Position numbers and translations under genes: made by a program. Shown in pieces: positions 1-54,277 of a stretch of 54,277 nt of DNA. Origin of the DNA: Nanobdellota archaeon (GTDB lineage Archaea; Nanobdellota; Nanobdellia; Woesearchaeales; CAZZGN01); NCBI GenBank assembly GCA_051819665.1, contig JBNJDG010000005.1:1-54277 (forward strand). Reading direction: 5' to 3'. Under the pieces are notes generated by a model, which saw only the letters and a list, made by a program, of their open reading frames with translations, did no database searches and was not told the DNA's origin. Numbering within the stretch: the stretch's first letter is position 1; the number at the start of each line of letters is the position of its first letter.

Positions 1-279
1 GGTAGGGACAGCATAAGCCACCTTCTGTATCATGCCGACATTCAACTAAGCGTCCGAACGGACTTGCACCGGCCGGGACTCACCGTTTCATCCTTCCCTG
101 CAGAAACGTCATCCGGGTTAACTCGGCCTTATCGCTAAAACCTTCGCCGGTTTCATCCTCTCTGCAGGAGGTCTCGTTTCTGAGTGATTGCCATCCTGTT
201 AGGGATCTCGCTTTCGCGAGCGGCCACTGATGGTGGGTGGACTTTCCTCATTATGATGATGGTCGGCTGCTGCCCTACC
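1..279 (-). ncRNA. rnpB: RNase P RNA
   Basis: Minus strand has GAGGAAAGUCCACC and ACAGAAGGUGGCUUA (P4 halves) and terminal P1 GGUAGGGCAGCA/UGCUGUCCCUACC; TATA-like TTTATAAA at 303-310 inside the end of the upstream CDS. Confidence 0.95.
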
Positions 280-289
280 AGAATAAGAG

Positions 290-1348
290 TCAATCCTTTC
301 TCTTTATAAATTTGACTATTACCAGTCTCTCCCTGCCGAGAGAGCTCTCCACCTCCTCATGGACTTCAAAACCATCCACAAGATCCTTTATATAGGATAT
401 CGTCTTCGGATTGGAGACGAGGGTAATATTCCCCTCATCCTTGAGCAGGAATTTTGCCTGATAGAAAAACTCTTTCACCAGGTCCTTATAATCCTTGAAA
501 TACTCTGTATACCTCGGAGGATCTGTAACTATGACATCCACTTCCTTCTCATCGAACTTAGTATCGAGCCACGAGACATCTATCTTGCTGAAACCAATGA
601 ACTCATTCACACCAGCGATCTTCGCGTTCTTCCTCGCCGCCCTGACATGATTGAGCTGGCAGTCATACCCATAAACATCCAACTTCTCAGAAGAATACTC
701 CTCCTCATCCACAGGGAAATCATCGATCGAATAATGTTTAGGAGAAAGCCCCGAACCGTACAAGCCGGCCTCTATAGGTATTATACCGCTCCCGCAGAAA
801 GGATCGACAAGAACTTTCTCCTTCGAATAACCCGCTTTCCTGAGAAGCAGAAATCCAAGAGTACCCTTGAGCGAAGCAGGATGATTGAACACCTTATAAT
901 CCCTCTTACTGAGGTCCATGCGGAGCTCGTCAAATCCGACATAACAATCATCGTCCTTTATATAGATATATATTATATTATCAGGCTCTTCCAGATCCAC
1001 TTCTATATCATTATTCTCGAGGATGAAACCGCCGGCCTTCTCCTGTATATCGTGGCTGGAGAAATCATGATCCCCGTCTCTCTTGCATTTTATCCTGAAA
1101 CTTCCCTCGAGCTTCATATCCAGAAGCTTTCTGAGGCCTTCAAAGAATTTCTCGTCAACACTAAGCTCGCCAATATACTTCAGGACCTTTATGACAGACT
1201 GGCTCTGGTAAGCCAACTGAGCCCTCTTCTCACTGTCGAACCTGACGACGGAATTCCCGCAAGAGGTCTCACAATCTAGCTTTTCTTTGATCTCCTCTTC
1301 CGCCTGCTTTTCAAGCCCTTTATGAGTTATCGCCAGACTCTCCATCAA
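290..1348 (-). CDS. THUMP-domain SAM-dependent RNA guanine methyltransferase (Trm14/RlmL-like)
   Basis: THUMP-like region, DPFCGSG SAM motif, TDPPRY motif IV. Confidence 0.85.
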
Positions 1349-4300
1349 CTATACTCTCCTCTTCCTTCTCGCCTATTATCTTTGCAGCACCGACAACATT
1401 GTCATCCTCTTTCATCTTCATAAGCCTTACTCCCTGCGTATTCCTGCCTATCACTGAAACATCATGGACATTCGTCCTGATGACAATGCCTTTCCTGGTG
1501 ATAAGGAGGATCTCATCAAGCTCGGAGACAGCTTTCACCGAAGTGACCTCGCCGTTCCTGTCATTAGATTTTATATTGATTACACCCTTGCCACCACGGT
1601 TTATTAGCCTGTAATCCTCTACAGGCGTCCTCTTACCGTAACCATTAGCAGTTATAGTAAGAATGCTTCCTTCAGCCTTCACAGCACCGACGACATGATC
1701 ATCACCATTAAGACTAATACCCCTGACACCGTGAGCGGTCCTTCCCATATCACGGACATCGGTCTCCCTGAACCTTGCTGCAAGACCCTGCTTAGTAGCG
1801 AGAATTATCTCATCATTACCGCTGGTCTCGAGGACATTCATCAGCCTTTCATCCTCAGCTGTGTTTATGGCTCTTATTCCTCCTCTTCTCGGCCTGCTGA
1901 ACTGTTCCATGCTCGTCCTCTTGACATAGCCTTTATCTGTGGCCATGAAAAGATAATGATCCTTCTTGAATTCCTTGACAGGTATGTAAGCGGTTATGTT
2001 CTCATCAGATTCCTTGCCTATCAGGTTGACTATAGCCTTGCCCCTTGACTGCCTTGCCGCCTCAGGAATGTTATAGACCTTGAGCCAATAGACCTTGCCC
2101 TTATCCGTGAAGAACATCAGATAGCTGTGTGTATTAGCGACGAATATGCTCTCGACGAAATCACCTTCTTTGGTCGTGGCCCCGACAACGCCTTTGCCGC
2201 CTCTTCTCTGCTGCCTGTAAGTATCGATGGCAAGCCTCTTTATATAACCATGATTGGATATCGTAACAACAACATCCTCTTCCTCTATCAGCTCTTCTAT
2301 ATCAGTATCTCCGTCTTCCTCATATACGATATCGGTCTTTCTCTTATCTCCATACTTCTCTTTTATTGAAACTAACTCACCTTTTATTATCTCAAGCACT
2401 TTGCTTTCTGATTCCAGGATGGATCTGAGTTCTGCGATTGTCTCTTTAAGGCTCTTCTGTTCATCCCTCAATTTCTCCCTCTCAAGAGAGGATAGTTTCT
2501 GGAGCTTCATATCGAGGATGGCCTTAGCCTGCTTCTCAGATAGTGAATAATCCTCCATCAGCATGGAAGAGGCGGAAGCTGTATCCTCTGAAGCCTTGAT
2601 CTTCCCAACAACTTCATCTATATCATCCAGAGCGGTTATAAGACCTTCAAGGATATGAGCTCTGGCTTTAGCCTTATCGAGCTCGAATTCGGTCCTTCTC
2701 GTTATTACCTCCTTACGATGCTTAACGAACTGAGATATTATATCCTTCAGACTGAGAGTCCTGGGCTCATTATCAACAAGAGCCAACATGTTAAGACCGT
2801 AAGAGACCTCGAGCCTGCTGTACCTGAAGAGCTGATTGATGAGTACTTCGCTCTGGGCATCCTTCTTGAGCTCTATCACTATCCTCATGCCTTCCCTGTC
2901 AGACTCATCACGAAGATCCCTTATGCCATTGATCTTCTTGTCCTTGACAAGATTAGCTATCTGTTCTATCAATGCCGCCTTATTCACCTGATAGGGTATC
3001 TCGTCTATAATGATCCTTTCCTTGCCCTTGACCTCCTCGACATGGTACTTGGACCTGATCTTTATTTTTCCTCTTCCTGTCTTATAGGCTTTCTCAAGGC
3101 CTTTATCAGTAGAGATAATTCCCCTCGTAGGGAAATCGGGTCCCTTGATATAACCCATCATATCATCGACTGTTATATCCGGATCATCTATATACGCATT
3201 TATGCCGTCACAAAGCTCAGTAAGATTATGGGGAGGGATATTAGTGGCCATCCCGACAGCTATACCTGCAGTTCCGTTAGCAAGAACATTAGGGAGCTTC
3301 GAGGGCAGTACATCCGGCTCTTTCAGGCTACCGTCGAAATTCTCGGAATAATCGACCGTATCCTTATCTATATCAGCAAGCATCTCCTCAGAAAGCTTGT
3401 TCATCCTTGCCTCAGTGTTATGATTCAGAAAACCATTAGCAACGAACGAATGACAATCACTCTCTACCTTAACAGAATATACCTTCTCAGGTTTATCATC
3501 ACTCACAGAGACCACTTTGTTGAAGAAATACTTCCTCTCAAGAAGCATCTTCACAATCTTCATGTCAGCCGGTTTAAGTATCTTTGAAAGTTTAGAAAGA
3601 TTCTTCTCAAGCAGATTATACCTGTCCAGATTATTTTTCTGGATAAAGTTATGACTATACTCCGACCTGAGATAATCAGATATATAAGGAATATAATCCG
3701 TCTTGCTCATCCTTAATGAGTTAAGCTTATCAGCCTCATCTAAGACCGAGTTTTTCTTTTCAGAAAAAAAGCCGATTTCCTTAAACTTACTTATGCTATA
3801 TGCACCTGATATGATAAGCTTATAGCATTTCTTCCTGTCATGATAAGGTTTTGTAGTGACAACACCGAAATTAAGAAGCAGGGTCTTAAGCTGTCTTACG
3901 AGTTTCAGGCTTTTAGTGTTATAGGTGAGCTCTATCGATTTTCCACCATGTCTTTTATCAGTATTAAGCTTAACAGAACCATCACCTTCAAAAAGCCCCC
4001 TGAGGAAAGCCAGGACTACACCCTTCTTTGACCTCAGCACAGAAAAAGGTATCTCTTTCTTATCCGACCTTGAATTCTTGAACCCAATGTTTGAAAGGAA
4101 CCTGACGATCTGCTGATGGTAAAGATCAAATTCCTTGCATCCACCACTGATATCTCTCTCATAAAATTCCAAACCTTTAAAGGTCTTCTTCAGAGAGCTC
4201 TTGACAGCCTCATAATAAACATGGTCTGAGTTATTAAACATTATCTTATTCTGATGAAAGCTGCCCTCAGCTACAAGAGCACCTAAAGCAAAGGCAAGAT

Positions 4301-5066
4301 CCTTTGTCATCTTCTTTGGAAGACCGAATTCACTGCCCTTATTAATCTCAGGGAAAAACTGCTCAAGAGACAGATTCTCCTTTGAGAACATTGAATAATT
4401 TCTCTGAAGTAAAGCCACATCACCCTTCTTAACATCAGAAAGCATCTTCCACTTGAATACCGGTACGCCGAATTCATTCCTGGTCCAGCAAAGGAGCGGA
4501 TGATTATGGCTTCCGGCAATGCTGTAGCCCTGCTCAGTCTCAACTCTCTTTATATCATGCTTTCCCGAATCAAAGAACCTTGAAGCCTTATTCTTCCTGC
4601 CGTCATAACTTAAGACCTTAAAGGAGACCTCATCTTCTCTCTTATCAGATATGTCCCCTATATTAAATATACCCTTGTCTGTAAGTATTAAAGAATCACC
4701 AGTGATACAATACCTCATGGCTGCAGCCGAGTCACCATCGACGCTCCCGAAGTTACCATGACCATTGACCAGAGTGTAATTGAGCGAGAATTCCTGCGCC
4801 ATCCTCACCATAGCATCATAGACGGAAGTGTCACCATGAGGATGGTACTTACCCAGGACTTCACCTACGATCCTTGCAGACTTCTTATAGGGCTTATTAT
4901 GGAACATGCCCATAGAATGCATAGCATAGAGTATCCTCCTGTGGACAGGTTTTAGACCGTCACGGACATCAGGCAGAGCCCTTGAGACGATGACTGACAT
5001 CGCATAATCAAGATAGCTCTGCTTCATCTCTTCTTCGATCATTCCCTCTTTAATCTCTGGTTTCAT
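1320..5066 (-). CDS. gyrA: DNA gyrase subunit A with intein (817 aa after splicing)
   Basis: [28 protein letters not shown] catalytic Tyr119, GyrA-box QRRGGKG, C-terminal pinwheel repeats. Confidence 0.97.
3417..4709 (-). mobile_element. Intein with LAGLIDADG homing endonuclease, 431 aa (residues 120-550)
   Basis: Starts CITGDS directly after AMRY, ends [10 protein letters not shown] before TEAR; internal LGALVAEGS and [10 protein letters not shown] motifs. Confidence 0.95.
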
Positions 5067-5190
5067 AGGGAATAATGGGAATTCCTTCCCTTTTTATATG
5101 TTTTGATTATAGTCTTGCCCGAGAAAGGCTGTGAAAGGCGAATTCTGTATTCTCAGCCTGAAGAATACCGCCTGCAGAGAAGCTGAGGGA

Positions 5191-5334
5191 TCACTCTCCC
5201 TTGATTATATTCCCGAGTACCTTAAAGCTCTTTCCACAGAACACACAGGACTTACTCTTTCCCGTCAGTGTCCCCTTCAGGAGCTGATACTTCATCTTGT
5301 TCTTGCATGCCGGGCATCTTAGAAGGTAAATCAT
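5191..5334 (-). CDS. 47-aa zinc-ribbon microprotein overlapping the scpB 3' end (not in ORF track)
   Basis: Manual translation MIYLLRCPACKNKMKYQLLKGTLTGKSKSCVFCGKSFKVLGNIIKGE; two CxxC pairs; AAGGAG 7 nt before the ATG. Confidence 0.75.
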   Translation of the reverse strand: MIYLLRCPACKNKMKYQLLKGTLTGKSKSCVFCGKSFKVLGNIIKGE

Positions 5335-5809
5335 TGAACATCTCCTTTACTTCCTTATCCGATTCCACATCAAAGTATTCATAGAACTTTGTGGTGAGCC
5401 TGAGAACCCTTGTACGACCCTGTTTCTCTGATTTTATGAAACCTGCATCCTCAAGCTGTCTCAGATGATCATAAGCCTTATTTGTCCTTATCTTTATTAT
5501 ATCCGACTGCATGGCAGGGTTCTTCCAGGCAACAACTGCCAGGGTTTCCATAAGGGTCTTGCTTATCTCAGTATCAGTCACGAGTTTCCTTATGTAAGGT
5601 ATGAAATCCTGCTTAACGGTCATCTTCCAGCCATCATCCTCATCAAGAATAGCTATAGAAGTCTCCTTATACCTCTCCTTTAGAGACTCAATAGCCTGCT
5701 TGATATCCTCTTCCTTCCTTACCTTTGCAAGCCTTCTAAGCTCGGAGAGGGATAATTTCCTCCCGGAAGAGAAAAGTACGGATTCCACACGATTTATCTT
5801 GTCTTTCAT
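5252..5809 (-). CDS. scpB: SMC-Scp complex subunit ScpB
   Basis: ESVLFSSG, ETLAVVAWKNP, TTKFYEYFD tandem winged-helix pattern. Confidence 0.9.
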   Translation of the reverse strand: MKDKINRVESVLFSSGRKLSLSELRRLAKVRKEEDIKQAIESLKERYKETSIAILDEDDGWKMTVKQDFIPYIRKLVTDTEISKTLMETLAVVAWKNPAMQSDIIKIRTNKAYDHLRQLEDAGFIKSEKQGRTRVLRLTTKFYEYFDVESDKEVKEMFNDLPSKMPGMQEQDEVSAPEGDTDGKE

Positions 5810-6381
5810 TTCAGATAATACTTACCTTTTTCCTCTTTTATCTTTCCTTCCTCTACGAGCTTGTCCGCATACTGCTTAAGCTTGTCCTGCTTGACACCGG
5901 AAAGCTTCTCCATATCCTCAATTGTTCTTGGTTTCGTCAGCATATACTTGATAAAATTCCTGATTATATTGGTGAGGCTCTTGTTATATGTCTGATTGTC
6001 CTGATGCAGCTTCTTAGCAAGCATGTCCACATGATGGAGCCTTCCCTGAAGATCAGTAAGGAGATCGGTCATCACATTCATATTGATAGTCTTCTTATCA
6101 GGCTCTAGTATCTCGATACTGGAAGGCATGTAATCGAAACAGAAATTTATCACCTTCGACATATCCTTGAACCAAGCCTTAACTTCAGCGAAAGTGCTGT
6201 ACATGTCCTCCTGCTCGGTCGGTTCCTCAATGTGGGAGTCCTCTACCTCAATCTCCTTATCCTGCTTGATGTTCTCAACATGATCCTTGATAGCTTTATG
6301 TATATGCTCTTTAGGCTTACCAACCACCTCGAGAACGGCATGGGCAAGCACTTGTCCTTCTTCGGCTTTCTCGTTTACCAT
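5806..6381 (-). CDS. Hypothetical protein with coiled coil and probable C-terminal winged helix
   Basis: 191-aa ORF, 4-nt overlap with scpB start. Confidence 0.7.
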   Translation of the reverse strand: MVNEKAEEGQVLAHAVLEVVGKPKEHIHKAIKDHVENIKQDKEIEVEDSHIEEPTEQEDMYSTFAEVKAWFKDMSKVINFCFDYMPSSIEILEPDKKTINMNVMTDLLTDLQGRLHHVDMLAKKLHQDNQTYNKSLTNIIRNFIKYMLTKPRTIEDMEKLSGVKQDKLKQYADKLVEEGKIKEEKGKYYLK

Positions 6382-6476
6382 AAATCAAGTATAGGACAAG
6401 CTGTTTATAAATTTTGTTATACCAGATAGTTGAGAAGAATCATAAAGATGCATAAAAAATCAAATCATATGATGAT

Positions 6477-7151
6477 CTAATAAAAATCAAACGCCTTCTG
6501 GTTGTCATATTTAGCCGTATAATCCTCATTCTGAACCAGTATATTCGCTTTCATAGAGGAATCCCCGAACCATCTGTTCCTGTTAAGGTTCTTACTTATA
6601 GTATTCACCAGACCCACAAAACCCAGCATATCAGCATAGACAAGGTTATCACCCTTCATTTCAATATGGTTCTCTCCCATCACATCGATCTTATCAGACA
6701 ACTCGGGATTAACCCCCTTGAGTTTCCCGTCCCTGAGCTTATCCTTTGCCTCCTCTATCTTCTCTGCAACGAAAGGGATAGGAAGATTATCATAATCTGC
6801 TGCTGCACGAACATTCTGTTCTCCGCCCTGCCTGTAAAGATCCCATCCAAGCGGAACGTTCTTATACTTACCGGAAGAGAAAGAAGCAGAATCAATATTT
6901 ACACCCATAAAACCCTTTATATTCGGCAGGATATCAATCACATCATCAACATAAACACCTTCTCTGAAAGATATTTTCATCCCGAGTTTCCCTTCTTTAT
7001 TATCCTTTATCCTTGAAACCCTGGAAACAGAAGGAAAAGTGTCTATATAGGACCTGAACATGCTCTTTTCTGATTTTTCAGCCCTGTAACCCTTCATCTG
7101 AGGTTTCATTGTGAGATTTAATTTTCTTACTGGTATATTTTCTTCATTCAT
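6477..7151 (-). CDS. Hypothetical protein
   Basis: 224-aa ORF, GGGGGT upstream, no recognised motif. Confidence 0.6.
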   Translation of the reverse strand: MNEENIPVRKLNLTMKPQMKGYRAEKSEKSMFRSYIDTFPSVSRVSRIKDNKEGKLGMKISFREGVYVDDVIDILPNIKGFMGVNIDSASFSSGKYKNVPLGWDLYRQGGEQNVRAAADYDNLPIPFVAEKIEEAKDKLRDGKLKGVNPELSDKIDVMGENHIEMKGDNLVYADMLGFVGLVNTISKNLNRNRWFGDSSMKANILVQNEDYTAKYDNQKAFDFY

Positions 7152-7231
7152 TCATCTAACCCCCTATAAATAACCAGGATAAAACAATCATATATATATC
7201 TTTTCCAGACCACCATAAAGTGAAAAACTGC

Positions 7232-7789
7232 TTAGGACATACGGTCCCTTATCCCTTTATAAACGAGATAGAACAGGATAACAGCAATATTGCCCAATAG
7301 GAACCACACCGCTATATCGGGCTGTGATGCGGCTGAAGAGGCAGTTGCTGATGCAGAATCATAAGTTTCTGAGGCCATCCTGACAGCTTCTCTTCCTGCA
7401 GGTGCTGCATCATAGAATAACCTTATCCCAAAATAACCAAGGACTGCGAAAATACCAAGAGGTATGACCTCCTTGAGCCTGTCAAGGAAATTTCCCCCTC
7501 TCGGAGAGATGACAATGTACTTGTTAACAAGAGTGTAATGCTTCACCTCCCGGCCCTTCTCACTATAATGATACTCAGGACTTTCAACCAAACCGACTTC
7601 CTCAAGCTTCCTCAGATTATAATGGACCGTGGACATCGCCAGTCCCAGTCCTTTCGCAATGTCCGACTCAGTGGCCTTATCGTTCTTCGAGAGATGATCG
7701 AGCACCTTCTTGCATGATTCACTGGAAAGCGCCTTTGCAACTTTAGACAATCTGCCCTCATCCATATTGATTACTGTCATGTCTTCCAT
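7232..7789 (-). CDS. ArsR-like winged-helix regulator with two C-terminal TM helices
   Basis: ESDIAKGLGLAMSTVHYNLRKLEEVGLV HTH followed by two hydrophobic segments. Confidence 0.8.
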   Translation of the reverse strand: MEDMTVINMDEGRLSKVAKALSSESCKKVLDHLSKNDKATESDIAKGLGLAMSTVHYNLRKLEEVGLVESPEYHYSEKGREVKHYTLVNKYIVISPRGGNFLDRLKEVIPLGIFAVLGYFGIRLFYDAAPAGREAVRMASETYDSASATASSAASQPDIAVWFLLGNIAVILFYLVYKGIRDRMS

Positions 7790-7850
7790 AATCCCGAGAA
7801 AAGAAAAACTTATATTTAAATCATTCCACCTAAGCTCATGAGGTGTTCAT

Positions 7851-8303
7851 ATGGTCTGTGATATGTGCGGAAGATCCGGTAAGATGTATAAAGCTTTGAT
7901 AGAGGGTACCCAGATGACCGTCTGCGAAAATTGCAGCAGACACGGGAAGGTTATCGATAAGAACCAAAGATCCACAACAGCGAAGAACCCTAGGCCGAAA
8001 CCCAGGAAACCTGAGAATGTGCTAGTGATAACAGAAGATTACGCTAAAAAGATAAAGGACGCAAGAGAGAAGATGGGCCTAAAACAGGAAGATTTCGCTA
8101 AAAAGATAGCTGAAAAGCAATCGCTCCTGCACAATATTGAGTCAGGACACTTCGAACCCAACATAAACCTTGCAAGGAAACTGGAAAAGTTCTTCAATAT
8201 AAAACTCGTGGAACAACAGAAAGCTTCGGGAAGCGTTTCTGCCGGCTCGGAGACAAGAGGACTCACTTTGGGAGACATGATGAAGGACAAACTGAAGAGA
8301 TGA
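7851..8303 (+). CDS. mbf1: Archaeal multiprotein bridging factor aMBF1
   Basis: N-terminal CDMCG...VCENC Zn ribbon, Cro-type HTH, C-terminal TLGD. Confidence 0.9.
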   Translation: MVCDMCGRSGKMYKALIEGTQMTVCENCSRHGKVIDKNQRSTTAKNPRPKPRKPENVLVITEDYAKKIKDAREKMGLKQEDFAKKIAEKQSLLHNIESGHFEPNINLARKLEKFFNIKLVEQQKASGSVSAGSETRGLTLGDMMKDKLKR

Positions 8304-9047
8304 TCATTCTCCTTTCACTTCTTCTTTTTCTTTAGTATCATTAATCGGCTTTACCCCGTCACAGACTTCCGGGCTTTCGGAAAACTTATCACATATTATG
8401 CTGAGTATCTCGTCCTTATCTGTCAGGCCTTCCTTGACCTTATCGCCTATCACCAGAGTTGGATAATCATCCACCTCATACCTCTCCTTGAGCATCTTTA
8501 CCAAAGGCTCTCTCTCAAAATTCGCATCTATCGAGAACACGAGTATGTCCTCCTTAAGAAGCTTCTTGAAATAATTCAGTACAAAAGCCTGCTCCTCACA
8601 ATTCGGGCATTCCTTCTTATCTGAGAAGAAATAAAGCACTGTTACCTTATCAACATCACATACTTCATTAGCTTCCTTTGATATACGATAATATCTCAGC
8701 TGAGCAAGGATATATTTCCTCCAGAGACGTCTGAAATCTTCCTCATTAACATCGGCATTATCCTTGTACCTTTCCAGCCTGATCCTTGTGTCTTCCAGAT
8801 CCTTCAGGTAAGTATCAAATGTCCTCATGTAAGCATCACAGTCCCTGCTTCCCGTCATACTCTCCAGGAACTGGTACTGGAGCTGAAGACTCTCAAGATC
8901 AAGGGACTGTTCCTTATTCTTCTCAGTTATATAGTCGACCCTCTTGGACTCAAGAACAAACCCCAATAAAAGGCCAATGAGGAATATTCCGAGGGTTATG
9001 AAGAATGCGGCAAAATATCTTCTCTTCTTGAAATTGCTCCTCACCAT
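8304..9047 (-). CDS. Membrane-anchored protein with coiled coil and thioredoxin-like CxxC domain
   Basis: N-terminal TM; VLYFFSDKKECPNC; YPTLVI cis-Pro-like motif. Confidence 0.7.
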   Translation of the reverse strand: MVRSNFKKRRYFAAFFITLGIFLIGLLLGFVLESKRVDYITEKNKEQSLDLESLQLQYQFLESMTGSRDCDAYMRTFDTYLKDLEDTRIRLERYKDNADVNEEDFRRLWRKYILAQLRYYRISKEANEVCDVDKVTVLYFFSDKKECPNCEEQAFVLNYFKKLLKEDILVFSIDANFEREPLVKMLKERYEVDDYPTLVIGDKVKEGLTDKDEILSIICDKFSESPEVCDGVKPINDTKEKEEVKGE

Positions 9048-10282
9048 TTCTGCACTCTCCTCGTCACAAGGTCCTTGATGAGACCGAACCAGACAACACT
9101 AAGCAGGAGGAAATAGAAGAACACGAAAGAGATGACCATCGGGACACCATATTTCGTTGTCTTCTCTCTCGTGGAACTGTTGGCCATATAAAGCATGAAT
9201 ATAGACAAGGAGACCATAACCACCAGGATGAGTATATTGGATATGTTCACATCCAACAGGTTCAGATTGGGGGTAAAATCTTTTATGAATGTCATGAAAT
9301 CAAAATTGACCAGATTCATATTGAACATATAATCCACATAAGGCTCAAGAAAATTATAGGTCAGTGTAGACATCAGGATTATTGCAATCACGCCGGAGAT
9401 TATGAGTATAGGTAACTGGATCATCCCGAAATCACCCCAGCGGGCGTTGAAAAGCATCTCCTTATATTTCAGGGCATTAAAAAGACCACCCTTGAACCAC
9501 CTGTTTCTCTGGTTGTAATACTTCCTGAAATTCTCAGGGGCAACAGTGTACACCTCAGCACTCATATTCTGTATCAGCCTGTAATGCTTTTTCTGGAGCC
9601 TGATGGCCATCTCGAGATCTTCAGTGAGATTATCTGTCTCAAAACCCCCTTCTTTCTTCAACACCTCGGTCTTATAAGCACTGAAAGGCCCCGGTGCAAC
9701 ATGTATACAATCCAGAAAGCCCATAAGCTTCTTATAATAGATATTCAGAAGATATTCATACCATTGGAACTTCTGAAGGTAATTCTTCGGATTCTTCACC
9801 TTCATCAAAGGCAATACAGCTGCCACCCTCTCCTTGCTGAAATCTGGGATCATCTTATCAAGCGCATCCGGCTTCGCTTCCGAATCAGCATCAAGACAGA
9901 CAAAATACTCGCCTGTTGCCCTGTATAAAGCAGTATTGAGAGCAGCCCCCTTACCCTGATTCTTCTGGTCAACAACAGATACATTGCCACCTTCGTATTT
10001 CCTCATCAATTCAAGGGTTTTGTCCTCAGAACCATCATTTACCAAGATAATCTCGAGCTTATCCTTCGGATAATCAAGGTTAATGGCAGACTCGATCGTC
10101 GGGGCCAGAGATTTTTCCTCATTATAAGCTGGGACAGCAATGGTCACTCTGGGTCTGGAAGTCTTCTTCCCGCTCTCATCCTTGAGACCGTACTCTACAA
10201 AAACAAGTATCCAGAAGACGCAGAAGTACAAAGATACGAAGTACACAAGCCATTGCACAATGCTCCAGATAGTCAGATCCAT
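9041..10282 (-). CDS. Processive GT2 glycosyltransferase (IcaA/PgaC/cellulose-synthase-like)
   Basis: PAYNE, DGS, GKG, DAD, TED and QRNRW motifs plus TM helices. Confidence 0.9.
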   Translation of the reverse strand: MDLTIWSIVQWLVYFVSLYFCVFWILVFVEYGLKDESGKKTSRPRVTIAVPAYNEEKSLAPTIESAINLDYPKDKLEIILVNDGSEDKTLELMRKYEGGNVSVVDQKNQGKGAALNTALYRATGEYFVCLDADSEAKPDALDKMIPDFSKERVAAVLPLMKVKNPKNYLQKFQWYEYLLNIYYKKLMGFLDCIHVAPGPFSAYKTEVLKKEGGFETDNLTEDLEMAIRLQKKHYRLIQNMSAEVYTVAPENFRKYYNQRNRWFKGGLFNALKYKEMLFNARWGDFGMIQLPILIISGVIAIILMSTLTYNFLEPYVDYMFNMNLVNFDFMTFIKDFTPNLNLLDVNISNILILVVMVSLSIFMLYMANSSTREKTTKYGVPMVISFVFFYFLLLSVVWFGLIKDLVTRRVQKW

Positions 10283-10297
10283 GATTCACACACGTGT

Positions 10298-11605
10298 TTA
10301 TCGATCATTTAAAGGTTTCGAAACCTCATATATGTCTACCTCTGGATTAGAATATGCTTTTTTAAATGTTTCGTTATTCCTGAGGAGAAAGAGGAGCCCT
10401 TCTTCCTCTTTATCCCACACCTGACCATCCCTCATCTCCTCATCTATCCATATATAGCTGATATTATTATCCTTCAGATAACCCCTCGTCTCCTCAAGGT
10501 TCCTCGAATAGAAAATACTGTCAGCTATTTCCTTGTACTTACGGGCAGCCCCATTATTATTGTAGAAATAATCATCAAAGAGAACCGGCTTATCAGAGAA
10601 ATACTCTATCCACAGCCCTTTCTCATGATGGGAGAGAACTTTCCCCTCTTCCTGTCCGGCAAGCCAGTGGAGACTTTCTACCTGATCTTCTGTAGGTTCA
10701 TCGGGCCTGTCTACGAATGAGACAAGCGAGAATACCAGGCCGGATATTATGGTTATCACGGTCAGGTATTTCAGGGTTTCAGAATACCATTTTCTGTCAA
10801 TTATCTTAGCAAAACCATAGGCGGCAAAATAAGTCAGGAAAAAGGACAGGTAAAGCGGCTGGCGGAAAACGAAAAGGAGCGATGCTATTATTATGGAGAT
10901 CCTGTCACCTATCAATAAGCCGACAATACCAAGGAGTATCTTGAACATGCCCAGCCCGCCTGAAGCACCAAAATCAGATATCATATCTTTGAATATATTC
11001 CCCTGTGAAAATGAAGGGCCAAGAAGATGCGGAGAGCTATTAAAAAGTACAATGCTCACACCTATAAGAAGGAATAATATAGCCAGATTCTTCCAGTTCC
11101 TCCTCCTGACAACATAAAAACCAGATATAAGAGAAGGTATTATCCCCGATAATCCTGTAATAAGGAAAAAGGGCAGGGAAAAAAGGGATCCTCTCTCCAG
11201 AAGATAGAAGGAAACAAGCATAAGAGTGACCACAAAGCCCATCTCATTGGGCACAGAGAAAAGCCTCATAAAAGCGGGAGAAAGGACAAAGATGAATATC
11301 ACTAAGGGCCTCAAGGTATCATCCTTTATCCTCCTTGTAAGCAGCCATAAGAAAAGGAGACTCACAAGACCGAGAAAGAAAGGCATCAGCCTCACCGAAT
11401 CTTCAGAGAGCTGACCCACCAACTCGTTGTAAGGACTGCTTTCAATAACCCTTCCATCATAGGCCATATCATCAAATTCCTCAAAATCACCGGCAATCCT
11501 CAATGAGAGATAAGGTGAAGTGCCGTCCATAACCGGGTCCAGCAGAGGCACAGCAAGTATCATCAGACCGATCACAATTCCGGCTATACTGTACTTATCC
11601 GCCAT
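10298..11605 (-). CDS. Polytopic membrane protein, probable GT-C fold glycosyltransferase
   Basis: Many TM helices, soluble C-terminal domain (WL...VLS...G.WIEYFS...ISYIWID); start moved to MADK. Confidence 0.6.
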   Translation of the reverse strand: MADKYSIAGIVIGLMILAVPLLDPVMDGTSPYLSLRIAGDFEEFDDMAYDGRVIESSPYNELVGQLSEDSVRLMPFFLGLVSLLFLWLLTRRIKDDTLRPLVIFIFVLSPAFMRLFSVPNEMGFVVTLMLVSFYLLERGSLFSLPFFLITGLSGIIPSLISGFYVVRRRNWKNLAILFLLIGVSIVLFNSSPHLLGPSFSQGNIFKDMISDFGASGGLGMFKILLGIVGLLIGDRISIIIASLLFVFRQPLYLSFFLTYFAAYGFAKIIDRKWYSETLKYLTVITIISGLVFSLVSFVDRPDEPTEDQVESLHWLAGQEEGKVLSHHEKGLWIEYFSDKPVLFDDYFYNNNGAARKYKEIADSIFYSRNLEETRGYLKDNNISYIWIDEEMRDGQVWDKEEEGLLFLLRNNETFKKAYSNPEVDIYEVSKPLNDR

Positions 11606-13076
11606 GCTTTTCCTCCATCTCACATTTCACCTTGTAGAATGCCTCATTCGACATCCTTTCGAAACACTTGTCCTCAAGGTAATCTATCTCATCTATGCCC
11701 ATCACATTTCTTAAATCATCATTGACATATATATAATCAACTCCGTACTTTGTAAGAAGCGGTATTGCCTCTGTCTGATAGCTGGTTGTATATATAGTCT
11801 TTATATCATTCACCCTCTCCCCCGGATCAGGCGCCTGCAAGAAATTGGTATCAGCAACATTCTTCCTCTTCGAATAATAAGAGATGAAATTTCCCCTGAA
11901 AGCATCAGCCAATATAACCGAATCCTTATCCGTATTCTCCCTCAACCATAACATGTCCTCAACCTCACTATGGTCAAAGGCTGCATCAACATTATCCATA
12001 GCTGCCCGAAAAGTTCCCGGGACAGAGGTAAGGACAAAGACAAGGATTATGACTCCGAATACTATGTTCCTGTTCCTTATCTTGGTCTTCTTGATATAAG
12101 TTTCAAGACCCTTATAATAATAGGAGAAGAGTATTATGAAGAGTATGGCGAGTATGGAAAGTCCGAAACCCAGGCTGATCATCCTGAACCAAAGGGCAAC
12201 GAGGACCGCAAGCATTATGCTCATGTAAAGGTAATTCCTCTTCCTCTTCTTCCTGAAGAAGAAACTGTATATAACATAAACGCCCGAAAGGAAAGGGACA
12301 ATCCCAATTCCGGCTATTCCTTTCACTATATTGAAATCCGGGAAAAAGAAAGATCTGAGAGACATCGGGATATTCTCCCATATTATATTGGGTCCTGTCT
12401 GTATTAAAGCTGGCTTATATAATAGGAAATAAGCCCACGCCAGAAAGAATGTTGAAAAGAGAATAAGTTCTGTTTCCTTATTATCAAGGTTCATCTCCTC
12501 TGTCCTTATGAGCACCATATAAACCAGGAGAGATACTATGAATAGGATGCTCAAAGGATGGGTGAGAAGCATCGCAAGAAAGGCGATGACGAAATAGGTT
12601 ATGTTTCTCCTGTTAAGGTCAATGAAGAAATACAAAGCGAGGAAGAACAAAGGTATGAAAAGTGTTATCGGGCTTGCAGAATTAAGGGTTGTCCTAGTGA
12701 AGACAGGTATGAATATGGCCATGAAGGAAGCTATTATCGAAATCCTCCTATCACTGGTCAGCTTTAGAGACACAGCGTATATTATGAATATCAGAGATGC
12801 TGAAATAAGGGCCGGGACCACTTTAGCAGCAAAGGCGACGGGCATCAGGAAGGAGAAAGCCGCAAGAAGATAATAGAAAAGCGGGGCATGGACACTACTT
12901 CTCCCCCCATAGCTCAATTCATCCTCATTGAGCGGGACACCCTCTTCCATTATGTTCTCAACATTCCTGAGGGTAAGATATGCCTGGTCTCCCGTGAACT
13001 CATCCGTCATTCCTGTATGGACCAGATTGAACGTAAGGCTCAACAGGAAAAAGAGCAGCAACAGGTATCTTTTCAT
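11595..13076 (-). CDS. Polytopic membrane protein, probable GT-C fold glycosyltransferase
   Basis: GDQAY early loop, HAPLFYYLLA, THP, C-terminal WLRENT...GNFISYYS...YGVDYIYV; paralogous layout to the adjacent gene. Confidence 0.65.
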   Translation of the reverse strand: MKRYLLLLFFLLSLTFNLVHTGMTDEFTGDQAYLTLRNVENIMEEGVPLNEDELSYGGRSSVHAPLFYYLLAAFSFLMPVAFAAKVVPALISASLIFIIYAVSLKLTSDRRISIIASFMAIFIPVFTRTTLNSASPITLFIPLFFLALYFFIDLNRRNITYFVIAFLAMLLTHPLSILFIVSLLVYMVLIRTEEMNLDNKETELILFSTFFLAWAYFLLYKPALIQTGPNIIWENIPMSLRSFFFPDFNIVKGIAGIGIVPFLSGVYVIYSFFFRKKRKRNYLYMSIMLAVLVALWFRMISLGFGLSILAILFIILFSYYYKGLETYIKKTKIRNRNIVFGVIILVFVLTSVPGTFRAAMDNVDAAFDHSEVEDMLWLRENTDKDSVILADAFRGNFISYYSKRKNVADTNFLQAPDPGERVNDIKTIYTTSYQTEAIPLLTKYGVDYIYVNDDLRNVMGIDEIDYLEDKCFERMSNEAFYKVKCEMEEKHGG

Positions 13077-13153
13077 AACACCCGAGAGAGGTTTTTACAT
13101 ATATAAAACTATTTAGCAAGATATTTAAATCAAGCCTGATTATCCATAGATGT

Positions 13154-13822
13154 ATGATTTCAAGCGGATGTAAGGGATTCGATGATTTTCTCGGCGGAGG
13201 ATATGAAGGAGATGTTATAACCACCATCTATGGACCCGGCGGTTCGGGAAAGACAAACCTCTGCCTTCTTTCTGCAAGGGAGACACTCAAACAGGATAAG
13301 AAAGTAATATACATAGACACTGAGTCATCATTCTCTACCGCCAGATTTGAACAGATAGCTGACAAGGAACTCATGAAAGGCATAATATTCCTCTCCCCTG
13401 TTTCTTTCGAAGAGCAAAAGAAATCTTTCGAGAAATTGAGGAACATAATCAATGATAAGATCGGCCTTATAATAGTCGACTCGATAGCCATGCTATACAG
13501 GCTGGAATTCGGCAAGACCAATGACATCTATGAGGTAAACAGGAGCCTCGGGCTTCAGATATCCTATCTTACAGAGATAGCAAGAAAATGGAAAATACCA
13601 GTCCTGGTTACCAACCAGGTATACTCGAATTTCAAGGATAAGGACTCCGTGAACCTCGTTGGGGGAGACATCATAAAATACGGTAGTAAATGCCTAATTG
13701 AACTCAAAAAAGGCAAGAGCAACAACAGGACAGCTATAATAAGAAAGCATAGATCTCTTCCCGAAGATAAAGAGTACGGATTCAGGATCACTGACGAAGG
13801 CATCAGGCCGAAAGATTTATAA
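13154..13822 (+). CDS. radB: DNA repair and recombination protein RadB
   Basis: GPGGSGKT, IIVDS, TNQV, C-terminal KHR motif, no N-terminal HhH domain. Confidence 0.93.
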   Translation: MISSGCKGFDDFLGGGYEGDVITTIYGPGGSGKTNLCLLSARETLKQDKKVIYIDTESSFSTARFEQIADKELMKGIIFLSPVSFEEQKKSFEKLRNIINDKIGLIIVDSIAMLYRLEFGKTNDIYEVNRSLGLQISYLTEIARKWKIPVLVTNQVYSNFKDKDSVNLVGGDIIKYGSKCLIELKKGKSNNRTAIIRKHRSLPEDKEYGFRITDEGIRPKDL

Positions 13823-13845
13823 TCTTATTCTGAATAGATATATTT

Positions 13846-14967
13846 ATGAGCAAGCTTCTCGAATACTTCCAAAAGACGAAGATTCCTTACCTTTTTGAGA
13901 GGATCAGTCCCATACTCATAAAACCTAAATCGAGCTCCATCACGATAAGCCTTTCAAGAAGATTCCTCCTTTTCAAGCTAATAAATGAGATAACGAACAA
14001 GATAGAGAACGATCCCCATCTCAATTTCATCAGCCTTCTTAAATACTACAAGGTATTGGGCAAGTTCCTTGAAGGCACCATCTACGAATTCCATAGGGAC
14101 AGGAACAAGGCGTATTTCAGGAATTTTTTCATTCATAAGGATGTATACAAGAAGGTAAAAGGGAATATCGAATATGCGTACTCTATAAACAAAGAGGCCA
14201 GGATGACCATCACTAAAGAAGGCATCACCATATACAACAACTACAGGAAGAACAAGTTCAACATACTCCTCCTGACAATACATGCAGGAACATTCGTGCC
14301 CCCCAAAATACAGAAGAAGATGAATATGACAAAACAGGAGAGGTACAAGGAAGAAGACGTCTTCACGGACAGGATATATTGTAAGCTTGTCCTTGAACAG
14401 GGCGGGATATGGATAAACAACACGATGTCAAGGTTCTACTGCGACCTGAACAGGAACATGTCAAGATGCATTTATGGCAAAGAGGACCATAATGTCTCCG
14501 GGAACATATGGGAAAAAGAACTCAGGAAAAGCGAGATAGAAGAGATACACAATTTTTATGGACAGTTCTATTCTATGCTCACGAGATTGCTGGAGACCCA
14601 TAGTTTTAACATCATATTCGATGCACATTCGATGAAAGATTCTGAAGGAAGACCGAATATAAGCTTCGGGACCCATTACATTCCCAAATTCTACCTGCCT
14701 ATAGTCAGGAGCATACAGGCGAAAGTGAGAAGCCTCGGTTATAACAAAGTTGCCATCAACAAACCTTATGGTGGAGGATTCATACTTAAATGGATGTCAA
14801 GGAAATACCCTGACAGATTCATCTTCTCGATGGAGATAAACAAAGCGCTTTATATGACACAGGACAGGCTGAAAGAATATGATAAACGGATAAACCAGCT
14901 TTCAGATGCTCTGATGAACATCTTCGATATCAGGGAGGAAGAAGGTTTCCGGATGGAGAAGAGATAA
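13846..14967 (+). CDS. N-formylglutamate amidohydrolase-like Zn hydrolase with N-terminal extension
   Basis: TIHAG, EEDVFTD, SRFYCDLNR, FDAHSM, INKPYGGG, MEINKALY. Confidence 0.8.
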   Translation: MSKLLEYFQKTKIPYLFERISPILIKPKSSSITISLSRRFLLFKLINEITNKIENDPHLNFISLLKYYKVLGKFLEGTIYEFHRDRNKAYFRNFFIHKDVYKKVKGNIEYAYSINKEARMTITKEGITIYNNYRKNKFNILLLTIHAGTFVPPKIQKKMNMTKQERYKEEDVFTDRIYCKLVLEQGGIWINNTMSRFYCDLNRNMSRCIYGKEDHNVSGNIWEKELRKSEIEEIHNFYGQFYSMLTRLLETHSFNIIFDAHSMKDSEGRPNISFGTHYIPKFYLPIVRSIQAKVRSLGYNKVAINKPYGGGFILKWMSRKYPDRFIFSMEINKALYMTQDRLKEYDKRINQLSDALMNIFDIREEEGFRMEKR

Positions 14968-14999
14968 TTTTATAAAAAATAATCGCTTCCCTGTGCCCC

Positions 15000-15794
15000 A
15001 TGAAATGCTTATCGGTGTTTGACCAAGAATATAAGACACTGGAAAGGCACATTCTTGAAGAGGGCAGTAGAAAAGACAATCAGCTTACAATTATCCCTCA
15101 TTCTGGACTTATGATTCCTGAAAGCCTCATAAATTTCTTTTATACCGACAAAAAGACCATGAATGAAATATTTAAGGACGGCGACCCATGGCTCGATCTT
15201 TTAGAGATAGAAGAGTCAAAGAACATGACTTATCTTCTTCATAGAGACTCAGGTGATCCAAACAGGGAAACTGAAGATAATTACTTCATCAGGAAAAAGA
15301 GTTTTGACCGGTTTGAACTCCATGAATCAGAGATAACGGAAGAGGCAAGGGAAGAAGCAAAAAGACTCGTTAGAGAATACACAGAATCAATTGGAAAGAG
15401 AATTGAAGACCATAAAAGAAGATACCTATTAGTACCACATATCCACTCGATGGAACCCACAACACCACGAGGACACAAGCATAAATTAAAGAGACCGGAC
15501 ATCAACCTTGTTTTTGGCGAAGGAGAATCGCTTATGCCAAGAAAAGTACAGAGGATGATCGAAGAGCAATTCTATGAAAATTTTCAGGGATATTCTATAA
15601 AAACGAATGAACCTTTCTATAAAGGAGGATACCTTCTACAAAAATTTTCAGACTATAATAAAGGAGTTGTATCATTTAATATAGAAATAAACAAAGGAAT
15701 CTACATGAACGATAAAAACCCTGTCAAAAAAGAGATGAGCGAAATATCAAGGAGATTAAATGAAACGTTCTATGAAATAAAGAAAGAACTCTAA
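15000..15794 (+). CDS. Second N-formylglutamate amidohydrolase-like protein
   Basis: IPHSG, DGDPWLD, DPNR, HIHSM, RPDINL, NEPFYKGG, IEINKGIY. Confidence 0.75.
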   Translation: MKCLSVFDQEYKTLERHILEEGSRKDNQLTIIPHSGLMIPESLINFFYTDKKTMNEIFKDGDPWLDLLEIEESKNMTYLLHRDSGDPNRETEDNYFIRKKSFDRFELHESEITEEAREEAKRLVREYTESIGKRIEDHKRRYLLVPHIHSMEPTTPRGHKHKLKRPDINLVFGEGESLMPRKVQRMIEEQFYENFQGYSIKTNEPFYKGGYLLQKFSDYNKGVVSFNIEINKGIYMNDKNPVKKEMSEISRRLNETFYEIKKEL

Positions 15795-17152
15795 TGCTCG
15801 ATCTTATCCAGTTTCTCCTTGAACTTATAGAGATCCTTCTTATAATCCTTTGAGTATTTTACCGAAGCTTCCTTGACGATCTCCTCATCAAGGTCGCCCT
15901 TATAACCTTTCCTCCTGAAATAATCGACGATCCGGTCGGAAACGGTCTTCTTTGAGTTTATCATCTTCTTGATAGGCTCAAGGAGAGGATGATAACTCTC
16001 TTTCGTGACTCTCTTGGCGAACTGATAGAAGTTTTTCACATAAGTATGTACCTCCTTATCAGCGAGGCCTTTGTAAGCCGCTCTTTTCTGGAGTTTCGTA
16101 ACCACAGAGAAGGGAGGTATGAACACCATGTTATTCTCCACAGTAAAAGATTCATCAACACCCATATCAATCGGCATGACTATCCTGAAATTCTGCTGCA
16201 CCTCTCTCAGTACAAACTTGAGCAAGGTGGATATGCCCATGATATTCGACATGAAATTCATATCATAACCCCTGTATTCAAGAGTCCCGTGAGGATTTAT
16301 CTTCACCGGGCTCCAGTTATACTCAAGCATCTTCTCCTGTTTATCATACTTGTCTATAGAAAAACCATTCCTTCTGATAAGATTAAGCCATTTCTCATAT
16401 CTTCTTTTCTGTGTCGAAATAAGATCCTGTGTAGTGAATTTATACTGCGCTAAAGCACCATAAAGCCTGTGTCTTGAATAAAGACCTTCAGGATAACCGA
16501 GGAAACTACCTCCACGATAAACGACAACCCTCGAATCCTTGGCAACATAACTACCATCTACATAAGGGGATGACTGGCTTAATGTTGTAAGGACAGGATC
16601 AAGTGCAGTGATAAGATTAAAACTGTCAACAAGCGTCTTGTTCACCTTCGAATTCTTGAGTATCTTCACATTCTTCGTCTTAGGGTCAAAGAGTCCCCGG
16701 GGCAGAGCGTAATGTTGATGACATCCACAACAGTAACCTGCATACTTGAACTTACTCATACCAAAGACCTTCTTCTTTATAGCATAAGGTTCCGCTTCCC
16801 TGAATTTAGGATTGTTCTTCCAGAAATAAGTACCGAAAGGATAAAGAAGCTTTCCCTTCTTCTCCGCAACTTCCTGAAGAGCTATATGATTGTCGATCAT
16901 AGACATGCTGGAAGTCTTGAGCCTCTTCGCAGGAAAGCAGCTCATCTCGATCATGCTCTTCGCACATTCCTTCTGTACATCTACCCCTGCATCCTTTGCT
17001 TCGGAATACAGCTTATCGGAATGATCGAGACTTCCATCCGAATTAAGGATGAACTGTTCGGTCTCATACCCTGACATCGACCTTTTGAGAGGCTTCCCAT
17101 TGGTCTTCTTCGGAAACAATCTGTTTGTAAGTTTCTGTCTGGAGTTTATCAT
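15791..17152 (-). CDS. Glutamate-cysteine ligase family 2 (GCS2/YbdK-like) carboxylate-amine ligase
   Basis: GYETEQFIL, KECAKSMIE, GCHQH, SSPY, DSR, GTLEYRGYD. Confidence 0.75.
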   Translation of the reverse strand: MINSRQKLTNRLFPKKTNGKPLKRSMSGYETEQFILNSDGSLDHSDKLYSEAKDAGVDVQKECAKSMIEMSCFPAKRLKTSSMSMIDNHIALQEVAEKKGKLLYPFGTYFWKNNPKFREAEPYAIKKKVFGMSKFKYAGYCCGCHQHYALPRGLFDPKTKNVKILKNSKVNKTLVDSFNLITALDPVLTTLSQSSPYVDGSYVAKDSRVVVYRGGSFLGYPEGLYSRHRLYGALAQYKFTTQDLISTQKRRYEKWLNLIRRNGFSIDKYDKQEKMLEYNWSPVKINPHGTLEYRGYDMNFMSNIMGISTLLKFVLREVQQNFRIVMPIDMGVDESFTVENNMVFIPPFSVVTKLQKRAAYKGLADKEVHTYVKNFYQFAKRVTKESYHPLLEPIKKMINSKKTVSDRIVDYFRRKGYKGDLDEEIVKEASVKYSKDYKKDLYKFKEKLDKIEH

Positions 17153-17261
17153 GATAATAAGGAAGCTTGAATGGTCATATATAATTTTTTGTATTCAAAG
17201 ACCCAGATTTAATCGACATTATGAAAAAACTTATAAATTAATTAATCAAAGATAATAATTA

Positions 17262-17546
17262 ATGCCCGAAAGAAAGGATACCAAGAAAAACAAGAAGAGC
17301 TCTGGAAGCCTTCTCGCAGAGGGTTCTTCAGCGGTTCTGAATAAAGTGAAGAATTCTGTCAAAAGCAGCATAAATGAAGTCAAGCGGGACTTCACCGATG
17401 CATTCTTCGACAAATTGATGACCTTCGCAGGCATCATTTTCATAGCAATCTCTGTCACTATATTACTTTCTTGGTTTATCGGTCCCGCGCTATCATTCCT
17501 GATAGTGGGCATAGTGATTTTGATATGGTCTAAACTCCGGAGGTGA
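17262..17546 (+). CDS. Small two-TM membrane protein
   Basis: Basic N-terminus, two hydrophobic helices. Confidence 0.65.
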   Translation: MPERKDTKKNKKSSGSLLAEGSSAVLNKVKNSVKSSINEVKRDFTDAFFDKLMTFAGIIFIAISVTILLSWFIGPALSFLIVGIVILIWSKLRR

Positions 17547-17552
17547 GATTTA

Positions 17553-17903
17553 ATGCCAAAAACAACAAAGAAAGGTACAAAAAGAAAAACAGCCAAGAAG
17601 GCTACTAAAAGAACAACAAAAAGCAAATCGAAAAAGAAGAGCACTGCTAAGAAAGCAACCAAGAAGACAGCAACTAAGAAAGACGCAGCTATGCAAAAGA
17701 AGCTTAAAGAATCCAAAGCTAAAGCAAAGAAGGGCATGAGTGAAGCAAGGAAAACCTTCAACTCTGCAGAGAAAGAGATCAACAAGCTTCTTGAGAAGAA
17801 CCCAAGTAAATCTGGATCGATGGCTACAGCAGTGAAATCGGCTTTTAACACTGCAGTCAAAGAAGCTGTCACTAAAGTTAGGAAGAAGGCTAAAAAGAAA
17901 TAA
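17553..17903 (+). CDS. Lys/Ala/Thr-rich basic protein (histone H1-like composition)
   Basis: Repeated TAKKATK; GGAGGTGA SD; T-rich tract after stop. Confidence 0.75.
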   Translation: MPKTTKKGTKRKTAKKATKRTTKSKSKKKSTAKKATKKTATKKDAAMQKKLKESKAKAKKGMSEARKTFNSAEKEINKLLEKNPSKSGSMATAVKSAFNTAVKEAVTKVRKKAKKK

Positions 17904-18025
17904 GCCTTTTTCTATTTTTTTCTTATTGTTTTATACTAAATTATTCCTACTTGATTCTATAAGATACAAACAAAAAGTCTAAATAATAACCAATATTACC
18001 ATTATAACAATTATAGGTGCTTATA

Positions 18026-18226
18026 ATGTATACAACCATTGCAGTTTCCCCAAAGGTAAAAGAAGCCATAAAAGAATATGGAAATAAAGGCGAAACTTAT
18101 GACCAGATCCTCTCTAAGATTCTTAAAAGTGCAAAAGACAGACAGATACAAGAACTTCTGATGGACACTGAAGGTTATACCACTGCAAAAGATGCCCTGA
18201 AAAGAGCTAAGAAAAAATGGCAGTAG
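18026..18226 (+). CDS. Putative antitoxin (ribbon-helix-helix-like)
   Basis: TTIAVS...GETYDQIL pattern; AGGTG SD; overlaps the downstream toxin-like gene. Confidence 0.7.
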   Translation: MYTTIAVSPKVKEAIKEYGNKGETYDQILSKILKSAKDRQIQELLMDTEGYTTAKDALKRAKKKWQ

Positions 18227-18555
18227 TCTTCGTTCTACCTTCACTTGAAAAAGAAATAGACAAGAAATTCAAGAAAGAATCAATAGACATATTCTCATTA
18301 ATGTATTCGCTTGAGGGAAGGGCAAAAAAAGGGAAATTGGTTGGAAAAGTGGGAGATGTAGCTGTCAAGGAGATAAAATACAAGAGATTCCGGTTTTATT
18401 TCATAATAGATAATCATAAAGTAAAGTTCCTCTCTGCGGATGAGCTAAAGGATCTTTTCATTAAGTTTGTCAGGATGTCAGATAAAAAAGAGCAGCATGA
18501 AACAATCGAAGAGATAAAGCATATCCTTAGGAATCTCGGAGAGGAAGGATTCTAG
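18217..18555 (+). CDS. Putative RelE/ParE-like toxin
   Basis: 112 aa, basic, KEIKYKRFRFYF strand; type II TA arrangement. Confidence 0.55.
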   Translation: MAVVFVLPSLEKEIDKKFKKESIDIFSLMYSLEGRAKKGKLVGKVGDVAVKEIKYKRFRFYFIIDNHKVKFLSADELKDLFIKFVRMSDKKEQHETIEEIKHILRNLGEEGF

Positions 18556-18564
18556 AAACAATAT

Positions 18565-18589
18565 GAAAGCCTCCGGCGGGAGTTGCACC
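18565..18589. repeat. Exact 25-bp duplicate of the tRNA-Thr 3' end
   Basis: GAAAGCCTCCGGCGGGAGTTGCACC at 18565-18589 and 18659-18683. Confidence 0.95.
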
Positions 18590-18661
18590 TACACGCAAAC
18601 TTTTTACAAAACTTTGACCAAAACAATGCCATAAAGGCATGATTCTTCAAGAAATCAAGAA

Positions 18662-18734
18662 AGCCTCCGGCGGGAGTTGCACCCGCGACCTCGAGATTAC
18701 AAGTCTCGCGCAATAGCTACTATGCTACGGAGGC
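18662..18734 (-). tRNA. tRNA-Thr(UGU)
   Basis: Acceptor GCCUCCG/CGGAGGC, anticodon arm CGAGA-CUUGUAA-UCUCG, U73, no encoded CCA. Confidence 0.93.
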
Positions 18735-18777
18735 ATTAACCAACTCGAGCAAGGGAGACCAGATTCCTTTAAAAATG

Positions 18778-19374
18778 TTACTGATAATGGTCACTGGGAC
18801 CATGGACCTGATTTATATCAGGAGACTTATCATCATATTTCAGGAGGTTCAGATAATCCTTAATTATACCCTGCAGAGTCTCCGCCTCCTCTATCAAAAG
18901 GTTCCTGTTAGCATCCATATCCTTTGCATTGATCCTCTTCACATACAAATCCAGAAAATGTTTCAGCAACCAATTATTCCTCCATTTCATCTCAGCATCA
19001 TACTCTAGGTAGCCCCAGACTTTCACTTCGATAGTACCTTTCTGTACCTTGAATTTCTTGCCCTCCTGGGCAACCTCAGCATCTTTGATACCGACAGCTT
19101 TTATCAATACATCATACCTTCTCTGATAGAACTTCACACCGCCGGGCTCCTTGCTGAATCTCCAGTGGATGATCAACTCCCTTCCTCTTTTCTGGGAGTT
19201 CCTGTCCCTCTGGTAAACCTCAGGGAACTTATCCTCATCACCGCAGAACTCCTCCTCCACGAACCACTCGTGAAGCATAGTATAGAAAGCTTTCAGATTA
19301 AAGACGTTGACATCCTTCACCCTAAAGTAAACATTACTCTTATAGATCAACCTTTTCCTGGGGTCCTCGACCAT
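18778..19374 (-). CDS. Hypothetical protein
   Basis: 198-aa ORF divergent from the GTPase gene, TATA upstream. Confidence 0.7.
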   Translation of the reverse strand: MVEDPRKRLIYKSNVYFRVKDVNVFNLKAFYTMLHEWFVEEEFCGDEDKFPEVYQRDRNSQKRGRELIIHWRFSKEPGGVKFYQRRYDVLIKAVGIKDAEVAQEGKKFKVQKGTIEVKVWGYLEYDAEMKWRNNWLLKHFLDLYVKRINAKDMDANRNLLIEEAETLQGIIKDYLNLLKYDDKSPDINQVHGPSDHYQ

Positions 19375-19452
19375 AATATTAATACCCCATCATGATATTT
19401 ATAAAGTTTTCTGCAAAATGTTTTTATATACCTTGCCTTCACATCTGCCAAA

Positions 19453-20643
19453 ATGTTAATCGGGATCGTCGGGAAACCAAGTTGTGGAAAAAGTACACTG
19501 TTCAAGGCCTCTTCGCTTGCGGACGTTGATGTGGCCAACTATCCTTTCACTACGATAAAACCTAATCATGCAATAGGATTTGTGAAAACGGAAGACCCCT
19601 CGGAAGAGTTCGGCGTCGAACCAACTCCTAGAACAGGTTTCATGAAAGGCAATTACAGGTTCGTCCCCGTTGACCTGATAGATGTTGCGGGACTTGTCCC
19701 TGATGCCCATAAGGGCGAAGGCATGGGATCACAATTCCTAAATGATCTAAACCAGGCTGATGTTCTCGTCCACGTGATTGATGTAAGCGGAAGTACAAAC
19801 GAGAAAGGAGAACCGGTAAAAAGATTAAGCTATGACCCGGCAAACGATGTAAGGTTCCTCGAGAAAGAGCTGGATCACTGGTACCTCGACATACTTAAGA
19901 GAGGATGGGAAAAATTCGCAAAACAGGTACAACAGGAAGAAGGAGATATAAGAAAAGCGCTTGCCAAACAACTTTCCGGATTAGGCGTTGACCTGGACAT
20001 GGTGGATAAAGCAACAGAGAACCTGAACATAGAGAAACCCCTGGAATGGACTGAAGAACAGCTTTTCAGCATAGCCTCTTACCTTAGAAAAAAATCAAAA
20101 CCGATGATCATAGCTGCAAACAAAGCTGACGTGCCCGGAGCTTATGAGAATTTTGAGAGATTGAAGGAAGAGTTCAAGGATTACATCTTCGTCCCTTGCT
20201 CAGCAGAATCAGAGCTTGCATTGAAAGAAGCTGACAAGGCAGGCATAATAGATTACATTCCCGGATCTGATGATTTCAGCATCCAATCTGAGAACATATC
20301 CGGAAACCAGAAGAAAGCATTGGATTTCATCAGGGACAAGGTCCTTTCGAAACTGGGCTCAACAGGGATCCAGGAGGTACTGGACAAGGCAGTATTCGAA
20401 CTTCTCGACCATATAGCCATATACCCGGGAGGCGTCAATAAGCTTGAAGATAGTGAAGGAAGAGTTCTCCCCGATTGTTTCCTCCTGCCGAACGGTTCAA
20501 CAACCCTTGACTTTGCATATTACCTGCATACTGATTTCGGAAAGAAATTCATAAGAGCCGTGGATGTGAAGAAGAGGATGACCGTGGGGAAAGACCATAA
20601 ACTGAAGAACGGAGATGTCATAGAGATAATAGCAGATAAATGA
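19453..20643 (+). CDS. ychF: OBG-family YchF/Ygr210-like NTPase with TGS domain
   Basis: GKPSCGKST, NYPFTT, DVAG, ANKAD, C-terminal TGS. Confidence 0.9.
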   Translation: MLIGIVGKPSCGKSTLFKASSLADVDVANYPFTTIKPNHAIGFVKTEDPSEEFGVEPTPRTGFMKGNYRFVPVDLIDVAGLVPDAHKGEGMGSQFLNDLNQADVLVHVIDVSGSTNEKGEPVKRLSYDPANDVRFLEKELDHWYLDILKRGWEKFAKQVQQEEGDIRKALAKQLSGLGVDLDMVDKATENLNIEKPLEWTEEQLFSIASYLRKKSKPMIIAANKADVPGAYENFERLKEEFKDYIFVPCSAESELALKEADKAGIIDYIPGSDDFSIQSENISGNQKKALDFIRDKVLSKLGSTGIQEVLDKAVFELLDHIAIYPGGVNKLEDSEGRVLPDCFLLPNGSTTLDFAYYLHTDFGKKFIRAVDVKKRMTVGKDHKLKNGDVIEIIADK

Positions 20644-20648
20644 CCGGA

Positions 20649-21026
20649 TCACTCTTTCTTTGAATCCTCATCAAATTTCTGAAGGAGGTCTACCACATAT
20701 TTGCCCTCTTCAAGCTTATAGACGAGAGGGCTTTTCTTGAAAAGATTGACAAGGTCCAGCTCATACTTTCCCGGTTTCACGACATTGATAGATTCAAGAT
20801 CAAGAACAATAGGCTTATCCTTATCTATCTTACTGCCCATGATGTCATAAACATCCTTCTCGATACGCTTCTTATCCGTGTCAGAAAGATTAAGTTTTTC
20901 TTTTTTCTTCTCTACATCTTTCTTCTTCACAAAGAAAAATAATTTCGCACCGCAGGAACAGCCTTTAAGAATCTCTTCAGCACCATCATCATACATAGTT
21001 CCGCATCTGACACACTGATGTGGCAT
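20649..21026 (-). CDS. oapC: OapC/ArvC zinc-ribbon protein (DUF2072)
   Basis: MPHQCVRCG...GCSCG, ESINVVKPGKYELDL. Confidence 0.85.
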   Translation of the reverse strand: MPHQCVRCGTMYDDGAEEILKGCSCGAKLFFFVKKKDVEKKKEKLNLSDTDKKRIEKDVYDIMGSKIDKDKPIVLDLESINVVKPGKYELDLVNLFKKSPLVYKLEEGKYVVDLLQKFDEDSKKE

Positions 21027-21027
21027 T

Positions 21028-21417
21028 TTAACTCTTTTTCCTCAACTCTTTGGTCAGGAGCTGTATCTTGCTCGGATCCTTCTTGATCTCTTTCACTATG
21101 GTCGCAGGACCTATGATAGTAAGCCCCATTCTGTCACCAAGAAGCATGTTTGCCAGATTCGCTTTGATCTTATCGAATAACCCCTTATCCTGAGACTGCG
21201 GATAGATGACACTCATCTCAACGCCTTTGAACTCATCATCTATCTCTTCCATCGTGACCCGGATAAGCTCGGTCTCTTCTTCCTTTTTCAGCCTGCCTTC
21301 AAGTACCACTATATTATTATCCTTAGCCATCTTCAAGAGTTTGTTTATCTTGGTTACAGGACTAAGGTTCTGTATTTCCGAATGTGGTACGAATTGTAAT
21401 GTCAAACCCATTTTCAA
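21028..21417 (-). CDS. oapB: OapB/ArvB (DUF2073)
   Basis: IVVLEGRL..EEE..LI..TM, GLTIIGPA, IKKDP. Confidence 0.85.
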   Translation of the reverse strand: MKMGLTLQFVPHSEIQNLSPVTKINKLLKMAKDNNIVVLEGRLKKEEETELIRVTMEEIDDEFKGVEMSVIYPQSQDKGLFDKIKANLANMLLGDRMGLTIIGPATIVKEIKKDPSKIQLLTKELRKKS

Positions 21418-22046
21418 TCAACTAATTTGAAAAGCTCCTTGTATAGTTTATCTACGCCTTCGCCGTACTTTGCGGATATTCCCACAACCTTATATTGAGG
21501 GAAAGCTGCTTCTACCTTCTTCAGGTCAGCCTTCTTAAGATCCACCTTGTTCGCTGCTATAAGAACAGGTATGTTCCTTGCCTGAAGATTACCTATGATA
21601 GTTATATTCACTTGTGAATAAGGATCAAGTGTTGAATCCAGAACCACCAGGACAGCGTCCATATCATCCAGCCATTTGATCGCATCTATGATACCCTTGG
21701 TACCTTCCTTGGCCCTCTGTTTGGCTTCTTTCTCTTTCATGCCCTGTTTTATGAAATCCTCATAATCGATCTTGGTAGCTATTCCCGGAGTATCTACGAG
21801 GTTGAAGTTAAGCTCCTTGCCATTCTTCTTCATGGTGACCTCTTCCTTGATCTGTATCTCCCTCGTCTCATGGGATACATTGGATACTGAACCCATCTCT
21901 TCCCCGAGCCAGTCGACACACACCTTATTCGCAAGAGTCGTCTTACCACCATTGGGAGGTCCGTATAATCCGAGCTTCACACCGCCCTTCTTCTTGAATA
22001 ACTTTCCAAGCAACCTATTTAGTACTTTCTTGAACTTCTTAATCAT
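21414..22046 (-). CDS. oapA: OapA/ArvA small Era-like GTPase
   Basis: GPPNGGKTTLAN, HETR, DTPG, NKVD, ISA; N-terminal amphipathic helix. Confidence 0.88.
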   Translation of the reverse strand: MIKKFKKVLNRLLGKLFKKKGGVKLGLYGPPNGGKTTLANKVCVDWLGEEMGSVSNVSHETREIQIKEEVTMKKNGKELNFNLVDTPGIATKIDYEDFIKQGMKEKEAKQRAKEGTKGIIDAIKWLDDMDAVLVVLDSTLDPYSQVNITIIGNLQARNIPVLIAANKVDLKKADLKKVEAAFPQYKVVGISAKYGEGVDKLYKELFKLVD

Positions 22047-22152
22047 TTTACGGGAGATAATCTTTTTTTCTCCTATTTAAAGGTTTTGTTTATAAGAATG
22101 CTGTTTTATAGTATAACAAACCTTTTTAATTAAATCTCTGAAAGAAAAACTG

Positions 22153-22299
22153 ATGAAGCTTTCAGAACTGGCAGGACTGATGGGAAAGAGTGAAGACGAG
22201 GTCAAAGGGATCCTGGACAGCCAGGATACTGTTAAAGTAGATCTGAAGGATGGTAAAAGGAAGAAAAAGGAAAGGGGAAAGATAGAAGTAGTCTCATAG
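22153..22299 (+). CDS. 48-aa microprotein with HTH-like N-terminus (not in ORF track)
   Basis: MKLSELAGLMGKSEDEVKGILDSQDTVKVDLKDGKRKKKERGKIEVVS; TATA-like TTTTTAAT about 30 nt upstream. Confidence 0.65.
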   Translation: MKLSELAGLMGKSEDEVKGILDSQDTVKVDLKDGKRKKKERGKIEVVS

Positions 22300-22348
22300 A
22301 GTATTTTAGACAAAAATTTATAAATAAATTCTCTTCATTAGAATTCTC

Positions 22349-22876
22349 ATGAAAAGATCAATACTCCTCATCGGATTTTACATCATTGTATTTTTCCTGC
22401 TTTTCGCTGTTTTCAGAGGATTTGTAACCGAAGACATGCAGGAAGAGGATATAGATGAACTTAAAGAGGATGAGGGCAACATAACAAAAGAGAAAAATAA
22501 GACTGAAAGATCTTTCTGGCAGAAGGTAAAAGGATACTTTTCGATCGAGGAAAGATTGCCCCAGATGTGCGAATTCAATGAGGATTTCATATGCAATGTC
22601 TATACACCTTCAAGAAGCAATAATGCTATCCAGTTCTTCATAGAGAACGATAAAGGGGAAAGGCTCTTCCTCAGGAACATCACAATAAGGGGCAATACAA
22701 CATGCTCTGCAGATCTGCAGGAGAAGATATATCCCGAACAGGAATTCAGTGTTGCCGTTACCGGATGCAACATGACAGAAGGGAAAGCAGGGATAAGATT
22801 GAACTACCATTTCAATGAAAGGAAGGATGGTATCCTGCACACAGCAACAGGAATGATAAACTATAAAGAAGATTGA
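22349..22876 (+). CDS. Membrane-anchored exported protein with Cys-containing beta domain
   Basis: N-terminal TM, acidic linker, LPQMCEFNEDFIC and two further Cys. Confidence 0.7.
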   Translation: MKRSILLIGFYIIVFFLLFAVFRGFVTEDMQEEDIDELKEDEGNITKEKNKTERSFWQKVKGYFSIEERLPQMCEFNEDFICNVYTPSRSNNAIQFFIENDKGERLFLRNITIRGNTTCSADLQEKIYPEQEFSVAVTGCNMTEGKAGIRLNYHFNERKDGILHTATGMINYKED

Positions 22877-22878
22877 AT

Positions 22879-23574
22879 ATGAAGATCCCAAAGCATATCG
22901 GTTTCATTATGGACGGTAACCGCCGATTTTCCAGGAGATTAATGAAAGAGCCCTGGAAAGGGCACGAATACGGCGCTGATAAAGTAGAGAAGCTCCTCGG
23001 GTGGTTGGGCGATTTAGGGATAAAGGAGACTACACTATACGCTTTCTCTTCTGAGAATACAAAACGGCCGAAAAAAGAATTCGACTTCCTGATGAATATC
23101 TTCGAGAAGGAATTTACAAGACTCAAAGATGATAAGAGGCTGGAAGAGAACGGCATAAGGATCAACATAGTCGGAAATACGAGCATATTCCCTGAAAAAA
23201 TACAGAAGAAGCTTAAAGAGATACAGGAAAAAACAAAGAATAACAACAATTATATTGTCAATTTCGCAATGGGCTATAATGGAAGGGATGAGATCGTCGA
23301 AGCGGTGAAAAAGACCGCCGAGGATGTTATGGAAGGAAAACTCGATAAAGAGGAGATCGACAGGGAGACTATAAGTGAAAGGCTCTACCTGAATTCTGAC
23401 CCAGATATAATCGTAAGAACTTCCGGAGAGAAAAGATTATCGGGTTTCCTCATGTGGCAGTCATGCTATTCTGAGCTGATGTTCATAGATAAGTACTGGC
23501 CGGAGATAGAGAAAGAAGACATAGAGAAAGTTATTGAAGAGTACAGCAGAAGGAAAAGACGCTTCGGAAAATGA
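22879..23574 (+). CDS. uppS: cis-prenyltransferase (polyprenyl diphosphate synthase)
   Basis: HIGFIMDGNRR, YAFSSEN, RTSGEKRLSGF. Confidence 0.95.
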   Translation: MKIPKHIGFIMDGNRRFSRRLMKEPWKGHEYGADKVEKLLGWLGDLGIKETTLYAFSSENTKRPKKEFDFLMNIFEKEFTRLKDDKRLEENGIRINIVGNTSIFPEKIQKKLKEIQEKTKNNNNYIVNFAMGYNGRDEIVEAVKKTAEDVMEGKLDKEEIDRETISERLYLNSDPDIIVRTSGEKRLSGFLMWQSCYSELMFIDKYWPEIEKEDIEKVIEEYSRRKRRFGK

Positions 23575-24492
23575 TCAATGATCCCTTTCTCCTATGTAAT
23601 CACATATATCTAGGATGAACTTTCTGCCCTCTTCTTTCAGACCTAGCTCAGCTATACACTTTTTCGCCTCGGAAATATTGTCCTTGATCATGCCCCTGCA
23701 TCTCTCAAGGTTCCCGGAGGACCTAATGATCTCTCTCGCCTCCTCCGGCGATTTCCCTGAAAGATCCAGACCCTGGGCCAGGAGAGTCTTCTTTCCCTCT
23801 TCTATATCAGAACCGACCGGTTTCCCTATCTTATCCTCTGAACCAAAGATACCTAAGATATCATCCTTTAGCTGGAAAGCTATACCTATGAGCTCCCCTA
23901 TCCTTTCAAGATCAGAATTATCCTTTCTGCCTGCCAACAATCCACCGAGTACCATCGGGCCGGTCGTGGAATAAGCAGCAGTCTTGAGCCTGTATATATC
24001 AAGAATCTCCTCATCTTTAACCGAATCCCTTGAAGATGCAAGCAGATCCTTGTGCTGTCCCCTGCAGACAGTCTCTATCATCCTTGACACATAGGAGACA
24101 ACATCTTCCTTGTTCCTTACCTGTGCAGAATTTATAATCTCAACAGCATAGGTATAAGATACATCCCCCGCTACAATAGCAAGGGAATTTGAAAGATGCC
24201 TGTCCCCCGTGTCCTCATAATACCTTTCATGGACAGTCTTCATGCCCCTCCTTAGAGCATCCTTATCCATTATATCATCATGTATGAGGAGAAAACTCTG
24301 TATAAGTTCAAGCGAAGCTGCAACCCTGAAGACCTCTTCATCATCTTCCCTGAAACAAAGGAAAGTATGATAAAGAAGTCTGGGCCTCAGTCTCTTACCC
24401 CCATTCAGGGTAAAACGCCTAACCTCATCATTGATCCTTCCTTCCTTAGAGGAAAAGAAATTCTCAAGCACTGACTCAATCTTTCTTCTCAT
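23575..24492 (-). CDS. trans-polyprenyl synthetase (GGPP synthase-like)
   Basis: GGKRLRP, IHDDIMD...RRG, GQ..D, KT, FQLKDD, GK..GSD. Confidence 0.9.
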   Translation of the reverse strand: MRRKIESVLENFFSSKEGRINDEVRRFTLNGGKRLRPRLLYHTFLCFREDDEEVFRVAASLELIQSFLLIHDDIMDKDALRRGMKTVHERYYEDTGDRHLSNSLAIVAGDVSYTYAVEIINSAQVRNKEDVVSYVSRMIETVCRGQHKDLLASSRDSVKDEEILDIYRLKTAAYSTTGPMVLGGLLAGRKDNSDLERIGELIGIAFQLKDDILGIFGSEDKIGKPVGSDIEEGKKTLLAQGLDLSGKSPEEAREIIRSSGNLERCRGMIKDNISEAKKCIAELGLKEEGRKFILDICDYIGERDH

Positions 24493-24676
24493 TTTTCTTC
24501 ATTTCCAGAACATGGTTAGCAAGGATCTCTTCCTTCTCCCTTACCTGTTCAAGCTCCTTCTCTATAGAACTCAGCCTTTTATCCATCTCATCAATCCTGG
24601 AGCTGAAAAATTCAGACCATCTTGCGAGTTTGTTATGCTCACGTTTCAACTTCTCGTGCTCCTTATGTATGACCAT
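24476..24676 (-). CDS. Small coiled-coil protein
   Basis: 66 aa with heptad pattern, overlaps the prenyltransferase start, TATA upstream. Confidence 0.55.
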   Translation of the reverse strand: MVIHKEHEKLKREHNKLARWSEFFSSRIDEMDKRLSSIEKELEQVREKEEILANHVLEMKKNEKKD

Positions 24677-24770
24677 AATATCACTGAAGTTTTATCTATT
24701 TAAATAATTTATTGATTCTCTCCTGATAGGCACAATAGTTTTATATATCTGACACGAATACTATGCATAC

Positions 24771-25541
24771 ATGAAAAAATCACTTTATCTCAAGACTGCC
24801 ATAAAATCTGCAAAAGCCGCAGGTAAACTGATCAGGAGAGGCTACGGAAAACATCTTAACCTTCATTACAAGACAGGGATGGAATTTGTTACTGATGTGG
24901 ATACGAACGCAGAAAAGAAAATAATAGAGACCATACGGAAAACATTCCCCGGACATTCAATTTATGGAGAGGAAAGCGGCACCGACAAGAAAGAGAGTGA
25001 GTTCACCTGGATCCTTGACCCGCTTGACGGAACAACAAACTACACCATTTCCAACCCCTTCTTCAATACTTCTATTGCCCTCGTGAGGAAAGATGAGATA
25101 ATAACAGCGGTAGTGTTCAACCCGCTAATGGATGATCTTTTCTATGCAGAGAAAGGGAAAGGTGCTTACCTCAATGATGAGAGAATCTCTGTTGATTCGA
25201 AAGAGGATATGAGGAAAACGGTCCTCGCATTCTGTCACGGATCTAAAAAAGAACATATAAAGAGAGCCACAGAAAATTATTCCAGGATAAAACTGGAGAC
25301 CAAACATGTCAGACAGATGGGAGCAGCAGCTCTCGAGCTTGCCTATGTAGCGAGCGGGAGAATATCAGGATTCTTCATGAACAACATGAATTCTTACGAT
25401 GTTGCCGCAGGCGCTCTTCTTGTGGAAGAAGCAGGAGGGAAAGTGACGGATTTCAATGGAGAAAGGTTCAACATAAATTCGAAAGACATCCTTGCAACGA
25501 ACGGGAGACTCCACCAAAAATTACTTAAAAAGCTGGAATGA
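24771..25541 (+). CDS. suhB: Inositol monophosphatase / FBPase IV family
   Basis: GEE, WILDPLDGTTNY, YDVAAG. Confidence 0.9.
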   Translation: MKKSLYLKTAIKSAKAAGKLIRRGYGKHLNLHYKTGMEFVTDVDTNAEKKIIETIRKTFPGHSIYGEESGTDKKESEFTWILDPLDGTTNYTISNPFFNTSIALVRKDEIITAVVFNPLMDDLFYAEKGKGAYLNDERISVDSKEDMRKTVLAFCHGSKKEHIKRATENYSRIKLETKHVRQMGAAALELAYVASGRISGFFMNNMNSYDVAAGALLVEEAGGKVTDFNGERFNINSKDILATNGRLHQKLLKKLE

Positions 25542-25638
25542 TTTTTAGTTATCCGATAATGATAATAAAGATTTATATAAACTCCGGCTTCTTTCTGGAT
25601 TATATATCATAATAAACATAAAAAGAGAGGGTTAATTT

Positions 25639-29050
<3,412 letters not shown>

Positions 29051-29180
29051 TACTTTTTCTTTTATTCTTCCTTATATTTAAGACGGTTCTAATGATGAAA
29101 AAACAATCAATATCAAAAATTATTTAATTATAAGAAAGAAAATCTCTTTATCAGATAACCTTTAGAGAGTTTGAAATCAG

Positions 29181-30803
29181 ATGGTTAATAAAGAACTGAT
29201 TGATTGGGTGAACAATGCAAAGGAAAAAGGCTTTGATGATAGCCAGATAAAATATTATCTCAATAGATGCGGTTATGACAAAGGGACCATCGATGAATGT
29301 TTTTCAGGGGATTCTATCCTGGACCATATCTCGGACGAGCTGATTTTTCTCATAATATTCAATATAATTATATTCTTCTTTGCTCTTGGAATACCGGATG
29401 GAAAAATTTCAGAAACCCTGAATAAACTGGGTATGCCGCTCCTACTCCTGCCTTCCTTTATAACCATGATAATTACCTGCTACAAGCTTTCCCGAGCAAA
29501 TAGCCAGTACAAGCATTGCCTGTATTCCAATCTCATCATATCCATAACTTCGTCCTTACTCTACCTGCTAATCCACGATAATAATGAAGTGATAATGACA
29601 CTCATTTTCATCGGCCTCGGAATTGCAGTTTCGCCGACATACTTCATATTCAAAAGGCCTGGAGAGAAAAAAAATCTGCCTCTAATAATAAACCAACCAC
29701 TGATAGAAAGGAAGAGCATGAAGGATTTCCTGAGACCGGATGGAATAAAGATCATCATATCTTCCGTTTTCCTGATATTGATGCTGATACCTTTCCTGAT
29801 GAATATTATGGTTGCGGAAGACATCACAAGTGTAAATAGCAAATTGATAGAGACCCTAAGTGAAAGAGGTAAATCAATGAACAAAATTATTGAAGAGATA
29901 AATGAAAAAAATCCCGATAAGACAAAAATAACGGAATTAGGAGAAAAATATGAGAACACAACCCAAATACCTTTCGAGGAGGAAGAACCAGAAGCACACC
30001 TAAAAAGAACTTTTTTCATGAAAACAGCGAACGAGATATACGAATTTCCCCTTATAAGAGCATACCCATACACTCCTGTACCATGTACCAGGAATTTTAT
30101 AGAGGATAAAGACAAATGCAAGAACTATGGAACAAAAGAGAACTATAATAGACTAAAAAGAACAAGCTCTTATGAAAAAAGCTATGATAAGGTATCAGTA
30201 GCGGGTTATATGATACATTGTCTGGCCATTGTTCTTATCGCTTACCTTGGTTCATCGATTCTATACATCCTCAACCATAATATAAGGAAAACCAAAAAGA
30301 GAAACAGGCTCTTAATTGCAGCAATTGGCTTTATCTCATCAATCATTCTGCTGCCTGAAGGAAAACTGGATTCTGTTCTCCTTGTCTCTGCGATGATAAT
30401 CTTCATTGTATTCTTCCTCGACAAAGAACCCTCGAGCAACAAGAATATAATCTACCAGATTATCGGCATCGTTACTATAATGGCAATCATCATACCATTC
30501 TTAATAAATTCAGGAGAAGATTCCAATAATATTCTCGAAGATATAGGTTTCAGGAAGACAGAGTTGAATATGATAGATTGTCAGAACACCAAGAACCTAA
30601 CTAAAGAAGAGAAGGAAGGTATAAACGTGCCTGAAGAACTTATGGGAGAAGATTGGAATGTATGTTATGAGCCCGGATGCAATAAGATATGCGAGGACCA
30701 TTGCTGGGATAAAGACTGGAATATAGAGAGATCAATGTACTTAAGAGGAAACGACCCTGGTTGTTTATGTCAATGCGGCAAATCCCATACTTATCAAGAA
30801 TAG
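29181..30803 (+). CDS. Hypothetical polytopic membrane protein with Cys-rich C-terminus
   Basis: 540 aa, about 9 hydrophobic segments, visibly AT-rich. Confidence 0.7.
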   Translation: MVNKELIDWVNNAKEKGFDDSQIKYYLNRCGYDKGTIDECFSGDSILDHISDELIFLIIFNIIIFFFALGIPDGKISETLNKLGMPLLLLPSFITMIITCYKLSRANSQYKHCLYSNLIISITSSLLYLLIHDNNEVIMTLIFIGLGIAVSPTYFIFKRPGEKKNLPLIINQPLIERKSMKDFLRPDGIKIIISSVFLILMLIPFLMNIMVAEDITSVNSKLIETLSERGKSMNKIIEEINEKNPDKTKITELGEKYENTTQIPFEEEEPEAHLKRTFFMKTANEIYEFPLIRAYPYTPVPCTRNFIEDKDKCKNYGTKENYNRLKRTSSYEKSYDKVSVAGYMIHCLAIVLIAYLGSSILYILNHNIRKTKKRNRLLIAAIGFISSIILLPEGKLDSVLLVSAMIIFIVFFLDKEPSSNKNIIYQIIGIVTIMAIIIPFLINSGEDSNNILEDIGFRKTELNMIDCQNTKNLTKEEKEGINVPEELMGEDWNVCYEPGCNKICEDHCWDKDWNIERSMYLRGNDPGCLCQCGKSHTYQE

Positions 30804-30824
30804 CTGTATAATAAACACATAATC

Positions 30825-30850
30825 GATGTGCTCAGGAAACTATGAAATAA
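30825..30850 (+). repeat. 26-bp direct repeat, copy 2 (tauE-like gene 3' end)
   Basis: GATGTGCTCAGGAAACTATGAAATAA. Confidence 0.9.
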
Positions 30851-31503
30851 AGCCCCATAAGAGAGAGGGCATATTTTATAGCTATCCTGAATTTCCTTTC
30901 ATCTATCATCTTATTTATTCTTTTACCCGCTAGAACAGCTACAATTATAGGCAGAGGGACCCACCATATATTGCTTATTGCAGAGAAATCGAATGTTCCC
31001 TGGATGAAATACTGGAATCCTCTGATTATATTAAGAGAAAGGAAGAACAAAGCAAGATTCGCTCTCAGCTGCTTCTTTCCCATCTCCTGCTCCATTACCT
31101 GCACTGCCAAAGGACCGCCAGTACCCAGAATACCATGAATGAATCCATTGAAGATCATGAACCATCTCTTCAGATTAAAAGAGGTCAATGAAATAAATAT
31201 CACAAATATCCCGAATAGAGTGATAAGCCAATCAGAGCTTATGGATTTCAGGAAGAAAGCACCGAACAACAGACCAGGTATTGCCATCAAAATAAGCCTG
31301 AAGATATCTTTCTTAATATGCTTATAACCGGTAGAGAGGACAAAAATATTCACTATGCTCCCTATAAAAAGGGCAGAGAAGATCCCTATCTTTATATCAA
31401 CAAAAAAAGACAGTATCGAATAGGCGATTATCGTCCCTCCGAAACCCAACGTACTTTCAATCAAAGCACCAACAAAAAAAGCTAAGAGGAGCAGGTATTC
31501 CAT
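30832..31503 (-). CDS. TauE/SafE (TSUP) family exporter
   Basis: LGFGG and GILGTGGP repeats, multiple TM helices. Confidence 0.8.
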   Translation of the reverse strand: MEYLLLLAFFVGALIESTLGFGGTIIAYSILSFFVDIKIGIFSALFIGSIVNIFVLSTGYKHIKKDIFRLILMAIPGLLFGAFFLKSISSDWLITLFGIFVIFISLTSFNLKRWFMIFNGFIHGILGTGGPLAVQVMEQEMGKKQLRANLALFFLSLNIIRGFQYFIQGTFDFSAISNIWWVPLPIIVAVLAGKRINKMIDERKFRIAIKYALSLMGLYFIVS

Positions 31504-31660
31504 AGAAATTGGCCCTTCCCAGTCATTTATAAGAGTTATTGATGCAGAAATTTAGTATAGTTTTTTCTACATGGGTATACAAATTCAAAAAATATATAAA
31601 TAAGGGACAATTCCGGCTTTGCTTGTTGACAATCACCCAATATCAAGAGGCGGAATAATA

Positions 31661-32473
31661 ATGAGAAAAATATGCGTTATCAATCAGAAAGGAGGAATAG
31701 GGAAGACAACGACAGCACTAAATCTCGCAGCAGGATTATCAAGATTTGACAGGAAAGTCCTGCTCATAGACCTTGATCCCCAGAGCAATATAGAACTTTC
31801 AATCCCTCTCGAGAACAGCCTTACAGCCTATGATTTCCTTTTTGAGGAAGTCCTTCTGTCAGAATGCGTTAACAGGGCAGGCAAGAACCTCGATATAGTA
31901 AGAGGAGATAAGGATATCGTGTATGCAGAACAGGATGTTCTTAATGAGAAGGAAGGGATGACAAGGATCAAGAACAGGCTCAATACTATAGAAGAATACG
32001 ATTATGTGATCTTTGACTGCGGGCCTTCTATGTCAACAATAAACAGATGTGCTCTTCTTTATTCAAACGAGGTCCTTATACCCACTTCCTCAGATTACCT
32101 CGGATATGAGAGCCTGATAAAGATGGTCAAGACAATAGAGCATTTCTCTGACAGGTTCAGTCACGAGCTCTACGTGAGCAAGATCATACCCACTCTCTTT
32201 GATAAGAGGAACAAGATCTGCCATGCCGTATTAAGAGATATCAGGAACGAATACTACCAGTATGTCTCTGAGCCGATAAACATAAACTCTAAGCTCAAGG
32301 AAGCACCCATGAAGAAAAAGTCAATCTTCTCCTACGACAAGAACTCGGCCGGCGCAAAAGATTACATGTCCCTCGTGAAATCTGTGCTCAATGATGAACC
32401 AAAGCACAGCACGGACAGTTCTCTTGATAGTTATACGAACAAGACAAAAAAGGAAATAACGGCGGAAGATTAG
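31661..32473 (+). CDS. parA: ParA/Soj family ATPase
   Basis: NQKGGIGKTT, IDLDPQ, FDCGPS, PTLFD. Confidence 0.9.
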   Translation: MRKICVINQKGGIGKTTTALNLAAGLSRFDRKVLLIDLDPQSNIELSIPLENSLTAYDFLFEEVLLSECVNRAGKNLDIVRGDKDIVYAEQDVLNEKEGMTRIKNRLNTIEEYDYVIFDCGPSMSTINRCALLYSNEVLIPTSSDYLGYESLIKMVKTIEHFSDRFSHELYVSKIIPTLFDKRNKICHAVLRDIRNEYYQYVSEPININSKLKEAPMKKKSIFSYDKNSAGAKDYMSLVKSVLNDEPKHSTDSSLDSYTNKTKKEITAED

Positions 32474-34377
32474 AACTCTATCTTCTCTTTCTTGCCGTTG
32501 ATGTTCTCTGAAACCTTCTTCAGGAATTCATCCTTATCAAGCCCGAACTTGACATGACCATCCAGGGTCCTTACGGAAACCGTACCGTTCTCTTTCTCCT
32601 TATCACCGAGAGTCAGCATCAGGTTACAATTCTCTGACTGGGCATCCCTGACCTTCTTATTCATCGATTCGCTCCTGTCATCTATGGAAACCCTCAGACC
32701 GTTAGCTTTCATCTCCTTCCTCAGCTCTTTCGCATAATCAAGATGCCTGTCAGCTATAGGCATCAGCTTAACCTGATTAGGGCTTATCCATAACGGGAAC
32801 TTGCCTGCATAATGCTCTACAAGTATACCGAGGAAACGCTCGAAACTTCCGTAGATTGCCCTGTGAAGCATCACCGGTCGGTGTTTCTTGCCGTCACTTC
32901 CCTCATAGACAAGATCGAATTTCTCAGGCATCTGGAAATCCAGCTGTATAGTTCCACACTGCCAGGTCCTCCCTATAGCATCCTTCAGATGGAAATCGAT
33001 CTTCGGACCATAGAATGCGCCGTCTCCCTCATTTATGCTGAAATCTTTACCTGTCTCATTTAAGGATTCCTTGAGCACAGTCTCTGCTTCGTCCCACAAC
33101 TCCGGAACACCCATAGCTTTCTCAGGTTTAGTGGAAAGCTCGACGCCATACTCAAATCCGAAGGTCTTATAGATGGTATTAACCAGATCCAAAAGATCCT
33201 TGATCTCATCCTTCATCTGGTCCCTGGTACAAAAGACATGAGCATCATCCTGGGTGAAGAACCTGACCCTGAAAAGTCCCGAAAGCACACCGGAAAGCTC
33301 ATGCCGGTGAACAATCCCGAACTCGCCCATCCTAATGGGAAGATCCCTGTAAGAATGCGAATTGGAATTATAGACAAGAACATGAGCCGGACAGTTCATG
33401 GGCTTGATAGCATAATCCTGCTCATCAATATTGGTGAAATACATATTCTCCCTGTAATGGTTCCAATGACCAGACTGGAGCCAGAGCTGTTTATTGAGCA
33501 CCATCGGGGTCTTGATCATCTCATAATCCCTCTTCTTCATCTCATCTTCCATGTGCTCAGCAAGCTTGTTCCAGATGAACTGGCCCTTGTCATGGAAGAA
33601 GGGCATTCCCGGCGCTTCCTGATGGAATGAATAAAGATCGAGTTCCCTGCCGAGCTTCCTGTGATCCCTCTTCTCAGCTTCCTCTTTCCTCCTTATGTGT
33701 TCCTTGAGATCCTTCTTGTCCGGGAAAGCTATACCGTAAACCCTCTGGAGCTGTTCATTATCCGAACTTGCTTTCCAGTAAGCTCCGGCGATCTTGGTGA
33801 GCTTGAATGCCTTTATCATCGAAGTGTTGGGTAGATGCGGCCCTCTGCAGAAATCGATGAATTCTCCCTGTTGATATACTGTTATACTGTCACTGTCAAG
33901 CCCGCTTATCATCTCCTTCTTGAACTTATTGTCCTTGAAGACTTCAAGGGCTTCCTCTTTAGAAAGCTGCTTCCTCTTAATATCCAGTTTCTCCTTCGTG
34001 ATCTTCTTCATCTCTTCCTCTATCTTCGGGAGATCATCCGGTGTTATCCTCTTTCCGAGCTCGAAATCGTAATGGAAACCTTCATCTATAGAAGGACCTA
34101 TAGCTATTCTCGCTTCAGGATAGAGCCTCAGGAGAGCTTGTGCAAAAAGATGTGCAGCGCTGTGCCAGAATACATCCTTGCCTTCAGGACTGTCAAACTT
34201 GAGGAGCTCAACTTTACTGTCTTCATCTATCGGGATATTGAGGTCATGGAGCTCTCCATTCACCTTAGCTACAACAACATTCCTTGCCAAACCTTCTGAT
34301 ATTGATCTTGCTATCTGTAAAGGGGTTATACCCTTATCGAATTCTTTTTCTGAACCATCCGGGAAACTTATTTTCAT
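32470..34377 (-). CDS. thrS: Threonyl-tRNA synthetase, bacterial type (TGS and SAD editing domains)
   Basis: HSAAH, DFCRGPH, RDHRKLG, KPMNCP, WQCGTIQLDF, HRAIYGSFERF. Confidence 0.97.
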   Translation of the reverse strand: MKISFPDGSEKEFDKGITPLQIARSISEGLARNVVVAKVNGELHDLNIPIDEDSKVELLKFDSPEGKDVFWHSAAHLFAQALLRLYPEARIAIGPSIDEGFHYDFELGKRITPDDLPKIEEEMKKITKEKLDIKRKQLSKEEALEVFKDNKFKKEMISGLDSDSITVYQQGEFIDFCRGPHLPNTSMIKAFKLTKIAGAYWKASSDNEQLQRVYGIAFPDKKDLKEHIRRKEEAEKRDHRKLGRELDLYSFHQEAPGMPFFHDKGQFIWNKLAEHMEDEMKKRDYEMIKTPMVLNKQLWLQSGHWNHYRENMYFTNIDEQDYAIKPMNCPAHVLVYNSNSHSYRDLPIRMGEFGIVHRHELSGVLSGLFRVRFFTQDDAHVFCTRDQMKDEIKDLLDLVNTIYKTFGFEYGVELSTKPEKAMGVPELWDEAETVLKESLNETGKDFSINEGDGAFYGPKIDFHLKDAIGRTWQCGTIQLDFQMPEKFDLVYEGSDGKKHRPVMLHRAIYGSFERFLGILVEHYAGKFPLWISPNQVKLMPIADRHLDYAKELRKEMKANGLRVSIDDRSESMNKKVRDAQSENCNLMLTLGDKEKENGTVSVRTLDGHVKFGLDKDEFLKKVSENINGKKEKIEF

Positions 34378-34441
34378 AGATTATCACCTTGTAGGGTTTT
34401 GATTTATTGAACTGAATCTTGATCAACTGCTGCTTTTAGAA

Positions 34442-34507
34442 TTAGCGTGTTGTCAACAGGAAAATACCTAAGAAGTACTTCTCCTTGAGGAGCTTTATCT
34501 TTTCCAT
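34442..34507 (-). promoter_or_regulatory. Putative thrS leader peptide MEKIKLLKEKYFLGIFLLTTR
   Basis: ATG 32 nt from the start of TTTATATA (34539); ends ACA ACA CGC TAA; 64 nt before thrS ATG. Confidence 0.45.
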
Positions 34508-34595
34508 CAGACAGACAGAGAGGGCAGATATTATATAAATCTTTTGTAAGGATTTTAGCAAAAAATATAAAAAGAACCATTAGCTGAGTTAACAT

Positions 34596-35111
34596 ATGCA
34601 ACCTAATCAATACCAGCCGGAACAACCACAGCTTGTCTTAAGGCCCTCAACCAATTTCTGGTTCATGGCCATAAAATCATTAAAGACAATTGCCATCACT
34701 TTAATTGTAATAATTATAGCAGCGGGCGGAGGAGACCTCATATCATCCCTGTTCAATAGCGGTCCAGGTATATTCATAGGCATCCTATTAGGCGCTCTTG
34801 TAGTTTCAATAGTCATTGGTTCCGGGATAACATATCTCACCCTATCGAACACAAAATATAATTTCTACAAAGACAGGGTTGAATACTATGAGGGTTTTTG
34901 GAACCAGAACAAGTATTCTGTTATGTACAATCGTATAACCAATCTTGGTCAGACAAACAGCATATATGAACGTATTTTTGGTCTGGGCACAATACATATA
35001 AGTACAGGAGCAGGAAATACAGGTGCACTAATCAAGCATGTGAAAAACCCTGATGCAACCTATAACAAATTACAAAGCATTGTGCAAAACACAAGACCTG
35101 TACAGCAATAA
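34596..35111 (+). CDS. Membrane protein with bacterial PH (YdbS-like) domain
   Basis: Two TM helices followed by YNRI...ERIFGLGTIHIST. Confidence 0.75.
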   Translation: MQPNQYQPEQPQLVLRPSTNFWFMAIKSLKTIAITLIVIIIAAGGGDLISSLFNSGPGIFIGILLGALVVSIVIGSGITYLTLSNTKYNFYKDRVEYYEGFWNQNKYSVMYNRITNLGQTNSIYERIFGLGTIHISTGAGNTGALIKHVKNPDATYNKLQSIVQNTRPVQQ

Positions 35112-35212
35112 TTCTTTTTGGAAATTCTTATAATCTCTCTTTTCCTTGACGGAGGAGAGATAGACACGATTTTTCAAAAACTATATAAACCCTCAGCATA
35201 CATTCCTATCAT

Positions 35213-35989
35213 ATGAGTCGTATCACTTTTTTAGGCACAGGAGGAGACAGTTTCACCATCGGAAAACAGACCCTCAATTCGGGAGGGATTGTCATAGAGA
35301 CAGAGAAGATGCAGTTCCACCTTGACCCAGGACCTGCGTCCCTGCTGATGGCCAAATATTATGATATCAACCTCAGGAACAATGTAGGCGTTCTCATTTC
35401 TGGAGAAGACATAAACCTATGCAACGATGTTAATGCTGTCATAGATGCGATGACCCACAGGGGACTTGACCGGAAAGGTGTTCTTCTGGCTAACCGGAAA
35501 GCATATGAGAATTACGTGACTGACAAGCACAAGACATACACAGAAAGATCTATTGCCCTTGATTCAGGCCAAAGAGTAGGTCTTAATGATATCGAGATAA
35601 AGACCCTGCCAACAACTTCCGACAATATAGGTTATAAAATAATCTCTTCCGGGTTCACAATCTCATACTCTTCAGACACCGGATACAAGGAAGAATTGAT
35701 AAAACACTATGCTGATTCGGATATACTCATCCTGAATGTCTTCTCCCCTGAAAAGGAGAAGGGAAGGCTTTCTACGGATGATGCCATAAAGATAGCCTCT
35801 AAAGTCAAGCCCAAGGTAGTGATAATCACCGGCTTCGGTATAAGGATGATCAAATCAGATCCTCTACATGAAGCAAGAAGGATACAGAAAGAATCAGGTG
35901 TACAGACGATAACCGCCAAAACAGGCATGAGCATAGACCCTATCTCTTATAATGTGAAGGTCAAACAGAAAAAACTAAGACAGTTCTAG
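35213..35989 (+). CDS. Metallo-beta-lactamase-fold protein with degenerate metal site
   Basis: ITFLGTGG, LDPGP, YSSDT, KPKVVIIT; HxHxDH absent. Confidence 0.75.
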   Translation: MSRITFLGTGGDSFTIGKQTLNSGGIVIETEKMQFHLDPGPASLLMAKYYDINLRNNVGVLISGEDINLCNDVNAVIDAMTHRGLDRKGVLLANRKAYENYVTDKHKTYTERSIALDSGQRVGLNDIEIKTLPTTSDNIGYKIISSGFTISYSSDTGYKEELIKHYADSDILILNVFSPEKEKGRLSTDDAIKIASKVKPKVVIITGFGIRMIKSDPLHEARRIQKESGVQTITAKTGMSIDPISYNVKVKQKKLRQF

Positions 35990-36912
35990 ACTATAAGCAT
36001 CAGGATCCCATAACCGACAAGACAGCCAATGGAAATGAAGGGCATTGCCGGATAGAATCTCCCTTTTTGGCTCTTATAGAAAAGATATGAAAGAGCTGCA
36101 GCAGAAGTTATAGTTATTATAAGAGAGAGCATGATGGATCCGGATCTTGAAATCCCCGAATGTATGAAATCCTTCATAATGACACCTGAAAAGATAAGCG
36201 GGAAAGCTATGTCCCCCCCTCCGAGTATTGCCGATTTCACCTTCTCTTTCTTAGCTCCTTTTACCTTCCCAGATTTTGCTTCCGAAGAACCCATCTGAGA
36301 GAAACTCACAGGCTTTGCCTTCCCCGAATAAGGGATGGACAGGCCTGCGAACAATTTTGACTTGGACTGGAACTTCGCCATCTTCACCATATGCTTGGAC
36401 TTCCAGACAGCAATCATATCATATATTGATATCAGGAGCAGGAGCATGAATGCTGAGAATACGTTAAGTACAGGAACAAAGATAGCCGCAATACCACCAT
36501 ACATGAAGATCTCCGTGAGATTATGCACGATGACATTAGGTTTAAGTATCTTGAAATAGGCTGCAGCAAGAGACAGTACCAGAGCTGCTATCTCATGCAT
36601 GAAGGCAGAGAGAGCTATACCAAGAGTTATAACGACAGCCAGGCCGTACCAGAGCTTCCACATATTCGTCTTCTTGAATTTTATCAGCAGGAGAAGTAGA
36701 CCTGTACCCAACAGAACACCGATTATTATGAAGATATAAGCTTTCGATTCACCCACTTCCGGCCTTTCTATATCATAAGGAAGTTCCTTATATTCAACCT
36801 CTCCTGTTTCAGGCGTATATTCTATGAACTGGTTGGTTATCAGAAGACCAGCCACCTGCGCTAATATGAAAGTCAATATGAGTATCGCCGTGATCCTGAA
36901 TGAATGTTTCAT
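35986..36912 (-). CDS. Presenilin/SPP-family intramembrane aspartyl protease
   Basis: YD, LGGGD and PAMP motifs with about 9 TM helices. Confidence 0.88.
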   Translation of the reverse strand: MKHSFRITAILILTFILAQVAGLLITNQFIEYTPETGEVEYKELPYDIERPEVGESKAYIFIIIGVLLGTGLLLLLIKFKKTNMWKLWYGLAVVITLGIALSAFMHEIAALVLSLAAAYFKILKPNVIVHNLTEIFMYGGIAAIFVPVLNVFSAFMLLLLISIYDMIAVWKSKHMVKMAKFQSKSKLFAGLSIPYSGKAKPVSFSQMGSSEAKSGKVKGAKKEKVKSAILGGGDIAFPLIFSGVIMKDFIHSGISRSGSIMLSLIITITSAAALSYLFYKSQKGRFYPAMPFISIGCLVGYGILMLIV

Positions 36913-36950
36913 AGAAAGAAATAAAAAACCACATATTTATCAATGTTTCC

Positions 36951-37373
36951 ATGAAAAGACTTCATTTTGCAAAAATCAGGATCATAGAAAGGGAAGAACC
37001 TGTAGACGAGGCTATGAGACTGCTTCTGGGTTTCGATCCCAATGAAGAGAAGGACATCGAATACAACATAAAGGAGGGTGAAGACCTAAATGTCCACGAG
37101 ATCTTCTTCAACAAGACCAGGCTCACGAACAAGTTCATTAAGAACCTGAAATCCAAGCTCGATAAGAAACAAAGAGATTACTTATCAGAGAATGCCGAAG
37201 AGATTGTCCACCACGAGAACCGTATGTTCCTGAGATTCGACAAAGCATCATTGATGAACAGGGAATTCAGGATCACGGATGAGGGAGAATGCTTCCATCT
37301 GAGACTTTCCATAGCCGCTTATCCGAGGAAGAAAGAGAAAGCCGTGAAGTTGATAAGAGAAATATTTAAATAA
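36951..37373 (+). CDS. Predicted RNA-binding protein (COG1325-like)
   Basis: FLRFDK...LSIAAYP C-terminal pattern. Confidence 0.65.
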   Translation: MKRLHFAKIRIIEREEPVDEAMRLLLGFDPNEEKDIEYNIKEGEDLNVHEIFFNKTRLTNKFIKNLKSKLDKKQRDYLSENAEEIVHHENRMFLRFDKASLMNREFRITDEGECFHLRLSIAAYPRKKEKAVKLIREIFK

Positions 37374-37464
37374 AAGTTTTTAATCCTTCCTCTTATGGCA
37401 ACAAGAGTTGGTTCAGCGTGGCTATAGTATACTTATTCTGATCATCTCTATTTTGACTTATAAC

Positions 37465-37518
37465 ATGTTCTATATGACAGCTGCAGGTATCTGGTGGCAT
37501 CTCCCTGCTCAGGTTTAG
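37465..37518 (+). promoter_or_regulatory. Putative Trp leader peptide MFYMTAAGIWWHLPAQV
   Basis: TGG TGG at 37492-37497 followed by a segment complementary to the next SD. Confidence 0.5.
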
Positions 37519-37564
37519 GCGCATTACAATAACAGGACAGATGGACGCACGGAGGTGCTTCACG

Positions 37565-37837
37565 ATGAGCATATTTACAGACACATCAATAAACAAGAGT
37601 ATAGAAGATAAGGTAGAAAAACAAGGAATAATAGATCAGCTGGGTAATCTGGCAGTGGTAGGCGATGTAGGGAAGATGGGCATAGAGAAGATAAAAGATA
37701 AGACCTATCTTATAGAAGCAGAAAACAAGAAGTATTTCATGAACCATAGAGGAGATTACAGAGAGATCTCAACAGAAAGATATAATAATATAAAGATGAA
37801 ATACAAAAGCAGAATACCTTCGGGGATCTATTGCTGA
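37565..37837 (+). CDS. Hypothetical 90-aa protein upstream of trpS
   Basis: GGAGGTG SD before ATG 37565. Confidence 0.65.
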   Translation: MSIFTDTSINKSIEDKVEKQGIIDQLGNLAVVGDVGKMGIEKIKDKTYLIEAENKKYFMNHRGDYREISTERYNNIKMKYKSRIPSGIYC

Positions 37838-37850
37838 TCCCCATTTTTTT
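37822..37850 (+). terminator. Hairpin plus T-tract directly before the trpS SD
   Basis: GGGGATC-TATTGCT-GATCCCC-A-TTTTTTT. Confidence 0.6.
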
Positions 37851-37861
37851 GGTGAAAGAAA

Positions 37862-38938
37862 ATGATAGACCCATACGGAAGCAAACTGATCGAGGATTAC
37901 AGGAAGATAATAAAGGAGTTCGGTCTGGAAGAGTTCGATGTGAATGACTTCCCTGAGGCAAACCGGCTAATGAGAAGAGGAGTTGTCTTCGCGGGCAGGG
38001 ACCTCAAGAGGATAGCCGGATGCATAAAGGACAACAAACCATTCTATGTACTCAGCGGGATAATGCCCACCAATGACAGGATCCATTTCGGAACGAAACA
38101 GGTCGTAGAGAACATAAGGTATTTCCAGGAACAAGGCGGTCATGCCTACATACTGGTAGCGGATCTTGAAGCGATGGCAGCGAGAGGTGTTCCATTAGAA
38201 GAAGGGAGGAAGAGAGCGATGGATTTTCACATCCCTGCTTACATAGCCCTTGGTCTTGATCCTGAGAAAACGACCGTATACTTCCAGTCCGAGAACAAGG
38301 ACGTCATACACATGGCCTACAGGCTCTCGCAGAAAATAACCACCAACGAGATAAACGCGGCTTACGGTAGTGTCAGTCCCGGAAGGATCATGAGTTCACT
38401 CACCCAGATGGGAGATATACTCTTCCCGCAGATGAAAGAGAGAATGCCCGGCATTATACCTGTAGGCATCGATCAGGAGCCTCATATAAGGTTAACCAGA
38501 GATATAGTGCAGAAGATGAAGAAAGAGAATTTCATCCTTCCATCTTCGATCTACCATAAATACACCCCTTCCCTGGACGGGGAGATGAAGATGTCAAAAT
38601 CAAAACCGGAAAGCTGTATCGAGCTCCCGGAAGATGAGAAAGAAGCATGCAAGAAGATGAAGAGGGCCCTCACTGGAGGCAGGGACACATTAGAAGAACA
38701 TCGCCGACTGGGTGCGGATATTGAGAAGGACATGATATTCGAGATATTCAAACAGCATCTTGTAGAGGATGATGATGAGCTCAAGAGGATCCACGACGAA
38801 TACAAGTCAGGAAAGATGACTTCGGGAGAGATAAAGAAACTTGCCTGTGAGAAGATTACCTCTTTCATGAGGGATTTCAACGAGAAGCTCGAAAAGGCAA
38901 AGAAGGATATTGACAAGATAAAATTCATCAGGCAGTGA
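37862..38938 (+). CDS. trpS: Tryptophanyl-tRNA synthetase, archaeal type
   Basis: HFGT (HIGH), PVGIDQEPH, KMSKS, ALTGGR. Confidence 0.93.
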   Translation: MIDPYGSKLIEDYRKIIKEFGLEEFDVNDFPEANRLMRRGVVFAGRDLKRIAGCIKDNKPFYVLSGIMPTNDRIHFGTKQVVENIRYFQEQGGHAYILVADLEAMAARGVPLEEGRKRAMDFHIPAYIALGLDPEKTTVYFQSENKDVIHMAYRLSQKITTNEINAAYGSVSPGRIMSSLTQMGDILFPQMKERMPGIIPVGIDQEPHIRLTRDIVQKMKKENFILPSSIYHKYTPSLDGEMKMSKSKPESCIELPEDEKEACKKMKRALTGGRDTLEEHRRLGADIEKDMIFEIFKQHLVEDDDELKRIHDEYKSGKMTSGEIKKLACEKITSFMRDFNEKLEKAKKDIDKIKFIRQ

Positions 38939-39012
38939 AGAGATGACAGAAGACTGCACGTACAATCAAGTGAAAACAAAAATATAAAAATAAAGGGAAC
39001 AAAGGAGTATTT

Positions 39013-39285
39013 ATGGCCGGGAAGAAAAAATCAAAAGCACTGGAACCCATCCCTAAAGAAAGCGAGGAAGACCCGAAAGTCCCTCTTTCAGGCGGATTCA
39101 TGATCGCAAGCATAATAGGCCTTGTGATTTCCGTAACTTATACCCTTTCAGGAAGATTCCAGCACATATTCGCCTGGGCAGGCGAGAACGCAGGTTATAC
39201 ATGGGGGTTCGCTTTCATACTGCTTTTCCTGGTAATGTTCATAGCTTCTATAGTATCGATTACACCGACAGAGAAACATTTCTGA
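39013..39285 (+). CDS. Small two-TM membrane protein
   Basis: AAGGAG SD; two hydrophobic helices. Confidence 0.65.
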   Translation: MAGKKKSKALEPIPKESEEDPKVPLSGGFMIASIIGLVISVTYTLSGRFQHIFAWAGENAGYTWGFAFILLFLVMFIASIVSITPTEKHF

Positions 39286-39657
39286 TCATCTTCTGGACAA
39301 GAGATACATTACGGACAAGGCTTCTACAGTTTTGGTTATCACCGATATATTCCTCAGTACACCGTAATCGGTTATCCAGTCAAAGTGAAGATTAAGAGCA
39401 TTCAGGACATTTATTATTATGTAATAAGTGGCCAAAATAACAGCTTCTATCTCATAATCATACCTGACAAAATAATACCACATGAAGATATTGAAAACTA
39501 TCCACACCAATGTCACTACAATATTGGCTATATTAAGCCTGTAGAGAAGTTCTCCATGAACCCTGCCCAGGAAATACATGGAGACAGCACCATAGATTAT
39601 GAACACTCCCACAACAAGAAGGAACCAACGAGGGATAGTTCTTTTTTCTGAAGCCAT
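39286..39657 (-). CDS. Small four-TM membrane protein
   Basis: Hydrophobic 123-aa ORF. Confidence 0.6.
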   Translation of the reverse strand: MASEKRTIPRWFLLVVGVFIIYGAVSMYFLGRVHGELLYRLNIANIVVTLVWIVFNIFMWYYFVRYDYEIEAVILATYYIIINVLNALNLHFDWITDYGVLRNISVITKTVEALSVMYLLSRR

Positions 39658-39724
39658 AAGATAAAGAGAAAGACGCTAATATATAAAAGAAACGTATTTA
39701 AATATCCTCTCAAGCACAACAGAT

Positions 39725-40684
39725 ATGATAAAGATAATATTACTCCTGCTCATATCTATAGCATATTTCTTCGCGAACTTCTATCCTTTGATCATGTTCA
39801 CGCCTCTTGCAAGAGAGATTTCCATAATTATACTCATCCTCATGATGACCTCTTATGCGCTTGAAGAGAAATACTCGAACAAACTGACAGACATCTTCCA
39901 CAGGATAATACTCATCTGGTCAGGCACAGTATTCATTGCTTTCTTCACAGCAATAATCGTTGACCTTACCGGATACATGAGATTGTTCTGGATCGTCCCT
40001 CTCATAACCATATACTCACTTTACAAAGGCACACAGATAAAAGTGAAAAGGAGAAATATCGGGAAGGAACACAACTTAAGGATAGCCCACCTATCCGATC
40101 TTCATCTGAGGGGCCCTCTGGCAAAGAAGAGACTTTCCAATATTATTGATAAGGTGAAGAAAGAATCTCCGGATATCATAGCGATTTCAGGAGATATTGT
40201 GGACTTTCCGGGATATATCAATAATAAGGTGATGAAAGAGTTCAACAGAATAAAAGTCCCCATCATAGCCTCTATGGGGAATCATGATTTCTATTTCGGA
40301 GAGAACAGGCTGGAAAAGCTGGTGAGGGGAAAGATAGACATCCTGAGGAACAGATCGAAGAGGATAAAAGGCATAAATTTCATAGGATTAGATGATCATG
40401 AAAGGAACAAGACACTGGAGAAACTGCCTAAACTGAAAAAGAAAGGCAAGAATATACTTCTCTATCACAGACCGATGATGAATGATGTTGATCTGACACT
40501 TTCAGGACATACCCATGGAGGACAGATCTTCCCTTTCAGCCTCCTCGTAAGGGCGGGTTTCCCAAAGATCAAAGGACTCCACAAGAGAGGGAAGAATTAT
40601 CTGAACGTAAGCCAGGGCACAGGCACCTGGGGGCCACCGATGAGATTCGGGACGGATAACGAGATCAACATCATCGAGATATGA
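39725..40684 (+). CDS. Membrane-bound metallophosphoesterase (YkuE-like)
   Basis: SDLH, GDIVD, GNHD, HRP, SGHTHGGQ, GTGTWGPPMR. Confidence 0.9.
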   Translation: MIKIILLLLISIAYFFANFYPLIMFTPLAREISIIILILMMTSYALEEKYSNKLTDIFHRIILIWSGTVFIAFFTAIIVDLTGYMRLFWIVPLITIYSLYKGTQIKVKRRNIGKEHNLRIAHLSDLHLRGPLAKKRLSNIIDKVKKESPDIIAISGDIVDFPGYINNKVMKEFNRIKVPIIASMGNHDFYFGENRLEKLVRGKIDILRNRSKRIKGINFIGLDDHERNKTLEKLPKLKKKGKNILLYHRPMMNDVDLTLSGHTHGGQIFPFSLLVRAGFPKIKGLHKRGKNYLNVSQGTGTWGPPMRFGTDNEINIIEI

Positions 40685-40701
40685 ACACACCAATACTTTT
40701 C

Positions 40702-42039
40702 CTATTGTTTTTTCAGGGCTGACGGAGAACCTCCTCCGTGCCAGCTAACCCTCGGTCTTATTTTGATCTGGTGTATCTGCTCATTAGCATCATCGAAAAG
40801 CACAGCAGAACCTTTCTCACCTGGAAGGAAATCTATAGCTCTCTGTATACCGTCCTTATTATAACTCTGCGACAGGAGTTCAAGGGCCTTCACGTCAATC
40901 TGAGCCGTGATCCTATGCGAAAGGACAATATCCGACTGCGTCATCACATCAGTGTGTATCTTCCCGGGCTGCTGGGTAGCGAGGATAAGGCTTATACCTG
41001 GTTGCCTTCCTTCCCTCATTACCTCGATGAGAGGGCCTGTCGCAGCATTAGCATCTTCCTCGTTCCTCGGGAGGAACTCATGAGCCTCGTCAATCACAAG
41101 CCAGACAAGAGGCATGTTCTCCTTCTGCTGATTCCCCTCATCCTTTCCGCCTTCATTCCTGATGAGGCTATCTGCCTTCTTTATCATGGCATATTCTTCG
41201 CCTTTCCTGTAATTCATCCTCTGGACGAAAAGATGTTTAGAGACTATACCGACTATCAAAGCCTTCACATCCCAGCCGCCGGGCATAGTTGCATAACAGG
41301 AAACATCAAGTACGGCTATCTGGCCGGCTTTCGCAAGCTCCAGGATTCCTGTGCTCTTATCCGAGAAAACACCCCATGATTTTGCGAAATTGAACATGGC
41401 TGTGACAGCTTTCTTGACCTCTTCAGAAGAATCATCATGTTTGGTTATCTCCTGCATTATATCCTCTATAGTGAAATTCTCCTTACTCTGACGTAGGGCG
41501 CTGATAACATCACCTATAAGAATACCATGAGGAGAGTACTTATCCACCTTGAATCCCTGACACCAGTCTTCATGATCAAGCTCGGAAGCCGCGAGGGAAA
41601 AGGGAACATCTGTAGGGATACCTTGTTCCTTGTATTTATAATAGAAATCAGCAGGTGTGAATATCTTAACATCAACCCCTTTCGGGGAAAGGCCATAGCT
41701 TTCCAATACAGATCTCCTTATCTCATCATTAGGATGCTTCATCGTCCAATAGACACCCATCGTATCGAGGAGGATTATGCTCTCATTATTCCTTACATGC
41801 TCACTGAGGAGGGAAAATCCCTCAGCTATGACGCCCATGGTATAACTCTTTCCACCGCCCCTCTTACCACAGATGAACATAACATGAGCGCCGGAGATAT
41901 CGAAATATATATCGTTCTTCTGAACAAGATTCTCATCAACTTCCCTGTATTTCTTTCCAAGATAAACCGCTCCGTCCTTACCGAACTTCTTGAAATCCTT
42001 GGGTGATCTTCCAGCTATTATAGGCGTCTCAAAATCCAT
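40702..42039 (-). CDS. HerA/FtsK-superfamily ATPase (DUF87), paralog 2
   Basis: GKRGGGKS, LDTMG, VIDEAH, REGR, ATQQP. Confidence 0.85.
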   Translation of the reverse strand: MDFETPIIAGRSPKDFKKFGKDGAVYLGKKYREVDENLVQKNDIYFDISGAHVMFICGKRGGGKSYTMGVIAEGFSLLSEHVRNNESIILLDTMGVYWTMKHPNDEIRRSVLESYGLSPKGVDVKIFTPADFYYKYKEQGIPTDVPFSLAASELDHEDWCQGFKVDKYSPHGILIGDVISALRQSKENFTIEDIMQEITKHDDSSEEVKKAVTAMFNFAKSWGVFSDKSTGILELAKAGQIAVLDVSCYATMPGGWDVKALIVGIVSKHLFVQRMNYRKGEEYAMIKKADSLIRNEGGKDEGNQQKENMPLVWLVIDEAHEFLPRNEEDANAATGPLIEVMREGRQPGISLILATQQPGKIHTDVMTQSDIVLSHRITAQIDVKALELLSQSYNKDGIQRAIDFLPGEKGSAVLFDDANEQIHQIKIRPRVSWHGGGSPSALKKQ

Positions 42040-43355
42040 CAGAACTCACTCTCCTCTTTCTTATTCTTAACGGCAGTAGGTGAAGATCCACCATGCCAGC
42101 TTATCCTCGGTCTCACCCTCATGGGATACATCTTCTCATTAGTATCATCAAACACGATCCCTGCTCCCTTTACCCTGGGAAGATTATCGAGCTGTTGCAC
42201 AAGCCCTGCTCTCATATAACTCTGCATAAGAACCCCTAACGCATCAGTATCAATCTTTGCGGTTATCCTATGAGAAAGTACTGTATCCGACTGCGTCATC
42301 ACATCAGTATGTATCTTGCCGGGCTGCTGAGTGGCAAGAATCAGGCTTATCCCGGGCTGTCTCCCTTCCCTCATTATCGTTACCAAAGCCTCTGAAGAAG
42401 CCACCTTCCTGTCATTCGGAAGGAATTCATGAGCTTCGTCAATGACAAGCCAGACGAGAGGCATATCCTGTTTATCCTTCTTCTTGGCGAAGATGTTCAT
42501 CGCTTCATCAACACTATGATACTCCTCATCCTTCCTCATCTGCATCCTCTGGACAAAAAGATGCTGGGAAACTATACCGACTATCAGGGACTTTATATCC
42601 CAGCCGCCGGGCATAGTTGCATAACAGGAAACATCAAGTATAGATATCTGGCCCCCTTTGGCCAGTTCGCTCAAAGGCGTTCCCTGATCAGAGAAAATAC
42701 CCCATCTCCTTGCTATCAGGAACATCGCCTCAGCAGCATCCTTCGCATTCTTCTCCCCGCGTGTATCGTTCCTTACCCTCTCTATGATATCATCTATCGT
42801 GTATTTCTTGCCCTCTCTCTTGAGATCAAGGATTATCCTGGTTATCAATACTCCCACAGGCGAGTACTTATCCTGTTTGAAAGCGAGACACCAATCATCC
42901 TGATCAAGCTCTGAAGGGTCAAGGCTGAAGGGTGCATCTGTAGGGATTCCCTTCTTCTTGAAATCATAATGGAATTTCTCAGGTGTGAATATCTTTACGG
43001 GTACACTGGAAGGTTCAAGTCCCCACTCCTTCAGAAGGTCCTCATCCTCCTTGTTGGGATACTTCATGGTCCAGTATATACCCATGGTATCAAGGAGGAT
43101 TATGCTCAGGTTCTTCTTTACATCATCATCGAGAAGATGAAAACCTTCTGCTATACTTCCCATTGTATAACTCTTTCCGCCTCCTCTCTTACCACAGATG
43201 AACACTACATGAGCTGAAGCTACATCAAGGTATATATTATTGGAGAGTGAAGTGGTCCTTCCCATCTTCACGAACTGCCTGCCGAGAAGAACAAGCCCCT
43301 TCTTGCCGAATTTCTTCTTATCAGATTCAGTCCTGCCTACAGTAACATCAAACAT
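42039..43355 (-). CDS. HerA/FtsK-superfamily ATPase (DUF87), paralog 1
   Basis: Same motifs; stop overlaps the start of paralog 2. Confidence 0.85.
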   Translation of the reverse strand: MFDVTVGRTESDKKKFGKKGLVLLGRQFVKMGRTTSLSNNIYLDVASAHVVFICGKRGGGKSYTMGSIAEGFHLLDDDVKKNLSIILLDTMGIYWTMKYPNKEDEDLLKEWGLEPSSVPVKIFTPEKFHYDFKKKGIPTDAPFSLDPSELDQDDWCLAFKQDKYSPVGVLITRIILDLKREGKKYTIDDIIERVRNDTRGEKNAKDAAEAMFLIARRWGIFSDQGTPLSELAKGGQISILDVSCYATMPGGWDIKSLIVGIVSQHLFVQRMQMRKDEEYHSVDEAMNIFAKKKDKQDMPLVWLVIDEAHEFLPNDRKVASSEALVTIMREGRQPGISLILATQQPGKIHTDVMTQSDTVLSHRITAKIDTDALGVLMQSYMRAGLVQQLDNLPRVKGAGIVFDDTNEKMYPMRVRPRISWHGGSSPTAVKNKKEESEF

Positions 43356-43490
43356 AATAAGGACACACTGTGTGTCATTTAAAAAATTATCGAAGCGAAG
43401 CTCAGAAAAACCACAAAATTTATTAATATTCCCGGAACAGAAGAACCAGGATTATATGAAACTATTCTCCAATGATAAAAGGTGATAATC

Positions 43491-45146
43491 TTGACCGAAG
43501 AGAAAGAAAATAAAAAGGCCCAGCACGAAGAGCCTAAGAAGGAAGATAAATCTAAAGAAAAGATGCATAATAAAGAGCATGAAGAAAAAACAGAGAAGAA
43601 AGGACATGAGGGAAAGTCTTCAGAGCATCATAAGAAAGAGCATGAGAAAAGTAAAGAGAAGAAATCCTCAGAAGGCCACAAGAAGGAACATTCCAAGGTA
43701 GAGAAGAAAGAAGCCGGGAAAGAGGACAAGACTGCCCATAAGAAACACACAAAAAGTACATCGAAAGCAAAGAAGGAAAAGAAGAAAAATCCGGCCAGGA
43801 CATGGATGATCTTACTGCTTCTCCTTGCAGCCGCTCTTCTAGCATGGAACTGGGACAATATCACTACCCAGAATGATCCCGCCGCTACTGTGAACGGAGA
43901 AGTTATATCAAAGCAGCAGCTGAACGCGCAGTATGAGAGCCTACCTGCACAGATAAAATCCAGAATGTCAAAAGCAGAACTTCTTGACAGGATGATAGAC
44001 TTTGAAGTGCTCAAGCAGAAAGCGAAAGAGGAAGTTGAAGTCAGCGAGGAAGAGGCAGAAGAATTAGTTGATCTTATAAAGGGCCCTACCTCTGAGGAGA
44101 AATTCCAGGAGCAGATGAAAAACCAATACGGAAGTTATGATGCTTTCAAGCAGGAAATCAGAGACACGATGATAATACAGGAGTACGTCTCCTCTAATGT
44201 TGAAGCATTCAGGATTACTGAAAAGGATCTTCAGGATTTCTATGAAGACTACAAGAAACAGGCAGGAAAAGAGCAGCTACAGGCCAGCCACATCCTTATC
44301 TGTTATAAAGATGCTTCAGGATGCCAGCAGAACAGAACCTTGGATGAGGCGCTCAGCGTAGCCAAGGAAGTGAAATCCAAGCTCGGGGAGAAGAGTTTCT
44401 CCGAACTGGCCAGCGAGTATTCGACCGGAAGCTCAGCTGAGAAAGGGGGTAAGCTCGGCTGGTTCACAAGAGGACAGATGGTACCGAGGTTCGAGGAGGC
44501 AGCATTCTCTCTCGATGTGAACGAGACCTCTGATCCCGTAGAGACTAAGTACGGGTACCACATCATCAAAGTTACCGACAAGAGAAGCGGAAATGTCAAG
44601 GGTTTCGAAGAGATCAAGCCCCTTATGAAATTCAACCTCTTTACCCAGAAACAGAGAAGTAAGAGCCAGGAATTCATGGGCTTCGCACAGGAAAAGAGAG
44701 AAGACGCAGAAATAGAGAAGTTCCTGAATGTCACACCTGAAGATGAGGAAGTGGTAGAAGTATCATCAGAAGAGGACCTCAGAAAAGCCCTCAAGGAAAA
44801 GATGGGAGAGAAAGCAGAAGAACTTGAAGAGAAGGAGAACACAACTGCCGATACAGAAGATAACAAAACCGAAGAGACTGAACCACAAAAAAGCGAGGAA
44901 AAGAGCAGCTGTGAATTTTCACAGGATGTCGTCTTCTACTACAAGGAAGGACATGACAAGAGTGAATCCGTTAAGGAACTTGTCGGTGATGTAATGCTTG
45001 TTGAAAGAGGAGAGAGCGAAAAGCTAGATTGCCTTGAAGAATTCAGCAAGTACGCTGTCCCTCAGCTTATCTGTACCAAAACCGGAGATAAAGTTGCAGG
45101 CGACATGACTCAGGAAGAGATTGACAGCTTCAAATCAAGCTGTTGA
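43491..45146 (+). CDS. Membrane-anchored PrsA/SurA-like parvulin peptidyl-prolyl isomerase
   Basis: AATVNGE, ASHIL, GGKLGWF, MVPRFE, GYHII; TTG start after AGGTGA. Confidence 0.88.
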   Translation: MTEEKENKKAQHEEPKKEDKSKEKMHNKEHEEKTEKKGHEGKSSEHHKKEHEKSKEKKSSEGHKKEHSKVEKKEAGKEDKTAHKKHTKSTSKAKKEKKKNPARTWMILLLLLAAALLAWNWDNITTQNDPAATVNGEVISKQQLNAQYESLPAQIKSRMSKAELLDRMIDFEVLKQKAKEEVEVSEEEAEELVDLIKGPTSEEKFQEQMKNQYGSYDAFKQEIRDTMIIQEYVSSNVEAFRITEKDLQDFYEDYKKQAGKEQLQASHILICYKDASGCQQNRTLDEALSVAKEVKSKLGEKSFSELASEYSTGSSAEKGGKLGWFTRGQMVPRFEEAAFSLDVNETSDPVETKYGYHIIKVTDKRSGNVKGFEEIKPLMKFNLFTQKQRSKSQEFMGFAQEKREDAEIEKFLNVTPEDEEVVEVSSEEDLRKALKEKMGEKAEELEEKENTTADTEDNKTEETEPQKSEEKSSCEFSQDVVFYYKEGHDKSESVKELVGDVMLVERGESEKLDCLEEFSKYAVPQLICTKTGDKVAGDMTQEEIDSFKSSC

Positions 45147-45215
45147 TTACTTTTTTTCTTTTCTCATTTTAATTTCCAAAACCTTTAAATAGTTTCTTCA
45201 CTCTCTAGTGAATCA

Positions 45216-45728
45216 ATGGTCAAAGAAGACCTCAACAGGATCCATAATCCTTCATTCAACCATAGTCTGGACCATCACATAGAAAAAGGGATTACAAACG
45301 TCCAGAATTATGTAAAAGGATTCTATAAAAGCCTATTTAACCGGAACGATTCTGAAGAAAATCCAGCCAATAAAGATCTCAGCAAAGTTTATAAGCCTTT
45401 GTTCAACTGTAACTGGAATCATTATATGGAGGAAGGAATCACAAGCCTTTCCTATTACACAGACCTTGTAAAGTCTATGGGCAACACACCTGAATTTGAG
45501 AAATTCGGCATGATAAACAGAGAAGAAGACTCCTTATTGATCGTAAAAAGGGAATACTGTCCAAGCGATAAGAACAATAACATGTCCCTTGAACAAGGAT
45601 CCTGGAGATATCATTGTCTCAGGGTCAAAGAACCCCATGCAGAAACAGATGATAAACCAACCATTTTTTCTGAAGACCGATTAAAAGTATATAAAAATAA
45701 CGAATATAAACAAAAAAACAACAGATAA
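45216..45728 (+). CDS. Hypothetical protein with internal repeat
   Basis: 170-aa ORF, TTTAAATA 32 nt upstream. Confidence 0.6.
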   Translation: MVKEDLNRIHNPSFNHSLDHHIEKGITNVQNYVKGFYKSLFNRNDSEENPANKDLSKVYKPLFNCNWNHYMEEGITSLSYYTDLVKSMGNTPEFEKFGMINREEDSLLIVKREYCPSDKNNNMSLEQGSWRYHCLRVKEPHAETDDKPTIFSEDRLKVYKNNEYKQKNNR

Positions 45729-45730
45729 CC

Positions 45731-47002
45731 TCAGAGGCTATCAGATGTCATGATATTTATCTTTGTCGACGAATCATTGACCTTGGATTCCATCCCGACA
45801 AGGCATTCCACGTTTATCTTCTCGGCAACACTAAGCAGGCTCTTATCCACAACCCCATCAAAGACTATAGCATAGACTCCGCCATTGAGGCTCTTGATGG
45901 TTTTGCTAAGCTCCGAGAAAGGAACCTTGCCGAGTATATTGAGCTTATCATCAAGTATATAAGCCCCTCTGGTCCCAATGAGGTCATCAAGCATCGATTC
46001 AAATTTCTTCTTGGTCTCATCGGAAACAGATTTGGATTTCCCCTTCTGCTGTTCCTGCGAACCCTGTGAACTCTGAGAAGAAGATCCCTGTTGTGATCTG
46101 CTCTTCTGCTGGTTTGAAGACTGATGCTTTTTGCCGCTGCTTCTGCTCTGTTTTTGTGAAGACTGATCATCAGAGATCTCAAGCTTCATCTGCTCTGCAG
46201 AAATCTTACTTCTCAAAGCCTTATGGATCTCCTTCATCGTTATCTCCTCGACCTCTTTCCCGTCAGGAGCCTTTGCGACAAAATCAATCTCTGCAGAATT
46301 CATTATCTCCTTGATTATCAGGTTTCCACCCCTGTCTCCATCAACAAAGACAGTCAGAATCTTCTTCCTGCTGAGATCCTTGACAGTCTGGGGCACTGAA
46401 GTCCCGTTTATCGCTATCGCATTCTTTATGCCATGCTTCAGCAGATTAAGTACATCTGCTCTTCCTTCGACAACTATGATCTCGTCACTCTCATCCACTG
46501 CAGGCCCTGCAGCAAGTTTCTCCTTTCCGTATTCCTGTATCTCCATTACCCTTACAGAATGAGACACCTCATCCGCAAGTTCCTGAGAATCAGGAAGTAC
46601 ACTGTCAGTCATCACCCTTAGAAGCTCTTTAGCTCTCTGGATGACGAAATTCCTCTTCGTCACCCTAACATCTTCCAGTTTGTGGACTTTCACTTTCGCA
46701 TCGCAGGGACCTATTCTCTGGATAACTTCAAGAGCAGCACCTACAATAGAGGTCTCAGCCTTGTCCAGTGAAGAAGGTATGACTATCATCCCTTTGGATT
46801 TACCCGACTTCGTGTCAACATTGACCTCGATCCTCCCTATCCTGCCGGATCTCTGAAGCTCCCTCAGTTCAAGATCCGAACCAAGAAGACCCTCAGTCTG
46901 ACCGAATATTGCTCCAATAACATCAGGCCTGTCAATGATACCATCGATCTCAATGCTCGCGTGAATTATATATTTTGCTGATACTGGGCTTACCTTTCCC
47001 AT
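45731..47002 (-). CDS. dnaG: Archaeal DnaG (TOPRIM)
   Basis: GAIFGQTEGLLG, VVEGRADV, DGDRGG, GKEVEE; low-complexity S/Q linker. Confidence 0.95.
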   Translation of the reverse strand: MGKVSPVSAKYIIHASIEIDGIIDRPDVIGAIFGQTEGLLGSDLELRELQRSGRIGRIEVNVDTKSGKSKGMIVIPSSLDKAETSIVGAALEVIQRIGPCDAKVKVHKLEDVRVTKRNFVIQRAKELLRVMTDSVLPDSQELADEVSHSVRVMEIQEYGKEKLAAGPAVDESDEIIVVEGRADVLNLLKHGIKNAIAINGTSVPQTVKDLSRKKILTVFVDGDRGGNLIIKEIMNSAEIDFVAKAPDGKEVEEITMKEIHKALRSKISAEQMKLEISDDQSSQKQSRSSGKKHQSSNQQKSRSQQGSSSQSSQGSQEQQKGKSKSVSDETKKKFESMLDDLIGTRGAYILDDKLNILGKVPFSELSKTIKSLNGGVYAIVFDGVVDKSLLSVAEKINVECLVGMESKVNDSSTKINIMTSDSL

Positions 47003-47291
47003 ATTTTATTACCTCCGTCTCTGTTTTCACGGCACTCTACGTCCTCCTAGAACAAGCTTCTACCAAAACTACATGCTTAAAATGGAAACTGATGAACGTG
47101 ATGAATGTAAGCTTGCTTGTGAACGTGATTATGAAAATATTTTGCCCGTGACACTAACTCCCAAACTCATAGCTTGAATTTATCGTGAGCTCCGTTGAGT
47201 ACTCTCGTGACGGGCTTTTCCGCACAAGAGTGGCTCCATCTCATGGTGGTTTATACAATAAACACTCGATGAAGGACCTTATTATGCGGTT
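47003..47291 (-). ncRNA. Candidate structured 5' leader of dnaG
   Basis: Several helices visible by eye, with G-U pairs favouring the minus strand; TATATAAA at 47321-47314. Confidence 0.5.
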
Positions 47292-47389
47292 GCAAAGGGG
47301 TATGTGGTATAGATTTATATAGTTTTCTGTTTTTTATTTTCTATATAGAAAAGAAATAGTTATTAATACCCTCTTCTTATGAAGGCATC

Positions 47390-47605
47390 ATGGAACAGGA
47401 TACAGGCAATATACTCCTCATCATAGGCATCGCTCTCCTGATCGCAGGTGTCCTCTTCAAAGCAGGGATAAAGTTTGGTTCTCTTCCGGGAGATATAAAA
47501 ATAGAAAAAGAGAATTTCACTTTCTATTTCCCGCTATCCAGCTCCATCCTCATAAGCTTGGTCTTAACCATGCTATTCATCCTGTTCAGACACCTGTCCA
47601 AATGA
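47390..47605 (+). CDS. DUF2905 small membrane protein
   Basis: GSLPGDI...FYFPL.SSIL.S. Confidence 0.85.
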   Translation: MEQDTGNILLIIGIALLIAGVLFKAGIKFGSLPGDIKIEKENFTFYFPLSSSILISLVLTMLFILFRHLSK

Positions 47606-47640
47606 CAGGTTTTTTAAAAACAGAAAAACTACTGGATAAT

Positions 47641-48342
47641 ATGGCCAGAGTCACAAGAGAGAAATTCAAGACATACCAGAATGTCTTTGATGAATTCACG
47701 CAGAAGAACCTGTTCAGACTCCAGAGCCAGGGATATTTCGACGAGCTTATCGGCCCTGTAGCCTTAGGCAAGGAAGCCAATATATTCTCGGCCAGGAGAA
47801 AGGATGGGAAGCTTGTTGTAATAAAGATCTACCGGCTTGAGAATTGTGATTTCAACAAGATGTACCGTTACCTGAGAGAAGACGAAAGATATTACAATAT
47901 CCGTAAGAACAAAAGACACGTGATCTTCACCTGGACCCAGAGAGAATTCAGGAACCTCCATAAAGCAAGAGAAGCAGGCATGAAAGTACCGACACCACTG
48001 CATTTCTCATACAATATCCTCGTTGAGGAATATATTGGGAAGAAAGAGCCCGCCCCCCAGCTGAAGGACTCAGAGATAGAATCACCGGAAGATTTCCTGA
48101 AGAGTATCACAGAGAACATGAAAAGATTGTATGAAGGAGGTCTTGTTCATGCGGACATATCTGCCTTCAATATACTCAACTATGAACAGAAGCCTGTATT
48201 CATTGACTTCAGCCAAAGCCTTGACACCAAAAGCCCTGCAGCGAAAGAGTACCTTGAGAGGGATATAAAGAACATCTCGAATTTTTTCTACAAGCTGGTA
48301 GATAATGAAAAGGTTGACAGTATCATGGATTCTTTGAGATAA
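47641..48342 (+). CDS. rio1: RIO1-family atypical kinase
   Basis: GKEANIF, IKIY, REFRNL, HADISAFNIL, IDFSQ. Confidence 0.92.
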   Translation: MARVTREKFKTYQNVFDEFTQKNLFRLQSQGYFDELIGPVALGKEANIFSARRKDGKLVVIKIYRLENCDFNKMYRYLREDERYYNIRKNKRHVIFTWTQREFRNLHKAREAGMKVPTPLHFSYNILVEEYIGKKEPAPQLKDSEIESPEDFLKSITENMKRLYEGGLVHADISAFNILNYEQKPVFIDFSQSLDTKSPAAKEYLERDIKNISNFFYKLVDNEKVDSIMDSLR

Positions 48343-48387
48343 GGGATTTCCAAAAAATATATTAATGCTCATCGTGAAATTATAGCC

Positions 48388-48906
48388 ATGGATGAGGTCA
48401 TCGAATACTTCAGGGAGAACAAGGACAATTATGACAGAGTGGCCTTAAGGAACGCACTTATTGATGCAGGGTACAGGAGAGAAGATATCCTTAAGGCTGA
48501 AAAGACAGCTTATGGGGAGGATGTCGCTGAGAATCCACCTAAATTCCCCGACCCACCTGAAGCCAAGAACAACAAGAATACAGAAAAGCCCAAAGCGGAT
48601 ATAAAGAAAAGGAACATACTCCTCGTTTATGTTCTTACATTCATCACCCTTTTCATATACGGCATCGTCTGGAGCGTAAAGACGAAGAACGAGATCAACA
48701 AGCTAGGCGGAAATATCCCCACAGCATGGCTGATCATAATACCCATAGCAAACCTATTCTGGCTCTACAAATATGCAGAATCATTCTCCAAGAAAGTCAA
48801 GGGAGATAATAACAATGTATTGTGGTTCCTTCTCTTCGCTCTGATAGGCATCGTGACGCCCGCAATTGTCCAGTCGGAGCTGAATAAGCATGCAAAGCAG
48901 GATTGA
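48388..48906 (+). CDS. DUF4234-like membrane protein
   Basis: LTFITLFIYGIVW...QSELN. Confidence 0.7.
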   Translation: MDEVIEYFRENKDNYDRVALRNALIDAGYRREDILKAEKTAYGEDVAENPPKFPDPPEAKNNKNTEKPKADIKKRNILLVYVLTFITLFIYGIVWSVKTKNEINKLGGNIPTAWLIIIPIANLFWLYKYAESFSKKVKGDNNNVLWFLLFALIGIVTPAIVQSELNKHAKQD

Positions 48907-49294
48907 GCTGAAAACAGGGGAGAGAGAAGCCCTTTATGACATAACTGATGAAGTGGAAAGAGCGGTGAAAGGATCATCCATTGAAGAAGGGACTGCCAAT
49001 GTCTATGTAAGAGGAGCTACCGCCGCCATCATGATCCAGGAGAACTGGGATGAGAGTGTACAGCAGGATGTCATCGGACTGATGAAAAAGCTTGTACCAA
49101 AAGGTATATGGAAACATGACCAGCAGGACGGCAACGGGGATTCCCATCTTAAATCCGGGCTTATAGGACCGAGTGAAACAATACCCGTGAAAGATAATTC
49201 TCTGGCACTCTCCCGCTGGCAGAACATCTTCTTATGCGAATTCGACGGACCGAGAGAAAAAAGGGAAGTCCTCGTGACCATAACACCAGCCTGA
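48890..49294 (+). CDS. yjbQ: YjbQ/UPF0047 family protein
   Basis: DIT, NGDSHLKS, WQNIFLCEFDGPR. Confidence 0.9.
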   Translation: MQSRIELKTGEREALYDITDEVERAVKGSSIEEGTANVYVRGATAAIMIQENWDESVQQDVIGLMKKLVPKGIWKHDQQDGNGDSHLKSGLIGPSETIPVKDNSLALSRWQNIFLCEFDGPREKREVLVTITPA

Positions 49295-49332
49295 AAAAAT
49301 TAAGTTTTTTTACAAATTTTTCTGAAAAAAAG

Positions 49333-50151
49333 TTAATTATATAAATCATGGCCATTTATGATATGATTGATCTTCTTCAGAAGTTTTGGATTCGCTGCGA
49401 TATAATCCCCTTCATATATGCTGCATTCTCCACCCTCAAGGTTATTCATCTCTGCTCCTGCTTCTTTTGCAATGACACTTCCTGCTGCAACATCCCATGG
49501 TTTCTGTTTCAACCTTACCACTCCATCTATCCTTCCGCAAGCGAGATAGCAGAATTCCGCCGCCATGGATCCTCTTCCGAATACAGGGTCGAGATTCTCC
49601 TTATCCGAGAAGCCGAAGTATTTAACTTTAGGGAATGCAGCCAGGATCTTTTTATTTAACTTTTCAGTCTTTTTTTCTTCGCCGGGATAAGTGGAATAGG
49701 TGATTATTGACTCTAACGGATCTTCCTTGTTATTGATTGAGATTGCTTTATCGTTCAGATAGGCCCCCTTTCCCTTGATTGCGTGGAACAATTCATCCTT
49801 TTTCGGAAGATAAACAACACCAAGAACCATATTATTGTTATTCTCCAGACCGATCGAGACAGAGAATGAATCTCTGCCACCAGTATAATTATTGGTCCCA
49901 TCGATCGGGTCGATGATCCATTTATACTCTGCCTGCGGATTTATCTCTCCGAATTCCTCACCTAAAAAGCCATGATCCGGAAATTCATGTTTAAGGATCT
50001 TAAGGATCAAAGATTCCGAATCTTTGTCCTGTTTTACAGAAGGATTAGAAAGATCATCCTCTCTTGCAGCAGAATTCAATTGATCCATGAGAAGCTTTCC
50101 CGCTTCCCTTGCAGCATATATTGCAGTGTCCAGATATTCATCGTTAACCAT
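49333..50151 (-). CDS. Second inositol monophosphatase family protein
   Basis: GEE, WIIDPIDGTNNY, PWDVAAG; start moved to MVNDEY. Confidence 0.88.
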   Translation of the reverse strand: MVNDEYLDTAIYAAREAGKLLMDQLNSAAREDDLSNPSVKQDKDSESLILKILKHEFPDHGFLGEEFGEINPQAEYKWIIDPIDGTNNYTGGRDSFSVSIGLENNNNMVLGVVYLPKKDELFHAIKGKGAYLNDKAISINNKEDPLESIITYSTYPGEEKKTEKLNKKILAAFPKVKYFGFSDKENLDPVFGRGSMAAEFCYLACGRIDGVVRLKQKPWDVAAGSVIAKEAGAEMNNLEGGECSIYEGDYIAANPKLLKKINHIINGHDLYN

Positions 50152-50256
50152 GTGTTCTAAACAAATAAACCGGTTTAAATAAGTTTGGTTGGAAAGCTTT
50201 TCCCGGAAAGACAATAATCCACAATCTTTTTAAAAGCGTGATTAATCCCTGCCTGT

Positions 50257-50817
50257 ATGAGTGAACACTATTATACCCTGAAGATACCCAAGGACAGAGT
50301 AGCTGTGCTTATAGGGAAAGACGGGGAGACAAAGAAGGACCTGGAAGAATATACCCGTACAGATCTCGAGATTGACTCTAACGAGGGAGAAGTGACTGTC
50401 TCAGGAGAGGATCCGATAAATCTCTATACTGTAAGGGAGATCATAAAGGCCATAGGGAGAGGGTTCAACCCTGACATAGCAAAAACTCTCCTAAAACAGG
50501 ACAATGTCTACGAATCCCTCTCAATCAAGGATTATGTCAAGAACAACAACCACATCCCGAGGCTCAAGGGCAGAGTGATCGGTAAGGATGGAAGATCGAG
50601 GGAGATCATAGAAGAGCTCAGCGAGGTCAATGTTTCTGTATATGGAAAGACTGTCGGTATAATAGGTCTTGCGGAGAATGTCGATATAGCGAGGAGAGCC
50701 ATCGATTCCCTGCTTTCCGGAAGCCCACATTCATCCGTATACAAATGGCTGGAAAAGAAAAGAAGAGAATTCAAAAGAGAAGAGATGGAGAATCAGCTAG
50801 GAACACAAAATATATAA
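50257..50817 (+). CDS. KH-domain rRNA-processing protein Dim2/Pno1
   Basis: LIGKDG, AIGRGF, GRVIGKDG, GSPH.VY. Confidence 0.9.
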   Translation: MSEHYYTLKIPKDRVAVLIGKDGETKKDLEEYTRTDLEIDSNEGEVTVSGEDPINLYTVREIIKAIGRGFNPDIAKTLLKQDNVYESLSIKDYVKNNNHIPRLKGRVIGKDGRSREIIEELSEVNVSVYGKTVGIIGLAENVDIARRAIDSLLSGSPHSSVYKWLEKKRREFKREEMENQLGTQNI

Positions 50818-50841
50818 AGAATTCTTCAGGAAGTCGATTCG

Positions 50842-52482
50842 ATGGCAACAAAAAATACTGCTGAAGACATGGCATCAAAACAGAGGGATATCTCTATATC
50901 TGAGTTTTTTGCCAAGAACAGACATCTATTGGGCTTTGACAGCAAAAGGAAAGCCCTCCTTACTACGATAAAAGAAGCTGTAGATAACAGCCTTGATGCA
51001 TGCGAAGAAGCGAGGATCCTTCCCGAACTATCTATAGAGATAATAGAGATGGGTAATGACCGATACAGGATTATCGTCGAGGATAACGGTCCCGGCATAG
51101 TGAAAAAACAGATCCCGAACATATTTGCCAAGCTCCTTTACGGAAGTAAGTTCCATAAACTGGCCCAGTCGAGGGGACAGCAGGGTATCGGAATAAGCGC
51201 ATCTGTGATGTATGCACAACTTACAACAGGCAGGCCTGTCAAGATAACCTCCAAGACTGCGCCCGATGAACCCGCAAATTACAACGAACTTCAGATAGAG
51301 ACCCAGAAGAACAAACCTCAGCTCCTGAACTCACAGACTGTAGAATGGCATAAGAACCACGGCACAAGGATCGAGATGGACCTTGAAGGAAGTTATTACA
51401 AAGGCGCACAGTCCGTGGACGAATACATAAAACAGACAGCCATCACCAATCCACATGTCACCATCATCTATACTAATCCTAAAGCAGAACAGCTTATCTT
51501 CACAAGAGGCACTGAGAATCTACCTGCAGAACCCAAAGAGATAAAACCTCATCCTTATGGTGTGGAAATAGGCTTCCTCATGAAGATGATGAGATGGACC
51601 GATGCAAGAACTTTGCAGAGTTTCCTCACAAATGAATTCTCAAGGATCGGTGAAGGCACTGCCAAGACCATATGCGAGAACGCCGCCCTGCTGCCCAATA
51701 CAAAACCTAAGAACATGAACAGGGACATGGCAGAACAACTTATCAACGGGATAAAGAAAACCAAGATAATCTCTCCACCTACTGACTGTATCTCCCCGAT
51801 TGGAGAGGATCTTCTCCTTAAAGGGCTGAAGAAGGAGATCAATGCAGAGTTCTACACCTCGGTCAGCAGACCACCTAATGTCTACAGAGGAAATCCTTTC
51901 CAGATCGAAGCCGCTATAGCTTACGGAGGACAGCAGGAAAGCGAAGGACCTATAAACATCCTGAGATATGCAAACCGCGTTCCGCTGCTTTACCAACAAG
52001 GTGCATGCGGAGCTACAAAAGCAATAATAAACACAAGCTGGAAAAACTACGGTCTGAGCCAGAGTAACGGTTCTCTGCCACAAGGACCAATAACAATAGT
52101 CATACACATCTCATCAGTATGGGTGCCTTTTACCTCAGAGAGCAAGGAAGCCATAGCCCATTACCCGGAGATCCTGAAAGAGATGAAGCTCTGCATACAG
52201 GAATGCGGAAGAAAACTGGGAGGTTATATTAAGAAGAAAAAGAACGTAGGCAAAGAACTGAAGAAGAGGAGCTACATACAAAAATACCTACCTCATGTTG
52301 TAGAGAGCTTAGGAGAGATACTCGAGCTGTCAAAAGCCGACCAGGACAGAACAACCGAGAACCTTAAAGGCATCCTGGAAGAGAAGAGGGGCAAAGTGGA
52401 TGATATGAAATTCGACCCTAACCAGAATAAAGAGTATGATGAAGACATAGCAAATATAGGGAAAGGTGATGAGGATGAGTGA
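50842..52482 (+). CDS. top6B: DNA topoisomerase VI subunit B
   Basis: [28 protein letters not shown]. Confidence 0.96.
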
Positions 52483-53557
52483 TATAATAAGCAAGATAAG
52501 GAACATAGCACAAAGTATCCACGAGAGCATCCTCAAGAACCAGGCCCCCAGAGTTGAAAGTCCATTAAGGAGCCTTAATAATGTAGAGTATGACCAGAAA
52601 CACGGCTATTTCAGGATAAGCGGAAAGGTTAAAGAAAGGACCCTTACTGCTTCGACCATCAAGACTTTCGCCCAGACCCTCAGGATGATGGGGCTCAGCA
52701 AAGGACTTATAGAGAGCGATGACATCGCAACTAAAAGGGAAGCATATTATGTATCAAAGAATTGGGGAGATGCAAGATTCAAAGAGCAGCCTGAATCAGA
52801 TACAGTCATGGATGATGTCGAAGCCACCCTTCTCGTAAACAGGGAACAGATGGGTTTCATCCCCGAAGAGAAGGGGGGTGACGTAGCCGGCGAGCTTGTT
52901 GTCGTGGATAAAGACTCTGAAACAGGAAAAGATGTCAGGATAGACTGTACAAAGATGGGCTCGGGTGCATACTCAGTACCGAGCAAGGTTGAAGAATTGA
53001 AATTCGAGACCAACGCAAAATTCATCCTGGCTATCGAGACTGCAGGTATGTTCCAGAGACTTGTCAAGCACAAGTTCTGGAGAAAGGAGAACTGCATATT
53101 GATATCTCTCGGAGGCGTTCCGACAAGAGCATGCAGGAGATTCATAAGAAGGTTGAGTGACAGCAGGAACCTGCCAGTCTATGTATTCACTGACGGGGAT
53201 CCATACGGTTTCGCGAACATATACAGGACACTTAAAGTAGGATCAGGTAATGCCGCCCATATCAATGAATTCTTCTGCGTCCCCAGCGCAAAATTCTTTG
53301 GTATCACCCCGAAAGATATAATCGATTATAAGCTGCCCTCACATCCTCTGAAAGAGATGGATGTCAAAAGGCTTAAGGACGCCATAAAGAATGATCCTTT
53401 CATAAAAGACCATAAGGAATGGGTTGATGCCCTGAATCTCCTGCTGAAGATGAGGAAGAGGGCTGAACAGCAGGCTCTTGCCGCGTGGGGTCTCAATTAT
53501 GTAATGGAGACTTACCTTCCGGACAAGATAAGGAACCCGAAAACCTGGCTTCCGTGA
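52475..53557 (+). CDS. top6A: DNA topoisomerase VI subunit A
   Basis: KREAYY, AIET, GVP, DGDPYG, AEQQA. Confidence 0.95.
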
Positions 53558-53796
53558 CTTTCTTTATTCCATTATTCTTAGGGTTAAATATTTACACTAA
53601 CTAGTTTAATTAATTAAACCATGAAAAACATAAAAGAATTATCGGGTAACAAAAAACTATCTGCGATCCTAAACTTATTCTGAAAAGAAAGCCAGGTTCT
53701 TGCTTAACTCCGCATCAGATTTTCTGAAGACCATTAATAATATCATCTCCAAACGAAATCTTTAAAAAAGAAACACCTATCCTCCCTTCTATTATT

Positions 53797-53871
53797 GGAC
53801 CTATAGCATAGTCTGGATAATGCGACGGCCTTCTAAGCCGTAGATCGGGGGTTCGAATCCCCCTAGGTCCG
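53797..53871 (+). tRNA. tRNA-Arg(UCU)
   Basis: GGACCUA/UAGGUCC acceptor, ACGGC-CUUCUAA-GCCGU, GGGGG-UUCGAAU-CCCCC, G73. Confidence 0.96.
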
Positions 53872-54217
53872 TTAGTTTTTGTGGGCTTGAGCTCTAGCGA
53901 AACCCACATTGCGTATCAAATTCGAGTAACAATTTGTTCTGGATCCCCCTAGGTCCGCTTTATTTTTGCGATAGTTTTTTTAGTTAGATCTGGCTTTAGT
54001 CAGATGTTACACGGGTTGATAAGGGTGAAACCCTTATGTGGGGATTCCCCTAGGTCCGTTCCTCTCAAGTTTTTTAGAAAAACTTGACTAAAACAGTGGG
54101 AACTTTGTTCTTCTTTGAGTGGGCTTGAGCTCTAGCGAAACCCACATTGCGTATCAAATTCGAGTAACAATTTGTTCTGGATCCCACCAGGTCCGTTAGT
54201 TTTTGTGGGCTTGAGCT
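53857..54217 (+). repeat. Array of tRNA-Arg 3'-end copies with partly duplicated spacers
   Basis: ATYCCMYYAGGTCCG-type copies at 53857, 53943, 54044 and 54181; 67-bp exact duplicate 53881-53947/54119-54185. Confidence 0.92.
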
Positions 54218-54277
54218 TCATTCTTATGCAACAGACAATTAGTTTTAAATATTAATACCTCAAAAATTAAACCGATG

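Follow-up and report, generated by a model that had tools for sequence, protein, structure and literature searches.

The window analysed here, a stretch of 54,277 nucleotides that makes up the entire contig C5 of a Nanobdellota archaeon (genome in 64 contigs, 1.12 Mb, estimated to be 96% complete and 4.45% contaminated), ends in an array of short structured segments behind a tRNA-Arg gene. On balance we believe that this array consists of miniature, gene-less, non-autonomous insertion modules that were stacked behind an intact tRNA-Arg(TCT) and later reshuffled by repeat-mediated recombination. An earlier, sequence-only reading of the window had proposed the serial integration of tiny non-coding elements, and this is the proposal that our analysis favours: two widespread structured families (families A and B in what follows) lie at tRNA ends and are flanked by copies of the local end.

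Results

Layout of the tRNA-Arg array

The array starts from a tRNA-Arg(TCT) gene, intact and free of introns, at positions 53797 to 53871 of the plus strand (Rfam RF00005, 72.6 bits; the ARAGORN call runs from 53796 to 53872). A search with the 15-mer ATCCCCCTAGGTCCG finds the 3' end of this tRNA four times, always on the plus strand: exactly at 53857 and 53943, with one mismatch at 54044, and with two mismatches at 54181. These four copies and their spacing of 86, 101 and 137 nt are as the sequence-only reading had described them; 0.08 copies are expected, and four were reached in none of 100 shuffles. The first copy (53857-53871) is the native 3' end of the gene, and it spans the last two bases of the T-loop and the 3' strands of the T-stem and acceptor stem, up to the discriminator. 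Identity to the tRNA-Arg end drops with distance (15, 14 and 13 of 15), which fits an arrangement in which the newest module lies nearest the gene.

The spacers between the copies are gene-free. Cassette 1 (53872-53942, plus strand; match to the family A model, R2, at 53879-53937 with 72 bits) is of type A and consists of a T-rich start (53872-53880), a hairpin with tandem G.A mismatches (53881-53907, GTGGG...CCCAC) and a second hairpin (53917-53936, CAAATT/AATTTG). It is followed by repeat copy 2 (53943-53957, plus strand), which is exact; the end of the cassette and this repeat together form a hairpin (53940-53957) and then a T-run, an arrangement seen at the end of each A module and its repeat. 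Cassette 2 (53958-54043, plus strand; match to the family B model, R1, at 53971-54052 with 75.4 bits) is of type B, with a T-rich leader, hairpin 1 (53988-54005), hairpin 2 (54019-54037, ATAAGGG-TGAAA-CCCTTAT) and the conserved end GTGGGGA, and is followed by repeat copy 3 (54044-54058, plus strand; ATTCCCC..., one mismatch). Cassette 3 (54059-54180) is a composite. Its first half (54059-54118, no strand assigned), recognized as an inverted repeat, holds an AT-rich hairpin (54065-54087) and ACTAAAACAGTGGGAACTTTGTTC, and has relatives at the end of contig C8, at the end of C33 and at the start of C47; read on the minus strand, it appears to resemble A variants whose second hairpin is CAAGnTTTT...AAAAnCTTG, and variants with that hairpin are present in relatives (loci L178-L180).

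The second half of cassette 3 is another A-type module (54117-54175, plus strand; R2, 72.7 bits), the body of which is identical to that of cassette 1 (53881-53957 and 54119-54195 share 97.4% identity over 77 nt, repeats included). Repeat copy 4, the variant ATCCCACCAGGTCCG with two mismatches, occupies 54181-54195 on the plus strand, and a repeat search places behind it the truncated start of a third A module, 22 nt long (54196-54217, plus strand; TTAGTTTTT followed by GTGGGCTTGAGCT). Copy 4 and this fragment together (54181-54217, 37 nt) are 95% identical to 53857-53893, after which the sequence is unique. The hairpins that had been named in the spacers are thus all present, as are the recurring cassette and its third start. 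Stacking would make the outer A body, that of cassette 3, older than that of cassette 1, and the identity of the two bodies counts against it. The final 99 nt of the window (54179-54277, plus strand) are identical to positions 1-99 of C8, an assembly overlap, so that the locus runs on into this 41-kb contig.

The fourth repeat had been taken for the end of a different Arg isoacceptor. This origin is plausible: TTCRAATCCCACCAGGTCCG occurs at 11 loci on genome contigs and is the 3' end of a tRNA-Arg (anticodon CCT, TCT or TCG) at eight of them, the remaining loci being one called as an intron-containing tRNA-Gln and two with no call. A tRNA-Arg gene with the variant end ...CCCACCAGGTCCG is absent from our assembly, and that part of the claim is left without its gene. 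The variant repeat (CCCACC) also occurs, together with an A module and in inverted orientation, at the far end of C8. Because the variant end is that of a tRNA-Arg at most of the loci elsewhere, exchange with a second tRNA-Arg array, the gene of which was not assembled, is a plausible source of repeat 4.

Coverage by RNA-library contigs

The array was checked against Logan contigs from three RNA-library runs of one study, which may hold DNA. Contigs from two of the runs are free of differences over 53844-53924 and 53895-53949 and show two over 54077-54188; 53559-53816 and about 53950-54051 are without cover, which proves nothing. These contigs support the assembly and give a weak hint of transcription from the tRNA into cassette 1. 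The idea that the array is a source of processed small RNAs gains the same weak hint from the cover over cassette 1 and the last A copy, and is opposed, as a general co-transcribed role, by the antisense copies of family A described below. A joint leading from 54188 back to 54052 ('goes back 137') was not taken for a circle junction; it matches the far end of C8, where an A module, the variant repeat and the AT-hairpin follow one another. A 41-mer unique to the region just upstream of the tRNA-Arg gene had no matches in the metagenome scan.

Cassettes at other tRNA genes of the genome

Among 40 tRNA predictions (intron-aware ARAGORN), 11 have copies of their own 3' end downstream (Ser-CGA and Ser-GGA, on two contigs each, Met, Trp, Thr-TGT, Arg-TCT, Pro-CGG, Ser-TGA and Lys-CTT); with tRNA-Glu(TTC), whose copy has a one-base deletion, the genome-wide search brings the cassette-bearing genes to 12 of 40. 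Five spacer families (A, B, the AT-hairpin module, D and E) recur at different tRNAs. The possibility that the cassettes are unique to this locus and were produced by local tandem duplication is contradicted by their recurrence at other tRNAs and in other genomes, while duplication of whole units does also occur, tandem repeats of this kind lying behind the Lys, Met, Glu, Pro, Ser-GGA and Ser-TGA tRNAs. Many contigs of this genome end within arrays of tRNA ends; given the repeats and cassettes that they carry, tRNA genes are where assemblies of such genomes break.

B modules stand behind Ser, Glu, Met, Lys, Pro and Arg tRNAs. The B bodies at tRNA-Ser(CGA) and tRNA-Ser(GGA) are identical, each with a repeat of the tRNA behind which it stands; those of A at tRNA-Ser(GGA) and tRNA-Trp agree at 63 of 66 positions, and their repeats differ (31 nt of the Ser end, 18 nt of the Trp end). 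Modules move between unrelated tRNAs, and the repeats remain local.

One 14.5-kb stretch was assembled twice (C1:141-14644 and C10:81-14585, 99.986% identical), and its two versions carry different cassettes: B as against B and D behind Ser(CGA), and B and A as against two B modules behind Ser(GGA). Cassette content therefore differs within the population, as is directly visible in this pair; slippage between direct repeats could alone account for such differences, which do not prove ongoing insertion. In the filled and empty pair at Ser(CGA), the tRNA-proximal repeat of the filled site differs from the empty site at two positions of the trailer.

Family B

A covariance model built from seven B copies (R1) was searched in 151 genomes sampled from one order of DPANN archaea and matched in 28 of them, with 16 copies in the present genome and one to three in the others (a range of 0-16 per genome). 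Examination of 26 contexts in relatives places 22 copies 40-170 nt behind a tRNA, each followed by a copy of the end of that tRNA; one (locus L119) sits in the rRNA spacer, 62 nt behind the 16S rRNA gene, with a copy of the 16S end after it, and three are unclear or false. Orientation is always sense, behind a tRNA or, in that one instance, behind 16S rRNA. A 33-nt pattern drawn from hairpin 2 gave 20 exact matches on 19 metagenome contigs, all in a B-type cassette setting; the local tRNA-end repeat is present on 15 of these contigs, is cut by the contig end on two and has diverged on two. Among contigs from many samples, a 30-nt core of the module is near-invariant.

The left border of the B repeat is fixed at G57 of the T-loop (tRNA ggttc|GAATC, cassette atgtgg|GAATC), and the right border falls 0-11 nt into the T-rich trailer; outside tandem arrays, the repeat is 13-28 nt long. 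Across 53 distinct B sequences, 95.1% of the cells in the predicted stems are paired and 13 of 14 pairs show compensatory changes, a level that none of 500 shuffles attained. The stems hold 41 G.U or U.G pairs and a single A.C, indicating that the strand that folds is the one that reads in the same direction as the tRNA.

Family A and inserts within tRNA genes

A second covariance model, built from four A copies (R2), matched in 38 of the 151 genomes when the unpublished genome G132 is included (37 of 150 when it is left out), with 10 copies in the present genome. Across 51 distinct sequences, 97.0% of cells are paired, 17 of 17 pairs show compensatory changes and, again, 0 of 500 shuffles reached as high a value. 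Across the order, both families are conserved in sequence as well as in secondary structure, and the structures of both the A and the B modules are under selection. The strand bias of A is weak (19 G.U and 10 A.C). Repeats of family A are 15-36 nt long.

We judged 45 contexts of family A by eye. Nine are sense copies at tRNA 3' ends, both copies of the window included. Ten, in antisense orientation, lie at the 5' end of a tRNA gene whose first 14-42 nt are repeated around the module, and five more are adjacent, with weak repeats (a 5'-end case in this genome, C58:263-354, adjoins a tRNA-Ile). Another five, in relatives, lie within tRNA genes as T-loop and anticodon-loop inserts; three occupy non-tRNA sites, with 24-26-nt repeats, and 13 lack a clear repeat (12 have none, and that at L207 is weak). 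The antisense position at 5' ends, together with the position inside genes, indicates a process at the DNA level and not only a role as RNA.

Excision of 91-93 nt after the T-loop GGTTC at two of these loci (L174 and L184) restores calls of tRNA-Gln and tRNA-Asn, and the insert position coincides with the border of the B repeat. Three predicted introns also contain A modules (L173, L179 and L215); they are ARAGORN intron calls alone, brute-force removal of introns having given ambiguous and spurious solutions. The cassettes of the window are not introns, all of them lying behind the intact tRNA-Arg.

Enzymes, parent elements and known RNA families

The sequence-only reading had seen neither an integrase nor a cas gene in view. 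This observation extends to the genome in the case of Cas1 (PF01867), which had no matches in an assembly estimated to be 96% complete while control genomes were matched; the sole clear tyrosine recombinase, an Xer-like protein of 271 aa, is encoded elsewhere, on contig C32. Y1 transposase, the TnpB zinc ribbon, reverse transcriptase, resolvase and IS110 transposase likewise had no matches in this genome, and control genomes were again matched. An integrase-like segment at C8:4536-4730 scored 19.6 bits, below the cut-off, in a lysine-rich 256-aa open reading frame, and was set aside. No full-length parent element lies beside any of the module contexts examined. Terminal inverted repeats are not obvious by eye in the alignments of A and B, apart from a weak 5-nt TCCCA/TGGGA in some copies of B.

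The suggestion of att-site decoys against tRNA-targeting viruses is neither supported nor opposed by these results. In viral contigs there was no convincing copy: the B hairpin-2 pattern had no matches, and the six matches to the A hairpin pattern are GC-rich and coding-like, come with neither the second hairpin nor a tRNA, and were judged to be chance. Over 53500-54277 the tRNA alone matched in Rfam, the other scores being far below the gathering scores, and nothing in Rfam matched at the other arrays of this genome. The modules do not conform to MITEs, deletion derivatives of insertion sequences whose terminal inverted repeats match a transposase-bearing parent and whose target duplication is short and fixed: no parent or transposase of the families tested was found, and the repeats are long and variable. 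Several further readings were entertained and are not claimed: a guide-RNA-like module (a scaffold and a 17-nt 3' copy next to TTC; no TnpB-type zinc ribbon was found); and a kink-turn or C/D box in the G.A hairpin, an RNase Z minihelix in hairpin 2 or a bulge-helix-bulge at the cassette borders.

Discussion

A proposed course of events

Under our preferred reading the modules would have entered by DNA-level insertion or recombination within the segment that runs from the T-loop to the 3' end. Each insertion would either duplicate the target or bring a replacement end, leaving the tRNA intact and the old end stranded downstream, and repeated events would stack the modules, the newest probably being nearest the gene. 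The outcome would be the order seen here (A, B, the AT-hairpin piece with a second A, and 22 nt of a third A), each module being closed by a copy of the last 15 nt of the tRNA and a T-rich tail. The direct repeats (15-35 nt) and the repeated bodies would then drive unequal recombination, by which units could be tandemly duplicated, lost or swapped with another tRNA-Arg array, and such recombination would explain the second A copy, the foreign repeat variant and the truncated third A.

How the repeats arise is constrained from two sides. Local repeats around near-identical bodies favour duplication of the target, and the proximal repeat at Ser(CGA), by differing from the empty site, favours a repeat that is carried in over pure target duplication. 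Within one family the repeats range between 15 and about 36 nt in length, which agrees neither with staggered cutting at a fixed distance nor with the use of a single att site. A further point against our reading is the behaviour of family B, whose constant sense orientation and excess of G.U over A.C pairs are as a role at the RNA level would predict.

A wider interpretation, possible in our judgment but doubtful, is that the modules form a new class of mobile element in DPANN archaea, tiny and structured, which homes in on loops and ends in stable-RNA genes. The targets, in this tentative scheme, would be T-loop position 56/57, the D-loop, the anticodon loop and the 3' end of 16S rRNA, and insertion in one orientation would rebuild the end of the gene and so lead to arrays. 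Insertion in the other orientation would interrupt the gene and survive only as a spliceable intron; we entertain with equal reserve the corollary that non-canonical tRNA introns arise directly from the modules. In such a scheme a host enzyme, for example the Xer-like recombinase, may carry out the insertion by recombining hairpins that fold from one particular strand.

Alternative explanations

Target-duplicating transposition, which we regard as unlikely, would have a casposase-like or other enzyme make staggered cuts at the T-loop and just past the 3' end and join in a small linear module, with gap filling then duplicating the tRNA end much as the CRISPR repeat is copied when a spacer is taken up. 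It would account for repeats that match the local tRNA around bodies that are 95-100% identical, and for the fixed left boundary of family B; what it does not accommodate is a genome without Cas1, modules of either family without clear terminal inverted repeats by eye, a repeat length that varies within a family, and a filled Ser(CGA) site whose proximal repeat departs from the empty one.

We think it quite unlikely that the cassettes are primarily functional RNA modules, that is, trailer processing or termination signals or small RNAs that are kept by selection and spread by duplication or gene conversion, the copy of the 3' end being part of the functional RNA. Such modules would be expected to behave as B does, which always follows a tRNA in sense orientation (or, in the rRNA spacer, the 16S rRNA) and has a near-invariant 30-nt core and stems in which 41 G.U pairs stand against one A.C; the RNA-library contigs over 53844-53949 and 54077-54188 and the hairpin and T-run formed by the end of cassette A with its repeat point the same way. 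Family A does not conform: its copies often lie antisense at the 5' end of a tRNA gene or within the gene, and its strand bias is weak. Genomes, moreover, carry anything between 0 and 16 copies, with differences within the population as well, no Rfam family matches, and a function as RNA would by itself leave the origin of each local tRNA-end repeat unexplained.

Ordinary att scars, left by viruses, plasmids or islands that a tyrosine integrase inserted one after another by crossing over in the T-loop and that each shrank by deletion to about 70-120 nt between attL and attR, are in our view very doubtful. The repeats extend from the T-loop to beyond the 3' end, which is reportedly also the layout of classical tRNA attachment sites; a tyrosine recombinase gene exists in the genome, and the two differences in the Ser(CGA) proximal repeat look as if they were element-borne. 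Independent deletions, however, would not leave similar structured modules of 60-90 nt in 28 and 38 of 151 genomes, nor compensatory changes in their stems; near-identical A bodies bear the repeats of unrelated tRNAs, and no larger element or integrase lies beside B in 26 contexts in relatives and 20 in metagenome contigs.

We give next to no credence to an assembly artefact or a purely local tandem duplication: the array does lie at a contig end, such repeats break the assembly at many contig ends and whole units are tandemly duplicated at several arrays, but the three spacers differ in family, and misassembly, which had been named as a way in which the earlier proposal might fail, is unlikely because parts of the array are matched by contigs from other runs and a like architecture recurs in a relative with a closed 1.30-Mb genome and across many further assemblies.

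Relation to known systems

tRNA genes are known to receive integrative elements, among them tyrosine-integrase islands and archaeal SSV- and pNOB8-type elements, with tandem accretion and cis-mobilisable elements as further forms. The array resembles these in that insertion is at a tRNA gene that is made whole again, the far border is marked by a copy of the T-loop-to-3' segment displaced from the gene, and insertions are stacked; as in tRNA-targeted elements, the direct repeats overlap the 3' part of the tRNA. It departs from them in that the inserts are 60-120 nt long, gene-free, members of conserved structured families and without an adjoining integrase, in that the modules also use tRNA 5' ends, the 16S rRNA end and sites within tRNA genes, and in that near-identical modules bear the repeats of unrelated tRNAs instead of one family being tied to each attachment sequence. 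Casposons (Cas1-solo transposons) span several kilobases, carry genes for Cas1 and a polymerase, and are bounded by terminal inverted repeats, whereas the modules have variable repeat lengths and no clear inverted termini and reside in a genome in which Cas1 was not found.

Integron arrays run in one direction, and the sole conserved part of each cassette is its 3' end, the strand-specific folded attC hairpin by the junction. By analogy only, our array is likewise one-directional and has a conserved folded 3' hairpin next to the junction; unlike integrons, it has no IntI or attI and its modules are gene-free, the repeat being a copy of the tRNA end and not a 7-nt core. The modules thus lack what defines the kinds closest to them, and they are best placed as tRNA-targeted insertions outside any named family.

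The inserts in relatives also touch on models in which tRNA introns are 'transposed' or mobile elements disrupt tRNA genes, A modules being present there in the T-loop and the anticodon loop. Integration of a mobile element at a tRNA gene has been proposed as a cause of intron gain and scattered gene fragments (PMC3293823). Most of the modules described here differ from those models in lying outside the gene, flanked by duplicated gene ends, and the intron cases are predicted ones. The Caldiarchaeum element, unlike our modules, is 1.8 kb long and encodes a recombinase. Open-access full texts yielded no description of such modules, although this does not prove that none exists. What the present analysis adds is the two family models with their covariation counts, the finding that the T-loop border is fixed, and the cases at 16S rRNA and in introns.

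Conclusions

The route by which archaeal tRNA introns arrive 'remains open', in the wording of a 2026 preprint (10.64898/2026.10.13.758758). Family A, with hairpin modules of about 60 nt, is seen in three states: stacked behind tRNAs, antisense in front of them, and inside them. The border of the B repeat, ggttc|GAATC, falls at the position that T-loop introns occupy in relatives, and this makes it a testable candidate for the step of insertion. The modules may therefore show how tRNA genes become interrupted.

Cassettes behind other tRNA genes

The window contains a further cassette of 94 nt on the minus strand (positions 18568-18661), which lies behind tRNA-Thr(TGT) (18662-18734) and consists of two hairpins, one of them resembling the AT-rich hairpin in the first half of cassette 3 at the main locus. 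Its last 22 nt repeat the 3' end of tRNA-Thr, beginning within the T-stem (GGTGCAACTCCCGCCGGAGGCT).

In other genera of the order, we found the gene's own 3' end copied downstream, within 700 nt, for 4 of 16 tRNA-Arg(TCT) genes (L008, L011, L014 and L016, among loci L004-L020). In the closed 1.30-Mb genome of a relative (G017), tRNA-Arg(TCT) is interrupted by two introns, one in the anticodon loop and one of 18 nt in the T-loop (about 932300-933100, L069), and the spacer from this gene up to tRNA-Cys is filled with G.A-hairpin and hairpin-2 modules; behind tRNA-Cys itself stands a cassette like B (the two-hairpin module of cassette 2), together with a copy of that gene's own end. ARAGORN recovers only 7 tRNAs from this complete genome, or 15 if introns are allowed.

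Hairpin design and other insertion sites

Alignments of A (the two-hairpin module of cassette 1) and B (alignments A2 and A5) reveal a hairpin design common to A and to hairpin 1 of many B copies, consisting in order of a stem, tandem G.A/A.G, two pairs and a GNA triloop (for example, CGAACGAAGTGAG and TTGAGCGTAGCGAAA).

Antisense A-type modules also occur in the interior of tRNA genes, either as an insert of 91-93 nt directly after the T-loop GGTTC (L174 in G023 and L184 in G137, both relatives) or in the anticodon-loop region (L173, L179 and L215). Modules are found at non-tRNA sites as well. In the relative G148, a B-type module (L119:1501-1580) is located 62 nt past the 16S rRNA 3' end, within the 16S-tRNA-23S spacer; directly after it, the 16S end recurs as GGATCAC(A)TCCTTT. 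On contig C17 of the window's own genome, two A-like modules (L103:441-498, about 4040-4200 of the contig) lie upstream of a gene that resembles one for a ribosomal protein. The direct repeat on either side of them (GGCGA.AAAAATTCAGCGATAGAT, 24 nt) does not correspond to the end of a tRNA, and a search for Rfam families at these modules gave no match.

Variation within the genome

The assembly of this genome holds two versions of one 14.5-kb segment that has a tRNA-Ser gene facing outward at each of its borders (C1:141-14644 and C10:81-14585; 99.986% identity; loci L089, L090, L093 and L094). The two copies differ in cassette content at either end, and these differences are strain-level variation within the bin.

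At both ends of contig C8 (41 kb; L104 at its start, which overlaps window positions 54179-54277, and L100 at its end), an A module plus the variant repeat (the fourth 15-nt copy, with 2 mismatches) is joined in inverted orientation. A contig from an RNA run connects the AT-rich hairpin, A, the variant repeat and then the AT-rich hairpin once more. The 41 kb of C8 may be flanked by two facing tRNA-Arg arrays, and the segment could undergo inversion.
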